Assembly: GCA_965203965.1 (NCBI GenBank) | Contig: CBDBDR010000017.1 | Location: forward strand, 800,001 to 864,000 | Reading direction: 5' to 3' | DNA length: 64,000 nt | Source: Thermodesulfobacteriota bacterium | GTDB lineage: Bacteria > Desulfobacterota_D > UBA1144 > Nemesobacterales > JAJCZQ01 | In this document: piece after piece, positions 1 to 64,000 of the stretch | Numbering within the stretch: position 1 is the first letter of the stretch | Layout: every line of letters begins with the position of its first letter | Made by a program: the position numbers and the translations under genes | The notes under the pieces: model-generated | The model's database searches: none | Told to the model about the DNA's origin: nothing | What the model saw: only the letters and a program-made list of their open reading frames with translations

Positions 1-1
1 T

Positions 2-997
2 CAAATAGAGAGAAATTACACAAGGAGTCTATTTGACAAACTGTTCAGGTGGTTCATTTTCAAACTGTTTCCTTATCAGAACCGTCTCAGCCTGATTTTA
101 CCGTTGCTTTACCTTTATAATAAGAGCGGACTTCGCAGACTGGTCGCTTTTACAGGGGTAATGAAACAGATATCAAAGGACCTTCATAGAATGGAACAGA
201 TAATCCCCTCACCCGACACCATAAAGACTATAAAGTATCCTGAGGTAATACCATCAAGAAATGAAACAAAACATAGGGTGGCTTTTCTGACCGGATGTGT
301 TCAGAACGCATTTTTTTCAAAAACGAACATATCAACTATCGAGGTGCTAACAAAACTTGAGTGCGAGGTTGTCGTCCCTCGTCACCAGACTTGCTGCGGT
401 GCTTTATCTAATCATTCTGGAAGACTTGAAGAAGGCAGAGAGTTTGCGCGTAATGTAATTGATACATTTACCGAGTTAGATGTTGATCATGTTATTGTCA
501 ATTCAGCAGGATGTGGATCAAATATTAAGGAATACGGCAAACTGCTCGCCAATGATGATAAATACTCATTGAAGGCAAAAAAACTAGGAGAAAAGACCCG
601 GGATATAATGGAATTTATAGACGATATAGGAATAAATGGAAAATTAAGAGAGTTGAACTTAAAAGTAACTTATCAGGACGCCTGCCACATTGCACATGGG
701 CAATCTATAAGAAGTGCTCCAAGAAACGTGCTTCTTAGCATCCCCGGACTACGTTTAATAGAAATGAACGAATCAGATCACTGCTGTGGCAGCGCAGGAA
801 TATATAATCTCGTTGAATCGGAAATGGCTGAAAAAATTCTTCACAGAAAAATCTCAAATATTAAAAAGACCAGTGCTGATGTAATAGCTGCTGGAAATCC
901 CGGTTGCTTGATACAAATCCAAAAAGGTATAAGGGAAAACAATCTGAAAATTGATACCAAACACCCGATAGAACTGTTAAACAAAGCATTATACTAA
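2..997 (+). CDS. glcF: Glycolate oxidase iron-sulfur subunit GlcF-like protein (5'-truncated by window edge)
   Basis: Frame is open from base 2 (QIERNYTRS...). Two CCG cysteine-rich domains (GC..., TCCGAL, SAGCG; YQDACH, CCGSAGIYN, NPGCLIQI). Confidence 0.8.
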   Translation, partial: QIERNYTRSLFDKLFRWFIFKLFPYQNRLSLILPLLYLYNKSGLRRLVAFTGVMKQISKDLHRMEQIIPSPDTIKTIKYPEVIPSRNETKHRVAFLTGCVQNAFFSKTNISTIEVLTKLECEVVVPRHQTCCGALSNHSGRLEEGREFARNVIDTFTELDVDHVIVNSAGCGSNIKEYGKLLANDDKYSLKAKKLGEKTRDIMEFIDDIGINGKLRELNLKVTYQDACHIAHGQSIRSAPRNVLLSIPGLRLIEMNESDHCCGSAGIYNLVESEMAEKILHRKISNIKKTSADVIAAGNPGCLIQIQKGIRENNLKIDTKHPIELLNKALY

Positions 998-1071
998 AAT
1001 CGGGATACAAGCAACAGTAACCCCAAATTAAGTTTCAATAAAATAAATTATTAAAGCAAAAGGGTTACAAT

Positions 1072-1344
1072 CTACAATACTGAATCTTTAGCAGCTTTAG
1101 CAACTCTGAACTTTACAACCTTCTTGGCCGGGATATGAATGGGTTCTCCAGTAGAGGGGTTGCGTCCAGTGCGAGCTTTACGATCGTCCAAGACTAATTT
1201 ACCTAAACCGGGTATTGTAAATTGACCTTTGCTTTTAGTCTCCCTACAAGCAACCTGAACTAATTCGTCAATAATCTCTCCAGCTGTTTTCTTGGTAATG
1301 CCAGCTTGCCCTGCAATATGAGAACTGAGTTCTGACTTTGTCAT
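1072..1344 (-). CDS. hup: HU family DNA-binding protein
   Basis: 90 aa; MTKSEL start, ARTGRNPSTGEPIHIPAKKVVKFR signature; SD AAGGAGG upstream. Confidence 0.93.
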   Translation of the reverse strand: MTKSELSSHIAGQAGITKKTAGEIIDELVQVACRETKSKGQFTIPGLGKLVLDDRKARTGRNPSTGEPIHIPAKKVVKFRVAKAAKDSVL

Positions 1345-1376
1345 TGGTTTTGCATCCTCCTTTAATCTCTGACTGG

Positions 1377-1408
1377 GATACTCTATAAGAGTATCAACAT
1401 AAAGTCAA
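1377..1408 (-). promoter_or_regulatory. Sigma70-like promoter of hup with overlapping 8-3-8 palindrome
   Basis: Minus strand TTGACT (1408-1403), 17 nt, TAGAGT (1385-1380). Perfect inverted repeat GATACTCT-ata-AGAGTATC at 1377-1395. Confidence 0.5.
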
Positions 1409-1524
1409 CTTTGATTTGAGTATAAATAATGTCAAAATCTATGCTATCATTTCTCAACCAATATATCAATAATTTCAGCTAAACTATATAGACAACTTAA
1501 CCACAAAGAGGTTTAGTATTCAAT

Positions 1525-2646
1525 ATGGCTAAAACTACAAAGAGGCAGTGGTTTACCTTTTCATTCATAGTAGGGATCTTTTTAATATTGCTGTTCGGAC
1601 TCTATTTAAGGTTAAGTTCCGTTCGTTCGCAAGCAATCAAAAACATCCCAACAACAATACCAAAACCTGTAAAAATCATCTCTCCCATTGCTTCGGATAA
1701 CTGGTTGTATCGTGAATTGATAGGACGTGTTGAAGGAGGGCAGACCGTTAACGTTCATGCCAACGTTAGTGGCTGGGTGAACCAAATACACTTCAAAAGA
1801 GATGATGGTGTCAGAAAAGGTGAAGTCATATTAGAGCTTGCCGATGAAAGAAAAAACGTTGCACTTCAGGAGGCAAAGTTCAGATTGGAAGCCTCAAAAA
1901 CAAAACTAAAAGAGACGGAGAGGAGATATGCGCAAAACCAAACTCTGTTTAAAAAAGGGATAATTTCCAAAGACAGCCTTGACTCCAGTAAAAACCAACT
2001 TGAAATTGAAAAAGCAAACACGAAAGTCCTTGAAGCCTCATACAAAAGAGTGAAATGGAACTTTGATAACCTGAAAATAAGAGCAGCAATTGACGGGAAT
2101 GTAATTGACATTATCCCTGACGTTGGTCAGGAAGTATTTGAAGGCAATCTGGTTGCAAAGGTTGTTAATTTAAGTGGTAAAAGGTTAATAGCTGGAGCTG
2201 ATGCGGAAATTGCGAGACTTGTAAAAACCGGGGATGTAGTTGACTTGCTTTCAAACTCACAGAGACACAGTGAAAATAGAAAAGGGGAAATTGTAGGTGT
2301 CAGCAGAAGTTCGAACAATAGAGGAACCTATGAAATAGAGGTAAAAATTTTGTCGAACGGCGTTAGCTGGTGGCCTGGAGAAATAGTAATAATAAAAATC
2401 CCAACAAAGAGAATTAGTAACGTGGTAAGAATACCACGTAATGCTTTTCTGTTCGGCAGATCAAACGAAATTTTTATATTCGTATCTAAAAACGGCAAGA
2501 GCCTAAAAATACCAATAGAGGTAACGTGGCTAGATGATAAAACAGGACTTGTTCCCGTTGAGATGCTTCCCCATGACTGTCAAATAATCATTGAAGGCGG
2601 ATCAGGATTGAGCAACGGTCAGGAGATAAAAGTAATTACGGAATAA
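1525..2646 (+). CDS. RND efflux periplasmic adaptor (membrane fusion protein)
   Basis: N-terminal TM helix, lipoyl-like halves (VSGWV...GEVI; IRAAIDGNV), coiled-coil hairpin; 5 bp upstream of an RND permease. Confidence 0.88.
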   Translation: MAKTTKRQWFTFSFIVGIFLILLFGLYLRLSSVRSQAIKNIPTTIPKPVKIISPIASDNWLYRELIGRVEGGQTVNVHANVSGWVNQIHFKRDDGVRKGEVILELADERKNVALQEAKFRLEASKTKLKETERRYAQNQTLFKKGIISKDSLDSSKNQLEIEKANTKVLEASYKRVKWNFDNLKIRAAIDGNVIDIIPDVGQEVFEGNLVAKVVNLSGKRLIAGADAEIARLVKTGDVVDLLSNSQRHSENRKGEIVGVSRSSNNRGTYEIEVKILSNGVSWWPGEIVIIKIPTKRISNVVRIPRNAFLFGRSNEIFIFVSKNGKSLKIPIEVTWLDDKTGLVPVEMLPHDCQIIIEGGSGLSNGQEIKVITE

Positions 2647-2651
2647 TATTT

Positions 2652-5600
2652 ATGCATATAGCTGATCTTTCAGTTAGAAATTCCGTTTTCGTCAACCTAT
2701 TGATGGTAGCAATAGTAATCATCGGATTGGCATTTGCCCTTGTTACCCCCCTTGAGCTTTTTCCCTCAATAGAGACTGAAATCATAAGGGTGCAAACTTC
2801 GTTTCCCGGATCATCTGCTGAAGATATTGAAAACCTTGTAACTATTCCAATTGAAGAGGAAGTAAAAAATATCTCAGAAATTAAAGTTTTACGATCCACT
2901 TCCTCCGAGGGGCTGTCCATTATTACAGCAGAGATAGAATCGGGAGAAGATATGTTGCGGGTTGCTCAGGATATTGATTCCAAAATATCAAGTATAAAGG
3001 ACAAACTCCCTGAAGGTGCTGAAAATCCTGTTGTTGAAAATTCAAGGTCTACCTTTCCCCTGCTAAATGTTGCTATCGCTGGAGATGTGCCCAGACAAAT
3101 GCTCAGGAGTCACGCCGTTAGGCTCAAAGATGAGTTGCAGCTCATCGAAGGTGTGGACAGCATCATTCTTTCGGGAATTGGCAATCTAATATTTTGGATT
3201 AATTTGGATTACCAAAAAGTCCATCAATACAAAATTAGTATTGACCAAATATCAAATGCAATTATTAAAAAAAATCTAGACCTTCCCGGGGGTGGGTACA
3301 TTCAGGACACAACGGAACTCCTTGTAAGAACCAGAGGAAAAGTTTATAACATAGACGACATATTGAATATTCCAATCATCCGAGACCCGAATGGGAAACA
3401 TGTGCTTATCAGAGACGTTGCCACAGTAAAGGTCGGCGAAGAAAAAGCCAAAACAAGTTCAAGGGTCAACGGCAAGCCGTCAATTACTTTTTGGATAAAT
3501 AAGCAAAAAAACATAGACGCAATTGATACCGTCAAAAAAATAAGACAATTTATCTCGGAGTTTCAAAGTACACTTCCTAGTTCAGTAACCGTTTATACCA
3601 CCAATGACAGCTCCATTTTGGTAAAAAACAGATTGAAGAGCCTGTTAAAAAGCGGTGGATTGGGACTGTTTTCCATATTGCTACTGCTCGGATTCTTTCT
3701 GGGTAGAAGGGCTGCTATAATTGCCGCTCTCGGAATTCCTGTGTCGTTTTTCGGCGCATTCATCCTGATGCAAACGAGCGGTATAACAATTAACATGCTT
3801 TCAATGTTTGGATTGATAATGGTGCTCGGAATATTAGTAGATGATGCAGTTATAGTTGTAGAAAATGTTCAGAGATATGTAAATCAAGGTATCCATCCAC
3901 GTGATGCTGCCATACGTGCTACAAAGGAAGTGGCACTGCCAGTAATAGCAACGGTGCTTACAAATATCGCGGCGTTTTTACCTTTGTTGCTCGCAACCGG
4001 TTTAATAGGACAGTTTTTGTCTGTTATTCCAAAAGTGGCAATTTTTGCCTTACTCATTTCACTGATTGAAGCACTATTGATAATGCCTTCACACTGTGCA
4101 GATTGGTTAAATCCGGAAGTAAAAAAAAATAACAACAAACGCAGATGGTTTTTAAAAGCAAGAACAATCTACTTAAACGGTCTGTATTTTGCACTTAGAT
4201 ACAGGTACGTGGTAGTTGGCACTTTCACCGCCATTTTATTTCTGAGTTTTTTTATAATCGCCAAAATTCCAAACGTAATGTTTTATGCGCATGACATAAA
4301 TGAATTCCAGATAAGAGTGGAAAATCCTTCTCAATCCAGTCTGGACTACACAAAAAACTCGGTAGCTAAAATTGAGGAAACAATTGAAAAAGTTATACCA
4401 GAGCATGCTTTGAAAAATACGGTTTCAATGATAGGAATTGATCTTACCGAAGGTGACACCCTATACTTCGGTGATCACTTGGCAAGCATCTTAGTTGAGT
4501 ATAAAGATTTTGAAAGCAGAAAAGAAAACGGTCTGGAGTTGAAAAACCTTCTGCGGGACAAAGTGGAAGCTACAGTTGTAGGACCCGAAAAATTGAATTT
4601 TATTCATAATGTGGGACCTCCAACTGGTAAGCCAGTTAAAATCCGTATATTGGGCAATGATTTTTCCACTCTCAAGCAAATTTCACAAACGATACAGGAA
4701 GAATTGGATAAATACGGAGGTGTTTATGGTATAACTGATGACCTTGCTCAGGGAAAATCAGAGATCAGGATCAATGTTGACGAAAGAAAAGCTGCTATAT
4801 TCGGACTGGATACACGCACTATTGCCAGAGAAATAAGAGCACTTGTTGATGGACTTACCGTTGCACAAACAAGAATTGGGAAAGAGGAAACCGATATTAA
4901 TATTAAATATGATATTCCATCGGAAAACGTTCTCAACCTGCTCCAATCACATCAAATACTGACCCCTGATAAAGACCAAGTGGCTCTGGGAACAATCGCC
5001 AACATTGAAATAGAACCCGGAATTTTAGACATTAAGAGATTTGACTTTAACCGCGCTGTTTCAATAACGGCCGAAGTTGACCAGAAAGTTACAACTTCAC
5101 GGGAGGTAAATTCAAATATATCAACCTACATAAAAAACCTACTGAAAAGCTATCCGGGTTATGGATATAAACTTGCTGGAGAAGCAGAAGACTATCAGAG
5201 GACCGTGGAAGATATGATAAAAGCCTCAATAGTTGCAATAATTTTGATCTATCTAATTATGGCAACTATTTTAAGGTCATATCTCCAGCCTTTTATCATA
5301 ATGAGTGTATTACCGTTCACTCTTGTGGGTTTAACCACCGGAATACTTTTAAGAGGAGAGCCTATAACTCTGCCCGCGATTATCGGACTTATTGCACTGC
5401 TTGGAATAGTTGTAAATGACAGCCTTGTTCTTATAGACTTTACAAATAAGAGAAAAGACAGGTTCAAAAATACGATACTTGCCGTTGTAATGTCTGCAAA
5501 ACACAGGTTCAGACCTATAATCTTAACAACTCTAACAACATTCTCGGGACTCTCAACGCTAATGTTCGCATACAGAGGAGAAGCCGCCTTCCTTGCTCCA

Positions 5601-5753
5601 ATGGCAACGGCACTGGGTTTCGGGCTGCTTTTCTCAACGATAATTTTACTCTACTTAATTCCCTGTCTCTACATGATTTTGGATGATCTGGTAAATTGGA
5701 CAAAGTGGAAAGCGAAACGAGGGTCGGCCATTTCTGTGCAAAGTGGAACTTAA
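2652..5753 (+). CDS. RND efflux permease (AcrB/AcrD/AcrF family)
   Basis: 1033 aa; GILVDDAVIVVEN, GIVVNDSLVL and RFRPIILTTLTT motifs; two large periplasmic loops. Confidence 0.93.
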   Translation: MHIADLSVRNSVFVNLLMVAIVIIGLAFALVTPLELFPSIETEIIRVQTSFPGSSAEDIENLVTIPIEEEVKNISEIKVLRSTSSEGLSIITAEIESGEDMLRVAQDIDSKISSIKDKLPEGAENPVVENSRSTFPLLNVAIAGDVPRQMLRSHAVRLKDELQLIEGVDSIILSGIGNLIFWINLDYQKVHQYKISIDQISNAIIKKNLDLPGGGYIQDTTELLVRTRGKVYNIDDILNIPIIRDPNGKHVLIRDVATVKVGEEKAKTSSRVNGKPSITFWINKQKNIDAIDTVKKIRQFISEFQSTLPSSVTVYTTNDSSILVKNRLKSLLKSGGLGLFSILLLLGFFLGRRAAIIAALGIPVSFFGAFILMQTSGITINMLSMFGLIMVLGILVDDAVIVVENVQRYVNQGIHPRDAAIRATKEVALPVIATVLTNIAAFLPLLLATGLIGQFLSVIPKVAIFALLISLIEALLIMPSHCADWLNPEVKKNNNKRRWFLKARTIYLNGLYFALRYRYVVVGTFTAILFLSFFIIAKIPNVMFYAHDINEFQIRVENPSQSSLDYTKNSVAKIEETIEKVIPEHALKNTVSMIGIDLTEGDTLYFGDHLASILVEYKDFESRKENGLELKNLLRDKVEATVVGPEKLNFIHNVGPPTGKPVKIRILGNDFSTLKQISQTIQEELDKYGGVYGITDDLAQGKSEIRINVDERKAAIFGLDTRTIAREIRALVDGLTVAQTRIGKEETDINIKYDIPSENVLNLLQSHQILTPDKDQVALGTIANIEIEPGILDIKRFDFNRAVSITAEVDQKVTTSREVNSNISTYIKNLLKSYPGYGYKLAGEAEDYQRTVEDMIKASIVAIILIYLIMATILRSYLQPFIIMSVLPFTLVGLTTGILLRGEPITLPAIIGLIALLGIVVNDSLVLIDFTNKRKDRFKNTILAVVMSAKHRFRPIILTTLTTFSGLSTLMFAYRGEAAFLAPMATALGFGLLFSTIILLYLIPCLYMILDDLVNWTKWKAKRGSAISVQSGT

Positions 5754-5812
5754 TAACAATTCTCAGATGAACCTGTTTTTATAATAAATAACCAAGCTAC
5801 AATTATTAAAAA

Positions 5813-6952
5813 CTAATTCCTCAACTCCCTGCAACCCCTGATAATTATCTCTATCGCTGCGTCAATTTCTCCAACTGTATTTTCCTCACTGAAGCTGAAC
5901 CTGATACTTGAATACACGTCTTTTTCACTCATACCCATAGCTCGCAGAACATAAGACGGTGCGCTGTCCATGTTCGTACAGGCTGAACTCTGTGAACACC
6001 TGACACCTTCTCTATCCAGATATTTAACCAACTCTCTGCCATCAACACCGCCAAACATAACATTAGAAGTATTACAAATTCTATTTTGCCCGGCACCATT
6101 AATTTTTATTCCTTCAATTCTTTCTGACAACGCATATTCAAAAGTATTTCTTAACTCGCTCATGTATCTGATTGTTTCATCTATATTTTTGCTTCTCAAC
6201 TCGCAAGCCTTTCCCATACCCACAATTCCCGGAAGGTTCTCCGTTCCGGGTCTGAACCCCTCTTCTTGAAAACCTCCAAATAACAAGGGGTGAATAGTTA
6301 TTTTTTCCTTAACGTATATTGCCCCAATGCCCTGCGGTGCATGAAACTTGTGACCTGCAAGTGTCAGGTAATCAACATCAATGTCTTTCACACTGAACTT
6401 TATTTTGCCGACTGATTGAGCAGCATCTGTATGAAAAGGAACTTCCTGTTCAGCGCATATATCTATTATCTCATCTATGTTTTGCATGATACCGGTTTCA
6501 TTGTTGACCCACTGCACTGAAACAAGGTCTACGGGTGCTCTTGCAAGCAATCTTTTCAGATCATTAACATCAACCATGCCATCCCCGTTAATTTTTATGT
6601 ATTCAATCTCAACATCGTTTATGGTAAGAAAATCGCACATTTTAAGTATTGAGGAATGCTCCACACTAGTGGTTAAAATCCTTGCACTGTTTTTTGAACC
6701 GATTGAGCAGGAATAAAAAACCAGATTGTTCGCCTCCGTTCCGGAGCTTGTAAAGAGTATATTATCACAGTTACACCCTAAAAGATCAGCAAGTAATCGG
6801 CGGGATTCTAACAGGTGGCCTCTTGCCCTTTTACCTGCCGAGTGAATACTTGAAGGATTGCCAAACTCCTCACCCATGGTCTTCATTACCTCTTCTCTTA
6901 CCGGCTGAAGAGGACGTGTTGTGGCATTGTTATCAAAATATATTTCCTTCAT
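5813..6952 (-). CDS. Cysteine desulfurase (NifS/IscS group I), copy 1
   Basis: YFDNNATT, GNPSS, NNETG, HTDAAQ, PLP-lysine GHKFH, RPGTEN, catalytic SQSSAC loop. Confidence 0.9.
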   Translation of the reverse strand: MKEIYFDNNATTRPLQPVREEVMKTMGEEFGNPSSIHSAGKRARGHLLESRRLLADLLGCNCDNILFTSSGTEANNLVFYSCSIGSKNSARILTTSVEHSSILKMCDFLTINDVEIEYIKINGDGMVDVNDLKRLLARAPVDLVSVQWVNNETGIMQNIDEIIDICAEQEVPFHTDAAQSVGKIKFSVKDIDVDYLTLAGHKFHAPQGIGAIYVKEKITIHPLLFGGFQEEGFRPGTENLPGIVGMGKACELRSKNIDETIRYMSELRNTFEYALSERIEGIKINGAGQNRICNTSNVMFGGVDGRELVKYLDREGVRCSQSSACTNMDSAPSYVLRAMGMSEKDVYSSIRFSFSEENTVGEIDAAIEIIIRGCRELRN

Positions 6953-6966
6953 TGTCTCTTAAATTA

Positions 6967-7407
6967 TTAATTGTGGCTATTTTTTGGATCTCTCCCACCA
7001 GAACGATTGGTATCTGTTGCTTGTTCATTGACCAACTCTTCCCTGAGAAGCAAAGTTATGCAGGGTGTGTTTTGGATTGGACTAACTGCCCCAAGATAGG
7101 AAAGTATTTCTACATTACGCGTTTTCCCCTCTCTGGTCAAATCCACGTTAAAAATCAGCAAGTTAGACCTGCTGATTTGCCTGTGTATTCTAATTGAATA
7201 GACTAGCTTTTGAAGTATCAGTTGTATCCGGTTTCGGTCTGTTTCTCCTTTTTGAAGCGAGCGACCATCGGGGGTTATCCACTCATTCCAGACCCCTGAC
7301 GTGGTAAAAACCGGAAAAGGAAGCCCTATTTTCTTTGCATTTTCCGTTACATCATGCTGTATCCCATCATCAAGATCTGATTCCCTATTGATTATAAAGT
7401 TCTGCAT
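6967..7407 (-). CDS. Hypothetical protein, resembles DUF6573 family
   Basis: 146 aa; pattern DDG...DVTENAKKIGLPFPVFTTSGVW...PCITLLLREE recalls DUF6573 (from memory, not searched). Ends 14 bp before the desulfurase start. Confidence 0.5.
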   Translation of the reverse strand: MQNFIINRESDLDDGIQHDVTENAKKIGLPFPVFTTSGVWNEWITPDGRSLQKGETDRNRIQLILQKLVYSIRIHRQISRSNLLIFNVDLTREGKTRNVEILSYLGAVSPIQNTPCITLLLREELVNEQATDTNRSGGRDPKNSHN

Positions 7408-7490
7408 TCTTTTAAAAGTTTAGCATTTTATGTTTTAAATTCATAAATTGCCTTTATAATTTCCGTTTTATAACAGGTGCAAACTACATA

Positions 7491-8276
7491 ATGCCTTCCA
7501 CCAAACATAATTCAGTTCATATCACTGCGATAAATGATTTCCCCAATGAGATCAAACCCGGAGATGATCTGCCGAGGATCATAGCAAATTGCATATTAAA
7601 AAATAATTTTGAGATCAAGAATGACGACATAATACTGGTGGCACAAAAGGTAGTATCAAAGGCGGAAAATCGCATAGTTGACCTTGGAAAAATAAATCCA
7701 TCGGATTTTGCTATAACAGTGGCAGAAGAGGTATCAAAAGATCCAAGACTGGTGGAGGTAATTCTTTTGGAAACCCGCAAAATAATCCGTATGGACCTGA
7801 GAAAAAAAAACAAGGGTAGATTAATAACGGAATGCAGGAATGGACTGATATTGGCAAACGCTGGGGTTGATACGTCAAACGTGCCGGGGGGTAATCATGT
7901 AACTCTGCTACCATTAGATCCGGACGGATCAGCAGAAAAAATAAAAGATTATCTTGAAAAAGAATTCAGAAAGAAAATAGCAGTAATTATCACTGACACC
8001 GCGGGAAGACCATGGAGAGATGGGCTTGTTGACATTGCTATCGGATGTTCTGGAATAAAAGCATTGGACGATAAAAGGGGCATTAAAGACTCCTGCGGTT
8101 TCACACTTAACGCCACCGTAATGGCTACAGCGGACCAAGCAGCTGCTTCCGCCGGACTGTTAATGGAAAAAAACAGCCGAACACCTCTGGTTATCATCAG
8201 GGGATTAAAATACGGAAGAAATAAAAAAGGCTCAAAAAACCTGATTAGAAACCCAAAGGAAGACCTGTTCAGATAA
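7491..8276 (+). CDS. cofE: Coenzyme F420-0:L-glutamate ligase
   Basis: IKPGDDL, AQKVVSKAENR, ANAGVDTSNV, LLPLDPDGSA, ITDTAGRPWRDG, ADQAAASAGLLM: CofE-family motifs. Confidence 0.88.
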   Translation: MPSTKHNSVHITAINDFPNEIKPGDDLPRIIANCILKNNFEIKNDDIILVAQKVVSKAENRIVDLGKINPSDFAITVAEEVSKDPRLVEVILLETRKIIRMDLRKKNKGRLITECRNGLILANAGVDTSNVPGGNHVTLLPLDPDGSAEKIKDYLEKEFRKKIAVIITDTAGRPWRDGLVDIAIGCSGIKALDDKRGIKDSCGFTLNATVMATADQAAASAGLLMEKNSRTPLVIIRGLKYGRNKKGSKNLIRNPKEDLFR

Positions 8277-8299
8277 TGAAACTTCGGTTTGATAAAGAC

Positions 8300-9172
8300 T
8301 CATAACTGCACGCCGTCAAAATATATAAGAAACGTGGTAACAATGACCCAGAGAACGACACAGGCCAGCATCCAGTTATCTTTTAATAATACATCAGTCG
8401 GATCCCCTTTTGATTTTACGTTGACCAGATAGAGGTATCTTAACACGCCAAAACAGACAAAAGGCATGGTAAACACAATCCAATCCAACCCTTTGTCCAT
8501 TAGATAAAACGAATATGTTATAAGTGATGCCGCGGAAAATACAATCACACCGCTGTTCAAAAATGAATCATTATAATTATTAAGAACCTTTCGAAAATTT
8601 AATCCCTCATCAAGAAGTTTCAATTCGGTTTTTCTTTTACCGAACACCAGAAGCAGAGACAGAAAAAAAGTCAACAGAATTAGCCAACCTGAAACTGAAG
8701 TTCCACTACCAACGCCACCCGCTAATATCCTGAATAAAAATCCGCTGGACACACATAAAAGTTCTATTATAACAAGGTCTTTCAGAAATGAGGTGTAAGA
8801 CAAGACAATTACAAGATAGAGGTTAAGAATCAGCACAAATGGTAAATTAATTTTGAGTCCGGTAAACATTCCCAGACATAAAAGCAAAACAGCAACAATG
8901 GCCGCGGTAGCAGGTTTAATTCTGCGGTTTGCAATGGGTCTATTTTTCTTGACGAAATGCTTCCTGTCAGATTCGCTGTCAACAATATCGTTAAATATGT
9001 ATCCAGTCGAAGATATGAAAGAAAATGAGAAAAAAGCAAGCACAACCGTAACAAAATTGTCCGTGCTATCAAATAATGTTCCGCTAAAGAAAGATGGCGC
9101 AATAACTAAACAGTTTTTCATCCAGTGATTCAGACGTATTAGTAAAATATAGTCCCTGACAACGGATATCAT
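8300..9172 (-). CDS. UbiA-family prenyltransferase (decaprenyl-phosphate phosphoribosyltransferase-like)
   Basis: RLNHWMKN, NDIVD..SDRKH..KKNRPIA, GKRKTE, GDPT motifs; multiple TM helices. Confidence 0.85.
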   Translation of the reverse strand: MISVVRDYILLIRLNHWMKNCLVIAPSFFSGTLFDSTDNFVTVVLAFFSFSFISSTGYIFNDIVDSESDRKHFVKKNRPIANRRIKPATAAIVAVLLLCLGMFTGLKINLPFVLILNLYLVIVLSYTSFLKDLVIIELLCVSSGFLFRILAGGVGSGTSVSGWLILLTFFLSLLLVFGKRKTELKLLDEGLNFRKVLNNYNDSFLNSGVIVFSAASLITYSFYLMDKGLDWIVFTMPFVCFGVLRYLYLVNVKSKGDPTDVLLKDNWMLACVVLWVIVTTFLIYFDGVQL

Positions 9173-9232
9173 GCCAGCACCATTCTATAACCTCTTAGTT
9201 TTATTTCAATTGACGTGTATGTTTCTAAAATA

Positions 9233-9919
9233 ATGACAGATGGGACTGAGAATGATTTTCTGGTAATATCGCACCGCGGTGCCAGTGAATATGAACCAGA
9301 AAATACTATCACATCATTTAGAAGAGCTATGGATCTTGGCACGCAGATGATTGAATTTGATGTTCGCCTGAGCTTGGACGGAGAGCTTGTCGTTATCCAT
9401 GACAAAACGTTAAACAGAACAACAAATGGGAAAGGAGACGTGGGAGATAAAACTCTCGGGGAATTAAAAGAACTGGAAGCAGGCAACGGGGAAAAAATAC
9501 CAACAGCGGAAGAGGTAATATCGGAATTCGCTGGCAAAACCAAATTTGTAATAGAGCTTAAAGAATATGAAGCAGAAGATAAAATCCTGAATGTCATTCA
9601 CAAATACAATGTTATGAACGATGTCTTTGTTGTTTCATTTCACAAAAGAATATTAAAAAGAATCAAGTACATTGAGCCGGAGATTAACACCGGATTGATA
9701 AAATTCTATCCTTCAAACATATATGAAGACTGCAAATTTTGTAATGTGGGCATAGTCGCAGTTTTCCGGTCTTTTATAAACCGTAGTTTGGCACAGAAAG
9801 TGCAGAACAGGAAACTGGACTTGTTCGCATGGACAGTTAATCAAAAAAGGCTCGCGCTGAAGATGAAAAACCTTGGTGTAAAAGGCATTATTACAAATAA
9901 GCCTGACCTGCTCGTATAA
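9233..9919 (+). CDS. Glycerophosphodiester phosphodiesterase
   Basis: SHRGAS, PENT, EFDV, HD..LNRTTNG, WTVN, GIITNKPD. ATG 9233 preferred over GTG 9215. Confidence 0.88.
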   Translation: MTDGTENDFLVISHRGASEYEPENTITSFRRAMDLGTQMIEFDVRLSLDGELVVIHDKTLNRTTNGKGDVGDKTLGELKELEAGNGEKIPTAEEVISEFAGKTKFVIELKEYEAEDKILNVIHKYNVMNDVFVVSFHKRILKRIKYIEPEINTGLIKFYPSNIYEDCKFCNVGIVAVFRSFINRSLAQKVQNRKLDLFAWTVNQKRLALKMKNLGVKGIITNKPDLLV

Positions 9920-9925
9920 TCCCAA

Positions 9926-11074
9926 ATGGACGAAGTATATCTTGATTACAATGCAACAACTCCCGTTGATCAGAAGGTCATCAACGAAATGCTCCCGTAT
10001 TTTCACTATGACTATGGGAATCCATCCAGCATCCATTCACCAGGAAACAGGGCAAAAGCCGCACTTGATATATCAAGGGGAAGGTTAGCAGAACTAATAA
10101 AAGTCAGACCCGGGGAAATTGTTTTCACCAGCAGCGGTAGTGAATCCAACAACTATTTAATCAAAGGATTGGCAATGTCGGCAATGGAAAAGGGAAAGCA
10201 TATTATATCTACACAAGTAGAACACACCTCTACACTCACAACGCTGAAATACATGCAAACAGCTGGCTTTGAGGTTACTTATATACCTGTTGATGAAAAG
10301 GGAATAGTTGATCTTAATGAACTTGAAAGTGCCATCTCGGCAAGGACTGTATTGATAACGTGCATCCTTGCAAATAACGAGACAGGAGTTATAAACCCAA
10401 TTGAAGAAATAAGCAAAATATCAAGAAAGCACGGGATACCGTTACACACGGACGCAGTTCAGGCACTCGGCAAATTACCATTGGATTTTGCTGAAATACC
10501 CGTTGATTCAGCATCATTTTCATCTCATAAGATATATGGACCCAAAGGTGTTGGTGCAGCATATATCAGAAAGGGACTAACCCCTATAACCCTATTACAC
10601 GGCGGAGGACAGGAGAGAGGAAGAAGATCCGGCACAGAAAATGTTCCCGGGGTCGTGGGATTCGGCAAAGCCTGTGAACTAATTGCCAATTCACTCACTG
10701 AAGAAATTCAGCAGACAGGCAGACTAACAAAAACCCTTCAGGAATGGATAATTGCAAATATAAAAGGTGTCCACCTTAACGGCGCCGGAGCAGATCGTGT
10801 CCCTAACACTCTTAACTTCAGCTTTGAAAATGTCGAAGGAGAATCACTCGTAGTAAACCTTGATCTTGAAGGCATTGCATGCTCAACTGGTTCAGCCTGC
10901 TCTGAGGGAAATGTGGAACCATCCCACGTCCTTCTTGCAATGGGACTGAACAATGAGCAGGCAGTGTCATCCATCAGGATAAGTCTTGGAAGATTCTCGG
11001 AAGAAAAAGATATAGAAAAAATAAAGTCAGTTCTGCCCGCAATAGTGGAAAGGATAAGGAATACAACCTTATAA
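9926..11074 (+). CDS. iscS: Cysteine desulfurase (IscS-like), copy 2
   Basis: YLDYNATTP, GNPSS, NNETG, SSHKIYGPKG, GGGQERGRRSGTEN, STGSAC. Confidence 0.88.
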   Translation: MDEVYLDYNATTPVDQKVINEMLPYFHYDYGNPSSIHSPGNRAKAALDISRGRLAELIKVRPGEIVFTSSGSESNNYLIKGLAMSAMEKGKHIISTQVEHTSTLTTLKYMQTAGFEVTYIPVDEKGIVDLNELESAISARTVLITCILANNETGVINPIEEISKISRKHGIPLHTDAVQALGKLPLDFAEIPVDSASFSSHKIYGPKGVGAAYIRKGLTPITLLHGGGQERGRRSGTENVPGVVGFGKACELIANSLTEEIQQTGRLTKTLQEWIIANIKGVHLNGAGADRVPNTLNFSFENVEGESLVVNLDLEGIACSTGSACSEGNVEPSHVLLAMGLNNEQAVSSIRISLGRFSEEKDIEKIKSVLPAIVERIRNTTL

Positions 11075-11140
11075 GATCGGCGTAAAGATGGACTTAATTT
11101 TTACCCGATGTTTTCTGAAAACAATTGCTCCCGTCCTCTA

Positions 11141-12469
11141 CTATCCCAGTATTTTTTCCACTTTTCTTACGGCTACAGGAAGTGTAAACACGATCAGGTG
11201 ATCATTGACCCGCGGTGTAAAATCCCCTCTGGGTATGATCAACTCACCATCTCTTAGGCAAACTCCAACAATCGATTCACTGGGAAAATCAATGTCCTTT
11301 AACTCTTTTCCTATAACTTTTGAATTCTCTCCAACGTTAAATTCCAGCACTTCACCCCTTCCCCCTTCCAAAAGAGCAATATGTTCCACTCCTCCAATAT
11401 GCAGCAAGCTCAGAATTTCATTTACAATCGCAAGCCTCACACTTATAGCTCTATCAATACCAATTGCCTCAATCACATCTATGTAATCCGGGTTTGTATA
11501 AAGCACTGTGGTTTGCTTTGCACCAAGATTTTTTGCAAGAAGTCCACTTAAAACATTTTTTTCGTCATCACCGGTCAAAGCAGCCAAATAGTCGGTGGAT
11601 TCAACCCCAGCATCTTTCAGGCATTCAGTGTCCGTGGCATCACCTTTGAAAACAGTAACCCCCGGCAGATCCTCTGCTACCAATTCCGCTCTATCGGAAT
11701 CATTCTCAATTATCTTTACCCTTATACCCAGGTTCAATAAAGTTGTCGCAACTTCCCTGCCAAGCCTCCCCCCTCCTATAATGATTGCAGAACGTGCCCG
11801 TTCCAACTTTAGATTAAAAAGTTGTTTTAATCTCTTCAGAACAGCCGGGTCGCCAATCGTAAAAACGTAATCCCCAACTCTTAACACCGTTTTACCCGAG
11901 GGAATTTCTATACTTCCACCTCTTGACACCCCTACAAATATCCATGAACTGGCAGGTCCGAGATCTTGAAGCTTTTTGTTTACAATCTCGGTACCATCTT
12001 CCACCTTTAGCTTAAACAGCTCTACCTTTCCATCTGCAAACGTTTCCGCTTTCCACGCAAAAGGGGCACTTATTAAATCAGATAGCTTTTCTGAAATTAT
12101 CTCGCTGGGGGTTACAACTGATATTTCGTTATTTTTATTCTTTAGCAGATCGTGGTATTCAATGTAGTTTTTGTCTCTTATTCTGCAAACTATGCTTTTT
12201 AAATCCAATGAACTTGCAAACAATGAAGATAATATATTAGCCTTGTCATCACCGCTTACTGATAACAGTATGTCGGAATCCTTCAGCCCGGCTTCCATAA
12301 GAACAGTTGGATTATCTCCTTCACCATGTATGGATAGAACGTCAAGACTATCCCTTATTTTTAATGATTTTTCCTTGTTGTTTTCAATAACAACTACGTC
12401 ATGCTCAGTTGACAACTCTCTCGCCAAAAAAAGCCCTACCTGTCCAGCACCTACAATTATTATTCTCAA
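11141..12469 (-). CDS. trkA: Trk potassium uptake system NAD-binding subunit
   Basis: Two RCK-N (GAGQVG, GGGRLG) plus two RCK-C domains; 442 aa; TTG start. Confidence 0.92.
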   Translation of the reverse strand: MRIIIVGAGQVGLFLARELSTEHDVVVIENNKEKSLKIRDSLDVLSIHGEGDNPTVLMEAGLKDSDILLSVSGDDKANILSSLFASSLDLKSIVCRIRDKNYIEYHDLLKNKNNEISVVTPSEIISEKLSDLISAPFAWKAETFADGKVELFKLKVEDGTEIVNKKLQDLGPASSWIFVGVSRGGSIEIPSGKTVLRVGDYVFTIGDPAVLKRLKQLFNLKLERARSAIIIGGGRLGREVATTLLNLGIRVKIIENDSDRAELVAEDLPGVTVFKGDATDTECLKDAGVESTDYLAALTGDDEKNVLSGLLAKNLGAKQTTVLYTNPDYIDVIEAIGIDRAISVRLAIVNEILSLLHIGGVEHIALLEGGRGEVLEFNVGENSKVIGKELKDIDFPSESIVGVCLRDGELIIPRGDFTPRVNDHLIVFTLPVAVRKVEKILG

Positions 12470-12536
12470 TGGATTAATCTGCTCTTAAACATATTTAATT
12501 AGTGATATCAACATCTTCAACTTGCTTTTAATTTGC

Positions 12537-14237
12537 TCAACAAACATCCATTATATTAAGCCTAATTTCGGTATTGCCATTCCAATAATTGAGTTCTGGA
12601 GTAAAAACAAGATCGCCCACGTCCGGGACATTATCTACTTCTTTGACATTAAACCACATGGCATTAAATGAAACTTTCCCGTCACTAATCATCGCTCCAA
12701 GATGCTTTGCTTTATATAACCTCTGATTTTTTATACCTACGGATTTAACCATAAAAATGGGATTTGGATTACCAATACCAAAGGGAGCCATACTCTGAAT
12801 TTCGTTCAGCAAATTAAAATCAACCATATTCAACCCAATCTCCATATCTATATTCACCGTCCTTTCTTCTGGGATATTTATTTTTGAAACAGCTTCTGAA
12901 AATAGCTCTCTAAACTGCTGTATATTTTTCTTTTTTATTGTTATCCCCGCTGCTTGTTCATGCCCGCCGTATTTTTCAAATATTTCCTTGAACCCGGAGA
13001 TTATTTTATAAATATTTACCCCTTCCACAGTTCTACCAGAACCCTTACAAACTCTATCACCGTCCAGTGCAATTAAAAAAGTTGGCTTTCTGTATAGCTC
13101 ACTTAATCGCGAAGCTACTATACCTATAACTCCCTCATGCCAATTGTCCGATGATAAAACAATTGAATTGCTGTTTCTTAAACTATCATTTGCCTCGTAA
13201 ATCTGTATTGCTTCACCCAATACGGATTTCTCAATACCCTGTCTATTCACATTTTCATTATTTAAGCTGATTGCAATACACCTTGCCTCTTCAAAATCAT
13301 CAGTAGTTAAAAGATCAACGGCTGATTGCACGTTCTTTAATCTCCCTATGGCATTTATTCTTGGAGCAAGTTTAAAGCCTATATCATAAGAATTCACAGA
13401 CCCGTTCAGACCACTGACTTCTTTCAGAGCCTTTATTCCACACCTTTTAGATCTGTCCATTCTTTTCATACCTTCTCTAACCATTATCCTGTTGGAGTTT
13501 ACAAGAGGGACACAATCAGCAACTGTCCCAAGAGCAACAATATCCAAATAATCTGCAAGATTTGGTTCTACATCTTTGAAAAACCCTTTATCTCTCAAGA
13601 ACTTTCTAAATGCCAATATTAGATTGAATACAACCCCGACCCCCGCCACTTCACTTGCAGGATAACTACATCCTTTCTGTTGAGGATTTAACACTGCCAC
13701 GGAGTTTGGTATCTTATCAGGAGGACGATGATGATCGGTAATTATAAAATCAATATCAAGTTCTTTTGCATATTCAACTTCATCGTAAGCCGTTATACCG
13801 CAATCAGCCGAAACAATTAAATTTACTCCTTGATTACCAAGTGTTTTAATCGCCTCTTTATTGATTCCATATCCTTCACTCAACCTGTCCGGATTATAGG
13901 TCATTACTCTCATACCAATCTGGTTTGCAAAATTGTAAAATATTGAGGTGGAAGCCACACCATCAACGTCATAATCACCGTAAATGGCTACCTTCTCATT
14001 ATTTTTCAGTGCCTTATAAAGTCTTTTAACCGCAATGTCCATATCCTTCATCAAAAACGGTGAAGGAAGATCAGACAAAATCGGATTTAAAAATTTCTCG
14101 GCTTCAAGTTCATCTTTAACTCCTCTGTTTATCAATAGTTGAGCGATAATTTGAGAAATCCCGAGCTTTTTGGAAATTTTTGTTATGAGACTTAAATTCT
14201 GTTTTGTCAGAACCCAGTTATTTTTCATAGATCCCAT
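12537..14237 (-). CDS. recJ: ssDNA-specific exonuclease RecJ
   Basis: YGDYDVDG, DCGI, TDHH, GTVAD, APRINA, GSGR, GGHEQAAG, PFGIGNP motifs. Confidence 0.95.
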   Translation of the reverse strand: MGSMKNNWVLTKQNLSLITKISKKLGISQIIAQLLINRGVKDELEAEKFLNPILSDLPSPFLMKDMDIAVKRLYKALKNNEKVAIYGDYDVDGVASTSIFYNFANQIGMRVMTYNPDRLSEGYGINKEAIKTLGNQGVNLIVSADCGITAYDEVEYAKELDIDFIITDHHRPPDKIPNSVAVLNPQQKGCSYPASEVAGVGVVFNLILAFRKFLRDKGFFKDVEPNLADYLDIVALGTVADCVPLVNSNRIMVREGMKRMDRSKRCGIKALKEVSGLNGSVNSYDIGFKLAPRINAIGRLKNVQSAVDLLTTDDFEEARCIAISLNNENVNRQGIEKSVLGEAIQIYEANDSLRNSNSIVLSSDNWHEGVIGIVASRLSELYRKPTFLIALDGDRVCKGSGRTVEGVNIYKIISGFKEIFEKYGGHEQAAGITIKKKNIQQFRELFSEAVSKINIPEERTVNIDMEIGLNMVDFNLLNEIQSMAPFGIGNPNPIFMVKSVGIKNQRLYKAKHLGAMISDGKVSFNAMWFNVKEVDNVPDVGDLVFTPELNYWNGNTEIRLNIMDVC

Positions 14238-14255
14238 CGCACTCTGAAACCCATG

Positions 14256-14714
14256 TCATGATTCCAGATCTCCTGAACTGCTGATAAAACTACACAACCC
14301 CCTGAGTCCCAACAAATAACTGTTCAATCCAAACCCGGAAATCATGCCAACGCAAATCCCTGATACAAAGGAGTTCTGTCTGAATTCTTCACGTTTGAAA
14401 ATATTTGATATATGTATCTCAACCACCGGTAGTGCAGTGGATAATAGTGCATCCCGTATTGCAACACTTGTGTGTGTGTAAGCAGCAGGATTTATCAATA
14501 TCCCGTCAAAATTACCACAAGCCCCTTGGACACAATTTACTATTTCACCTTCCGAATTTGACTGAAAAAACTCCAGAGCCACATCTTCTCTAAGGCTTTC
14601 TGCTTCACGAATTAACATTCTGTTTATATCCTCCAGAGTATTGCTTCCGTAAATATCAGTTTCTCTTTTGCCAAGTGTGTTCAGATTTGGACCATTTACA
14701 ACCAGTATTTTCAC
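14256..14714 (-). CDS. aroQ: Type II 3-dehydroquinate dehydratase
   Basis: [45 protein letters not shown] start with strong SD. Confidence 0.95.
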
Positions 14715-14742
14715 GGTGCTCCTTCCTTGTATCCCGTTTATT

Positions 14743-15393
14743 TTAAATCGTTTTGATTTTCTGCCTTTTATTTAACAACTTCATATTAAAAGGATCTTTT
14801 TTCAACAACTTATCAAGTATTTTAGCCGCCCGAGTGTGATGACCTTGCTCAAAATACAGATTTGCAAGAGTTTCAGTCGCAAAATCCTCTCTTTCATCAT
14901 CCCTGATTTCAGTCCGATAAAAAACCGAGCGAAAGTTTGGGGGTTTATCTTCATCAATTGAAACAAACATATTGAGTCGCTCAAAAACAGCTCTTATTTC
15001 CCGGTTACCGGGATGGCATAAACATAAATTTCTTGCAATATCCAAAGCAGCATCAAAGTTTTTTTGAATTGAATAAATATTTATCAGTTCTCTTGACGCG
15101 TCAATGTTAGCAGGAGCTAGCCTGACGGCAATTTTAAATTCCTCTCTTGCTTTATCAATCATCCATCTTTCAAGATATATCTTACCCAGCAAGTGTCTTG
15201 CAGTAACGCTATGTTTATTTTGACGAATCTCTCTTGTAAGAACCTCCAGAGCTTTATCCAATTTTTTCCTTGTTATCAGCAGCTTTGCAAACTGCACACA
15301 GCAATCAGACATGGGGTCATCTTTAAGCATTCTGGCATACTTGTTCTCTAATTTTTCCAGATAAATCGGGCTTAAAAATTCTGAGTTATCCAT
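14743..15393 (-). CDS. Tetratricopeptide-repeat protein
   Basis: TPR-like helices ([10 protein letters not shown]...[26 protein letters not shown]...DP). Confidence 0.7.
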
Positions 15394-15442
15394 AACTCTA
15401 AAGGGAATTCAATCTTTAACCTGAAAATAAACAATCAATTTC

Positions 15443-16996
15443 TTATTTCTTTCTGTATAAAATTTCCCTGAAATCATTTATCTCCTCAACTTTAAACATT
15501 TTTGACAAAACCACATAGACCAAAAGCGAAAACAGGATAATTATCATCAAAAACAATATATTTAAGGATAAACCATTGTTTGACCAGCTTACATAATGTG
15601 ACACTTTCCACGCAATAAAACCCATTATTGCTGAAAACACGGTTACTTTCACAATAAAATATACAAAGCCGTCCGATATCAGATTTTTTGTACGTTTGTT
15701 CAGAATATATATTAACAGGAGAAAATTTACGACTGCTGAAACAGAACTTGCCAATGCGAGTCCAAGTTGATGTAAGGATAAATAGAGACCCAGAATATAG
15801 CCTAATGCAATGTTCACAATAAATGCAATAAATGCCATTACCACAGGTGTTTTTGTGTCTCTCAGCGCATAAAATGCTGGGACCGTAACCCTTAATCCAC
15901 CTACAGCCCATAAACCAATTGAGTATCCGAGCAGAGCCTGAGCAGTTTGCATAACTTCCAACCCCGTGAACTCACCTCTCTCAAAAAGCACGGAGCACAG
16001 CGGAACCCCGAGTGCAATTAAACCCGCCAAACAGGGAACAAGCACGAACAGCACAAGCCTTAATGAATACAGATAATTCTTCTTAAAAGCATGCATATTA
16101 CCATCCGCGGCGTATTCAGACAGACTTGGCATCATAACGGTTGCAATAGAAACAGCTATGATTCCAAGGGGAAATTCAATTAATCTTTCAGAAAAATATA
16201 AGAATGTGACCGTTCCGTCAGGCATAAATGATGCGTATTGAGTGTTTACAATGATATTTAAATTGTAAACGGCTATCCCAAAAAGCTGTGGGATAACTAA
16301 TATTGCAATGTTTTTTACAGCAGGGTGATTCAATCTGGAAGTAAAACTGAATAAATACCCTCTGCTGATTAAAAGAGGAATATTAACCGCTAACTGGAAC
16401 ACCCCACCAATAAATACCCCCAGCGCAAGCGATAATGTGGGGTCTTTGAACAGCCCGTAAAATAGAACAATGCTGGCTATTACTGATAAATTAAGAAGAA
16501 CTGGAGAAAAAGCAGGGGCAAAAAAATGCCTTAGGGAATTCAAAACACCCATTGAAAGCGAGGCAAGAGATATAAACAAAATATAGGGAAACATAATACG
16601 GTTTAACTCAACCGCTAAATTAAAGGTCTTTTCATCAAACCCGTATGCAAACACTTTTACAATCAATGGTGAAAGTGCAATACCCAAAATTGAAACCAGA
16701 GAAACTACAAGGAAAAGAACTGTAAATATTGAATTGAGAGCGCCTCTGGCTTCAAGTCTGCCTTTTTTCAGGTATTCGGTAAATACGGGAACGAACGCAA
16801 CCGTAATTGATCCTTCTGCAAACAGGCGTCTCAAGAGATTTGGAATTCTAAAAGCAACGTAGAACGCATCAGTTTGATATGAAGCACCGAAGAAATAAGC
16901 AACTATTATGTCTCTGAAGTATCCTGTCATCCTGCTTACAAAAGTAAACAGACCAACAAGACTCCACTGCTTGACAATATTTTTATCCGTGCTCAT
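15443..16996 (-). CDS. murJ: Lipid II flippase MurJ (MviN)
   Basis: SRMTGYFRD, AFRIPNLLRRLFAEG, ERLIEFPLG, FYALRDTKTP; ATG at 16996 taken as start. Confidence 0.95.
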   Translation of the reverse strand: MSTDKNIVKQWSLVGLFTFVSRMTGYFRDIIVAYFFGASYQTDAFYVAFRIPNLLRRLFAEGSITVAFVPVFTEYLKKGRLEARGALNSIFTVLFLVVSLVSILGIALSPLIVKVFAYGFDEKTFNLAVELNRIMFPYILFISLASLSMGVLNSLRHFFAPAFSPVLLNLSVIASIVLFYGLFKDPTLSLALGVFIGGVFQLAVNIPLLISRGYLFSFTSRLNHPAVKNIAILVIPQLFGIAVYNLNIIVNTQYASFMPDGTVTFLYFSERLIEFPLGIIAVSIATVMMPSLSEYAADGNMHAFKKNYLYSLRLVLFVLVPCLAGLIALGVPLCSVLFERGEFTGLEVMQTAQALLGYSIGLWAVGGLRVTVPAFYALRDTKTPVVMAFIAFIVNIALGYILGLYLSLHQLGLALASSVSAVVNFLLLIYILNKRTKNLISDGFVYFIVKVTVFSAIMGFIAWKVSHYVSWSNNGLSLNILFLMIIILFSLLVYVVLSKMFKVEEINDFREILYRKK

Positions 16997-17210
16997 TATC
17001 AATTTTCACAAAATCATAGTCAACATCTGGTCTGATTTTCTCCAATACTTTAATCGCATCATCATAGAGATCATCAGTTGTTGCAATTCTAACCAATTTG
17101 TTTAGTGGGTCCTCAGTCCTGACCCACATCAAGTGTGAATAACTTCCTAAAATTGAAGCTAACAACACATTGTGGCTTCTATTTTTAAGTTTTATGAAAA
17201 TGTCCGGCAT
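16983..17210 (-). CDS. Small conserved protein, DUF4911-like
   Basis: 75 aa, ILGSYSHLMWVRTEDP pattern; overlaps murJ start, divergent from mraZ. Confidence 0.55.
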   Translation of the reverse strand: MPDIFIKLKNRSHNVLLASILGSYSHLMWVRTEDPLNKLVRIATTDDLYDDAIKVLEKIRPDVDYDFVKIDNEHG

Positions 17211-17301
17211 TAATAATTTAGACCAAACCTACTGAAACTATTGCATTTCTCCGTCTGTTTCTATGCTTTCTACATCCTGATTATTTCCATATTATAACCA
17301 A

Positions 17302-17346
17302 ATGGCATAAAAGTGTTGAGTTTTGGCATAAAATGGTATAGGATGG
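17302..17346 (+). promoter_or_regulatory. dcw promoter with 10-bp-periodic MraZ-type boxes
   Basis: TTGAGT (17316-21), 17 nt, TAGGAT (17339-44). Boxes ATGG 17302, GTGT 17313, TTGG 17323, ATGG 17333, ATGG 17343. Confidence 0.55.
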
Positions 17347-17352
17347 TTAATA

Positions 17353-17799
17353 ATGTTTCGAGGAAGATACGAACACAAGATAACAAATACAGGAAGAATC
17401 AGTATTCCTTCCAAATTCAGAGAGATCTGCAGGGAAAAATATGGTGAAGAAAATTTTGTTATAACTAACTTTGACGGTTGTCTGGTTGCCTATCCACTAC
17501 ATGAATGGAGCGAGATTGAAAATAGTATGTCCAATCTACCCCAGTTCAGACAGGATGTTCTATCCACTATGAGATATTTTTTGGCAGGGGCAGCAGATTG
17601 CCCAATTGACGGACAAGGCAGGATTTTAATACCTCAATCGCTGAGAAATCATGCAAACATAAGTAAAGAGGTGGTAATGATAGGAATGCTGAAGAGAATT
17701 GAGATATGGGACAAAGATATATGGTATGAGAAAGAGTTTAAAAAATCACACGAGCAATTTAACCAGAGCAGGGAAGAACTTGCAGAATACGGACTATAA
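17353..17799 (+). CDS. mraZ: Division/cell wall cluster transcriptional repressor MraZ
   Basis: MFRGRYEH, GRISIPSKFR, DGQGRILIP, RIEIW; heads the dcw cluster. Confidence 0.95.
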   Translation: MFRGRYEHKITNTGRISIPSKFREICREKYGEENFVITNFDGCLVAYPLHEWSEIENSMSNLPQFRQDVLSTMRYFLAGAADCPIDGQGRILIPQSLRNHANISKEVVMIGMLKRIEIWDKDIWYEKEFKKSHEQFNQSREELAEYGL

Positions 17800-18762
17800 A
17801 TGAACAAAGCACCCGCCATAAAAATTGACCGGTTAATACATAAACCTGTTCTGTTGAAAGAATCCATTGATTATCTACAACCGATGGAGGGTGGAATTTA
17901 TATGGATGCAACATTAGGACTGGGAGGACACACTTCGCGATTGCTTGAAACGTCGAGCAGTAAATCAAAAGTAATTGCACTGGATGTGGATGAAGAGTCC
18001 CTTACTATAGCAAGTCAGTATCTGAAGCCATTTGAAAACAGACTAATACTTGTCAATAGAAACTTTACTGAAATTGACAGTGCCGTAAGAGAATTAGGTG
18101 TGACAAAGGTAGACGGAATTATTGCCGACCTCGGCTTGTCATCTCACCAGTTGGAAATGAGCAAAAGGGGGTTCAGCTTCATGGGCAATGAACCACTTGA
18201 TATGAGAATGGACTCCAAGCTAATTTTCACTGCATCCGACCTGCTGAATGAAATGACAGCAGAAGAGATTGAAAACCTGATAAAAAGGTATGGAGAAGAA
18301 AGGTTTTCGAGGAAAATTTCCAAATCCATCGTAAAAGCCCGTAAAATCAGTCCTTTGAAAACATCAGCCGAACTTGCATCAATTGTATCAAACTCAATAC
18401 CCCAAAGATATCATCCAAAAGAAATACACCCTGCCACTAAAACATTTCAGGCTCTTAGGATAGCAGTGAACAATGAGCTGGAAAACCTGAAAATATTTAT
18501 AGAAAAAGCAGTAAATTTGTTAAGAGACGGAGGACGTCTCGTAATAATATCTTTTCATTCCCTTGAAGACCGTATTGTTAAAGATTGTTTCAAAAAATTA
18601 AACTCAAACTGTATATGCCCACCTGATCTACCCATATGCAAATGTAATAAGAAAAGCACTTTAAAAATATTGACCAAATCACCTGTAAAACCTAGTGAAG
18701 ATGAAATTCAGGCAAATCGGAGATGTAGAAGCGCTAAAATGAGAGTAGGAGAGAGGATATAA
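17800..18762 (+). CDS. rsmH: 16S rRNA m4C1402 methyltransferase
   Basis: HKPVLL, DATLGLGGH, DLGLSSHQL, PLDMRMD, FQALRIAVN, FHSLEDR. Confidence 0.96.
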   Translation: MNKAPAIKIDRLIHKPVLLKESIDYLQPMEGGIYMDATLGLGGHTSRLLETSSSKSKVIALDVDEESLTIASQYLKPFENRLILVNRNFTEIDSAVRELGVTKVDGIIADLGLSSHQLEMSKRGFSFMGNEPLDMRMDSKLIFTASDLLNEMTAEEIENLIKRYGEERFSRKISKSIVKARKISPLKTSAELASIVSNSIPQRYHPKEIHPATKTFQALRIAVNNELENLKIFIEKAVNLLRDGGRLVIISFHSLEDRIVKDCFKKLNSNCICPPDLPICKCNKKSTLKILTKSPVKPSEDEIQANRRCRSAKMRVGERI

Positions 18763-18766
18763 AACA

Positions 18767-19051
18767 ATGAAAATGAAACATATCATCTTATTACTAATGA
18801 TTCCACTGGTGCTCTCAATAATTTTTGTGAAAATAAGGGTTGATCAGATAGATATTGGTTATGACGTATCAGAAAACAACAAAAAAGAAAGAGCATTGAT
18901 ACAGGAAAGACAGAAATTAAGGGCTGAGCTATCAAATCTCAAATCTCCACGCAGGTTGGAGCTTATAGCCGACAAATTGGGATTTAGGTTACCAGTCCAA
19001 AATGACATTTTCCATATTGAAAAAGCAACTATCATCGGCAATAGAAAATGA
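18767..19051 (+). CDS. ftsL: Cell division protein FtsL
   Basis: TM plus coiled coil ending LKSPRRLELIA..LG; lies between rsmH and ftsI. Confidence 0.8.
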   Translation: MKMKHIILLLMIPLVLSIIFVKIRVDQIDIGYDVSENNKKERALIQERQKLRAELSNLKSPRRLELIADKLGFRLPVQNDIFHIEKATIIGNRK

Positions 19052-20961
19052 AAAAAATAGGAAGGCGAAACAGAAATAAATCTCTCTATGGAAAAAATAC
19101 AGGGAATAAGTGGAGGATTTATATTTCTGCTTTGGTTATTTCTCTATTGTTTATAGGCATAGGCTACAAGGCATTCACATTACAGGTAATAAACCGTGAC
19201 AAACCACTCAAGTTTGCACAAAAGCAACACTATGGTTCATTCACACTGCCAGCAAGACGAGGCGACATTCTTGACAGGAATAACACGTATCTTGCCACCA
19301 GTATTGAAACTGATTCTGTTTACATAAGACCGAGACAAATTCAGAAACCTAAAAAATTTGCTAGACAAGTATCCCAAAATACCAATCTAAAATACGATGC
19401 AGTACTTAACCTTTGTCTATCAAACAGACCTTCTGCCTGGTTGAGCAGGCTTGCAGATGAGGATACGATAAATCAATTAAAGAAACTGAACATTGAAGGT
19501 GTTGGTTTTTTAAAGGAACCGAAAAGAGTTTATCCGAACGGGCACTTGCTTGGGCAAGTGCTTGGATTTACTGATATAGACTCAAAGGGCATTGAGGGAA
19601 TAGAGTATTATATGGATAGCGTATTAGCGGGCAACCCTCTAAAAATACAGTTCAAGAAAGACGCTAAAAGAAGGCAGATACTAAACAAACCTGTTAATAT
19701 TGATTCAACCAGTGGTTCTGAAATACAACTTACTATTGACTCTAAGATACAGAATATAGTAGAAAATGAACTCAAAAATGGAATTATCAAAAACGGCGCA
19801 GAAAGCGGGATGGCAGTTGCTATGGATCCCAACACGGGACAAATTCTTGCTATGGCTTCCTACCCATTTTTTAATCCCAATAGATTTACAGAATTTCCAG
19901 AGCAGTTTATAAGAAACTCTCCAATCTGGCACCTGTTCGAACCAGGTTCAACATTGAAAATATTTCTTGTTGCAGCAGCTATTGAAGAAGGCGTAGCAGA
20001 ATCTCATTCAACATACCACTGCGAGAACGGAAAGAGAAAAATCGGTTCAAAGATCATAAGAGATATACGTCCACACGATACACTAACTGTTTCCGAGACA
20101 GTTCAGGTGTCCAGTAACATATGCGCATCCAAAATTGGAGAAAAATTAGGAAAAATAAATTTTTACAACTACTTGAAGGACTTTGGTTTTGGCAAAAAAT
20201 TAGATGTAGATCTACCCGGAGAATCCACCGGCATACTTTTAAGCAGCAGTAAGTGGGGACCGATAGAACTTGCAACAATTTCCTTCGGACAGGGAATCGC
20301 CGTAACTTCACTACAACTTGCCTCTGCTCTATCTGCAATTGCCAACGGTGGGTACCTGATGAAGCCTTATATAGTCAACAATGTAATATCACCGGATGGC
20401 ACTATATTTGAACAAAAAAAACCAGAAGTATTAAAAAAAGTGATTTCCTATGATACAGCTATAGAGTTAAGTTCCATCCTATATAGCGTCGTGGAAAATG
20501 GAACCGGGAAAAAAGCGAGGATCAAGGGTTATAAGGTCGCCGGAAAAACTGGCACTGCACAAATACCGGATCTCAAATTAGGAGGTTACCATAAAAACAA
20601 ATACAACTCATCTTTCATAGGATTTGCTCCGGTATATGACCCTAAGATCACATTGGTAATAGTAGTGAACAATCCAAAGAAGAGCATCCACGGAGGTTCT
20701 GTGGCAGCACCTATTTTCAGAGCTATTTTAGAAAAGACTTTACTTTATCTTGGAGTCCCAACAAACAACGATTTCATCGGCTCAAAACTTATGCCTGATT
20801 TAACTGGGAAAAGTAAAAGAGAGATATTAAGGTGGGCAGAGAATACAGGGGTGAATGTAAAATTTAAAGGGAGTGGATTTGCAGTTAACCAGTTTCCAAA
20901 AGTGGGAAAGCTTATTGGTGATAATACTGTCTGCTCTCTGGAATTAAAACAGGATATATAA
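19048..20961 (+). CDS. ftsI: Division transpeptidase PBP3 with C-terminal PASTA domain
   Basis: RGDILDRN, EPGSTLK (SxxK), SSN, KTGTAQ; PASTA repeat MPDLTGKS. Confidence 0.94.
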   Translation: MKKIGRRNRNKSLYGKNTGNKWRIYISALVISLLFIGIGYKAFTLQVINRDKPLKFAQKQHYGSFTLPARRGDILDRNNTYLATSIETDSVYIRPRQIQKPKKFARQVSQNTNLKYDAVLNLCLSNRPSAWLSRLADEDTINQLKKLNIEGVGFLKEPKRVYPNGHLLGQVLGFTDIDSKGIEGIEYYMDSVLAGNPLKIQFKKDAKRRQILNKPVNIDSTSGSEIQLTIDSKIQNIVENELKNGIIKNGAESGMAVAMDPNTGQILAMASYPFFNPNRFTEFPEQFIRNSPIWHLFEPGSTLKIFLVAAAIEEGVAESHSTYHCENGKRKIGSKIIRDIRPHDTLTVSETVQVSSNICASKIGEKLGKINFYNYLKDFGFGKKLDVDLPGESTGILLSSSKWGPIELATISFGQGIAVTSLQLASALSAIANGGYLMKPYIVNNVISPDGTIFEQKKPEVLKKVISYDTAIELSSILYSVVENGTGKKARIKGYKVAGKTGTAQIPDLKLGGYHKNKYNSSFIGFAPVYDPKITLVIVVNNPKKSIHGGSVAAPIFRAILEKTLLYLGVPTNNDFIGSKLMPDLTGKSKREILRWAENTGVNVKFKGSGFAVNQFPKVGKLIGDNTVCSLELKQDI

Positions 20962-22445
20962 TGAAAGTAATTGAGATTGTTGAAAACATCAACTACTCCA
21001 GCATGGTCGGCAACCCGCAAAATGAAGTGACGGGTATAACTTCAAATTCAAAAGAGGTGCAAAAGGGGTATATGTTTTGTGCAATCAAGGGCAATAACTT
21101 TGATGGTCACATATTCATTGATTCTGCAATTCAAAAAGGGGTGTCTGCAATACTTTTGGAAGACATCCCCTTTGAAATACCAGAGAGTGTTACTTATGTA
21201 AAGGTGAAAAGTACGAGGGAATACACTCCCTTTATAGCTTCAAACTACTACTTTAACCCTTCTAAAGGAATAACACTGGTAGGTGTTACCGGAACAAATG
21301 GAAAAACTACTGTTACAAATATAGTGGATGCTATTTGGAAAAATGAAGGCAGAAAGACGGGTATTACTGGAACTATTGAAAACAGGTATGCCGGTAAAAG
21401 AATAAGTTCGGTTATGACAACCCCCGACTCAATTGATCTTGCCAAACTGTTATCCGATATGAGACAAAGCAATGTGGACGCGGTGTGTATGGAAGTATCG
21501 TCACACGCCATGGATATGAACAGAGTTGACGGATGTAATTTTGATTGTGCAGCATTTACAAATCTGTCCCCGGATCACCTTGATTACCATGCTTCAATAG
21601 ATAACTATTTTAACGCAAAAAAAAAACTCTTTACCAAAACGTTAAAAAATAGTGTCAAGAAAAATAAATTTGCAGTGATCAATGCCGATGACCACTACGG
21701 CAAATTGATACTTGGAGAAACAGGAGAGCAGAAGGTGGTTACTTATTCATTGCTGTCAGATGATGCAGATGTGCATGCCTCAAGACATGAAATAACACCA
21801 AAGGGCATAGGCGCAGACCTGATAGTTTACGGGAAAAAGCTGGAAATAAAATCGAACTTAATAGGTGTCCACAATCTCTACAACATACTTGCCGCAACGG
21901 CTATAACTTCTGGTCTTGGCGCTTCACTATCCTGCATTAAATCTGCAATATCCAGCAACATAACAATCCAAGGCAGACTTGAAAAAATTGTAAACAACGC
22001 CGGTTTTGAAGTCATTGTGGACTACGCTCATACACCTGACGCACTTAAAAACACTCTGATCACACTGACTACACTGAAAAAAAGCAAGATTATCACAGTT
22101 GTTGGATGTGGTGGAGACAGAGATAAGACTAAAAGACCTCAGATGGGTAAAATAGCAGGGCAGTTCTCCGACTATGTGATCCTTACCTCTGACAACCCAA
22201 GATCAGAAGACCCTGAGAAAATAATTAGCGAAATTGAAAATGGAATTAAAAATTTATCTTGCCACAGGAATAACTACACAAAAATCGTGGACAGAGAAAA
22301 AGCCATAAAAAAATCAATAGAACTTGCAGGAAAAGATGACATTGTGCTAATAGCCGGCAAGGGACATGAAAACTACCAAATCATAGGGAACAAAAGACTT
22401 GACTTTGACGATAAGGAAGTCGCCAGAAAATTTTTAGAGAATTAA
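20961..22445 (+). CDS. murE: UDP-MurNAc-tripeptide synthetase (meso-DAP type)
   Basis: GVTGTNGKTT, MEVSSH, DYAHTPDA, DNPR motif, AGKGHE. Confidence 0.95.
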   Translation: MKVIEIVENINYSSMVGNPQNEVTGITSNSKEVQKGYMFCAIKGNNFDGHIFIDSAIQKGVSAILLEDIPFEIPESVTYVKVKSTREYTPFIASNYYFNPSKGITLVGVTGTNGKTTVTNIVDAIWKNEGRKTGITGTIENRYAGKRISSVMTTPDSIDLAKLLSDMRQSNVDAVCMEVSSHAMDMNRVDGCNFDCAAFTNLSPDHLDYHASIDNYFNAKKKLFTKTLKNSVKKNKFAVINADDHYGKLILGETGEQKVVTYSLLSDDADVHASRHEITPKGIGADLIVYGKKLEIKSNLIGVHNLYNILAATAITSGLGASLSCIKSAISSNITIQGRLEKIVNNAGFEVIVDYAHTPDALKNTLITLTTLKKSKIITVVGCGGDRDKTKRPQMGKIAGQFSDYVILTSDNPRSEDPEKIISEIENGIKNLSCHRNNYTKIVDREKAIKKSIELAGKDDIVLIAGKGHENYQIIGNKRLDFDDKEVARKFLEN

Positions 22446-22452
22446 ACAGAAA

Positions 22453-23823
22453 ATGTTTGAACAAAAATTTATTACAGAATCAACGGGCTGCAGAGTAATG
22501 GTAGGCAAGCAAGACAAATGCTTCAAAAATATATCTATTGACAGTAGAAGAACGTTTGCAGGCGATCTTTTTATTGCTATAAAAGGAGAGCATTTTGACG
22601 GACATGATTTCGTCAACGAAGCTCTTGAAAAAGGGGCAGAAGGTGTAATTGTGGAACATATTCCCAAACACCTTAATATTAAAGGTGAACAGTCCGTAAT
22701 GAGGGTTAATTCCACTGTTGAAGCACTGGGTAAAGTCGCAAGCGCTTGGAGAAATCGTTTCAAAGATCTGAAAGTTGTCTGCATCACTGGTACAAGTGGT
22801 AAAACAACAACTAAAGAAATAACTGCTGGTATTCTGTCAGTGAAAAACAAAGTGTTAAAAACCCCGGGTAATTTCAACAATAATCTGGGACTGCCACTGA
22901 CGCTGCTCAAATTAAATAACAACCACCATGTCTGTGTTGCCGAGATCGGAATGAATGACTTTGGCGAGATTAGGAGTCTGACTGAAATAGCAGAACCGGA
23001 CATTGGTGCAATAACAAACATCGGCAGAGGACATCTAGAAAAAATGCTGACCATTGAAGGTGTGGCAAAAGCAAAGGGAGAATTGGTTGAAAAATTTAAT
23101 AGAAACAATGTCTTTATTGTAAATTTGGATGATCCTTACATCAGCAAGATCGCAGACGGATTAAACTGCCCTCAAATAAGCTATAGCCTAAAAAATAAAA
23201 ATGCCGACATACATGCCGAAAATACAAAATGCAACGGAATTGAATCCATCAGCTTCAATCTGGTTATAAAAGGTGTATTTGCGTCTACAAGAATAAAGGG
23301 TATTGGCACGCACAATGTTATGAACGCTCTCTGTGCTTCCGGCATAGCATATTCCCTCGGATACCCCGCGGATGATATAGCCGAAGGTATTCTTAGGTAT
23401 AAGCCCATGAGCATGAGGATGGAGGTAATAGAGACATCTTACGGGTTTAAAGTCATTAATGATTCGTACAACGCCAATCCCAATTCACTGGCAAGTGCCC
23501 TTACGGAACTATCAAAGTTGAAAAATGACAACAAGTTGATAGCAGTGCTTGGCGACATGCTTGAGCTTGGAAAAAACAGCAGTGAAGAACATAGAAAAAT
23601 TGGTAGATACATGAAAAAGCTAAATATAGATTTAGTTATAACCTATGGCGAGCAATCAAGATTTATAAATAAAGAGATTGAAGATGAAATAGAGACCTTG
23701 CATGTCAAAACACATGAGGAGGCTGCCATGTATCTCATGGAAAAAGCAAAAGACAAGGATTTTGTATTGCTGAAAGGCTCAAGGGGTATGCAGATGGAAA
23801 ATACAATGAGGTTTTTATATTAA
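22453..23823 (+). CDS. murF: UDP-MurNAc-pentapeptide synthetase
   Basis: DSR, ITGTSGKTTTKE, NFNNNLGLP, DSYNANP, GDMLELG, KGSRGM. Confidence 0.95.
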   Translation: MFEQKFITESTGCRVMVGKQDKCFKNISIDSRRTFAGDLFIAIKGEHFDGHDFVNEALEKGAEGVIVEHIPKHLNIKGEQSVMRVNSTVEALGKVASAWRNRFKDLKVVCITGTSGKTTTKEITAGILSVKNKVLKTPGNFNNNLGLPLTLLKLNNNHHVCVAEIGMNDFGEIRSLTEIAEPDIGAITNIGRGHLEKMLTIEGVAKAKGELVEKFNRNNVFIVNLDDPYISKIADGLNCPQISYSLKNKNADIHAENTKCNGIESISFNLVIKGVFASTRIKGIGTHNVMNALCASGIAYSLGYPADDIAEGILRYKPMSMRMEVIETSYGFKVINDSYNANPNSLASALTELSKLKNDNKLIAVLGDMLELGKNSSEEHRKIGRYMKKLNIDLVITYGEQSRFINKEIEDEIETLHVKTHEEAAMYLMEKAKDKDFVLLKGSRGMQMENTMRFLY

Positions 23824-23826
23824 ACT

Positions 23827-24939
23827 ATGCTCTATTTTCTATTTTATTTAAAAGACCACTTTATTCTATTTAATGTATTCAAATATATCACTTTCCGCTC
23901 ATTTGGAGCGGGAATTACTGCGTTTTTAATTTGCATATTTCTTGGTCAGAAATTCATAGATTTCCTGAAGAAAAAACAGTTCAAGGAAAATATAAGGAAA
24001 GATGGTCCATCTTCACATCTATCCAAGGCGGGTACTCCCACAATGGGTGGCACGTTCATCGTTTTTGCCGTTGTAATTTCAACAATTCTGTGGATAAACA
24101 TAAGTAATATGATAGTGATTTTGGCACTTCTTTGTATGATCAGTTTCTCACTTATTGGCTTGTTTGATGACTGGTTAAAGCTTACAAGGAGCAATGGAAT
24201 GCGCGCAAAGGTTAAATTTTTACTGCAGATGGTGGCCGGTTCCATCTTAATTATTCTTTTGCTCGCAGTGCAAAAAGATGGTTTTACAATGTCTTCCGGA
24301 GGTTATGAAAGCACCGTTTATCATTATAACTCGGTCGTATTACCTTTTCTTAAAAAAGCCGTTATAAATCTCGGGATTTTGTATATTCCATTTGCTCTTT
24401 TTGTGGTGGTTTCGTCCTCAAATGCCGTTAATCTCACTGATGGACTTGACGGTTTGGCAATAGGTGCAACTGCAGTTGCAACCTCAACCTATATTATTAT
24501 TTGCTACATTTCAGGTAACTCCGAATTTGCAAACTACCTGCAGATACCATACATACCGGGGGGAGGTGAATTAGCAATTTTCTTGTCTGCAATGGGCGGG
24601 GCGTGTCTGGGATTTCTCTGGTATAACTCTTACCCTGCGCAGGTTTTCATGGGTGACGTGGGCTCCTTGTCTCTGGGTGCATCGATCGGTTTTTCTGCAA
24701 TTATAATCAAGCAGGAATTGCTTTTAATAATCATCGGCGGACTTTTTCTAATTGAAGCGATATCTGTAATCCTTCAAGTAGCATCGTTCAAATTAACAGG
24801 GAAGAGAATTTTTAAAATGGCTCCCCTACATCATCACTTCGAGTTAAACGGGTGGCCCGAATCAAAAGTGGTAATAAGATTCTGGATAATGTCAATAGTG
24901 CTGTCTATTATGGCGCTTGCAACATTAAAGTTGAGATAA
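23827..24939 (+). CDS. mraY: Phospho-N-acetylmuramoyl-pentapeptide transferase
   Basis: GTPTMGG, NAVNLTDGLDGL, VFMGDVGS, MAPLHHHFE. Confidence 0.96.
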   Translation: MLYFLFYLKDHFILFNVFKYITFRSFGAGITAFLICIFLGQKFIDFLKKKQFKENIRKDGPSSHLSKAGTPTMGGTFIVFAVVISTILWINISNMIVILALLCMISFSLIGLFDDWLKLTRSNGMRAKVKFLLQMVAGSILIILLLAVQKDGFTMSSGGYESTVYHYNSVVLPFLKKAVINLGILYIPFALFVVVSSSNAVNLTDGLDGLAIGATAVATSTYIIICYISGNSEFANYLQIPYIPGGGELAIFLSAMGGACLGFLWYNSYPAQVFMGDVGSLSLGASIGFSAIIIKQELLLIIIGGLFLIEAISVILQVASFKLTGKRIFKMAPLHHHFELNGWPESKVVIRFWIMSIVLSIMALATLKLR

Positions 24940-24941
24940 AA

Positions 24942-26267
24942 ATGGACAAAACCTCAAAAAAATACCTTGTTGTCGGATTGGGAAAAACTGGGATTGAAAC
25001 CATAAAATTCCTTAAAAACAGAGATATAAATGTAAGAGGTTGTGATATATCCTCCACGGATAAACTGCCGATTGAAGTGAAAGATTTGTCTGGAGCCGGA
25101 GTCCAAATTGAGTTTGGATGTCATTCAGACAATTATCTGAATTGGTGTGATGAGGTAATAATCAGCCCCGGAGTCAGCTTAAACACCCCCTTTATATTAA
25201 AAGCAGTCCAATTAAACAAGAGAGTGGTCAGTGAAATAGAACTTGCATACCAATTCATAGAAAAACCCATTATTGCAATTACGGGTACAAATGGAAAAAC
25301 CACTACAACAAGTTTAATAGGTGAGATTCTTTCCCGTTCCGGCTACAAGGTTTTTGTCGGTGGAAATATAGGAACACCGATCATCTCAGTTGCAGACTAC
25401 TGCTCGGACTATGACTTCATTATACTGGAGGCAAGCAGTTTCCAACTGCAAGCAATTGACAGATTCAGACCTTACATCTCCATATTCCTCAATCTATCCC
25501 CTAATCACTTGGATCACCATAAAGATTTTAATGAATATTTCATGGCGAAGATGAATATCTTTAAAAACCAGACCGAAAATGACTGGGCAATCATCAGCAC
25601 GGACAATGAATTAATTAAAGACAATCTTTCAGACATTAAGGCTAAAAAAATTTTTTTTGGAAACAAGAGCAGAGAATTATTCATCGTTGGTAACGATATT
25701 GTCTCATTCAGAAATGATAAATTTGACTTGAGCGGTTTGATGCTCAAGGGATTGCATAATCTGCAGAATGCAACGTATGCAATAGCCGCTGCAAAGCTAA
25801 TAGGATGCGATAATAATACAATTGAAGACACAGTTAAGAAATTCAAACCCCTCCCCCACAGGATTGAATACATAGGTAATCATCACGGGCTTGAGGTCTA
25901 TAACGATTCAAAATCCACAAGTCCCGATGCAGCGGCGAAGGCCATTGAGAGCGTTTCATCACCCGTAATACTTCTTGCAGGTGGCAAGGACAAGAGAATA
26001 GACTATTCAGTTATGCAAGGGGCTTTAGATAACAAAGTAAAGCATTTAATACTTTTCGGTGAAGCAAAGACAAGGATGCAAGAACAGTTTGGAGAGTCTG
26101 TCCGTACAACGATAGTGAACAATTTAGACGAAGCAGTTAAAACAGCCTTTTCTATCTCCGTTGACAACGACACGCTGCTTTTCTCTCCAGCATGTTCCAG
26201 TTTTGATATGTTTAATTCGTATGAAGAAAGAGGAGAGGAGTTTAAGAAAATTGTTAAGAACACATAG
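24942..26267 (+). CDS. murD: UDP-MurNAc-L-Ala:D-Glu ligase
   Basis: GLGKTG, SPG, ITGTNGKTTT, GGNIG, NDSKST, SPACSSFDMF; ATG 24942 follows the mraY stop. Confidence 0.94.
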   Translation: MDKTSKKYLVVGLGKTGIETIKFLKNRDINVRGCDISSTDKLPIEVKDLSGAGVQIEFGCHSDNYLNWCDEVIISPGVSLNTPFILKAVQLNKRVVSEIELAYQFIEKPIIAITGTNGKTTTTSLIGEILSRSGYKVFVGGNIGTPIISVADYCSDYDFIILEASSFQLQAIDRFRPYISIFLNLSPNHLDHHKDFNEYFMAKMNIFKNQTENDWAIISTDNELIKDNLSDIKAKKIFFGNKSRELFIVGNDIVSFRNDKFDLSGLMLKGLHNLQNATYAIAAAKLIGCDNNTIEDTVKKFKPLPHRIEYIGNHHGLEVYNDSKSTSPDAAAKAIESVSSPVILLAGGKDKRIDYSVMQGALDNKVKHLILFGEAKTRMQEQFGESVRTTIVNNLDEAVKTAFSISVDNDTLLFSPACSSFDMFNSYEERGEEFKKIVKNT

Positions 26268-27363
26268 CACCATCAAAAATAAATACGATTTTCCACTGCT
26301 TTTATCGGTAATTTTTATATCATTCTTCGGTTTATTGATGGTTTACAGCACAAGTTCCATTTATGCACTCGGAGTTCACAATGACTCTCTAAAATTTTTG
26401 AAACTTCACTTGATCTACCTCACATTGGGACTTTCTTCAATGTTTGTTTTTATGCACTTGGATTACAGGGTCTTGAGAAAATTTGTTTACCCCGCTTACA
26501 TAATATGCTTGATACTGCTTATAGCGGTACTCATTCCCGGTGTAGGAAAAAAAGTTGGAGGAGCTCAAAGGTGGCTGGATCTGGGGCCGGTAGCTTTTCA
26601 ACCTGCTGAACTCGCTAAGTTTGTCATAATCCTTTACCTTGCCTATTCACTTGATAAAAAAAGTAACAGGATAGACAGTTTTTCCGTTGGATTTTTATCT
26701 CATCTAATCACAGCAGGAATATTTATCGTGCTGATCTTTGTAGAGCCAGACTTTGGTACCTCCGCAACCATAGCCATACTTTGTATCTTCATGATGTTTA
26801 TCGGCAATGCAAAGATTAAACATATTTTAATCATGTCCGCCACTGTAGCAGTCTTTACATTTTTTGCTGTATCAACAAAAGGCTACAGAATGAATAGGCT
26901 TCTTTCATTTCTTGCTCCTTGGGAAGATCCTTTCGGAAAAGGATATCAAACGATTCAGTCTTTTATCTCTCTCGCATCGGGAGAAATTTTGGGGACTGGT
27001 TTGGGTAATAGCTCTCAGAAGTTGTTTTTCCTACCCCATGCTCACACAGATTTTATATTTTCAATAATAGGAGAAGAGCTTGGATTTATAGGCATAGCTT
27101 GCTTGATTTTGGCTTTTTTATTCATTTTATGGAGGAGCATAAGAATTGCTATAAAATCCCCAGATAAGTTCGGCTGCTACCTTGTATGCGGTTTTGCCTT
27201 ACTTATTGCAATTCAGGCTTCAATAAATATGTCCGTGTCTGTTGGCTTACTCCCGACAAAGGGAACAACTTTACCATTTATAAGTTATGGAGGCAGTTCA
27301 CTTGTTTGTTGTTTAAGCGCAATGGGAATAATACTTAATGTATCTAGGTCTAAAGTAAAATGA
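26251..27363 (+). CDS. ftsW: SEDS peptidoglycan polymerase FtsW
   Basis: GAQRW, FQPAELAK, EPDFGT, HTDFIFSIIGEELG, LPFISYGGSS; start uncertain (TTG 26251). Confidence 0.92.
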   Translation: MLRTHSTIKNKYDFPLLLSVIFISFFGLLMVYSTSSIYALGVHNDSLKFLKLHLIYLTLGLSSMFVFMHLDYRVLRKFVYPAYIICLILLIAVLIPGVGKKVGGAQRWLDLGPVAFQPAELAKFVIILYLAYSLDKKSNRIDSFSVGFLSHLITAGIFIVLIFVEPDFGTSATIAILCIFMMFIGNAKIKHILIMSATVAVFTFFAVSTKGYRMNRLLSFLAPWEDPFGKGYQTIQSFISLASGEILGTGLGNSSQKLFFLPHAHTDFIFSIIGEELGFIGIACLILAFLFILWRSIRIAIKSPDKFGCYLVCGFALLIAIQASINMSVSVGLLPTKGTTLPFISYGGSSLVCCLSAMGIILNVSRSKVK

Positions 27364-28448
27364 GAATAATAATTGCAGGTGGAGGAACTGGGGGACATAT
27401 ATTTCCCGCACTCGCAATAGCGGAAGGTATTAAAAGCAGGTCTGCAAAAAATGAAATACTTTTTGTAGGAACAAAAAACGGTTTGGAAAATGAAATAATA
27501 CCAGCAATGGGGTTTAACATGCAGTTCATAAATTCAGCAGGATTTGTTGGCAAGGACATGGTAAACAAGATCAAAGCAATTATCACTGCATTGGAAGGCA
27601 TTTTGTTATCATTGAAGATTATAAGAACATTCGAGCCGGATGTGGTTTTAGGAGTCGGAGGATATGCTTCAGGTCCAACCGTGCTTTGTGCACGTTTGAA
27701 GTCCATTCCAACTGCTATATGCGAACAGAACACTGTGCCGGGAATGACAAATCGTATTTTATCTAGATTTTCAAACAAAATATTTTTAACTTTTCCCGAT
27801 AGCGCCAAATACTTCACTAGTGAGAAAACTATTGTCACGGGAAACCCACTGAGATCCAATTTCAAAAGGCAAAACAGCTACGAAACTGGAAAAGACAGAA
27901 GAAAAGTAATATTTGTTATGGGTGGCAGTCAAGGTGCTGGTAGTCTTAATAGGATTACTCCACCGGCACTATCAAAGGTTGATATAACCAAACTGGAAAT
28001 ATTTCATCAAACAGGAAAAAAGGATGAAGAATCAGTTAAAAAAGCCTATAAAGAACTCAGTCTGGATTCAAATGTCTTTAGCTTTAGAAGCGATATCATG
28101 GAAATTTATAAAAAAAGCGACTTGATAATTTCAAGATCCGGTGCAGGAACAATATCAGAGATCACTGCAATGGGCAAAGCATCCATACTTATTCCTTTCC
28201 CTCATGCGGCTCACAATCATCAGTTGCTTAATGCGAAATCTATGGAGAATGCAGGTGCGTCCATAATTATTGAGGAAGATTCACTTGACGAAATCAATCT
28301 ATCAGATCAGATAAACTATATTTTCAAAAGTGGTAAACTGCAAAGTATGTCGGAGGCATCTTTGAAACTGGCAAAACCTGAAGCTACAAACATTATAGTT
28401 GAAGAACTATATTCTCTGGCAGGCGAACGTAATGTACGGAAAGATTAA
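27360..28448 (+). CDS. murG: Undecaprenyl-PP-MurNAc-pentapeptide GlcNAc transferase
   Basis: GGGTGGHIFP, GGYAS, EQN, GNP, GGSQGA, HQLLNA. Confidence 0.96.
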   Translation: MRIIIAGGGTGGHIFPALAIAEGIKSRSAKNEILFVGTKNGLENEIIPAMGFNMQFINSAGFVGKDMVNKIKAIITALEGILLSLKIIRTFEPDVVLGVGGYASGPTVLCARLKSIPTAICEQNTVPGMTNRILSRFSNKIFLTFPDSAKYFTSEKTIVTGNPLRSNFKRQNSYETGKDRRKVIFVMGGSQGAGSLNRITPPALSKVDITKLEIFHQTGKKDEESVKKAYKELSLDSNVFSFRSDIMEIYKKSDLIISRSGAGTISEITAMGKASILIPFPHAAHNHQLLNAKSMENAGASIIIEEDSLDEINLSDQINYIFKSGKLQSMSEASLKLAKPEATNIIVEELYSLAGERNVRKD

Positions 28449-29799
28449 AAAAATACATTTTGTGGGAATTGGTGGAATTGGAATGAGTGGTATAGCTGAA
28501 GTGCTCAGCAACATGGGATATGAGATTTCAGGATCAGATCTGAGCGAATCAGTCACAACAAAAAGACTTGAAAGCCTTGGCATCAAGGTAAGCATAGGTC
28601 ACTCACCCGAGAACATACTCAAGAGCGACGTCGTAGTAAGATCATCTGCCGTCAAGGACGATAATGAAGAGATTTTATCAGCCCATGACAATGACATTCC
28701 TGTGATACAAAGAGCTGAAATGCTTGCCGAGATCATGAGGTTAAAATACGGGATCACTATCATGGGAAGTCATGGAAAAACAACAACAACATCGCTTGTA
28801 TCAACCGTTCTGAGGCAGGGGAAATTTGATCCAACCATCGTTGTCGGCGGAAGAATAAAAACACTTGGATCAAATGCTCACCTGGGAAAAAGTAACTTTA
28901 TGGTAATTGAAGCCGATGAAAGCGATGGCTCGTTTCAAAAGCTCTCTCCCATCATCACGGTTCTTACCAACATTGACGATGAACACCTTGATTACTATGA
29001 AAATATAGATAATTTAGTCGTCGCCTTTTCTAATTTTATAGAAAAAATACCTTTTTACGGAATTGCAGTACTTTGCACAGACTGCCCGCGGGTCAAACAT
29101 CTTGCTTCAAAATACAATAAAAGATTTATTACCTACGGCTTGGGAAAAGAGGCGGATATTCATCCGGATAATATAAAAACTCATGGCTTCCATACTAAAT
29201 TTAACGTCTTTTATAAAGGCAGCAATATGGGAGCGGTGGAGCTTAATGTTCCGGGCAAACACAACGCCCTAAACTCACTGGCAGCAATCGCCATCGGCTT
29301 CGAATTTGGAATGAGCTTTGAAAACATTGTAGATGGCTTGAATAACTTTGAAGGAATAGACAGAAGGATGCAACTCAAGGGAATAGTAAATGATGTATTA
29401 ATAATTGATGATTATGGTCATCATCCAGTTGAAATAAAGGCAACAGTTGAATCAATTGAGGATTCCTTTTCAAAAAAGCCGGTGGTCATATTTCAGCCCC
29501 ATCGTTTTACGCGAACAAATATGCTCTTTAAGAAATTTGTCAATGTTCTGGGCACAATTGAAAACCTTTATGTTCTTGACATATACCCAGCAGGGGAAAA
29601 ACCCATAAACAGTATTACGTCGGAAAAATTAGTAGATGAAATAGTAAAGTCAGGAAATAACAGCGCCCAGTATATAAGAGACAAAAAAGAACTGCTTGAA
29701 AAAGTAAAAAACAGCGTTGTCCCCGGAGATATAATACTGACTTCCGGCGCAGGCAATGTATGGATGCATGGAGAGGAACTATTAAAAGCACTACAATGA
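28432..29799 (+). CDS. murC: UDP-MurNAc-L-alanine ligase
   Basis: HFVGIGGIGMSGIA, GSHGKTTTT, EADESD, DDYGHHPVE, FQPHR; ATG 28432. Confidence 0.95.
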   Translation: MYGKIKKIHFVGIGGIGMSGIAEVLSNMGYEISGSDLSESVTTKRLESLGIKVSIGHSPENILKSDVVVRSSAVKDDNEEILSAHDNDIPVIQRAEMLAEIMRLKYGITIMGSHGKTTTTSLVSTVLRQGKFDPTIVVGGRIKTLGSNAHLGKSNFMVIEADESDGSFQKLSPIITVLTNIDDEHLDYYENIDNLVVAFSNFIEKIPFYGIAVLCTDCPRVKHLASKYNKRFITYGLGKEADIHPDNIKTHGFHTKFNVFYKGSNMGAVELNVPGKHNALNSLAAIAIGFEFGMSFENIVDGLNNFEGIDRRMQLKGIVNDVLIIDDYGHHPVEIKATVESIEDSFSKKPVVIFQPHRFTRTNMLFKKFVNVLGTIENLYVLDIYPAGEKPINSITSEKLVDEIVKSGNNSAQYIRDKKELLEKVKNSVVPGDIILTSGAGNVWMHGEELLKALQ

Positions 29800-30692
29800 A
29801 CAATTTGTTGGAACAGGTAGAAAAATACAGTTGTGAAATTCAAAAAGAGTTTCCAATGAAGAAATACGTTACTCTGAAAGTTGGAGGCAGGGCTGAAGTT
29901 GTTGTTTACCCGGACAGTGTGGAAAATCTCATAAATATTCTAAACGCCGCTAATCTATCAGGTGTTAAAACCACCGTACTGGGCGCCGGTTCAAATACCA
30001 TAGTTAAAGACGACGGCATCAGGAATTTGGTAATAAGTACAAAAAGATTAAAAAATTTCACTATCAACAATGACAATTCCGTTCTGGCAGAATGCGGGGC
30101 AATGTTATCAGCTATTATGAATAAAACCCTTAACTTGGGACTTGAAGGTTTTGAATTCGCAGCAGGGATACCGGGAACAATTGGCGGGGGAGTTTATATG
30201 AACGCCGGGGCAAACAGCGGAGAGATAAAAGATATTATTGATAAAGTATGGATATGGAACAAAGGGAAAGAACTTGAGGTTAAAAGGGAAGAAATAGCCT
30301 TTGAATACAGGAAATCTGATTTTCCAAAGGGATGTGTAATTACAAGAGCACTGTTCAAATTGAAAAAAGGAAATAGAGAAAAAAACATGCAGAAGGTCAA
30401 AGAGTATCTTAACCGTAGAAACCATACGCAGCCCGTCAACATTGCAAACACTGGGTCAATATTCAAAAACCCAAAGATTATTACTGCCGGAAAGCTACTG
30501 GAAGAACTCGGACTTAAAGGTTACCGGATCGGAGGAGCAAAATTTTCGGAACTTCATGCGAATTTTATTGTTAATTCGGACAAGGCAGATGCAAGTGATG
30601 TCATTAATTTAATTCAATATGCAAAAGAGAAAGCCATTGAGAAAGAAGGTATTTTACTAGAAACGGAAGTAGAAATTTTAGGGGATTTATAG
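29796..30692 (+). CDS. murB: UDP-N-acetylenolpyruvoylglucosamine reductase
   Basis: KVGG, GAGSN, GIPGTIGG..MNAGA, GSIFKNP, HANFIVN, LETEV. Confidence 0.95.
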   Translation: MNNLLEQVEKYSCEIQKEFPMKKYVTLKVGGRAEVVVYPDSVENLINILNAANLSGVKTTVLGAGSNTIVKDDGIRNLVISTKRLKNFTINNDNSVLAECGAMLSAIMNKTLNLGLEGFEFAAGIPGTIGGGVYMNAGANSGEIKDIIDKVWIWNKGKELEVKREEIAFEYRKSDFPKGCVITRALFKLKKGNREKNMQKVKEYLNRRNHTQPVNIANTGSIFKNPKIITAGKLLEELGLKGYRIGGAKFSELHANFIVNSDKADASDVINLIQYAKEKAIEKEGILLETEVEILGDL

Positions 30693-30695
30693 AGA

Positions 30696-31403
30696 ATGAA
30701 AAGCAAAAAGATCATAAAAATATTCATATTGGTCAGCACGGCAACCTCATTGATATTTTTCTGTGTAAAAGCACTTAATTCCAGTTATTTTAAGGTTGAG
30801 GAGGTAATTATAAACGGGAACAATCGAGTTTCTGAAAATGAAATATTAAAACGTTCAGGGATTATAGAAGGAACAAGCACAATACTATTCTATGAAGATG
30901 CTGCCAGAAAAGAGATATTAAAAAGCCCTTGGATAAAGAGTGTCAATATTCTCAGGGAATACCCAGAAAAAGTTGTAATTGAAGTTGAAGAAATTGAGCC
31001 GTTTTGCATTTTTACATCCGAGCAAGGCAAATACCTTTATATGAGCAGCGACGGAAACATGCTCGGACCAGTTAGCAGCACCGAAGGTATGGATTTTCCC
31101 GTTATCAATTCGGAGGGAAGTTATAACAGTGCACTACTACTTGTTTCTACTGAACTTTTGAAGCTATCCAAACATAGTAATGTACTAAACTGGGGAGAAA
31201 TATCAGAGATTATAGTTTCAAACAAATTAGGTATAAGGCTAATCACAAACGACCGGAGATATATAGATTTTGGCACGGGAAGTCTTGTAATTAAATGGCA
31301 CAGAATGGAAAGAATTATAAGTAAGACAAGAAGCATAAATCTCAAGGAGAGATACATAAATATAAATTCCAAAAAATTAGCAGTCGTTGATTTTCAAATT
31401 TGA
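30696..31403 (+). CDS. ftsQ: Cell division protein FtsQ/DivIB
   Basis: TM plus POTRA domain (FKVEEVIINGN...PWIKSVNILREYP); directly before ftsA. Confidence 0.82.
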   Translation: MKSKKIIKIFILVSTATSLIFFCVKALNSSYFKVEEVIINGNNRVSENEILKRSGIIEGTSTILFYEDAARKEILKSPWIKSVNILREYPEKVVIEVEEIEPFCIFTSEQGKYLYMSSDGNMLGPVSSTEGMDFPVINSEGSYNSALLLVSTELLKLSKHSNVLNWGEISEIIVSNKLGIRLITNDRRYIDFGTGSLVIKWHRMERIISKTRSINLKERYININSKKLAVVDFQI

Positions 31404-31405
31404 AC

Positions 31406-32641
31406 ATGGAACGGGAAAAAAATAGAGATATAATCGTCGGTTTGGATCTTGGTACTACAAAGATATGCGCCATCGTTGGTGAAATTACCAATGGTGAATT
31501 AAATATCATTGGAGTAGGTTCTCACCCTTCTTCTGGTTTGAGAAGGGGTGTGGTTGTCAATATTGATAAGACGGTGCAATCAATAAAAATTGCCACTAAG
31601 GAAGCAGAAAAAATGTCCGGCTGTGAAATCCAAAGCGTTAATGTTGGTATTGCCGGGGGGCATATTAAAGGGATTACTGGACAAGGAATGATAATATTGC
31701 GAGACGGAGAGGTCACAAGCCGCGATGTGGACAGGGTGATAGAAACCGCCGTCGCCATCACAATGCCAACAGACCGGGAGATTATTCACAAAATACCGCG
31801 GGAATACGTTGTGGATGGAGAAAGAGGAATAAAAGAGCCAATAGGTATGTGCGGGATCAAACTGGAGACTATCGTCCACATAGTGGCAGGACAGGTCACC
31901 GCGGCACAGAACCTTGTAAAATGTATACACCTAGCTGGTATGGACGTATCTAGCATCATTTTGGAGCAAATTGCATCCAGCACAGCCGTACTGACGGAGG
32001 ATGAAAAAGAAATAGGAGTTATTCTTATAGATTGTGGAGGTGGAACAACAGACATTGCCGTGTTTTCCGAGGGTAGCATCATATACACGGAAAACTTAAC
32101 ACTTGGCGGCGACCATTTAGACAAGGACATAGCAATCGGTCTTTCCGTATCGCTACCAAAGGCAAGAAAATTAAAGGAAAAATACGGCGTGGCAATGTCT
32201 GAATTAGTAGCTGGTGACGAAGAACTGATAACAATAGACAGTGTTCCTAAAAAAAAGAAGCGTCAAATCTCAAAAAATGATTTGGCAATGATAATAGAAC
32301 CAAGAATAGAAGAGATATTAAACCTTGCCAAAATAGAAGTGATGCAAAACACCAGTCAATCCTCTTTCGCCACCGGGGCAGTACTGACTGGTGGCTCAAT
32401 GATGATGAAAGGGACAGTGGAACTTGCCGAAAAAATACTTGGCATGCCTGTCAGATTAGGCATCCCTATGGAAGTAGGTGGATTAAAGGATATAATTGGG
32501 AATCCCATATACTCCACCGGGGTGGGTTTGGTTCAATATGGTTTGGATAATAACGAAAACAAAAAAATCAGGATCAGGGATGAAAATATTTTTAGAACAG
32601 TTCTTGACTCAATGAAAAATTGGTTTCATGAATTCTTTTGA
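31406..32641 (+). CDS. ftsA: Cell division protein FtsA
   Basis: GLDLGTTKI, DCGGGTTD, VLTGG, C-terminal amphipathic KNWFHEFF; ATG 31406. Confidence 0.95.
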   Translation: MEREKNRDIIVGLDLGTTKICAIVGEITNGELNIIGVGSHPSSGLRRGVVVNIDKTVQSIKIATKEAEKMSGCEIQSVNVGIAGGHIKGITGQGMIILRDGEVTSRDVDRVIETAVAITMPTDREIIHKIPREYVVDGERGIKEPIGMCGIKLETIVHIVAGQVTAAQNLVKCIHLAGMDVSSIILEQIASSTAVLTEDEKEIGVILIDCGGGTTDIAVFSEGSIIYTENLTLGGDHLDKDIAIGLSVSLPKARKLKEKYGVAMSELVAGDEELITIDSVPKKKKRQISKNDLAMIIEPRIEEILNLAKIEVMQNTSQSSFATGAVLTGGSMMMKGTVELAEKILGMPVRLGIPMEVGGLKDIIGNPIYSTGVGLVQYGLDNNENKKIRIRDENIFRTVLDSMKNWFHEFF

Positions 32642-32667
32642 GCTAAAATCTTACATAGGAGTAAACA

Positions 32668-33741
32668 ATGGCAAACTTCGAGATTGATTTTTCCACAGGT
32701 GTGGATACGAGTCGGGCAAAAATCAAGGTGATTGGCACCGGTGGTGCTGGTGGTAACGCTATAAACACCATGATTGACAAAAACCTCAGTGGTGTTGAAT
32801 TCATAGCCGCAAACACTGATGCGCAAGATCTGAAAAAATCTAATGCCCCAAGCAAGATGCAAATTGGAGGAAGAGTAACAAAAGGACTTGGGTCTGGGGG
32901 CAATCCTTCAATAGGCAAGGAAGCAGCCTTGGAAGATAACGCAAAAATAGCCGAAGCCCTAGAAGGAGCGGACATGGTGTTCATAACAGCCGGAATGGGA
33001 GGAGGCACCGGAACAGGGGCTTCCCCGGTAATTGCCCATATCTCCAGAGAGATAGGAGCACTAACTGTGGGAGTTGTAACGAGACCATTCACATTTGAAG
33101 GATCTAAACGTGGCGAGCAAGCAGCAGAAGGAATCAAATGCCTTGAAAAAGAGGTTGACACCTTAATCGTTATCCCAAATGACAGGCTCGCCTCGTATGA
33201 AACAAGCATTATAGAAGCTTTTCAAAAAGCTGACGAGATTCTTTATCAGGCTGTAAGAGGTATATCGGACATTATTATCGGTACCGGATACATTAACGTT
33301 GATTTTGCCGATGTTAAAAGTATAATGAGCGAAAATGGCGGAAAAGCACTGATGGGAACAGGATATGCAAATGGTGCCGGCAGAGGTGTTGAAGCAGCCA
33401 AGTCGGCAATAACAAGCCCACTTCTTGAAGATATATCAATTGATGGTGCAAAGGGGATTCTCCTCAACGTAACAGCGTCACCAGATTTTGGAGTAGAGGA
33501 GCTTGATGAAGCCTGCAGATATATAAAGGAACAAGCTCATGATGGTGTAAATCTTATTTTCGGTCTTGTAATAGACAAAGACGCAAACGATTCTGTGAGG
33601 ATTACCGTGATAGCCACCGGTATAGACAGTTCATACAATAGTAGAAATAGTAACATCATCACCGAACTTCCACAGAGGGAAATCGTACCAGAGGACGAAT
33701 TTGAAATTCCGGCGTTCATAAGAAAAAAAGAAAACCATTAA
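32668..33741 (+). CDS. ftsZ: Cell division protein FtsZ
   Basis: [16 protein letters not shown] tubulin signature, INVDFADV, C-terminal EIPAFIRK. Confidence 0.97.
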
Positions 33742-33766
33742 AGAACAAAGGGAAAAACAGTCCGGG

Positions 33767-34165
33767 CTATTTTACAGAATTGGTCTGAGTGCTTGATACC
33801 ACTGAAGTGTCCATTTCTATTCTAGGTGAGTCAAAGTATATACCTTCTATGTCATAGAACTCTCTGAAAGGAGCATAAAATATATGGACTATTATATCCG
33901 AGACATCTATTAGTATCCATTGCTTTTTGATCTTTCCTTCAATACCTACAATTTTTATGTTGTTTTTCCTGAGTGTTTTTTCAACATTATCGGCAATAGC
34001 TTCCGTGCCCCTGGCTGAGACGGCACTGCAAATTACAAAATAATCCGCTACACCACTCTGCTCAATCACTTCAAGGATTACAGTATCTTCCGCTTTTTTA
34101 TCCAACGCCGAACTTGCTATGAGAACTGCCTTGTCAATTGATGATTTAGTTTTATTCTCCGGCAT
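33767..34165 (-). CDS. rsfS: Ribosome silencing factor
   Basis: DKKAED, ADYFVICS, WILID..DIIVHIF, REFYDIE; follows nadD. Confidence 0.92.
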   Translation of the reverse strand: MPENKTKSSIDKAVLIASSALDKKAEDTVILEVIEQSGVADYFVICSAVSARGTEAIADNVEKTLRKNNIKIVGIEGKIKKQWILIDVSDIIVHIFYAPFREFYDIEGIYFDSPRIEMDTSVVSSTQTNSVK

Positions 34166-34808
34166 ATAGATTTTCTTTTAGTATGTAGGATCTGAGATCG
34201 TCCGGGATAAAATATCTGATGGATTTTTTATCTCTTATCAAATTTCTCACTTTACTTGACGATACATCTATACCTTTAATTTTCAAAAATATCAATTTAT
34301 TCAGGCTGTTATGCTCATACACCGTCACATCTCTACCAGCTTGCTTCAGCGTAAACATTGATCTCAACTTTAATGGTATGTATAAACTGGACTCTGCAGT
34401 TTTAACACCAGGTCTTTCTATTACAACAAAGTTTGAATAAAGGAAAAGATCCTGAAACTGGTGCCACTTGTCAATTTTAGCCAGATTTTCCGTTCCAAGA
34501 ATAAAATAAAGCTGAGTATTCTCATAGCTGTCCACAAAATGTTTTAAGGTATCTATTGTGTATGATATTCCTTCTCTCTTTAATTCAACATCCGAGACCT
34601 CAAATTTTGAATTGCTTCCAGTAGCAATCTGAAGCATGTGAAATCGCTTCTCCGCTCCGTGAGAATCCTTCTTCTTAAATGGATGAACGGAAGTGGGAAT
34701 AAAGATAACCTTGTCAAGCAAGAACATCTCGGTTATCTCTTCTGCTGCTCTAAGGTGCCCTATATGGACTGGGTTAAAACTACCACCGAACAAGCCGATT
34801 TTTCTCAT
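34152..34808 (-). CDS. nadD: Nicotinate-nucleotide adenylyltransferase
   Basis: GGSFNPVHIGH, SYTIDT, VSSSKVR. Confidence 0.94.
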   Translation of the reverse strand: MRKIGLFGGSFNPVHIGHLRAAEEITEMFLLDKVIFIPTSVHPFKKKDSHGAEKRFHMLQIATGSNSKFEVSDVELKREGISYTIDTLKHFVDSYENTQLYFILGTENLAKIDKWHQFQDLFLYSNFVVIERPGVKTAESSLYIPLKLRSMFTLKQAGRDVTVYEHNSLNKLIFLKIKGIDVSSSKVRNLIRDKKSIRYFIPDDLRSYILKENLYAGE

Positions 34809-34814
34809 AACTGG

Positions 34815-35927
34815 TTACAAATTTGCCTCAATCATCAACTCATTTCCAAATTTTTTCATACAAACTTTCTTTAAGCTGAGAGCATCATTCATATCCTTTA
34901 TTGCAAGATCCGAAATCATACTTATACCGTCCCCGCCGACTATTTTCGGACAATAGAAGAACACAATCTTATCAACAACACCCTCTCTCAACGCAGATGA
35001 TGCAACCTTGCTTCCTCCTTCTATTAAAACAGTTGTAAACTCCATGCCTGCCAATCTGCCTAGAATACTCTTCAAACTCATCTTGCCAGATTCATCTGTA
35101 TCTGAATACAAAATTGTTGCTCCAGCCCTTTCAAGCAGCATTTTTTTTCTCTTGCTTGAGTTCGGCAAAGCGACTATTATGCAGTTTTTATGAACCTTGA
35201 ACACATTTGAATCTGGACTTATCCTCAGTTTGCTGTCAAGAACAACCGGTACAGGCTGTAGTAGATTTCTTTTTTGTATTCTCACGTTCAGGTTTGGATT
35301 ATCTTTTATCACCGTATTTATACCAACAATGACACAATCCATCTTATTCCTCAGATGATGAGCCATTTCTCTTTGCCTTGTGCTACCGATCCACTTTGAA
35401 TCACCAGTAACGGTTGCTATTTTACCGTCAAGGGTTGATGCGAGCTTCAACACCACGTAAGGCATTTTCTCCTTAATGTATTTAAAGAAAAACTGGTTTA
35501 CCTTTTTTGCCTCCTCTCCAAGCAAGCCAACTTCAACATCAACGTTTGCCTCACGAAGTATTGATACACCTTTACCGCACACCTTCGGATTTGGATCGTA
35601 AGCACCAACAAACACCTTTGATATACCGCTTTCAATTATTGAATCAGTGCAGGGAGGTGTTCTCTTGTCTCGATGACAGCAAGGTTCCAAATTCACGTAA
35701 AGAGTTGAACCTCGTATTTCTTGCCCACTTTTTTCCGCGTCTCTTATGGCGTCTATTTCAGCATGCGCCAGACCTGCTCTTTTATGATAACCTTTCCCTA
35801 TAACCTTTCCCTTTTTGACAAGCACAGCTCCCACAAGTGGGTTTGGACTCGTCATCCCTTCTGCTTTTTTAGCGAGCTTCAAAGCAAGTCTCATAAATTC
35901 AGTATTTTTATCTTCTTTTATTTTCAT
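34815..35927 (-). CDS. ribD: Bifunctional riboflavin deaminase/reductase
   Basis: PNPLVGAV, HAE, LEPCCH..RTPPC, STLDGKIA, EGG. Confidence 0.95.
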   Translation of the reverse strand: MKIKEDKNTEFMRLALKLAKKAEGMTSPNPLVGAVLVKKGKVIGKGYHKRAGLAHAEIDAIRDAEKSGQEIRGSTLYVNLEPCCHRDKRTPPCTDSIIESGISKVFVGAYDPNPKVCGKGVSILREANVDVEVGLLGEEAKKVNQFFFKYIKEKMPYVVLKLASTLDGKIATVTGDSKWIGSTRQREMAHHLRNKMDCVIVGINTVIKDNPNLNVRIQKRNLLQPVPVVLDSKLRISPDSNVFKVHKNCIIVALPNSSKRKKMLLERAGATILYSDTDESGKMSLKSILGRLAGMEFTTVLIEGGSKVASSALREGVVDKIVFFYCPKIVGGDGISMISDLAIKDMNDALSLKKVCMKKFGNELMIEANL

Positions 35928-35975
35928 ACAAAATTACTGCAAAAATTAGATAGCTGAACGGTAAGTAGAAAAAAT

Positions 35976-37301
35976 TCAATGAATTATCTCATCTTCACTG
36001 AAAAACAGTGCCTCCACAAACTCATCGGCGTTAAATTCCTTGAGATCATCAAGACTTTCTCCAATTCCTATATATTTAACTGGAATGTTCAATTCATCTG
36101 CAATGGCAATTATAATTCCCCCTTTAGCAGTGCCGTCCAACTTGGTTAAAGCCACGCCCGTAACGTTAATTGCTTCCTTAAACGTCCTTGCCTGTTGCAA
36201 GGCATTCTGACCAGTTGTTGCATCAAGAACCATAAGCACCTCATGTGGTGCCCCAGAAATTTCCCTTCCGATAACGCGATTTATTTTTTTCAACTCATCC
36301 ATTAATTTCGCTTTGGTATGAAGTCTTCCAGCAGTGTCTATGATTAAAATATCAATGTCTCTCGCCTTGGAAGCATTTAAAGCATCATAGGCAACTGCCG
36401 ACGGATCGGCTCCGGGATTTCCTTTGACAAAATCGCTGCCCACTCTTTTTGACCACACTTCCAACTGCTCAGTTGCTGCTGCCCTGAAGGTGTCACATGC
36501 TGCAACCATGACCTTGTAATCGTTTTTAATAAATTTATTTGCCAACTTACCAATTGTTGTTGTCTTGCCAACGCCGTTGACTCCTCCAACTACCATTACA
36601 GTCGGCTTATGGACAATCTCAATAGCTTTACCTTCGGCATTGCTTAATATATGCAAAATCTCATCTTTTAGTTCCGCTCTTACTTCACGAGATTCTTCCA
36701 GAGAACTTCCTGAAAGGGAAGTTTCAATCTTCTCCCTGAGCTTCATTGTAGTTGCAACTCCGATGTCGGATGATATTAACAACTCTTCAAACTCATCCCA
36801 GAGATCGGAGTCAATCTCCTTCTTTAACAGCAGATTTTCTAACTTCCCCAGTAATCCCGCATTTGTTTTGGACAGTCCCCGTATCAAATTTGAAAACACA
36901 CCTTCCCGCTCCGCGACTTCAGATTTTTCTTCCCGTGGCACTGTTTCAACCGATGGTTGCAAATCAGGCTCAATCGTTTCTTCGGAAATTTTGGGAGTAT
37001 CCACCTTGATAGATGTCTGTTCCGCAACAAGAGGTGGTTCATTCACTACAAACACGGATTCAGTTTTTATAATCTCCGGTATTTCGTCTGCCGGGGGAGT
37101 TTGACGAGATGCAGGTTTTTCCTTCACTTCTTCAAAACTGCTCGGTTCTTGTATTATTTCCCTTTTTTCCACGAACCTAGAAAAAACAAAGACAACTAAA
37201 TAAAGGAAAACAAATAGGACGGAAACCACTATCAAATCGAAATACGGAGATGGATAAGTATTAACTAAGTTAAACAGATAATTCACAAGTCCGACCTCCA
37301 T
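35976..37301 (-). CDS. ftsY: SRP receptor FtsY with N-terminal TM anchor and acidic linker
   Basis: GVNGVGKTTT, DTFRAAA, DTAGR, TKLDGTAKGG; hydrophobic N-terminal segment; exact start uncertain. Confidence 0.93.
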   Translation of the reverse strand: MEVGLVNYLFNLVNTYPSPYFDLIVVSVLFVFLYLVVFVFSRFVEKREIIQEPSSFEEVKEKPASRQTPPADEIPEIIKTESVFVVNEPPLVAEQTSIKVDTPKISEETIEPDLQPSVETVPREEKSEVAEREGVFSNLIRGLSKTNAGLLGKLENLLLKKEIDSDLWDEFEELLISSDIGVATTMKLREKIETSLSGSSLEESREVRAELKDEILHILSNAEGKAIEIVHKPTVMVVGGVNGVGKTTTIGKLANKFIKNDYKVMVAACDTFRAAATEQLEVWSKRVGSDFVKGNPGADPSAVAYDALNASKARDIDILIIDTAGRLHTKAKLMDELKKINRVIGREISGAPHEVLMVLDATTGQNALQQARTFKEAINVTGVALTKLDGTAKGGIIIAIADELNIPVKYIGIGESLDDLKEFNADEFVEALFFSEDEIIH

Positions 37302-38002
37302 AAAACCCTACCGATAAAAAATGGCCCCATGCTCTCAATATACATTGATGTTTGTCTGGTTTTTCTCATAGCCTGCACGACTGCCGATATTGGATAAAGC
37401 TCTCCGCTTAAAATACCTATGACAAAATCATTGTCGTTTCTATCCAGTCCATAACAGGCAAGCCTTATATCTTTTGCGTAACCAGCTTTACCAAACTTAA
37501 ATCCGACCTTCCCATGCTCTCCAAGAATAGATCGCTGATCCTCACCCGGCAACAATTCAAAACTCTTTGATCTACGTAGAGGATACCACACCCCCCACTC
37601 CATATTGCTGTCCAGAACCTTTTTTCTTGGACCTAAAATCAGGGTCTGTTCAAGGTCGCTCTCATACCCGAATGAATAAGTCCGTCCAAACATAGTGTAT
37701 GCAGGTTTAATCTCAAGGGTTTTGAAAGGATCTTGGTTTAAGTATCCTCTCAAATCTTCCACGAAATAGCCGGGATACTCCGACATTACAAGAAGCCCAA
37801 TACCGTAAGGGTCATTCAAATCCGCATACAGCACCCCATCTAAGCCAAACTTTTTTAGACTTGACGCCAGATTGTCCGGGTCATTACACCCGCCAAACAC
37901 AAGAAGTTGCATAAAAAACCTTTTATGGCTCGAAATTACGGTGCCGTCTTTCAGCCTGCCTTTTTCGGAAATATCAACCTTATCTTCTTTATTAGACGTC
38001 AT
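37283..38002 (-). CDS. Chlorite dismutase/coproheme decarboxylase (HemQ/ChdC) family heme protein
   Basis: WYPLRR, proximal EHG, GLD.NDFV, MRK, GPFFIGR. Confidence 0.78.
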   Translation of the reverse strand: MTSNKEDKVDISEKGRLKDGTVISSHKRFFMQLLVFGGCNDPDNLASSLKKFGLDGVLYADLNDPYGIGLLVMSEYPGYFVEDLRGYLNQDPFKTLEIKPAYTMFGRTYSFGYESDLEQTLILGPRKKVLDSNMEWGVWYPLRRSKSFELLPGEDQRSILGEHGKVGFKFGKAGYAKDIRLACYGLDRNDNDFVIGILSGELYPISAVVQAMRKTRQTSMYIESMGPFFIGRVLWRSDL

Positions 38003-38013
38003 TATTGGCTTTT

Positions 38014-39678
38014 CTATTCCGCTACAGTTCCCTCTTCTTCATAGTCATCCTCTAGGTCAAACTGTGATTTTGCATCAATGTCCTGCAATATAATCCTTTT
38101 TTTCAACTCTTCACTGATTTGCTTTGCGCGATTGTGAAAAAAAGTATCATAATCATCGTCCCATATACCGAAACTATCCAAATCATCAATAAGATGTGTT
38201 TTCATAGTATCTGACAAATTTGGATTTGTTTCATTAAATTTTTTCATATAATGCGACGGTGGTTTTGCTTTTATCTCTCTCTTATTAAGATAGTCATCAA
38301 CAATAGTAATGTTCAATATATGGTTAATCTTACTGTCATCACTTTTATTTTTTAAATAAGCCTTTGGGAAAAAATGATGATAGTTCTTGCTGTTGGCTCG
38401 CTTTAACCAAGAGTTATCAATATTGATTAAAGCATCACTACTGAAAGATTTTGGCTGGTGATAGGCATAGATACATAAAATTGCTTTTATGTAACTACGG
38501 CCAGCACTAAACTGACCATTTCTAATAATATAGTCGGCTGATGGATTAATTGGCCAATCATACGAAGGTCGTTCGTCTGAAAGTATACAATCTATCTTCT
38601 TAATATCTTGGGCAAGTTTGCTTTCTAAAGCAGACGAGTAACGACCCGATAAAGAACATCGCCAAAAAAAGTCTTGTAAGTATTGTTGCTTATCGCCAGT
38701 GGGTTTGTCCTCATGTTTGAAGAAAAAGTATGCAAACGGAACTATGAGTGCGTTATATGGTAGCAAGCTAGAAACGGGTATTCTGAAATAACTCCTGAAA
38801 TAGTCAACAGCGCTCTTTATAGCATCAACCGCCTTATCCCAAGTTTCAATAAATTTATCTTTATCTAACTGGAGTATGACTCCCTTCTTACATTCACCTT
38901 TGAGTATCATTGAAACTACTTGCAGAACACTAGAATCCGATATGGTTTCATACTTTGAGCCCTCAAGTTCATCAATAAGTTGCTGATATTTTTCTGACAA
39001 ATCAAAATCTTTTTCGTAATCAAACGTTTTTGCAACCATTATTTCAAATGACGAGAGAGATTTTCCTCCAACATTAATTCTAGTGAAAATTTCAGTAGCA
39101 ATTTCTATTGGGGTATCATTAACTTGGACAATTGGATATTGGAAATTTTCAATACTTTTTTTATACAATTCAATTTTGCCGTAAAATTCCCTTGGATACT
39201 CTGCTAAAACACTAAGATCACCAGTCAATAGATCAACCACTCTTATAGATTTTGACTCTTCACTACCCAGTTCAGTCGTTACGATTTGTTCATGTTCTTC
39301 TTTGTCAAGATTTATAAACACCTTAGAAAAGTCATCTTCTTTTCCATTTTCTCTTTTTACAGAAATACCTTCTAAGCAAGCATATATGCTGGTTAGACGT
39401 TGTTGACCGTCAAGCACATAATATAAATATTCTCCCTCTTTCGGTTCTGGCAGTTGTTGGTTTCCCAAATTTTTAACGGAACGCAACCTTTCGTTTGTTT
39501 TCCATAAAATAAACGTGCCAATTGGATAACCTTTGATTATGCTGTCAATTAACCCAGCGGATTTCTGAATCTCCCATATAAAATCCCTCTGAAATTGAGG
39601 TATTTTTATCTGTCCCTTTCTTATTTCATCAATAAGAGTTGAAAACGGAACATTTCGTGGTTCAGGTAGTCTGACCAT
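38014..39678 (-). CDS. DUF262 (ParB/Srx-like) plus C-terminal HNH-type domain protein, GmrSD-like
   Basis: IPQFQRDFIW, VLDGQQRLTS, FTRINVGG; C-terminal HHFFP...N....N His-Me-finger pattern. Confidence 0.85.
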   Translation of the reverse strand: MVRLPEPRNVPFSTLIDEIRKGQIKIPQFQRDFIWEIQKSAGLIDSIIKGYPIGTFILWKTNERLRSVKNLGNQQLPEPKEGEYLYYVLDGQQRLTSIYACLEGISVKRENGKEDDFSKVFINLDKEEHEQIVTTELGSEESKSIRVVDLLTGDLSVLAEYPREFYGKIELYKKSIENFQYPIVQVNDTPIEIATEIFTRINVGGKSLSSFEIMVAKTFDYEKDFDLSEKYQQLIDELEGSKYETISDSSVLQVVSMILKGECKKGVILQLDKDKFIETWDKAVDAIKSAVDYFRSYFRIPVSSLLPYNALIVPFAYFFFKHEDKPTGDKQQYLQDFFWRCSLSGRYSSALESKLAQDIKKIDCILSDERPSYDWPINPSADYIIRNGQFSAGRSYIKAILCIYAYHQPKSFSSDALINIDNSWLKRANSKNYHHFFPKAYLKNKSDDSKINHILNITIVDDYLNKREIKAKPPSHYMKKFNETNPNLSDTMKTHLIDDLDSFGIWDDDYDTFFHNRAKQISEELKKRIILQDIDAKSQFDLEDDYEEEGTVAE

Positions 39679-39731
39679 CGTCTATCAATCCTCTTCTCAA
39701 TGCTTCTGTATAATTCTAAAACACCGCAAGC

Positions 39732-41246
39732 TTATCTGTACTCACTTTCCTGTGTCGCTACAATGAGGTCATTCAACGACATTTCCGCAAACCTGTGAAC
39801 TTTGCCATTATCAAGACTTAATGCTCCAGCGACCATCTCACCGTAAGAGTGATCAGCTTTATAAAAATGCACAACCTGTCTTGCTTGTATTCTTTCAGGC
39901 ACGTTCTGCATTGCTTCCGCAATGTTGGAAACAAGCCTCTTCTGCTCTTCTTTGTTCATTAACCTGAACAGATTTCCCGGTTGGGTATAGTCGTCATTTC
40001 CATCTCTGTGATCATGTCTGTCAACATAACCGTCTACTTGCAAAGAGGGCTCCGAGTAGCTCGGATCTTCAACGGGACCACCAAAACTGTTAGGCTCATA
40101 ATTAACTGAATCTCCACCATTTCCGTCCGACCTCATATTGCCATCCCTGTGATAGTTATGGTAGGGACATTTTGGTTTGTTGATGGAAAGTGAAGCATAA
40201 TTCACACCTATCCTGTAACGGTGTGCATCCGCATAAGACATTATTCTTGCTTGCAGCATCTTGTCCGGTGACCAACTTATGCCGGACACAACATTTGAAG
40301 GCTCAAAAGCAGCTTGCTCTATATCCTCAAAATAATTCTCTGGGTTACGATTAAGCTCAAGTATTCCAACCTCTATAAGCGGATAATCACCGTGGGGCCA
40401 AACCTTGGTCAAATCAAACGGATTCAGATGATAATTCTTTGCATCTTCCTCTGGCATTATTTGAACACAGAACTTCCACTTTGGATAGTCCCCTCTCTCT
40501 ACTGCCTCAAACAAGTCTTTCTGTGAGCTTTCCCTGTCGCTTGCAACAACTGTTTCTGCTTCTGCATTTGTGTAAAACTTTATCCCCTGCATGGTTTTAA
40601 AATGAAATTTAACCCAGAACCTCTCATCTTTTTCATTGATGAAACTATAAGTGTGGCTTCCATATCCATTCACGTTACGGTAGCCAACAGGTAGTCCTCT
40701 ATCGCTGAACAGGATTGTAACTTGATGAAGGCTTTCGGGGCTCAACGACCAGAAATCCCACATTGCAACGGGCGATCTCATATTTGTCTTTGGGTCTCTT
40801 TTTTGAGTGTGAATAAAATCTCCAAACTTGTATGGGTCCCGCACAAAAAACACAGGGGTATTATTGCCCACCATATCCCAGTTACCTTCTTCGGTATAAA
40901 ACTTGATCGCAAATCCTCGTACATCCCTTTCAGCATCGGCGGCACCGCGTTCCCCGGCAACGGTTGAAAACCTGACCAATGCCCCGGTTTGTTTGCCAAT
41001 CTTAGAAAATACTTTCGCTCTAGAATACCGTGTAATGTCATTTGTTATCGTCAGTGTTCCAAACGCTCCCGAACCCTTCGCATGAACCACTCTCTCCGGA
41101 ACTCTCTCTCTATTGAAAGTCGCCATTTTTTCAAGCAGTTGATAATCCTGCATTAACAGTGGCCCTCTGGAACCAGCCGTCAGTGAATTTTGATTATCGG
41201 CAATTGGATTGCCATGAGCCGTGGTTAAAGTTTTTTTCTCAGACAT
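39732..41246 (-). CDS. katA: Monofunctional small-subunit heme catalase
   Basis: [32 protein letters not shown], proximal [12 protein letters not shown]. Confidence 0.96.
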
Positions 41247-41339
41247 TTTATACCCTCCATTTGTATTTTGCGCGGACTAATAATATCCAGTGTTTATGCT
41301 TAAATAAATTACTGTGAAATGCTAAAATAACAAACAATT

Positions 41340-42407
41340 ATGAACGGGTTGAAAAACGCTGGCAAATCCTTCAAAGGTCGTGGGGCAAGCTTTAACCCAA
41401 CAAACAGGTTTGAAAGGATTGACTATACAATTGACGAGGAAGAGATTGACAATCTCAAAAAACCAAAAACCGTATTTTACAATGATGTTACAAAAACTAT
41501 TCTAACCTACAACGATAGCCCTGATACCGGCTTTGACGTTGGAGTCAACCCATACAGAGGTTGTGAGCACGGCTGTATCTATTGTTACGCAAGACCAACT
41601 CACGAATTTTACGGTCTCTCTGCCGGATTGGATTTTGAGACGCAAATATTTGTCAAGAAAAACGCACCTTCTTTGCTGAAAAAAGAGTTGAGCTCTAAGA
41701 GATGGAAACCCCGGCCGGTTGCCATCAGCGGAAATACGGACTGTTACCAACCTGCGGAAAAGCATTTCAAGCTAACGCGAAGTTGTCTTGAGGTATTTTT
41801 GGAATTTAAAAATCCTGTTGGAATAATCACAAAAAACCACCTCATAACGCGAGATATTGATATACTCAGAGAGCTGGCTGAATTTAATTCTACAATTGCA
41901 GTGATTTCCATCACAACTCTGGATGCAAGACTTACGGGAGTAATGGAGCCACGTACTTCGCGCCCCCACTTGAGATTAAAAACAATAGAAAGACTGTCGG
42001 AAGCAGAAATTCCCACGATGGTTCTGATAGCACCGATTATCCCAGGACTAACTGACCATGAAATACCGCAGATTGTTCAGAGTGCAGCCAATGCCGGGGC
42101 AGAGAGAGCAGGTTATGTTATGTTGAGGCTGCCCCATACAGTCTCTGAGCTTTTTATTGAATGGATAGAAAATCATTTTCCCAACAGAAAAAATAAAGTA
42201 TTGAACCGCATTAAATCCGTAAGAAAAGGTAATCTCAGCAGTTCTCAATTTGGCAGTCGTATGGTTGGAGAAGGTATTTTTGCCGAACAGGTTAAAAACC
42301 TTTTTGAGATATCATGCCGCAAAACTGGAATAAATTATGGTAAAATCAGGCTCTCAGTAGACCACTTCAATAATCCATACAGTAAACAGCAGAAACTGTT
42401 CAAATAA
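41340..42407 (+). CDS. PA0069-family radical SAM protein (spore photoproduct lyase-related)
   Basis: GRGA..NP..RF, NPYRGCEHGCIYCYARPTH, TDCYQP, MEPR. Confidence 0.9.
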   Translation: MNGLKNAGKSFKGRGASFNPTNRFERIDYTIDEEEIDNLKKPKTVFYNDVTKTILTYNDSPDTGFDVGVNPYRGCEHGCIYCYARPTHEFYGLSAGLDFETQIFVKKNAPSLLKKELSSKRWKPRPVAISGNTDCYQPAEKHFKLTRSCLEVFLEFKNPVGIITKNHLITRDIDILRELAEFNSTIAVISITTLDARLTGVMEPRTSRPHLRLKTIERLSEAEIPTMVLIAPIIPGLTDHEIPQIVQSAANAGAERAGYVMLRLPHTVSELFIEWIENHFPNRKNKVLNRIKSVRKGNLSSSQFGSRMVGEGIFAEQVKNLFEISCRKTGINYGKIRLSVDHFNNPYSKQQKLFK

Positions 42408-42415
42408 GTAACCGA

Positions 42416-43069
42416 TCAGGATGTCTCCATAATATCTCTGGCTTTTCCAAGACTCTCCACAAGTTTTAGTATTTCTTCTGATTTGACTTTAAGCCTGACC
42501 TTGTTGACAACAAACCTCGCCGTTATATGGGAAATTGTCTCAATTTCCCTGAGATTATTTGTTTTTAAAGTCTCTCCCGTAGCAGACAAATCCACTATTA
42601 CATCGGACAAACCGGCGTTCGGTGCTAGTTCAACAGAGCCGTAGAGTTTAACAACTTCGGCACTAACCCCTTTTCTGGTAAAGTGATCGTGTGCCGTTCT
42701 TGGATACTTCGTTGCAACTTTGACGGGTGAAGCAGCGGTTTTAATATCAAACTCACAAGGAGCAGCAACAACAAGGCGACACTTCCCTATTTTAAGGTCC
42801 AAAGGTTCATAAAGATTTGATCTGGTCTCGGTCAACGTGTCCTTGCCAACAATTCCACAATCAGCGGCACCGTACTCAACGTAGGACGGCACATCCGTCG
42901 GTCTGATTATCAATATTCTCATATTCAACTTCTCAAACTCGCAGATCAACTTCCTTGAGTCCTTATAAACGTCCGATATATCAATGTTTGCTCTCTTAAA
43001 CAAATCAACTGACTCGGATAGTAGTCTTCCTCTTGATATTGCAACTGTAATCAATTTTTCTCCCTCCAA
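42416..43069 (-). CDS. hisG: ATP phosphoribosyltransferase, short form (HisZ-dependent)
   Basis: DVPSYVEYGAAD.GIVGKD, VATKYP, GSVELAP, TGETL; 217 aa, no C-terminal regulatory domain. Confidence 0.94.
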   Translation of the reverse strand: MEGEKLITVAISRGRLLSESVDLFKRANIDISDVYKDSRKLICEFEKLNMRILIIRPTDVPSYVEYGAADCGIVGKDTLTETRSNLYEPLDLKIGKCRLVVAAPCEFDIKTAASPVKVATKYPRTAHDHFTRKGVSAEVVKLYGSVELAPNAGLSDVIVDLSATGETLKTNNLREIETISHITARFVVNKVRLKVKSEEILKLVESLGKARDIMETS

Positions 43070-44307
43070 ATTCTGGCACCTACCTCTTCCAACTTCTTGT
43101 CCAGATTCTCATAGCCACGGTCAAGATGATAAATACGGGAAATTTCCGTTCTGCCGTTTGCCGCTAACCCGGCGAGCACCAGCGACGCACTTGCTCTCAG
43201 ATCACTTGCCATTATCTGTGCCCCCGATAATTTTGATATTCCCCTAACAACCGCACTGTTGCCAATAAGTTTGATCTCAGCTCCCATCCTTCGTAACTCT
43301 CCCACGTGCATAAACCTCTGCGGAAATATCGTCTCAGTAATAATGCTCAACCCCTTTGATAGACACATAAGAGTCATCATTTGTGCCTGCATATCCGTGG
43401 GAAAACCCGGGAAAGGCAAAGTAGTGAAATCAACTCCGTCAGGTCTGTCAATTCCCCTGACTCTTATGCCTTCCTTTATCTTATCCACTCTCACCCCAGA
43501 CTGAACAAGTTTACCTACTAATGCCCCAACGTGTTCAAGCCTGCAATTTGCGATCTTAAGATCTCCTTCATTAAAAGCTGCCGCCACCATAAAAGTGCCA
43601 GCTTCAATCCTGTCGGGCATAACTTCATAATTCGTTACTGGATTCAGACTGTCAACACCCCGGATGGTTATAATGTCAGTTCCGGCACCAGATATTTTGG
43701 CACCCATTTTGTTCAGAAAATTCTCAAGCTCCACAATTTCTGGTTCACAAGCAGCATTGAAAATAACGGTTTCGCCTTTGGCTAAAACAGCGGACAGCAT
43801 TATGTTCTCTGTACCAGTAACGGTGGAAACATCAAAAGGCATAACTCCTCCTTTGAGTTTTTTGACTCTTGTCTCAACGTATCCGTCCTCCAGATTTATT
43901 TCCGCTCCGAGTATTCCAATTCCCTTAACGTGCTGATCTATCGGTCTTTCCCCAATAGCACACCCACCTGGCAAGGATACTTTGGCTTTGCCTAATCTAG
44001 AGGTCAATGGTCCCAGCACAAGAACGGAAGCTCGCATTGTTTTGACCAATTCATAAGGCGACTCCCATTTATTGATACCTGATGAATCAATCGTTAAATT
44101 GCCGTTCTCAAACTCAACTTTGGCTCCAAGCATGATAAGCAACTTCACCATTGTCCTCACGTCGGCAAGGTCTGGAACGTTTGTAAATGTGTTCAAACCG
44201 GAATTTAAAATACATGCAGCCATTAAGGGAAGAACGGCATTTTTTGCACCGCTTACCTTTACATTTCCTTTCAAGCCCTTTCCACCTTCTATTAATATGC
44301 GCTGCAT
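43051..44307 (-). CDS. murA: UDP-GlcNAc 1-carboxyvinyltransferase
   Basis: GAKNA, MRAS, LPGGCAIGERP, PDRIEAGT, FPTDMQ, DLRA, RGYE. Confidence 0.97.
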   Translation of the reverse strand: MQRILIEGGKGLKGNVKVSGAKNAVLPLMAACILNSGLNTFTNVPDLADVRTMVKLLIMLGAKVEFENGNLTIDSSGINKWESPYELVKTMRASVLVLGPLTSRLGKAKVSLPGGCAIGERPIDQHVKGIGILGAEINLEDGYVETRVKKLKGGVMPFDVSTVTGTENIMLSAVLAKGETVIFNAACEPEIVELENFLNKMGAKISGAGTDIITIRGVDSLNPVTNYEVMPDRIEAGTFMVAAAFNEGDLKIANCRLEHVGALVGKLVQSGVRVDKIKEGIRVRGIDRPDGVDFTTLPFPGFPTDMQAQMMTLMCLSKGLSIITETIFPQRFMHVGELRRMGAEIKLIGNSAVVRGISKLSGAQIMASDLRASASLVLAGLAANGRTEISRIYHLDRGYENLDKKLEEVGARIWREKN

Positions 44308-45143
44308 TGTGCCTTTACCACTCTCTCTACTTTGTTTATATCCAATGTTACAGACGGCTCTCTGTATCCGGCAAGCTCAAAAAGTTTCACCGTTTTTCGG
44401 GACTGACCCTCGCCTATTTCCAGGATCAACCATCCGTCGTTCTTCAATTTTTCTTTTGATCTGAATACGATCTCTTTGATATGTGAAAACCCATCTTCAC
44501 CGCTAACAAGTGCCCGCCTTGGTTCATGTTTCTTAATTTCATCTTGTAGTTGCGAAAAATCCCGATCTGCAACGTAAGGCGGGTTACAGACAACCATATC
44601 AAGTGACCCGTCTTTTATACAATCAATAAGATTAGCGTTTATAAAAATAGAGTTATTATCAGTTCTGTTCAACTTTGTATTGTAGGCACCAGTTCTTGCG
44701 GCGTCAAAATACAAGTCCGTTGATATTAAGCTGATGTTTTTCCTCATTGAAGCCAGAACAATCCCTATGCAGCCGCTTCCCGAACAAGGGTCAGCCACGC
44801 GATACTCACGGTCAACAGGAATTATTTTTAATGCTTCGTCAACCACAAGCTCTGTTTCAGGTCTCGGTATCAGCACGTCTTTACCGACAATGAAATTTTT
44901 TGAGTAAAACTCCTTTATCCCTGTTATATAAGCATTGGGTTCGCCTTCTACTCTCCTGTTTATGAATTTATTGAACTTTGATGCGAAAACTTCGTCAACC
45001 TCCATCTCGGGCTCCGAAAAGATTGACGTTTTATCAAGTCCAGTTGCACTACAAAGCAAAGAAGATGCCTCAATTCCGGGTTCAGAAACATTTGCTTGAT
45101 GAAGCAAATGTTTACCTCTAATATAAATTTCTCTTAGTTGCAT
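44292..45143 (-). CDS. prmC: Release factor glutamine methyltransferase
   Basis: LIPRPETE, SGSGCI, NPPY, EP..AL, EIG. Confidence 0.93.
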   Translation of the reverse strand: MQLREIYIRGKHLLHQANVSEPGIEASSLLCSATGLDKTSIFSEPEMEVDEVFASKFNKFINRRVEGEPNAYITGIKEFYSKNFIVGKDVLIPRPETELVVDEALKIIPVDREYRVADPCSGSGCIGIVLASMRKNISLISTDLYFDAARTGAYNTKLNRTDNNSIFINANLIDCIKDGSLDMVVCNPPYVADRDFSQLQDEIKKHEPRRALVSGEDGFSHIKEIVFRSKEKLKNDGWLILEIGEGQSRKTVKLFELAGYREPSVTLDINKVERVVKAQCSAY

Positions 45144-45257
45144 AGTGTAATTTAAAAGTCAGCAAAATTTGATAGAGTGTATCCGTTAAGAATTTTATTT
45201 GGAAGTGGCAAGCAAATTTAATCAACAAAGTTAAAAGTCTGTAATCCATTACCACAA

Positions 45258-45950
45258 ATGAGCATTAGGGAAAATATTGATCTTATCCGTGCAAGAGTTA
45301 CAGCCTCTTGCTTAAAAGTAGATAGAAACCCCGATGAAGTTACTATTATCGGCGTCAGCAAACAAATAACAAAAGAGCTTATGATAGAGGCATACAAAGC
45401 CGGGATCGTAAATTTTGGTGAAAACTATGCGCAGGAGTTCAGGGATAAATACTCTTATCTGCACCCGGAATTTAATAATGCAAAGTGGCACTTTATAGGT
45501 CATCTTCAAAAAAACAAAGTCAAATACATAGTTGGAAAAGTAGCTTTTATACATTCAGTAAACAGTCTTGGCTTGGCGAAAGAGATCAACGCTCGCTCGG
45601 AAAAAATAGGAGCAATATCCGATATACTGGTTGAAATAAAGTCGGGCAATGAACCGTCAAAAACGGGAATATTTTTCACACAAGCCAAAGATCTGATAAA
45701 AGAAATAGGCAAACTGGAAAATATCAAGTTCAAAGGGTTGATGACAATGGCACCATACTTTGATGACCCGGAACTTGTCCGTCCTTATTTTAAGGAGGTT
45801 AAACTATTCAGTGATGAGTTGGTCAAGAAACACCCCGATGCAAATGAAATTTCAATGGGCATGAGCGGGGATTTTGAGATCGCAGTTGAAGAAGGCTCAA
45901 CTATCGTTAGAATAGGTTCAGCAATGTTTGGCAGCAGGAACAGCACTTAA
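45258..45950 (+). CDS. yggS: PLP homeostasis protein YggS
   Basis: VSK, FGENYAQE, WHFIGHLQKNK, GLMTM, SMGMSGD, VRIGS. Confidence 0.95.
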   Translation: MSIRENIDLIRARVTASCLKVDRNPDEVTIIGVSKQITKELMIEAYKAGIVNFGENYAQEFRDKYSYLHPEFNNAKWHFIGHLQKNKVKYIVGKVAFIHSVNSLGLAKEINARSEKIGAISDILVEIKSGNEPSKTGIFFTQAKDLIKEIGKLENIKFKGLMTMAPYFDDPELVRPYFKEVKLFSDELVKKHPDANEISMGMSGDFEIAVEEGSTIVRIGSAMFGSRNST

Positions 45951-46772
45951 ATGTATAAACTTGGGATAATAGGTGCCGGTAAAATGGCAGGGGCTTTGGT
46001 AAAAGGCATTCTGGGGTCGAGGAGTTACGGCAAAAACGAAATTGTTTTGAGCGACGTGGATAGTGATAAGTTGACCCGCCTGAAAAATGAGCATGGGATA
46101 AACGTAACCAAATGTAATAAGGAATTGTCTGAAAACTGTGGAATTGTAGTATTTGCCGTGAAGCCAGGGGATGTTACACCAGTGTTGAACGAGATCAAAA
46201 ACCACGTGAGTAAGAAAAAGCTATATATATCAATTGCCGCCGGCATAAAAATTTCCTCTATGGAAAAAACGCTGAAAAAAGAGTTAAAAATTGCAAGGGT
46301 TATGCCAAATAAAGCTACCGTAGTCCAGCAGGGTGCTTACGGAATATATTTTAACGGTCGCGTTGAAAACAAAGATAAAAAAGTAGTGGAAGATATATTC
46401 AACTCTCTTGGAAAGACCACTACTTTGGATAATGAGAATTTAATTGATGCTGTAACCGGACTCAGTGGGAGCGGACCAGCTTACGTTGCTATTTTTGCAG
46501 AAGCACTTGCAGATGCAGGGGTCAAGATGGGATTGAGCAGGGAAGCATCCATGGATCTGTGCTTGCAGACAATTCTCGGCACCGCCAAACTTATGATTGA
46601 AACGGGCACTCATCCCGCAAAGCTGAAAGATATGGTATCATCACCTGGTGGAACCACTATTACGGGAATACACGAATTAGAGAAACGAGGATTTAGAAAC
46701 GCCATTATCTCCGCGGTTGAAGCGGCAACAAACAGGTGTAAAAAACTTTCAGGACAAGATGAAAATAGATGA
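45951..46772 (+). CDS. proC: Pyrroline-5-carboxylate reductase
   Basis: GAGKMA, AVKP, SIAAG, RVMPN, SGSGPAY, SPGGTT. Confidence 0.96.
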   Translation: MYKLGIIGAGKMAGALVKGILGSRSYGKNEIVLSDVDSDKLTRLKNEHGINVTKCNKELSENCGIVVFAVKPGDVTPVLNEIKNHVSKKKLYISIAAGIKISSMEKTLKKELKIARVMPNKATVVQQGAYGIYFNGRVENKDKKVVEDIFNSLGKTTTLDNENLIDAVTGLSGSGPAYVAIFAEALADAGVKMGLSREASMDLCLQTILGTAKLMIETGTHPAKLKDMVSSPGGTTITGIHELEKRGFRNAIISAVEAATNRCKKLSGQDENR

Positions 46773-47059
46773 TAGTAATAATACAAGCTTTTGCATCAGT
46801 TATTGACACACTGCTCTACGTTTATTCCTTCCTGATTATAGGAAGGGCACTCATTTCATGGGTGAGTCCCGACCCGTATAACCCGATTGTCAATTTTTTA
46901 TACACGGTTACTGAACCGTTAATGAAATACGCAAGAAAAATAATACCCCCGATCGGCGGCACTATTGATATATCGCCGATAGTTGTATTAGTTCTTATAC
47001 ATCTAATAAGGGTCGCCGTAAACCAGCTACTTTTTGATTTGATAAGTTCCCTTCGATGA
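46769..47059 (+). CDS. yggT: YggT family membrane protein
   Basis: SWVSPDPYNP, TEP, IPPIGG.IDISP; yggS-proC-yggT synteny. Confidence 0.92.
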   Translation: MIVIIQAFASVIDTLLYVYSFLIIGRALISWVSPDPYNPIVNFLYTVTEPLMKYARKIIPPIGGTIDISPIVVLVLIHLIRVAVNQLLFDLISSLR

Positions 47060-47155
47060 AAACGAAAATTACACTAGGAAAATTGTAGAGACAAAACCAT
47101 AAATATCCGTATGTCACCACAAGTCAAACACGAAAATTTTGACCAGTTCTTTACT

Positions 47156-48175
47156 CTACATTGACCTTCCAACTGCTCCTGCAACGGATACAGCTTTCTT
47201 CATAAGATCATCAAAAGTCTTGGGCTTTAAAGATTGTCCTCCATCACTTGCTGCTGTTTCAGGACTGTTATGCACCTCAATAGCAAACCCATCGGCACCC
47301 GCAGCAATAGCAGCAAGGGTTACCGGAGTTACGTATTGCCAATAGCCCGTCCCGTGGCTTGGATCAGCAAACACTGGCAGGTGCGTTTTTTCCTTCAGCA
47401 CGGGTATGGCATTGAGATCAAAAGTGTTTCTCGTGGCAGTTTCAAAAGTTCTTATTCCTCTTTCACACAGCATCACGTTGGGATTTCCCTCGGATAGAAT
47501 GTATTCGGCACACATCAGAAACTCACTGATAGTGGTTGACATCCCTCTTTTTAAAAGAACGGGCTTTCTTGATCTTCCAACTAATTTCAGAAGCGAATAG
47601 TTTTGAGAATTTCTGGCACCTATCTGAAAAACATCTGCGTATTCCTCAAGTAATTCCAGGTCATTTGGGTCCATCAGTTCCGTAACGACTGGTAAGCCAG
47701 TTATTTCCCTTGCCTTTGCAAGGATCTTCAAACCATCCTTGCCCAGCCCCTGAAAGGAATATGGAGAAGTTCTGGGCTTAAACGCCCCACCCCTTAGCAT
47801 TGTTGCCCCTGACTTTTTAACACTCTCCGCAATCGTCAATAGTTGCTCTTCACTCTCAACCGAACATGGTCCCGCTATAACTGATATATTTTCACTTCCT
47901 ACTTCAACGCCGTTAATATTGATCCTGGACGTCTCGTTTACGATCTCTTTACTTGCAAGTTTGTAGGGTTGAACAATAGGAACAACCTTTTCCACGCCTT
48001 TTAGTTGTTTTAAGCTCTCCGCATGATGAGGCTTCCCTCTGTCATCACCGACGACACCGATCACGGTTCTTAGAATCCCTTCTATAGGATGAGGCGTGTA
48101 CCCAAGCTTTTCAATATGTTCCTTAACATTGTCAATCTCTTCTCTGCTTGCGTTATTTTTCATTACTACTATCAT
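47156..48175 (-). CDS. aroF: DAHP synthase type I-beta with N-terminal regulatory domain
   Basis: [43 protein letters not shown]. Confidence 0.95.
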
Positions 48176-48341
48176 TATTTATCTCCCTGCTTATGGCTGA
48201 TGGCTGAAGAATTGCGTGAATCGTTTATTACTATCACATTGCAAACACTAATGTCAATTTACTCTTGCCATGTCCTTGTATGTGTTTACCAAGACCTTCA
48301 TTCTGTTCAACGGATAAATACTCTAAACTCAAAAACTGCAC

Positions 48342-48370
48342 TTGACATAAAATTATTTGGTTGTTATAAA
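48342..48370 (+). promoter_or_regulatory. Near-consensus sigma70 promoter of lipoprotein A1
   Basis: TTGACA, 17 nt, TATAAA with TG extension; SD AAGGAGG downstream. Confidence 0.75.
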
Positions 48371-48409
48371 TTAGTAGCAAGATAGTGAATTTAAAGGAGG
48401 TAGTATAAG

Positions 48410-49228
48410 ATGTTAAATTCTTACAAAAAATTGTTTGTTATATTGGCAGTATTGGTTGCTCCATTGATGTTTATCGCAGCATGCGACGATAGTGCTCCAC
48501 CCCGTCCCATGGATGATACCCCCGCTCCTCCGGATCCGGATCCCCCATCTGAGGATACAAGCTTGGGAAATCCCATAGAAATCTTATTTCCAGGTGCTGC
48601 AGCTTCATTTGCTAGTTTAGCGGATGAAGATGAAGCCGCATTAGCGCCCATAGTAGCGGGTACTGGAATTACTGTTGAGACACTCGCGGCGTTCGATAGT
48701 GAATTATCGGATGCGATTTTAGACCTGGATGACACTCAACTTGGTACTTTATTTAATAATATTCAGACGGTGGCTGATGATGATACATCAGCTATAACTG
48801 AGGAGGTCACTATGATACAAGAGGTTATAAATGGCGGATTGAACGATCTTCTTGTATTTGGGGAAACTGATGAAGACTTCGATTTCATAGGAACTGGCGC
48901 CGCCAATAACGATGATATAGTTGCGATTATTGATTCGTTAGAGATAGTGAACGAACCAGATAGCAGTAGTGTAGAATCTATAAGTTTTACAGCCCCCTGC
49001 GATGTTACTGCAATTTCATTGCCAGAAAATGTATTAGACCCGGCAGCAGGTGCAACTGCTGAAGTTACTCTTGATGGTGTAATTGTCGCTCCAGCCAATG
49101 AACAATATTTATTCACGCTCGCGGCTGCTGGTATGCCGACAACGGCCAGCGTCAGCGTAACGGCTGAAGATGGTGTGACGATGCGTACTTTAACAATTAC
49201 AACTGCAGCTGCCTCAGACTGTGAATAA
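48410..49228 (+). CDS. Acidic lipoprotein A1 with Pro-rich tether and C-terminal cadherin-like beta-sandwich
   Basis: Signal peptide with lipobox IAA-C25, PAPPDPDPP linker, VSVTAEDG motif, Cys pair; paralogous to 49873 and 50881 ORFs. Confidence 0.85.
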   Translation: MLNSYKKLFVILAVLVAPLMFIAACDDSAPPRPMDDTPAPPDPDPPSEDTSLGNPIEILFPGAAASFASLADEDEAALAPIVAGTGITVETLAAFDSELSDAILDLDDTQLGTLFNNIQTVADDDTSAITEEVTMIQEVINGGLNDLLVFGETDEDFDFIGTGAANNDDIVAIIDSLEIVNEPDSSSVESISFTAPCDVTAISLPENVLDPAAGATAEVTLDGVIVAPANEQYLFTLAAAGMPTTASVSVTAEDGVTMRTLTITTAAASDCE

Positions 49229-49255
49229 CCTAGCAACAACGGCTTAAAACAACTT

Positions 49256-49292
49256 GTAGGGAATGCACAGGTTTGCATTCCCTACTTTTTTT
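49256..49292 (+). terminator. Rho-independent terminator after A1
   Basis: GTAGGGAATGCA-caggtt-TGCATTCCCTAC 12-bp stem followed by T7. Confidence 0.9.
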
Positions 49293-49310
49293 ATCTCTGA
49301 ACTTTAAGAA

Positions 49311-49436
49311 AGGTTAGTCGGCTTGTGTTGCTGAGGATAACACCACAGCTTCAGACGCTTCTAGAGATGCAGATCTGAATTCCCTGGAAATTGACGGTCT
49401 AACTCCCGGTAATGAAATAACGAAGAAACGAATTGA
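49311..49436 (+). pseudogene. Remnant of lipoprotein B 5' region (no promoter, no start codon)
   Basis: Matches 50861-50867, 50944-50973 and ~50992-51080 with internal deletions and scattered substitutions. Confidence 0.85.
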
Positions 49437-49671
49437 TCCAAATTTTTCATAAAGACTTATTGCACTATAATTATCCAGTCTAACCTCAAGGATCGCATGG
49501 TTGGCACCTTTGTTAATAAAATACTCCAGCGTGTGGCAGACCAACTTCCGACCAATCCCTTTATTTCTAAACCTACCATCCACGGCTATTTTTAGTATGT
49601 GTATCTCGTCATAGATAAAATACGACAGGCAATATCCGATCAGTTTTCTATATTTATTCTCACAACCAATA
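49437..49671 (-). pseudogene. rimI: Internal fragment of rimI
   Basis: Matches 52359-52593 (offset 2922) with 5 mismatches; 49443-49615 identical; lacks both ends of the gene. Confidence 0.9.
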
Positions 49672-49804
49672 GGGAGTTACACCACTCTACTTCTTTTCCT
49701 TATCATATCTCACCTCTCAATGATCTTCATTCTGTTCAACGGACAAAAATTTGGGATTGTTAGTTGGTCATTACCTATAAACACTCTAAACTCAAAAATT
49801 GCAC

Positions 49805-49833
49805 TTGACATAAAATTATTTGGTTGTTATAAA
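49805..49833 (+). promoter_or_regulatory. Near-consensus sigma70 promoter of lipoprotein A2
   Basis: TTGACA, 17 nt, TATAAA, identical to 48342-48370. Confidence 0.75.
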
Positions 49834-49872
49834 TTAGCAGCAAGATAGTGAATTTAGAGGAGGTAGTATAAG

Positions 49873-50724
49873 ATGTTAAATTCTTACAAAAAATTGTTTG
49901 TTGTATTGGCAGTATTGATTGCTCCATTGATGTTTATCGCAGCATGCGACGATAGTGCTCCACCCCGTCCCATGGATGATACCCCCGCTCCTCCGGATCC
50001 GGATCCCCCATCTGAGGATGCAAGATTTCAAAGTGCTGCAGATACCACAGAGGCAATATTTCCAGGTATTGTAGCTTCGTTTATTGGTTTAGAAAATGCA
50101 GCAGATAGCGCATTAGAGCCCATAGTAGCGAATGTTCCAATTGGTGTTGCCACACTCAGGACTCTCAATAGGGAACTTGTGGATGAACTTTTAGACCTGG
50201 ATAACACTCAACTTGGTACTTTATTTAATAATATTCAGACGGTGGTTGATGGTTCATCAGCTGTAGCTGACGATGTAAGTATGATACAAGAAGCTATAAA
50301 TGAGGGAATTAACAATCTTCTTGTATTTGGGGAAGTTGATGCCCCAGTTCCTTTCATCGGAACTGCCGCTCCCAATAACGATGCTATAGTTGCGCTTGTT
50401 GATTCGTTAGAAATAGTGTACGCATCAACAAGCAGCAGTATAGAATCTATAAGTTTTACAGCCCCTTGCGGTGTTACTGCAGTTGAATACCCAGAAGATG
50501 CACTAGGTACGAGAGACGACGGTGCAAGTGTTGAAGTTACAGTAGTTAGTAGTGGTAGTCCTGATGACATGACAGTTATTGAGCCGGCAAATGAACAATA
50601 TACGTTCCAGCTCGAGGCTGGTATGATGATAATGCTTACTGCCTCCGTAACGGCTGAAGATGGTGAGACGACGGAGGATTTCACTTTAACAGTTGAAACC
50701 CCAACCGTCGCAGCATGTAGTTAA
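49873..50724 (+). CDS. Acidic lipoprotein A2, paralog of A1
   Basis: Lipobox IAA-C25, same Pro-rich tether, SFTAPC, ASVTAEDG, terminal Cys. Confidence 0.85.
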   Translation: MLNSYKKLFVVLAVLIAPLMFIAACDDSAPPRPMDDTPAPPDPDPPSEDARFQSAADTTEAIFPGIVASFIGLENAADSALEPIVANVPIGVATLRTLNRELVDELLDLDNTQLGTLFNNIQTVVDGSSAVADDVSMIQEAINEGINNLLVFGEVDAPVPFIGTAAPNNDAIVALVDSLEIVYASTSSSIESISFTAPCGVTAVEYPEDALGTRDDGASVEVTVVSSGSPDDMTVIEPANEQYTFQLEAGMMIMLTASVTAEDGETTEDFTLTVETPTVAACS

Positions 50725-50762
50725 TTAGTCCTAAAACAAAAAACTCTCAATCACATGTAGTT

Positions 50763-50801
50763 AGTAGGGAATGCGCAGGTTTGCATTCCCTACTTTTTTT
50801 T
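50763..50801 (+). terminator. Rho-independent terminator after A2
   Basis: AGTAGGGAATGCG-caggtt-TGCATTCCCTACT followed by a T run; copy of the 49256 terminator. Confidence 0.9.
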
Positions 50802-50819
50802 ATCTCTGAACTTTAAGAA

Positions 50820-50847
50820 TTGATTTAAGACAACTAAATGTTATGAT
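50820..50847 (+). promoter_or_regulatory. Putative promoter of lipoprotein B
   Basis: TTGATT, 16 nt, TATGAT with TG extension; this segment is deleted in duplication copy 1. Confidence 0.45.
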
Positions 50848-50880
50848 AGAGAAGAAAACAAGGTTAGAGAGTTCTTACCC

Positions 50881-52161
50881 ATGTTGAATTTTTATGAAAA
50901 ATCACTCTTGACTGCGATCGTATTTGCATCTGTCATCTTCATCTCAGCTTGTGTTGCTGAGGATAGCATCACAACAAACACTATTAGAACAATTTCAGAC
51001 GCTTCTAGAGATGCAGATCTGAATTCCCTGGAAATTGATGGTCTAACTTCCAGTAATGAAATAACCAAGAAACGAATTGAACCAAACTTCAACAGCAATA
51101 TAATGCAATACACAGTTGACCTTCCCGGCAGCACTGAGACTATCACGGTTTTAGCAGAGACATCAAGTAATAGAGCCTCTATTGAATTTATGGAAAGGAT
51201 TGAAACTCTGCAGGATGCGGAAACAGGCATCCCGGGATTTCAAATATCTGCTCCCGACGAAGGTGGAATGGTAGAAATTGAAGTAGTCGTAACGGCTGCA
51301 GATAGAAGAACACAAAAAACTTACACTTTGGATATTACACGACATAATGGCAGCAGTACTGAGCATAGATCAAGTCTTCCAAAAGCAACAATATTAACGC
51401 AAGAAGTTCAAGACGAATTAGTTGCGATCACCAGCAGAGATGATGTCTCTGCCGCACTGATTAGTTTTGGAGTAATTAATCCTGATACGATAGAAGTTCT
51501 CCAAATGGGCGGAGACGAGACAGAAGATCTGATTTTATCACTTAGGGAGACTCAACTTGATTCAGTATTCTCTTTTCTGTCTGATGGAAATCTGCCAGGG
51601 GTTGACCAAGAAATTATAGACACTGCCGCAAGAGCATTAGAAGAACTAAATGATTCTCTGAATAACCTGTTTGTATTTACAAATGATGCTGACCGAATTT
51701 TCTTCGGAACTGACGACGACGGAGATAGTGCTGATACCACGATTATTAGCGCGCTCTACGCAGGTGCAATGAAAGATAGTAATAATGGAAATTTCTCCTT
51801 TACAGCCTTGTGCGAAGCTCGTATGATTGAAATTCCAGAAGATGCGGATGCATTACAACCGGCAAATCCGGGTGCTTCACTTCAGGTTACTATTCCCGAT
51901 GGTGATGGTGATGGTAATCCAGACCTTATCACTGCAACAAATGGGGAATACACATTCCCGCTCGCGGATGCTGGAAGTCCACTAGAGATAACGATCACCA
52001 TAACGGCTGAAGATGATTCGGCAATGAGCAGCCGAGTTTTAACAGTTACCACTCCAACACAAGAGGTTTGCGATGCTCAAACTCCCTTTTTGTTTGCGCC
52101 TACTACCCCTTCCCCTGATGAAATCAATCTTCCTGAAATAGATACATTCCCCGATGAATAG
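50881..52161 (+). CDS. Acidic lipoprotein B with an extra N-terminal cadherin-like beta-sandwich domain
   Basis: Lipobox ISA-C24; DADLNSLEI...PNFNS..MQYTV...VTAADRRTQKTYTLDITR cadherin-like pattern; C-terminal part homologous to A1/A2 (TQL, LNNLFVF, SFTALC, ITAED). Confidence 0.85.
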   Translation: MLNFYEKSLLTAIVFASVIFISACVAEDSITTNTIRTISDASRDADLNSLEIDGLTSSNEITKKRIEPNFNSNIMQYTVDLPGSTETITVLAETSSNRASIEFMERIETLQDAETGIPGFQISAPDEGGMVEIEVVVTAADRRTQKTYTLDITRHNGSSTEHRSSLPKATILTQEVQDELVAITSRDDVSAALISFGVINPDTIEVLQMGGDETEDLILSLRETQLDSVFSFLSDGNLPGVDQEIIDTAARALEELNDSLNNLFVFTNDADRIFFGTDDDGDSADTTIISALYAGAMKDSNNGNFSFTALCEARMIEIPEDADALQPANPGASLQVTIPDGDGDGNPDLITATNGEYTFPLADAGSPLEITITITAEDDSAMSSRVLTVTTPTQEVCDAQTPFLFAPTTPSPDEINLPEIDTFPDE

Positions 52162-52262
52162 ATCCAAACCTGCTCCCTCCTGGAATAGATCGATTAGTTC
52201 CTCTAATAACTTCCAAGAGAATATTTTAATTGTCTCTCGTATAAAGGACGAGAAGTTTTTAT

Positions 52263-52739
52263 TTACCTTGCAGGGTAATTTTGTAGATCAAGTAACATCT
52301 CAAGAGCATCGTCGCCGGTCTTACTATAATAATTTCTCCTGACCCTCAAACTTTCAAATCCAAGTTTTTCATAAAGACTTATTGCACTATAATTATCCAG
52401 TCTAACCTCAAGGATCGCATGGTTGGCACCTTTGTTAATAAAATACTCCAGCGTGTGGCAGACCAACTTCCGACCAATCCCTTTATTTCTAAACCTACCA
52501 TCCACGGCTATTTTTAGTATGTGTATCTCGTCATAGACAAAATACGACAGGCAATATCCGATCAGTTCTCCATATTCATTCTCACAACCAATACTGTAAG
52601 AATTTTTATTTTTAAATAACGTTTCAAAAACCGTGCGAGGCCACGGAGATACAAAAGAAACGTCCTCAATTTTTAGTATTCCATCCAGATATTCTTCCGT
52701 CAGCTCTAGAATACAGTCCTTAGTTGTAATATCAGCCAT
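52263..52739 (-). CDS. rimI: Ribosomal protein S18 alanine N-acetyltransferase
   Basis: SPW, EIHILKIAV, RNKGIG, LEVRLDN..AISLYEKLGF, RRNYY, DA. Confidence 0.92.
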   Translation of the reverse strand: MADITTKDCILELTEEYLDGILKIEDVSFVSPWPRTVFETLFKNKNSYSIGCENEYGELIGYCLSYFVYDEIHILKIAVDGRFRNKGIGRKLVCHTLEYFINKGANHAILEVRLDNYSAISLYEKLGFESLRVRRNYYSKTGDDALEMLLDLQNYPAR

Positions 52740-52758
52740 GACTTTACCATATTAAACA

Positions 52759-53775
52759 TCATTGTTGTCCCACTCTGTAAAACCTCGCCAATTTGTCCGC
52801 TGCATGAAAGGGGCTGAGTTTCCCATCCATCACGTCTCTTTCCATTCTATCAATAAACTTACGGACGCCATCATGTTTATAAAAATTGTCTTTCAACATT
52901 TCTACAACCGTTTCGTGCATATGGTAGCTTGCCTGCTTTCGCCTGTTTTTCGCAAAATAACCTGAAGCAACGATCAACTCAAAATATTTCTCTATCACAC
53001 TCCAAACCACATCAATACCTTTTTTTTCCAAGGATGAACACGTTAGCACACGAGGCTTCCAACCCGAATCGGGAAGAGGGAACAGTTTCAGGGCGCTTTC
53101 AATCTCTTTCTTTGCCAATTCCGCTCCATGCACATTTGCACCATCAGATTTATTTACTACAACCGCATCGGCAAATTCCATTATTCCCCTCTTTATACCC
53201 TGCAGCTCATCACCGGCACCGGCAAGGTGAAGCAAGAGGAAAAAATCCACAATGGAATTGACAGCAATCTCGGACTGACCCACTCCGACAGTTTCAACGA
53301 CCACTACATCAAACCCGGCAGCTTCACATAAGATAATTGTTTCTCTCATTCTGGATGTAACACCGCCCGGAAAACCCGATGAGGGTGAAGACCTCACGTA
53401 TGCACGAGAATTTTTTGAAAGATTTGTCATCCTAACCTTATCGCCGAGAATGCTACCTTTTGTTGTTTGACTTGAGGGATCAACCGTAAGAACTGCCACT
53501 TTCTTGCCAAACTCATCGGTCAAATACGTGCCAAATGTGTCAATGAACGTGCTTTTACCAACTCCAGGGACTCCTGATACTCCTATTCTTATGGAGTCAC
53601 CTGCGTTGGTAAGACATTTTTCAATAATCTGCTGTGCTAAGTCAATATCCTCCTTTAATGCACTTTCAATAACCGTTATGGCTTTGCTGAGAATCGCAAT
53701 ATCAGAATCCAGTATTCCGGCAACGTATTGGTTGACAGTTAATGAGCTTTTTCTTCTTTTAGCACCGTTGACCAT
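52759..53775 (-). CDS. meaB: Methylmalonyl-CoA mutase-associated GTPase
   Basis: GVPGVGKST, VDPSS, GSILGDK, ETVGVGQSE, GDELQGIKRG, NKSD. Confidence 0.95.
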   Translation of the reverse strand: MVNGAKRRKSSLTVNQYVAGILDSDIAILSKAITVIESALKEDIDLAQQIIEKCLTNAGDSIRIGVSGVPGVGKSTFIDTFGTYLTDEFGKKVAVLTVDPSSQTTKGSILGDKVRMTNLSKNSRAYVRSSPSSGFPGGVTSRMRETIILCEAAGFDVVVVETVGVGQSEIAVNSIVDFFLLLHLAGAGDELQGIKRGIMEFADAVVVNKSDGANVHGAELAKKEIESALKLFPLPDSGWKPRVLTCSSLEKKGIDVVWSVIEKYFELIVASGYFAKNRRKQASYHMHETVVEMLKDNFYKHDGVRKFIDRMERDVMDGKLSPFHAADKLARFYRVGQQ

Positions 53776-53801
53776 TATTCAAGTTATAAATGCGGAGAAG
53801 T

Positions 53802-55955
53802 TCAGACGACTCTGCCAATTAAAAGATCAAGAATTTTTTCTGCAGCATGGGAAATAACGGTTCCCGGTCCAAATATCTCAGATACTCCAGCTTTGTATAA
53901 AAATTCATGGTCTTTCTTCGGAATGATACCACCTACTACTATCACTATATCACCGCTATCCAACTCTTTTAACTCATCTATTAACTTTGGAACGAGTGTT
54001 TTGTGTCCACCGGCAAGACTGGAAACACCCAGTATATGAACGTCACTTTCCACTGCTTGCCTAGCAGCCTCGGCAGGGGTTTGAAAAAGAGTGCCTATAT
54101 CAACGTCAAATCCAAGATCAGCAAAACTGGTTGCAATTACCTTCGCTCCTCTGTCGTGGCCATCTTGTCCCATTTTTACAACAAGTATCCTGGGTCTCCT
54201 TCCGTCAAGCTCTGCAAATTTGTCCGCCAGTAATCTTGCCTTTTTAAAATCAAGATTTCCCTTCATCTCCAAAGAATATACACTGGAAATTGCCCTTGTA
54301 ACTGCCTCATAGCGTCCGCATACTTTCTCACAGGCATAGGATATTTCACCCAGAGTTGCTCTCCGCCTTGCAGCTTCAACCGCAAGCTCAAGCAGATTAC
54401 CCTCACCTGACTCCGCACACCTTTTTATTCTGTCAAGGGACGCTTCAACTGCTTTATTGTCCCTTTTTTTCTTGATGTTTTTTATACGCTCAATCTGGAT
54501 CTGTTTGACTTCACTATTATCTATTTCAAGTATATCTATATTGACGCCCTGATCGGCTTTATACTTGTTCACACCAACAATTACATCTTTTCCCAAATCA
54601 ATTCTTGCCTGCTTTCTAGCTGCGGCTTCCTCTATTCTCATCTTTGGAAGTCCAGCTTCAATTGCCCTTGTCATTCCTCCCAACTGTTCAACCTCTTCAA
54701 TCAAATCCCATGCCTTTTTCGCTATACGGTCAGTGAGATACTCAACGTAATAAGAACCAGCAAGAGGATCAACGGATCTGCAGACGTCTGTCTCTTCTTG
54801 GATATAAATTTGCGTGTTTCTTGCTATTCTTGCTGAAAAATCCGTAGGCAGGGCAATAGCTTCATCAAGTGCATTGGTATGAAGTGACTGGGTACCTCCG
54901 AGAACGGCAGCCATTGCTTCTACACAGGTTCTGACAATATTGTTGAACGGGTCATATTCCGTGAGGCTCCACCCGGACGTTTGGCAATGTGTTCTCAAAG
55001 CCAATGATTTTGGATTTTTTGGTTTAAACTGATTTACAATTTTTGCCCATAGCATTCTACCTGCTCTCATTTTGGCAACTTCCATAAAATGATTCATCCC
55101 AATTCCCCAAAAAAATGATATTCGTGGAGCAAAATTATCAACGTTCAACCCAGCTTTCACTCCTGCACGTATATATTCAAGTCCATCAGCAAGCGTATAG
55201 GCAAGTTCAATATCAGCAGTTGCGCCGGCTTCTTGCAGATGATACCCGCTGACGCTGATAGAGTTGAACTTGGGCATCCAACGTGAAGTGTATTGAAAAA
55301 TATCTGCAATTATTCTCATTGAAAATTCAGGCGGATAAATATATGTGTTCCTAACCATGAATTCCTTGAGAATATCGTTTTGAATAGTGCCACTCAATTT
55401 TGCCGTTTCCACTCCCTGCTCTTCTGCTGCAACAATATAAAAAGCCATGATGGGTAAAACGGCACCGTTCATGGTCATCGAGACAGACATTTCATCAAGC
55501 GGTATCTGGTCAAAAAGTATTTTCATATCCTCAACGGAATCAATCGCCACTCCTGCCTTACCAACATCCCCTGATACTCTTTCATGATCGGAGTCGTAAC
55601 CCCTGTGAGTTGCAAGGTCAAATGCAATTGAAAGTCCTTTCTGTCCCGAGGCAAGGTTGCGCCTGTAAAATGAGTTGGACTCTTCAGCAGTGGAAAAACC
55701 TGCATATTGCCTGATTGTCCACGGCCGTGTCACATACATAGTTGAGTATGGACCTCTTAAGTATGGAGGTATTCCAGCAGCGTAATTCACGTGATCCAAA
55801 TCTTTTATATCTTCTTTTGTATAAACCTGTTTCAATGCAATATTTTCTGCCGTCAGCCAGTTTTCATGGGCAGAATTGGCATCTGGTTTTCCGCTTGACG
55901 ATCCTCGGGACTTTATACGGGATTTTATATCAATATCTGAAAAATCTGGTCTCAT
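53802..55955 (-). CDS. scpA: Methylmalonyl-CoA mutase, large catalytic subunit
   Basis: [21 protein letters not shown]12-binding MGQDGHDRG (DxHxxG), SSLAGGH. Confidence 0.96.
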
Positions 55956-55958
55956 AAC

Positions 55959-57878
55959 TCAATCTATACCGAGCTTCCGGTGGTATTTTGAAAGCACGGA
56001 GTATAACCCGGACTTTGAGTGAATGAAATCATCAACACCCAATTTTTCTAACTCTTCTGCAACGTCCTTGGGATAACCGGCAATAACAACAATGGTTTTC
56101 GGTTTAGCACTCTTTATCTTTTTCACTGCACTACTCGCAGTTTTTGCATAATCTTCATCGTCACTGCACATCACAACGATCTCGGCATTACTATTTATTG
56201 CTTCATTTGCTCCTGCTTCAATACTGTCAAATCCCACACTGTCTATGATCTTGTAACCTGCACAGCCAAAAAAATTTGCCGTGAACACGGCACGTGCACT
56301 CCTTGTGGCAGGATCTCCTGCTTTGAGTAAAAACACCCTTGGAGACTTACCAAACTTTTCTCTAAACTTCTCCGTTCTGATCCTAATATCTTCATATATC
56401 TTTGCTAAATTAAGTTTTCTCAGTTGCTCAACTTTCCAGCCGTTCGTCACTTTATTTTTCGTGGTTTCACTAACGCATGTTAATAGCTCCCCTGAATTAC
56501 TCAGATGATCTATTATTTTCTCATCTAAATTTGGAGATTGGCTAGTGCCCACAATACGGCTTGCTCCCGATCTTATACTATCTATCTTTGAACTCCCTGA
56601 CTGACTTACCTGATCCTGAATATACGAACTTTCCACGCAATCTGTGAATCCCCCCATTTTTTCAACATTCTGAAACAAATCAAGTGCCTCACTGGCTATA
56701 AGGTCAGTCAACTTCTCAATATAGTAAGAACCGGAAACAGGATCCATAACTTTGTGCAGATAGGCTTCTTCCTTCAATATTAATTGTGTGTTCCGAGCCA
56801 GTCTGGCTGAATGATCTTTTCCGGTATTATACCTTCCATCAAAAGGAAAAACGCAAAGCGAGTCGCAGCCTCCCAGGATCGCCGCCATTGATTCCACAGT
56901 TCCCCTCAAAACATTCACGTATGGATCATAAAGGGTCTTATTTCTATGGGAAGTAATACAGTGAAGACTCATTTTACAGGAAGAGATATTCTGAGGATTA
57001 AACTTTTCCACTATCTTCGCCCACAAAATCCTAGCAGCTCTCAGTTTTGCGATTTCCATAAAATAGCTTGAACCAACAGAAAATATGAAAACCATCTTAT
57101 CCGAGATCATATCCACGTCTAGCCCTTTATCTTTCAGCTTTACCAGGTATTCACATCCTGCAGACAGTGAAAAAGCAAGCTCCTGAACTATATTTGCCCC
57201 TGCATCGGAAAAACTTTCACCATTAACAGCTAATGTTTTATAATGTGGTGCTTCCCTATCAGCACAAATGATGAGATCCCTGACTTTCTGGAAACAATCA
57301 TCACTTTTGAAAGGCAAAAAACCATCCGATAGCAGATCATTTAAAGGACTGTAATACGAAGAGCCGTATAATTCTAAAAGATTTATATTTCTCTTTTGAG
57401 ATTCTTTGATCAACAGATTGAACAGCTTCATAAAATCCGTTCCAGACTTAAAATTCAACTTCGTCTCATGCAGAGGTATATCTCTCAGCAATTCAGACAT
57501 TTCATCTGCGGAATTTACTGACACTCCGGAAAAAGTCAGCGAATTTACCCCATTTGCCAATGCCTCTCTGGCTACCCTATTGGAATTTTCAACGTCTTTT
57601 CCGCTTATCTCTTGGCATATATCCCATCTATATCTGCCTGTATTGTTTCCCCTGGCAAATGGAAATTCTCCCGGTAGTGGGTCAGTCAAATATGAAAGAC
57701 TATCAATATCTTCCAACGTATAAAATGGACAGATGTCAAACCCCTCATCCGTTTTCCAAGTCAACGGGGTGGTATGTTTAGTGTCCCTCTCAACCCGTCT
57801 GCTCCATTCCTCGGGAGTTGTGGAAGGAAATTCTTCAAATAAACCAACTTCTTTTTTTGGAACTGTTTTATTTTTCAA
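55959..57878 (-). CDS. mutA: Methylmalonyl-CoA mutase, small subunit
   Basis: YFMEIAKLRAAR, DPYVNVLR, RLARNTQ, GSYYIE; lacks DxHxxG; TTG start. Confidence 0.9.
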   Translation of the reverse strand: MKNKTVPKKEVGLFEEFPSTTPEEWSRRVERDTKHTTPLTWKTDEGFDICPFYTLEDIDSLSYLTDPLPGEFPFARGNNTGRYRWDICQEISGKDVENSNRVAREALANGVNSLTFSGVSVNSADEMSELLRDIPLHETKLNFKSGTDFMKLFNLLIKESQKRNINLLELYGSSYYSPLNDLLSDGFLPFKSDDCFQKVRDLIICADREAPHYKTLAVNGESFSDAGANIVQELAFSLSAGCEYLVKLKDKGLDVDMISDKMVFIFSVGSSYFMEIAKLRAARILWAKIVEKFNPQNISSCKMSLHCITSHRNKTLYDPYVNVLRGTVESMAAILGGCDSLCVFPFDGRYNTGKDHSARLARNTQLILKEEAYLHKVMDPVSGSYYIEKLTDLIASEALDLFQNVEKMGGFTDCVESSYIQDQVSQSGSSKIDSIRSGASRIVGTSQSPNLDEKIIDHLSNSGELLTCVSETTKNKVTNGWKVEQLRKLNLAKIYEDIRIRTEKFREKFGKSPRVFLLKAGDPATRSARAVFTANFFGCAGYKIIDSVGFDSIEAGANEAINSNAEIVVMCSDDEDYAKTASSAVKKIKSAKPKTIVVIAGYPKDVAEELEKLGVDDFIHSKSGLYSVLSKYHRKLGID

Positions 57879-58041
57879 TCTCAGCCCTCAAAAATGCAGA
57901 AATAGTATGATACACGTTAAGATATTATGAATAAAGTAAAGCAGTATAGCGTGAAGAGTTTTTATATTCGTCCTATGAATATGTGCCTGTTCTAAACTCT
58001 CTTCACTATTTATCAGAAAAAATAAATTAAAATATGTATTC

Positions 58042-58070
58042 TTGACAAGGCAGGTCTATAATGGTAGTTT
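58042..58070 (+). promoter_or_regulatory. Putative sigma70 promoter of the FTR1 gene
   Basis: TTGACA, 17 nt, TAGTTT with TG extension. Confidence 0.5.
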
Positions 58071-58129
58071 CAAAGAGTTTTCAAGTTCTTAAATGGTAAC
58101 GTAACACAAGTAAAACTCCTGACCTTAAC

Positions 58130-60277
58130 ATGAAATCCAAAATTAACTTGCTTTTACTGATCATCGCAGCACAGGTGATTTTCACCTCTTCAACCGTATT
58201 CGGCAGTAATGACTATCAAAAACTCTTTTCTTTAATTGACTACATCGGAGGCGACTATAAATTTGCGATCAGTAAAGGCGAAGTAGTAAACGACGCGGAA
58301 TACGCGGAAATGATTGAATTTTCGGAGTCTGCCATAGCTATTGCAGGCAGACTGGAAAAATCCGACGACAGCTTAACGGAAAAGATAACTTCATTAAATA
58401 ATAAAATAAAAACCAAATCCTCCGTTCAAGATGTGCAAGATACAACTGCTGAAATAAAGAAGTATCTAATATCAGTCTTTAATATCTCAACAAGCCCTTC
58501 GGTAAAACCCAGCATGAGTAATGGCTCCATCCTGTTTGCCAAAAACTGCACGGCTTGTCACGGTGAAAGAGGCAACGGAAAGGGCGTACTTTCGGCAAAC
58601 TTCATACCTGCACCCACTAACTTTAAATCCCAAGAAATTTCACTGTCTCTCTCACCACTCAAAGTTTACAATACACTCAATTTTGGCCTTGAAGGCACCG
58701 CAATGCCAGCTTTTTCCACCTTGACGGACGAGGAAAAATGGGATGTAGCATTTTACGTTTTATCAATCAGTTTTCCCGATGAACTCCCCAGCAATATAGT
58801 AAATTCCACTATACCAGAAAATCTCAAGGATTATAAAAGACTTGCTTCACTAACAAATGAAGAGATCAGGGATGAGGTTGAAGATAATCCTCTTGCTTCA
58901 GCAAGGTTTTTAAGAAATTCTTACGACGATGATAGCAATAATAGCGATGATGAAAACGAATATATTGGTCTTACCATCGCAGGGTTAAATTCGGCATTGG
59001 AACACTATAAAAAAGGTGATCATAAAAAGGCACTTGACAGTTCAACGGAAGCTTATCTGGAAGGTTATGAACAAGTTGAATCTGAGGTTTCAGTGGCAGA
59101 CGGTAAACTGGCTCTTAAAATTGATAAAAACATGGCAAAACACAGAGCACACATAAAAAAAGGGGGTTCCGTGGACAGCTTGGAACAAATAACAAATACC
59201 ATATCTGGCGACTTGAACAAGGCTTCGGTTTTACTGTCAAATAAGAATACGTTTAGTTCGGCTGTTTTATTTACAAACTCATTTTCTATCATTTTAAGGG
59301 AAGCTCTTGAGGCAATACTTATAATTGCTGCCATTATTGCATTTTTGATAAATACCGGATCAAGAAAGTCAATAAAATACATTCACATTGGCTGGATCTG
59401 TGCCATAATTGCAGGACTACTTACATGGCTTGCCGCAAGGACGGTAATCTCCATATCAGGACTGAGTCGGGAATTGATTGAAGGGTTTACTTCTTTAATT
59501 GCAGCCGCTGTTCTGTTTTACGTCAGCTATTGGCTTATATCCAAGATAGAAGTGGAAAAATGGAAAGAGTTTATAAAAACAAAAGTGGAAACCGCACTGA
59601 ACAAAAAGAGCTTTGCAGCATTGGTCATCGTCTCGTTTCTTGCAGTTTACAGAGAGGCATTTGAGACTGTCCTGTTTTATCAAGCATTGAGCTATCAAGC
59701 GGAAGGAAACACCGCACCCTTAGTATGGGGACTAATTGCCGGCATCGCAGTTACGGGTATTTTGGGGGTTATTGTATTCAAACTCGCTATCAGTATTCCA
59801 ATAAAATATTTTTTCTCCGCCACCAGTCTTCTGCTGTATTTTCTTTGTTTTATCCTTACAGGAAAAGGAATTCATGAGTTTCAGGAAGCTGGTGTTATAG
59901 GAATGACCTTTATAAATTACATCCCACGGATTGATATAATCGGTGTCTATCCAACTCTGGAAACACTTATTCCACAATCAGTAATAGCTGCAGCGTTCAT
60001 ATTCGCATCCTTTTGGATTGCAGGCGTTTCCAGGGATAAAGAAAGAAAAGAGATCGCCGTAAATGTGTCCCACATATCGGAAGAACTTAAAACAATGTAT
60101 GAATCGTTTGACCACATAAAGGGACACATACTTGAATGGAGAAAGTGCGAGGAAATTGACCTTGAAGCAGAGGAACTTGACCACCGGATCCATGAAGTTA
60201 TAAATCACGTTGATCAATTGCAAAACAAACTCGGAGATTTTTATCAAGACGTCGCCAGACCTGTAAGAACAAATTGA
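58130..60277 (+). CDS. Cytochrome c / FTR1-family iron permease (PbrT-like)
   Basis: Signal peptide, DYIGGDY, heme CTACH, GTAMP, two RExxE motifs (REALE, REAFE), YPTLET, soluble C-terminal tail. Confidence 0.9.
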   Translation: MKSKINLLLLIIAAQVIFTSSTVFGSNDYQKLFSLIDYIGGDYKFAISKGEVVNDAEYAEMIEFSESAIAIAGRLEKSDDSLTEKITSLNNKIKTKSSVQDVQDTTAEIKKYLISVFNISTSPSVKPSMSNGSILFAKNCTACHGERGNGKGVLSANFIPAPTNFKSQEISLSLSPLKVYNTLNFGLEGTAMPAFSTLTDEEKWDVAFYVLSISFPDELPSNIVNSTIPENLKDYKRLASLTNEEIRDEVEDNPLASARFLRNSYDDDSNNSDDENEYIGLTIAGLNSALEHYKKGDHKKALDSSTEAYLEGYEQVESEVSVADGKLALKIDKNMAKHRAHIKKGGSVDSLEQITNTISGDLNKASVLLSNKNTFSSAVLFTNSFSIILREALEAILIIAAIIAFLINTGSRKSIKYIHIGWICAIIAGLLTWLAARTVISISGLSRELIEGFTSLIAAAVLFYVSYWLISKIEVEKWKEFIKTKVETALNKKSFAALVIVSFLAVYREAFETVLFYQALSYQAEGNTAPLVWGLIAGIAVTGILGVIVFKLAISIPIKYFFSATSLLLYFLCFILTGKGIHEFQEAGVIGMTFINYIPRIDIIGVYPTLETLIPQSVIAAAFIFASFWIAGVSRDKERKEIAVNVSHISEELKTMYESFDHIKGHILEWRKCEEIDLEAEELDHRIHEVINHVDQLQNKLGDFYQDVARPVRTN

Positions 60278-60315
60278 TTTGTAACCTTCCGTCATAACAA
60301 TTAATATAAAAATCC

Positions 60316-60990
60316 GTGAAAGAAAAGGTGGTTATAATACTCTCGGGGGGAATGGACAGTTCAACTCTTTGCTACAAATATGTGAAAGATGATTTTGATG
60401 TTTACTGCCTGACGATAATATATGGTCAGAGACATGTCAGGGAAATAGATTCCGCAAGCAAAATCGCAAAAACTCTTGGAGTCAACCACAAGATTATTGA
60501 CCTCTCCCCTTTGAAACAGCTTCTATCAGGTTCGGCATTGACCGATCCTTCCGTGAACATTCCCAGAGTCCCCGAAAGAACTGATTATTTTAACACGCTC
60601 AGATCAACAATTGTTCCCAACAGAAATGCGATCTTTCTGTCAATGGCAACAGGATATGCTCAAAGTATCGGTGTCGATAAAGTCTGCTTCGGGGCACACC
60701 ATTCAGACAGGGGAGTTTATCCAGATTGCAGACGGGAATTTGTTGAGACTTTTGAAACTGCTGAAAAATTGGCAAATGACAATCCAAATTTAAAAATAGA
60801 AGCTCCCTTTGTAAATATGGAAAAATCGAAAATTGTAGAGTTGGGATTTAAACTGGGAGTTCCTTTTGAATCAACTTGGACGTGCTATGAGGGGGGTAGT
60901 CTTCACTGCGGCACTTGCAGCGCATGCAACGAGAGAAAAAAGGCATTCAGAGAATCCGGCGTAAAAGACCCCACTCAATACCAGAATTAA
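60316..60990 (+). CDS. queC: 7-cyano-7-deazaguanine synthase
   Basis: SGGMDS, YGQRH, VPNRN, YPDCR, TWTCY, CGTCSAC. Confidence 0.95.
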   Translation: MKEKVVIILSGGMDSSTLCYKYVKDDFDVYCLTIIYGQRHVREIDSASKIAKTLGVNHKIIDLSPLKQLLSGSALTDPSVNIPRVPERTDYFNTLRSTIVPNRNAIFLSMATGYAQSIGVDKVCFGAHHSDRGVYPDCRREFVETFETAEKLANDNPNLKIEAPFVNMEKSKIVELGFKLGVPFESTWTCYEGGSLHCGTCSACNERKKAFRESGVKDPTQYQN

Positions 60991-60993
60991 AAT

Positions 60994-61635
60994 ATGAAGG
61001 TTAATGAAATTTTCTATTCAATTCAGGGTGAAGGACTGCAAATTGGGCAACCTACCGTTTTTCTGAGACTTTTTGCCTGCGACCTGAGATGTAGTTGGTG
61101 TGACACAATGTATGCCGTTAAAGGCAATGATTACAGAGAAATGTCCAATGAAAAAATCTTTACAGAAATAGGGAAATATAATTGCAAACGGGTCTGCATC
61201 ACCGGAGGAGAACCTCTTATACAAAAGAAAGAGCTTATACCCTTTACCAGTAAACTGATCGAAGATGGATATTTTATTGTACTTGAAACCAGTGGACACA
61301 AAGAGCCTCCAGAAATATTTCAAGATAAATCCTGCTTGATCAGCATGGACTGTAAATGCCCGAGTTCAAGAATGGAAAACCGCATGAATTTCAGTTTATT
61401 TGAAAAATTGACATCAAAGGACCAGCTTAAATTTGTTATACAGGATGAGGAAGATTACTCGTATGCAAGGAGCATACTAAAAAAATATGAAGTAAAAGCC
61501 TCAATAATATTTCAACCCATTCACGGAAAGAGCCTTCACTGGCTCACGGAAAAAATTCTCGAGGATAAGTTGAACTTTATCAGAGTGCTGCCCCAGTTGC
61601 ATAAAATAGTGTGGGGGAAGAAAAGAGGTGTTTAA
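60994..61635 (+). CDS. queE: 7-carboxy-7-deazaguanine synthase (radical SAM)
   Basis: EIFYSIQGEG, CDLRCSWCDT, TGGEP, ETSG, PQLHK. Confidence 0.94.
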   Translation: MKVNEIFYSIQGEGLQIGQPTVFLRLFACDLRCSWCDTMYAVKGNDYREMSNEKIFTEIGKYNCKRVCITGGEPLIQKKELIPFTSKLIEDGYFIVLETSGHKEPPEIFQDKSCLISMDCKCPSSRMENRMNFSLFEKLTSKDQLKFVIQDEEDYSYARSILKKYEVKASIIFQPIHGKSLHWLTEKILEDKLNFIRVLPQLHKIVWGKKRGV

Positions 61636-61643
61636 GAATAAAC

Positions 61644-61678
61644 CCCATCAATTCAATCTGGTTATATAAATTGATGGG
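61644..61678 (+). terminator. Stem-loop downstream of queE
   Basis: CCCATCAATT / AATTGATGGG perfect 10-bp inverted repeat with 15-nt loop; no clear U-tract. Confidence 0.4.
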
Positions 61679-61764
61679 TCCAGTTAGAAAATTAAATGTT
61701 TGCTTATATATTGTATAACAGTTTATAATTAAGTTTGTTAAACAGATTTTAGGGAGACGACACA

Positions 61765-62628
61765 ATGAGGAACAAAAAGGAAACATACAATTATGAACCT
61801 TTTGCCGATACAGATGATTACAAAAAAGTCAACGGGGATATAATAACAAGTTGGGTTCAACTTATGGTTGATAAAGGTGTGGGAAAAATTGAGAAGATAC
61901 TGGACGTAGCAACTGGCGCCGGAACGATGGTGCAGATTTTCTTTTCTTGTTTACCTTCACAATGGAAAAAATCATTGGTAATGTGCTTAGATCAATCTTC
62001 AGAGGCACTGAAAGTAGCCCAATCCAAACTTGAAAACCAGGTAGAAAGTCTCAAATTCATTAACTCTCCAATTGAAGAACTGGATCTGGCTAATAATAGT
62101 ATTGACATTGCTATATGGGGAAATGGTATCCATTATTTAACGGAAGAATCACAGATCAAAAGCCTTAAAAAGATAAAAAAAACTTTGAAGCCTGGGGGTT
62201 GGTTATTTTTTAACACTGCCTTTTATGAGGAAGCAAGGCCCGCGGAAACAATTCCATTTTACAGGACGCAGGTAAAAAACGCGGTTCTTATGTTAAGAGA
62301 AAAAGGCATTAAGCGTGGAACAAAGGAAAATAAGGCCGAAGCGGCAAAGTTTCATCCTAAATCATACTATGAAGAGTTGGTGAGTAAAGCGGGGCTCAAT
62401 CTGGTAAAAGCTCAGGAGTTTGCCGGCAATCTTACACAGAATGCATGGGAGCATATAAGTGGATTTCAGCAATATGCAGCGGGTGCGCTACATGGTTATC
62501 CAGCCGACGATGCTTCTGACGCAATGAAAACCGCAGTCGCACCATCCATATTGCTACATGGGGAGAAAGATAAGGATGGAAAGTTGTTTGTTATTAGAAA
62601 CTGGCTTGCGGTAAGTGCACGGGCTTAA
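61765..62628 (+). CDS. Class I SAM-dependent methyltransferase
   Basis: LDVATGAG motif I, LDQS, LKPGG; own promoter candidate TTGCTT-18-TATAAT (61700-61729) and SD. Confidence 0.82.
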   Translation: MRNKKETYNYEPFADTDDYKKVNGDIITSWVQLMVDKGVGKIEKILDVATGAGTMVQIFFSCLPSQWKKSLVMCLDQSSEALKVAQSKLENQVESLKFINSPIEELDLANNSIDIAIWGNGIHYLTEESQIKSLKKIKKTLKPGGWLFFNTAFYEEARPAETIPFYRTQVKNAVLMLREKGIKRGTKENKAEAAKFHPKSYYEELVSKAGLNLVKAQEFAGNLTQNAWEHISGFQQYAAGALHGYPADDASDAMKTAVAPSILLHGEKDKDGKLFVIRNWLAVSARA

Positions 62629-62731
62629 AAGCGGGTTTTGCCAATAGAGTAAGGTGATGATTTAACAATTACCTCAAACATCACCTATCAAATAAGGTGA
62701 CACCACTCGACTGATCAGAAACGATTGCAAT

Positions 62732-63067
62732 CTATCCTCGCATCTTACATCTGTCGCAGGAGCAGTTATTTCTTAAAAGAACAAAAGTGTATATACCGGT
62801 ATTATGCCCGTCACTCCAGTAAAATCTTATTGCATAGTGGCCCACTTTTTCAATCTTCAGGGGTCGTATGGGTACTTCTCTCTTAAAAGACGGTCTGGTG
62901 CTACCTGTTGTATTATTTCTACTTTTATTTTTTACCTTGCTGCAACCTGCACATGGACACAGACTCCTTAGATCTTCATATAGATATATACTTTCGTGTC
63001 TATCTTGCCAAAGAATATGAAGAGCAGTATCGCTGAATTCGGTCAATTCTTTGATCTTATATTGCAT
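62732..63067 (-). CDS. DUF971 / gamma-butyrobetaine hydroxylase-like N-terminal Zn-binding domain protein
   Basis: W.D.H, LRSLCPCAGC, VGHYAIRFYWSDGHNTGIY. Confidence 0.85.
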   Translation of the reverse strand: MQYKIKELTEFSDTALHILWQDRHESIYLYEDLRSLCPCAGCSKVKNKSRNNTTGSTRPSFKREVPIRPLKIEKVGHYAIRFYWSDGHNTGIYTFVLLRNNCSCDRCKMRG

Positions 63068-63105
63068 GACACCTCACCTTATAGAATACCGTTTCTGGTT
63101 AAACA

Positions 63106-63140
63106 GTTTTATTGATAATAAAACACCAAGATAGTATAAT
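63106..63140 (+). promoter_or_regulatory. Sigma70 promoter of the sirtuin-like gene with 8-3-8 palindrome over the -35
   Basis: TTGATA (63112-17), 17 nt, TATAAT (63135-40); GTTTTATT-gat-AATAAAAC at 63106-63124. Confidence 0.55.
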
Positions 63141-63149
63141 CAAACCTCA

Positions 63150-63908
63150 ATGAAACAAGAATATGAAGCAGTCTCTGCCGTCATAAGTTCTATAAGTTCT
63201 TCATCCAACATAGTATTTCTCACGGGGTCGGAATTCCTTTTTGATTCGAGTATACCCGACGTTACAGATATGGGCTTCAGCCCCGATATAAGAAAATTCA
63301 AAAACAGCACTGAAGTCAGACAGAAATACTGGAAAAAACTCAAGGAATATTACCCATTGATTTCTTCTGCTGCACCGACACCAACCCATGAAGCAATTTA
63401 TGAATTAAGCCTACTTTCAAATGTGAGTTGTATAATCACGGAAAACGGAGATGGGCTTCACCAAAAAGCTGGCAATAGCAACGTAATTGAAATTCACTCC
63501 AACATTCACTGGGCGACCTGTCCAGAATGTGGTAAAGATCAACCAATGACAGAGGCGCTTGACCAACTTGAAAAGGGAAAAGAGATTCCAACGTGTACAA
63601 TCTGCAACAATGACCTGATCAAGCCACCCATATCATTTCCAGGACAACCTTTTCCACACTGGGAAATGAGGGAAGCATGGATCAGACTCCAGAACTGCGA
63701 CTTGCTGATCATAGTAGGAGTCAATCTGGAAAATGAACCAGTGGCATCCTTTCCATTTCAGGTAATGAACAAAGGAAATAAAGTTGTAATAATCGGTGAG
63801 ATGGAAACACCTGCTGATGAATACGTAACCATTGTTATATATGGGAAACCAAATCAAGTTATGCCTTACATATCAAAAGAACTAAAAAAGCAAATACCTA
63901 TTTCATAA
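63150..63908 (+). CDS. Sir2/CobB-fold protein with degenerate NAD-binding motifs
   Basis: Sirtuin layout (IVFLTG, IPD, APTPTH.A, DGLHQKAG, CxxC...CxxC, KP.I.F) but GAG, QNID, HG and GTS motifs are altered. Confidence 0.8.
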   Translation: MKQEYEAVSAVISSISSSSNIVFLTGSEFLFDSSIPDVTDMGFSPDIRKFKNSTEVRQKYWKKLKEYYPLISSAAPTPTHEAIYELSLLSNVSCIITENGDGLHQKAGNSNVIEIHSNIHWATCPECGKDQPMTEALDQLEKGKEIPTCTICNNDLIKPPISFPGQPFPHWEMREAWIRLQNCDLLIIVGVNLENEPVASFPFQVMNKGNKVVIIGEMETPADEYVTIVIYGKPNQVMPYISKELKKQIPIS

Positions 63909-64000
63909 GATTATCTCCGTATAGTAATGGCAATCAATAAAAAATCTCCTATTAGTAAACCAACTCAATACGTTTCCAATACGGACAAGGATATATACAC

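Follow-up and report, generated by a model that had tools for sequence, protein, structure and literature searches.

The window analysed here is a DNA stretch of 64,000 nucleotides from the genome (~2 Mb) of an uncultured sponge-metagenome bacterium. It contains three genes, A1, A2, and A3, which are a small, lineage-specific family of lipoproteins, probably on the cell surface, and the traces of a tandem duplication that encompassed parts of this locus and of a neighbouring rimI-like gene:

48293..48409, plus strand: upstream region of A1, belonging to copy 1 of the duplicated unit, with an RBS (GGAGG) within its last 96 nt
48410..49228, plus strand: A1, ORF of a lipoprotein gene (272 aa)
48410..48559, plus strand: conserved 5' part of the A1 CDS (signal peptide, lipobox, and Pro-rich linker), near-identical in A1 and A2
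48560..49225, plus strand: divergent mature-domain part of A1, with its A2 counterpart at 50023-50721
49256..49292, plus strand: terminator hairpin of A1, 97% identical to that of A2
49318..49445, plus strand: A3', remnant of an A3-type gene matching 50944-51089
49436..49671, minus strand: co-duplicated rimI pseudogene fragment, with 5 mismatches in 236 nt against 52358-52593
49672..49872, plus strand: upstream region of A2 and start of copy 2
49873..50724, plus strand: A2, ORF of a paralogous lipoprotein gene (283 aa)
50763..50800, plus strand: terminator hairpin of A2
50881..52161, plus strand: A3, larger paralogue (426 aa) with an additional N-terminal cadherin-like domain
52263..52739, minus strand: intact rimI-like GNAT acetyltransferase gene (PF00583 at 73.3 bits)

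Upstream of A1 and A2, 4 of 96 positions differ (48314-48409 versus 49777-49872). Both upstream regions share the motif CTTCATTCTGTTCAACGGA, which starts at 48296 and 49738, respectively, and the region preceding A2 contains two stretches of approximately 64 and 35 nt that are absent from copy 1. A promoter scan was uninformative (9 sites versus 10.5 expected). The A3' remnant aligns with A3 in two stretches, of 101 nt at 92% identity and of 30 nt at 90%. Neither the start codon nor the signal peptide is preserved in it; 18 nt are deleted internally, and it is fused to the rimI remnant, whose source is the intact rimI-like gene. At the protein level, A2 is 63% identical to A1, and A3 shares 36% identity with A1 residues 72-271.

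All three proteins are predicted lipoproteins with a basic n-region, a hydrophobic h-region, and a lipobox of the form [LVI][ASTVI][GAS]C. The translations start with MLNSYKK..., followed by a hydrophobic stretch and the lipobox, which is ..FIAAC in A1 and A2 and ..FISAC in A3. In A1 the signal peptide with its lipobox (..LMFIAAC) precedes a Pro-rich linker and a helical domain, and the C-terminus is predicted to form an Ig-like/cadherin-like beta-sandwich; A2 and A3 are built from the same set of parts. The PF12733 profile (cut-off 24.2 bits) is matched by A3 with 46.8 bits, whereas A2 (21.9 bits) and A1 (17.0 bits) remain below the cut-off; precomputed PF12733 matches exist for P0002 and P0004, two relatives discussed below. 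An AF2 model of A1 residues 48-272, built from 8 sequences, reached a pLDDT of 67.5; a model of full-length A1 from 5 sequences was unusably poor (pLDDT 51.7) and was discarded. Foldseek retrieved no match to the A1 model at E <=0.001 from the PDB, and VIA-align found generic Ig-like matches only (Z <=5.3) for the C-terminal domain and nothing for the helical domain. The family appears to be narrowly distributed. None of 40 related genomes contains a homologue at E <=0.001, and in the two closest genomes as judged by DAHP synthase (L007 and L008) different genes lie beside aroF. No other relative of 234-746 aa was found for A3, the best score in the ESM Atlas (0.79) was at chance level, and a literature search yielded nothing on this lipoprotein family.

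The initial annotation had proposed that A1 and A2 diverge much faster than the non-functional DNA duplicated with them, and the counts behind this proposal were largely reproduced. The first 49 codons indeed differ at 2 nt, and the conserved 5' part as a whole (48410..48559) has 3 mismatches in 150 nt. Among the 62 codons at 48587-48772 versus 50059-50244, 25 change the amino acid, 2 differ only synonymously, and 35 are identical, exactly as claimed; the next gap-free block, which extends to SFTAPC, comprises 74 codons with counts of 26, 7, and 41 rather than 71 codons with 24, 7, and 40. Position 3 is indeed retained in many replacement codons (18 of 25 and 18 of 26 in the two blocks), all six gaps of a protein-guided alignment consist of whole codons, both frames are open, and the rimI fragment, previously counted over 235 nt, has the same 5 mismatches over 236. 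Across the mature domain, 171 of 660 aligned nt differ (61, 62, and 48 at the three codon positions; transitions to transversions 85:86), compared with 7 of 246 in the 5' tract (Fisher p=2e-18). When 171 substitutions are placed at random, the frame survives in only 0.8% of 20,000 mutants; the frames of A1 and A2 have thus been kept by selection.

The faster divergence of the mature domain is nevertheless not a signature of selection, because silent sites show the same excess. Of the synonymous sites in the mature domain, 36 of 158 differ (pS 0.226, dS 0.24-0.27), as opposed to 9 of 366 silent or non-coding sites in the flanks, an approximately ninefold difference (p=6e-13). The flank total comprises 4/96 upstream, 0/34 at the synonymous sites of codons 1-50, and 5/236 in the rimI fragment. 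Many synonymous differences of the mature domain had escaped the hand count because they lie in codons whose amino acid changes as well. The same pattern holds for the four-fold sites of codons that are otherwise identical, with 8 of 58 differing versus 12 of 482 flank sites (p=5e-4). The middle of the genes therefore has an older history than its flanks, which points to recombination over older alleles as the origin of the flank identity, an explanation that the initial annotation had itself named as contrary to its reading. A search for internal conversion tracts between A1 and A2 found a longest identical run of 14 codons, which is not unusual given the amino-acid conservation by an estimate (about 0.11) based on the 18 of 123 identical-residue codons with a silent change.

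A dN/dS well above 1, as also proposed earlier, is not established. The mature-domain omega is 1.24 (NG86), 1.31 (LWL85), 1.47 (YN00), or 1.51 (ML), the bootstrap 95% interval ranges from 0.86 to 1.84 with 12% of 5000 replicates at or below 1, and omega=1 is not rejected in a likelihood-ratio test (p=0.077). For the most variable block, columns 54-110, omega is 2.41 (p=0.057), the block having been picked after the data were seen. What stands of the suggested arms race is a weaker form, in which omega near or above 1 combined with open frames fits diversifying selection, but omega >1 is not significant. Relaxed constraint, with selection acting solely against stops and frameshifts, would be compatible with the same result. 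Residue class, taken as a proxy for exposure, gave no sign of an exposed variable face: hydrophobic positions are divided into 45 conserved and 40 variable and other positions into 75 and 60, and there is no enrichment of variable positions among non-hydrophobic residues (p=0.78). A3 is also polymorphic between strains: of the 16 differences that a variant contig shows across 51566-51980, 14 are nonsynonymous and 2 synonymous. In two variant segments of A1 the nonsynonymous to synonymous ratios are 6.5:0.5 and 5:1; none of these three comparisons is significant alone.

Evidence of exchange comes from metagenomic relatives. The metagenome protein P0002 follows A1 at 66 of its 69 informative sites before column 220, but A2 at 19 of the 22 sites beyond it (Fisher p=1e-13), and in P0004 the ratio of A1-type to A2-type sites changes from 35:18 to 1:17 (p=6e-6); in neither case was a value as extreme obtained in 10,000 shuffles. 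Recombination testing, which the initial annotation had recommended, thus reveals significant breakpoints in both proteins, as expected of mosaic genes, on the basis of proteins and short contigs rather than phased full haplotypes. P0002 and P0004 are identical to each other at all 76 C-terminal positions, but only at 26 of 56 and 25 of 49 positions in the middle. Scans of metagenome and genome contigs for DNA of related alleles confirmed no relative, and codon-level tests on other alleles were confined to the differences listed for Logan contigs. In these contigs the locus occurs in pieces of ~160-1400 nt, in runs whose longest contigs measure 43-164 kb, and several alleles are present in single sponge-metagenome samples. 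One variant contig, which spans 48824-49012 and carries 19 substitutions and 9 gap letters, coexists with the reference allele in run X5 (depth 4.9 of 10.1) and run X10 (24.7 of 79.9). At loose contig ends (48731, 48803, and 48826), peptide segments of the P0004, P0005, and P0007 types are, as judged by eye, joined to A1-type sequence. All six contigs from X4, a run of 2010 from a separate study, are >=99% identical to the locus and cover parts of A1, of the A3'/rimI' fusion, and of A2, whereby stretches without contig cover in X5 and X4 are no evidence of absence. Identical alleles were recovered in the 2010 run and in runs of 2024. Although such contigs cannot distinguish the donor from the recipient of an exchanged segment, the mosaic relatives and the population contigs together support allele exchange, which had been mentioned earlier as an alternative.

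The most plausible explanation, to which we assign a probability of roughly 0.7, is that the locus was recently duplicated in tandem and that old, probably diversifying allele segments were then exchanged between strains by homologous recombination. A segment extending from upstream of the A gene into rimI was duplicated, probably fairly recently, with the junction at the short microhomology ACCAA(A)TA, and deletions later removed the greater part of A3 and rimI from copy 1. The gap between the mature domains of A1 and A2 would then not stem from point mutations after the duplication but represent much older, divergent allele segments in circulation among the symbionts. These segments may be shuffled by ordinary homologous recombination, with crossovers in the conserved 5' part, in conserved internal blocks, and in the terminator region. 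The likely route is allelic replacement from co-resident strains, although gene conversion between the paralogues might serve as well. Allele classes with omega >=1 and open frames would fit an exposed protein that has long been under diversifying or frequency-dependent selection, and phage adsorption or recognition by sponge cells are possible selective agents. Of these elements, the anatomy of the duplication, the uneven divergence of silent sites, the mosaic structure, coexistence, and persistence of alleles, and the lack of cassettes and of a template repeat are direct observations, whereas the direction of exchange, the selective agent, and exposure at the surface are inferences.

One feature of the locus could indicate a different timing. 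A3' differs from A3 at 11 of 131 positions, compared with 12 of 482 in the other flanks (p=0.004), and carries three deletions; this excess could mean that the duplication is older and that gene conversion has homogenised the rest of its flanks. Carried further, A1 and A2 might be old paralogues whose middles were held apart by selection, whereas repeated intragenomic conversion homogenised the rimI fragment, the terminator, and the promoter/signal-peptide tract, which is a variant rather than the opposite of our preferred explanation. Not only the 8% divergence and heavy deletion of A3' would be in line with such a history, but also the identical C-terminal thirds (76/76) and differing middles of P0002 and P0004, as expected for paralogues of one strain with a conversion tract. 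However, it would require separate conversions of the dead rimI fragment, located 2.9 kb from its donor, of the 5' tract, and of the terminator, all at ~2-4% divergence, and it leaves an A1-type middle with an A2-type end in another sample unexplained unless exchange between strains is added. We regard this history as unlikely. An assembly artefact, with two strain alleles stitched in tandem or collapsed, has a negligible probability: a polymorphic locus does break short-read graphs, but the junctions specific to the duplication recur in independent runs. A contig of run X4 (49298-49638) spans the A3'/rimI' fusion, and one of run X2 (49617-49806) spans the junction of rimI' with the A2 upstream region, between 49671 and 49672. 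Contigs built from 31-mers cannot phase the middle to the promoter, which does not affect this conclusion.

The arms race by point mutation, in which positively selected substitutions would have split the mature domains after a recent duplication, is very unlikely. Omega values of 1.24-1.51, reaching 2.4 in columns 54-110, the retained third codon positions, and the open frames would suit it, but selection on amino acids cannot give a ninefold silent divergence over the flanks, omega >1 is not significant, and the supposedly new segments pre-exist in other samples and in other combinations. Targeted hypermutation of the mature domain, DGR-like or other, is even less probable, despite the near-even distribution of differences over codon positions (61/62/48), the equal numbers of transitions and transversions (85:86), and the presence of reverse transcriptases in the genome (contig C1). 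These enzymes are encoded on a different contig without locus-like repeats beside them; the largest RVT_1 ORF (486 aa) contains no further Pfam domain and is not flanked by repeats, and an Rfam search of the three reverse-transcriptase loci found no family. All 12 substitution types occur in the mature domain without any of them prevailing (for example, G>A 25, C>T 22, A>G 22, and C>A 17), and the spectrum lacks an adenine bias. A blastn search with 48201-52800 against all 17 contigs returned only self and intra-locus matches and no template repeat, and a genome-wide protein search gave three matches, all within the locus; the rest of the 1.99-Mb genome, which is 99.5% complete although split into 17 contigs, thus contains neither silent cassettes nor further copies. 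The identical alleles of 2010 and 2024 also argue against continuous mutagenesis, and the undescribed mutation system suspected by the initial annotation finds no support.

The pattern of A1 and A2 is a familiar one for bacterial surface proteins and points to no new mutation system or molecular mechanism. Mosaic surface-protein genes under diversifying or frequency-dependent selection include porB, tbpB, and opa of Neisseria, pneumococcal pspA, and ospC of Borrelia. The A genes share with them conserved ends, divergent and long-lived allele classes in the exposed part, segments recombined between strains, omega near or above 1, and several alleles per population, but they belong to an uncultured sponge-associated lineage, occur as two alleles in tandem in one genome, and have no relatives beyond a handful of alleles. 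The Leptospira genes ligA and ligB are paralogues that encode lipoproteins with Ig-like domains; they are nearly the same in their 5' parts and divergent over the rest, and mosaicism has been reported. A1 and A2 have the same layout; the Lig proteins, however, carry many Big_2 repeats instead of one helical domain and one beta-sandwich, share no sequence relationship with A1 and A2, and were studied in a pathogen rather than a symbiont. Antigenic variation from silent cassettes, as in vlsE of Borrelia, pilE/pilS of Neisseria, and MgPa of Mycoplasma genitalium, likewise combines a variable middle between conserved flanks with segmental recombination, but depends on promoterless cassettes archived in the same genome, whereas the A locus has three full genes and one dead A3 remnant only. 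Diversity-generating retroelements also confine hypervariation to part of a surface-protein gene; unlike these, the A locus lacks a template repeat, a neighbouring reverse transcriptase, and an adenine-specific pattern. A further parallel is offered by metagenomic islands and by the constant-diversity model, in which phages drive surface variation. The A locus resembles such islands in that it fragments in assemblies and co-occurring strains carry different versions of surface genes, but whole gene clusters are swapped there, while at the A locus a single small gene family shows allelic, mosaic variation.

A1 and A2 are a clear example of how the comparison of duplicated genes with their flanks can mimic runaway positive selection when recombination imports older alleles. 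A more specific, and in our view rather improbable, scenario is a dedicated two-slot display site. The conserved 5' part, with promoter, signal peptide, and Pro-rich linker, and the conserved terminator hairpin would act as fixed recombination anchors between which strains trade cassettes of helical and Ig-like domains, and negative frequency-dependent selection by phages or sponge phagocytes would keep discrete classes for more than a decade; if true, the lipoprotein family would be a strain-recognition marker of the sponge symbiosis. For sponge microbiology, the locus adds a lineage-specific and strain-variable family of lipoproteins with Ig-like domains, of which several alleles coexist per host sample. 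Because of this variability and coexistence, the family merits consideration as a candidate phage receptor or host-recognition molecule and is usable as a strain marker.

The three paralogous lipoprotein genes A1, A2 and A3 lie between a DAHP synthase and a rimI-like acetyltransferase gene, with a dead A3-type remnant (A3') and a rimI fragment (rimI') between A1 and A2.

47156-48175, minus strand: DAHP synthase gene, left border of the region
48410-49228, plus strand: A1, ORF of 272 aa
49318-49445: A3' remnant, 3' of the A1 terminator
49436-49671: rimI', fused to A3'
49873-50724, plus strand: A2, ORF of 283 aa
50881-52161, plus strand: A3, ORF of 426 aa
52263-52739, minus strand: rimI-like acetyltransferase gene, right border of the region

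A1, A2 and A3 are predicted lipoproteins, because each N-terminus combines a basic n-region, a hydrophobic stretch and a lipobox with its final Cys (..FIAAC / ..FISAC); a Pro-rich linker follows directly. A3 matches the Pfam family Cadherin-like PF12733 with 46.8 bits (cut-off 24.2), and the C-terminal 60 residues of A1 and A2 score 17.0 and 21.9 bits, both below the cut-off. Modelled with AlphaFold from an 8-row alignment (mean pLDDT 67.5), residues 48-272 of A1 are predicted to form a helical domain at construct residues 8-100 (pLDDT 76-87), followed by a beta-sandwich at 131-218. The sandwich aligns only generically with Ig-like domains (Z at most 5.3), Foldseek returned no match to the model at E <=0.001, and the helical part had no structural matches.

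Repeat finding and blastn were used to read the order of the duplication. A1 and A2 share their upstream region and the first 150 nt of the CDS (251 nt, 97% identity) as well as a 37-nt terminator hairpin (97%); the divergent mature domains are 76-83% identical where gap-free alignment is possible. A3' corresponds to 50944-51089 (92% over 101 nt, 90% over 30 nt), has neither start codon nor signal peptide and carries an 18-nt deletion, and rimI' differs from 52358-52593 at 5 of 236 positions. The order of these segments and the A3'/rimI' fusion show a tandem duplication from upstream of A into rimI, after which copy 1 lost most of A3 and rimI. At the duplication junction ...CACAACCAATA is followed by GGGAGTT, and intact rimI runs on from ...CACAACCAATA with CTGTAAG; the short microhomology ACCAA(A)TA points to illegitimate recombination as the origin of the duplication. 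The tandem arrangement is not an assembly artefact, because contigs from two independent metagenome runs span duplication-specific junctions (X4, 49298-49638; X2, 49617-49806). Strains other than that of the window differ in sequence immediately past the left edge of the duplication at 48292: a contig of run X5 tracks the left flank to this point (..TTTACCAA) and then departs with letters starting ATAGGGA. An X2 contig (50703/49226) joins an A2-type 3' end to the A1-type downstream flank via 16 other letters, which encode a C-terminus of the type seen in the database relative P0006. The locus therefore varies in structure besides alleles. Synteny with the two nearest genomes (88-89% identity at the protein level) breaks precisely on the right-hand side of the DAHP synthase gene (window 47156-48292); their neighbours at the break, a DUF255 thioredoxin-domain gene and mnmG, lie ~490 kb away in this genome. 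The lipoprotein locus therefore sits at a rearrangement point.

The initial annotation had compared A1 and A2 by hand, and its observations hold on recount: the first 49 codons contain 2 nt differences, a 62-codon block divides into 25 replacement, 2 synonymous-only and 35 identical codons, the rimI fragment has 5 mismatches, and every gap spans whole codons. In a second block the recount gives 26, 7 and 41 in 74 codons (previously 24, 7 and 40 in 71). Mature-domain differences are distributed 61/62/48 over the codon positions, with 85 transitions to 86 transversions. The interpretation, extreme diversifying selection with targeted mutagenesis or allele exchange as alternatives, is only partly supported, with omega (dN/dS of A1 versus A2) not significantly above 1 and silent sites elevated. 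That selection lets the mature-domain coding part, or middle, outpace the junk DNA duplicated with it is contradicted by the silent sites: 36/158 synonymous sites (23%) differ there, against 9/366 silent or non-coding sites (2.5%) in the flanks (upstream tract, 5' codons and rimI fragment; p=6e-13). Four-fold sites in otherwise identical codons behave likewise (8/58 versus 12/482 flank sites, p=5e-4). Recent duplication plus amino-acid selection would leave flank-like silent sites in the middle, and the opposite is observed; the history of the middle is roughly ten times deeper than that of the flanks. None of the 34 synonymous sites in the first 50 codons differs, so the 5' identity is more than protein conservation. 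Between A3' and A3, 11 of 131 sites differ, more than in the other flanks (p=0.004) and fewer than among mature-domain silent sites (p=0.001). Two recombination scenarios fit: another allele has taken the place of part of A3, or the duplication dates further back and gene conversion has since homogenised the remaining flanks.

Over 220 aligned mature-domain codons, NG86 gives an omega of 1.24 (pS 0.226, pN 0.269), LWL85 1.31, YN00 1.47, Biopython ML 1.51 and an F3x4 codon model 1.51 (kappa 2.05). The initial annotation had placed dN/dS well above 1. The bootstrap 95% interval for NG86 is 0.86-1.84 (<=1 in 12% of 5000 replicates), and the likelihood-ratio test against omega=1 yields 2dlnL=3.12 (p=0.077), so that an excess over 1 is suggestive and not significant; columns 54-110, a block picked after data inspection, reach 2.41 (p=0.057). 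For a functional protein, an omega that is close to 1 or exceeds it somewhat is very unusual. Neutral decay is disfavoured: only 0.8% of 20,000 random mutants carrying 171 substitutions keep a stop-free frame and A1 and A2 each retain their own ribosome-binding site and terminator. By hydrophobic/other class, a crude proxy for exposure, variable residues show no enrichment (p=0.78).

The protein family of A1 and A2 is tiny. A protein search of the organism's own genome gave three matches, all within the lipoprotein locus, blastn found no further DNA matches elsewhere in that genome, and 0/40 related genomes contain a homologue. Among 5.8 billion proteins, the window's own aside, only P0002, P0004, P0005 and P0006 were recovered; a representatives library (37 hits at E <=0.001, 3 at E <=1e-30) yielded P0007 and otherwise only cadherin-like repeats within giant proteins. 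Scored at the positions that distinguish A1 from A2, the metagenome protein P0002 is A1-like at 66/69 before column 220 and A2-like at 19/22 after it (p=1e-13; 0/10,000 shuffles as extreme), and in P0004 the A1-like:A2-like ratio changes from 35:18 to 1:17 (p=6e-6, 0/10,000 shuffles). A1- and A2-type segments therefore occur elsewhere in other combinations, and P0002 and P0004 are mosaics. These two proteins agree at 76/76 C-terminal positions, and at 26/56 and 25/49 in the middle. The metagenome proteins P0005 and P0006 share a 17-residue overlap, as if a frame break had cut one allele in two. Close to the P0006 C-terminus ~12 residues resemble the neighbouring frame of A2-type sequence before the frame is regained, either a compensated double frameshift or a sequencing error.

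The window stretch is present in 11 listed runs of four studies, most labelled sponge metagenome; two others belong to a 2010 'metagenome' study and four carry a coded organism label. In the Logan contigs of four runs, compared with the window, the locus is fragmented to ~160-1400 nt, in runs whose contigs reach 43-164 kb. A variant contig at 48824-49012 (19 substitutions and 9 gap letters) coexists in X5 with a window-identical one at depths of 4.9 and 5.2, and recurs in run X10 at depth 24.7 of 79.9. Its two ungapped parts have nonsynonymous:synonymous counts of 6.5:0.5 and 5:1, and an A3 variant has 14 nonsynonymous and 2 synonymous among 16 differences in 415 nt; none is significant alone. 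At loose contig ends (48731, 48803, 48826), by-eye translation reveals P0004/P0005/P0007-type peptides (..SGLDMLFTN.., ..NSDVAMIQT..) joined to A1-type sequence. All six contigs of X4, a 2010 run from another study, match the window at >=99% identity, and between them they cover stretches of A1, A2 and the A3'/rimI' fusion. These alleles and the duplication are thus found both in runs dated 2010 and in runs dated 2024.

This allele stability over 14 years argues against ongoing mutagenesis. A DGR or other targeted mutagenesis finds no support: blastn found no template repeat in the genome, A1/A2 substitutions show no adenine bias, and the RVT_1 genes lie on another contig (C1), the largest encoding 486 aa with no other domain and no repeat nearby. 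Silent-cassette antigenic variation is likewise unsupported, as protein and blastn searches of the genome found none of the extra copies and cassettes that the initial annotation had proposed to search for. The locus thus differs in its defining features from both a DGR target and a cassette archive system. The 38-kb C1 has RVT_1 matches at 1079-1330, 14340-15092 and 28490-28798, RVT_1 being the sole Pfam domain of the 486-aa ORF. Within C1:1-2830, at 1022-2014 and 2008-2678, an ORF of 330 aa that partially matches RVT_1 directly precedes two tandem copies of a 300-nt element, which is non-coding, GC-rich and palindrome-rich. The copies, 371 nt apart and 97% identical, show no adenine-specific differences and match no Rfam family; the element is possibly a retron-like RNA or another RNA associated with a reverse transcriptase.

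Mosaic, recombining surface-protein genes are known from many bacteria, and the A1/A2 locus works the same way; the tandem A1/A2 pair, near-identical in its 5' parts, resembles Leptospira ligA/ligB. The lipoprotein family is lineage-specific, and the bacterium that carries it is uncultured and sponge-associated. Judging from habitat labels and protein architecture, the selective agent may be phage, sponge phagocytes or another.
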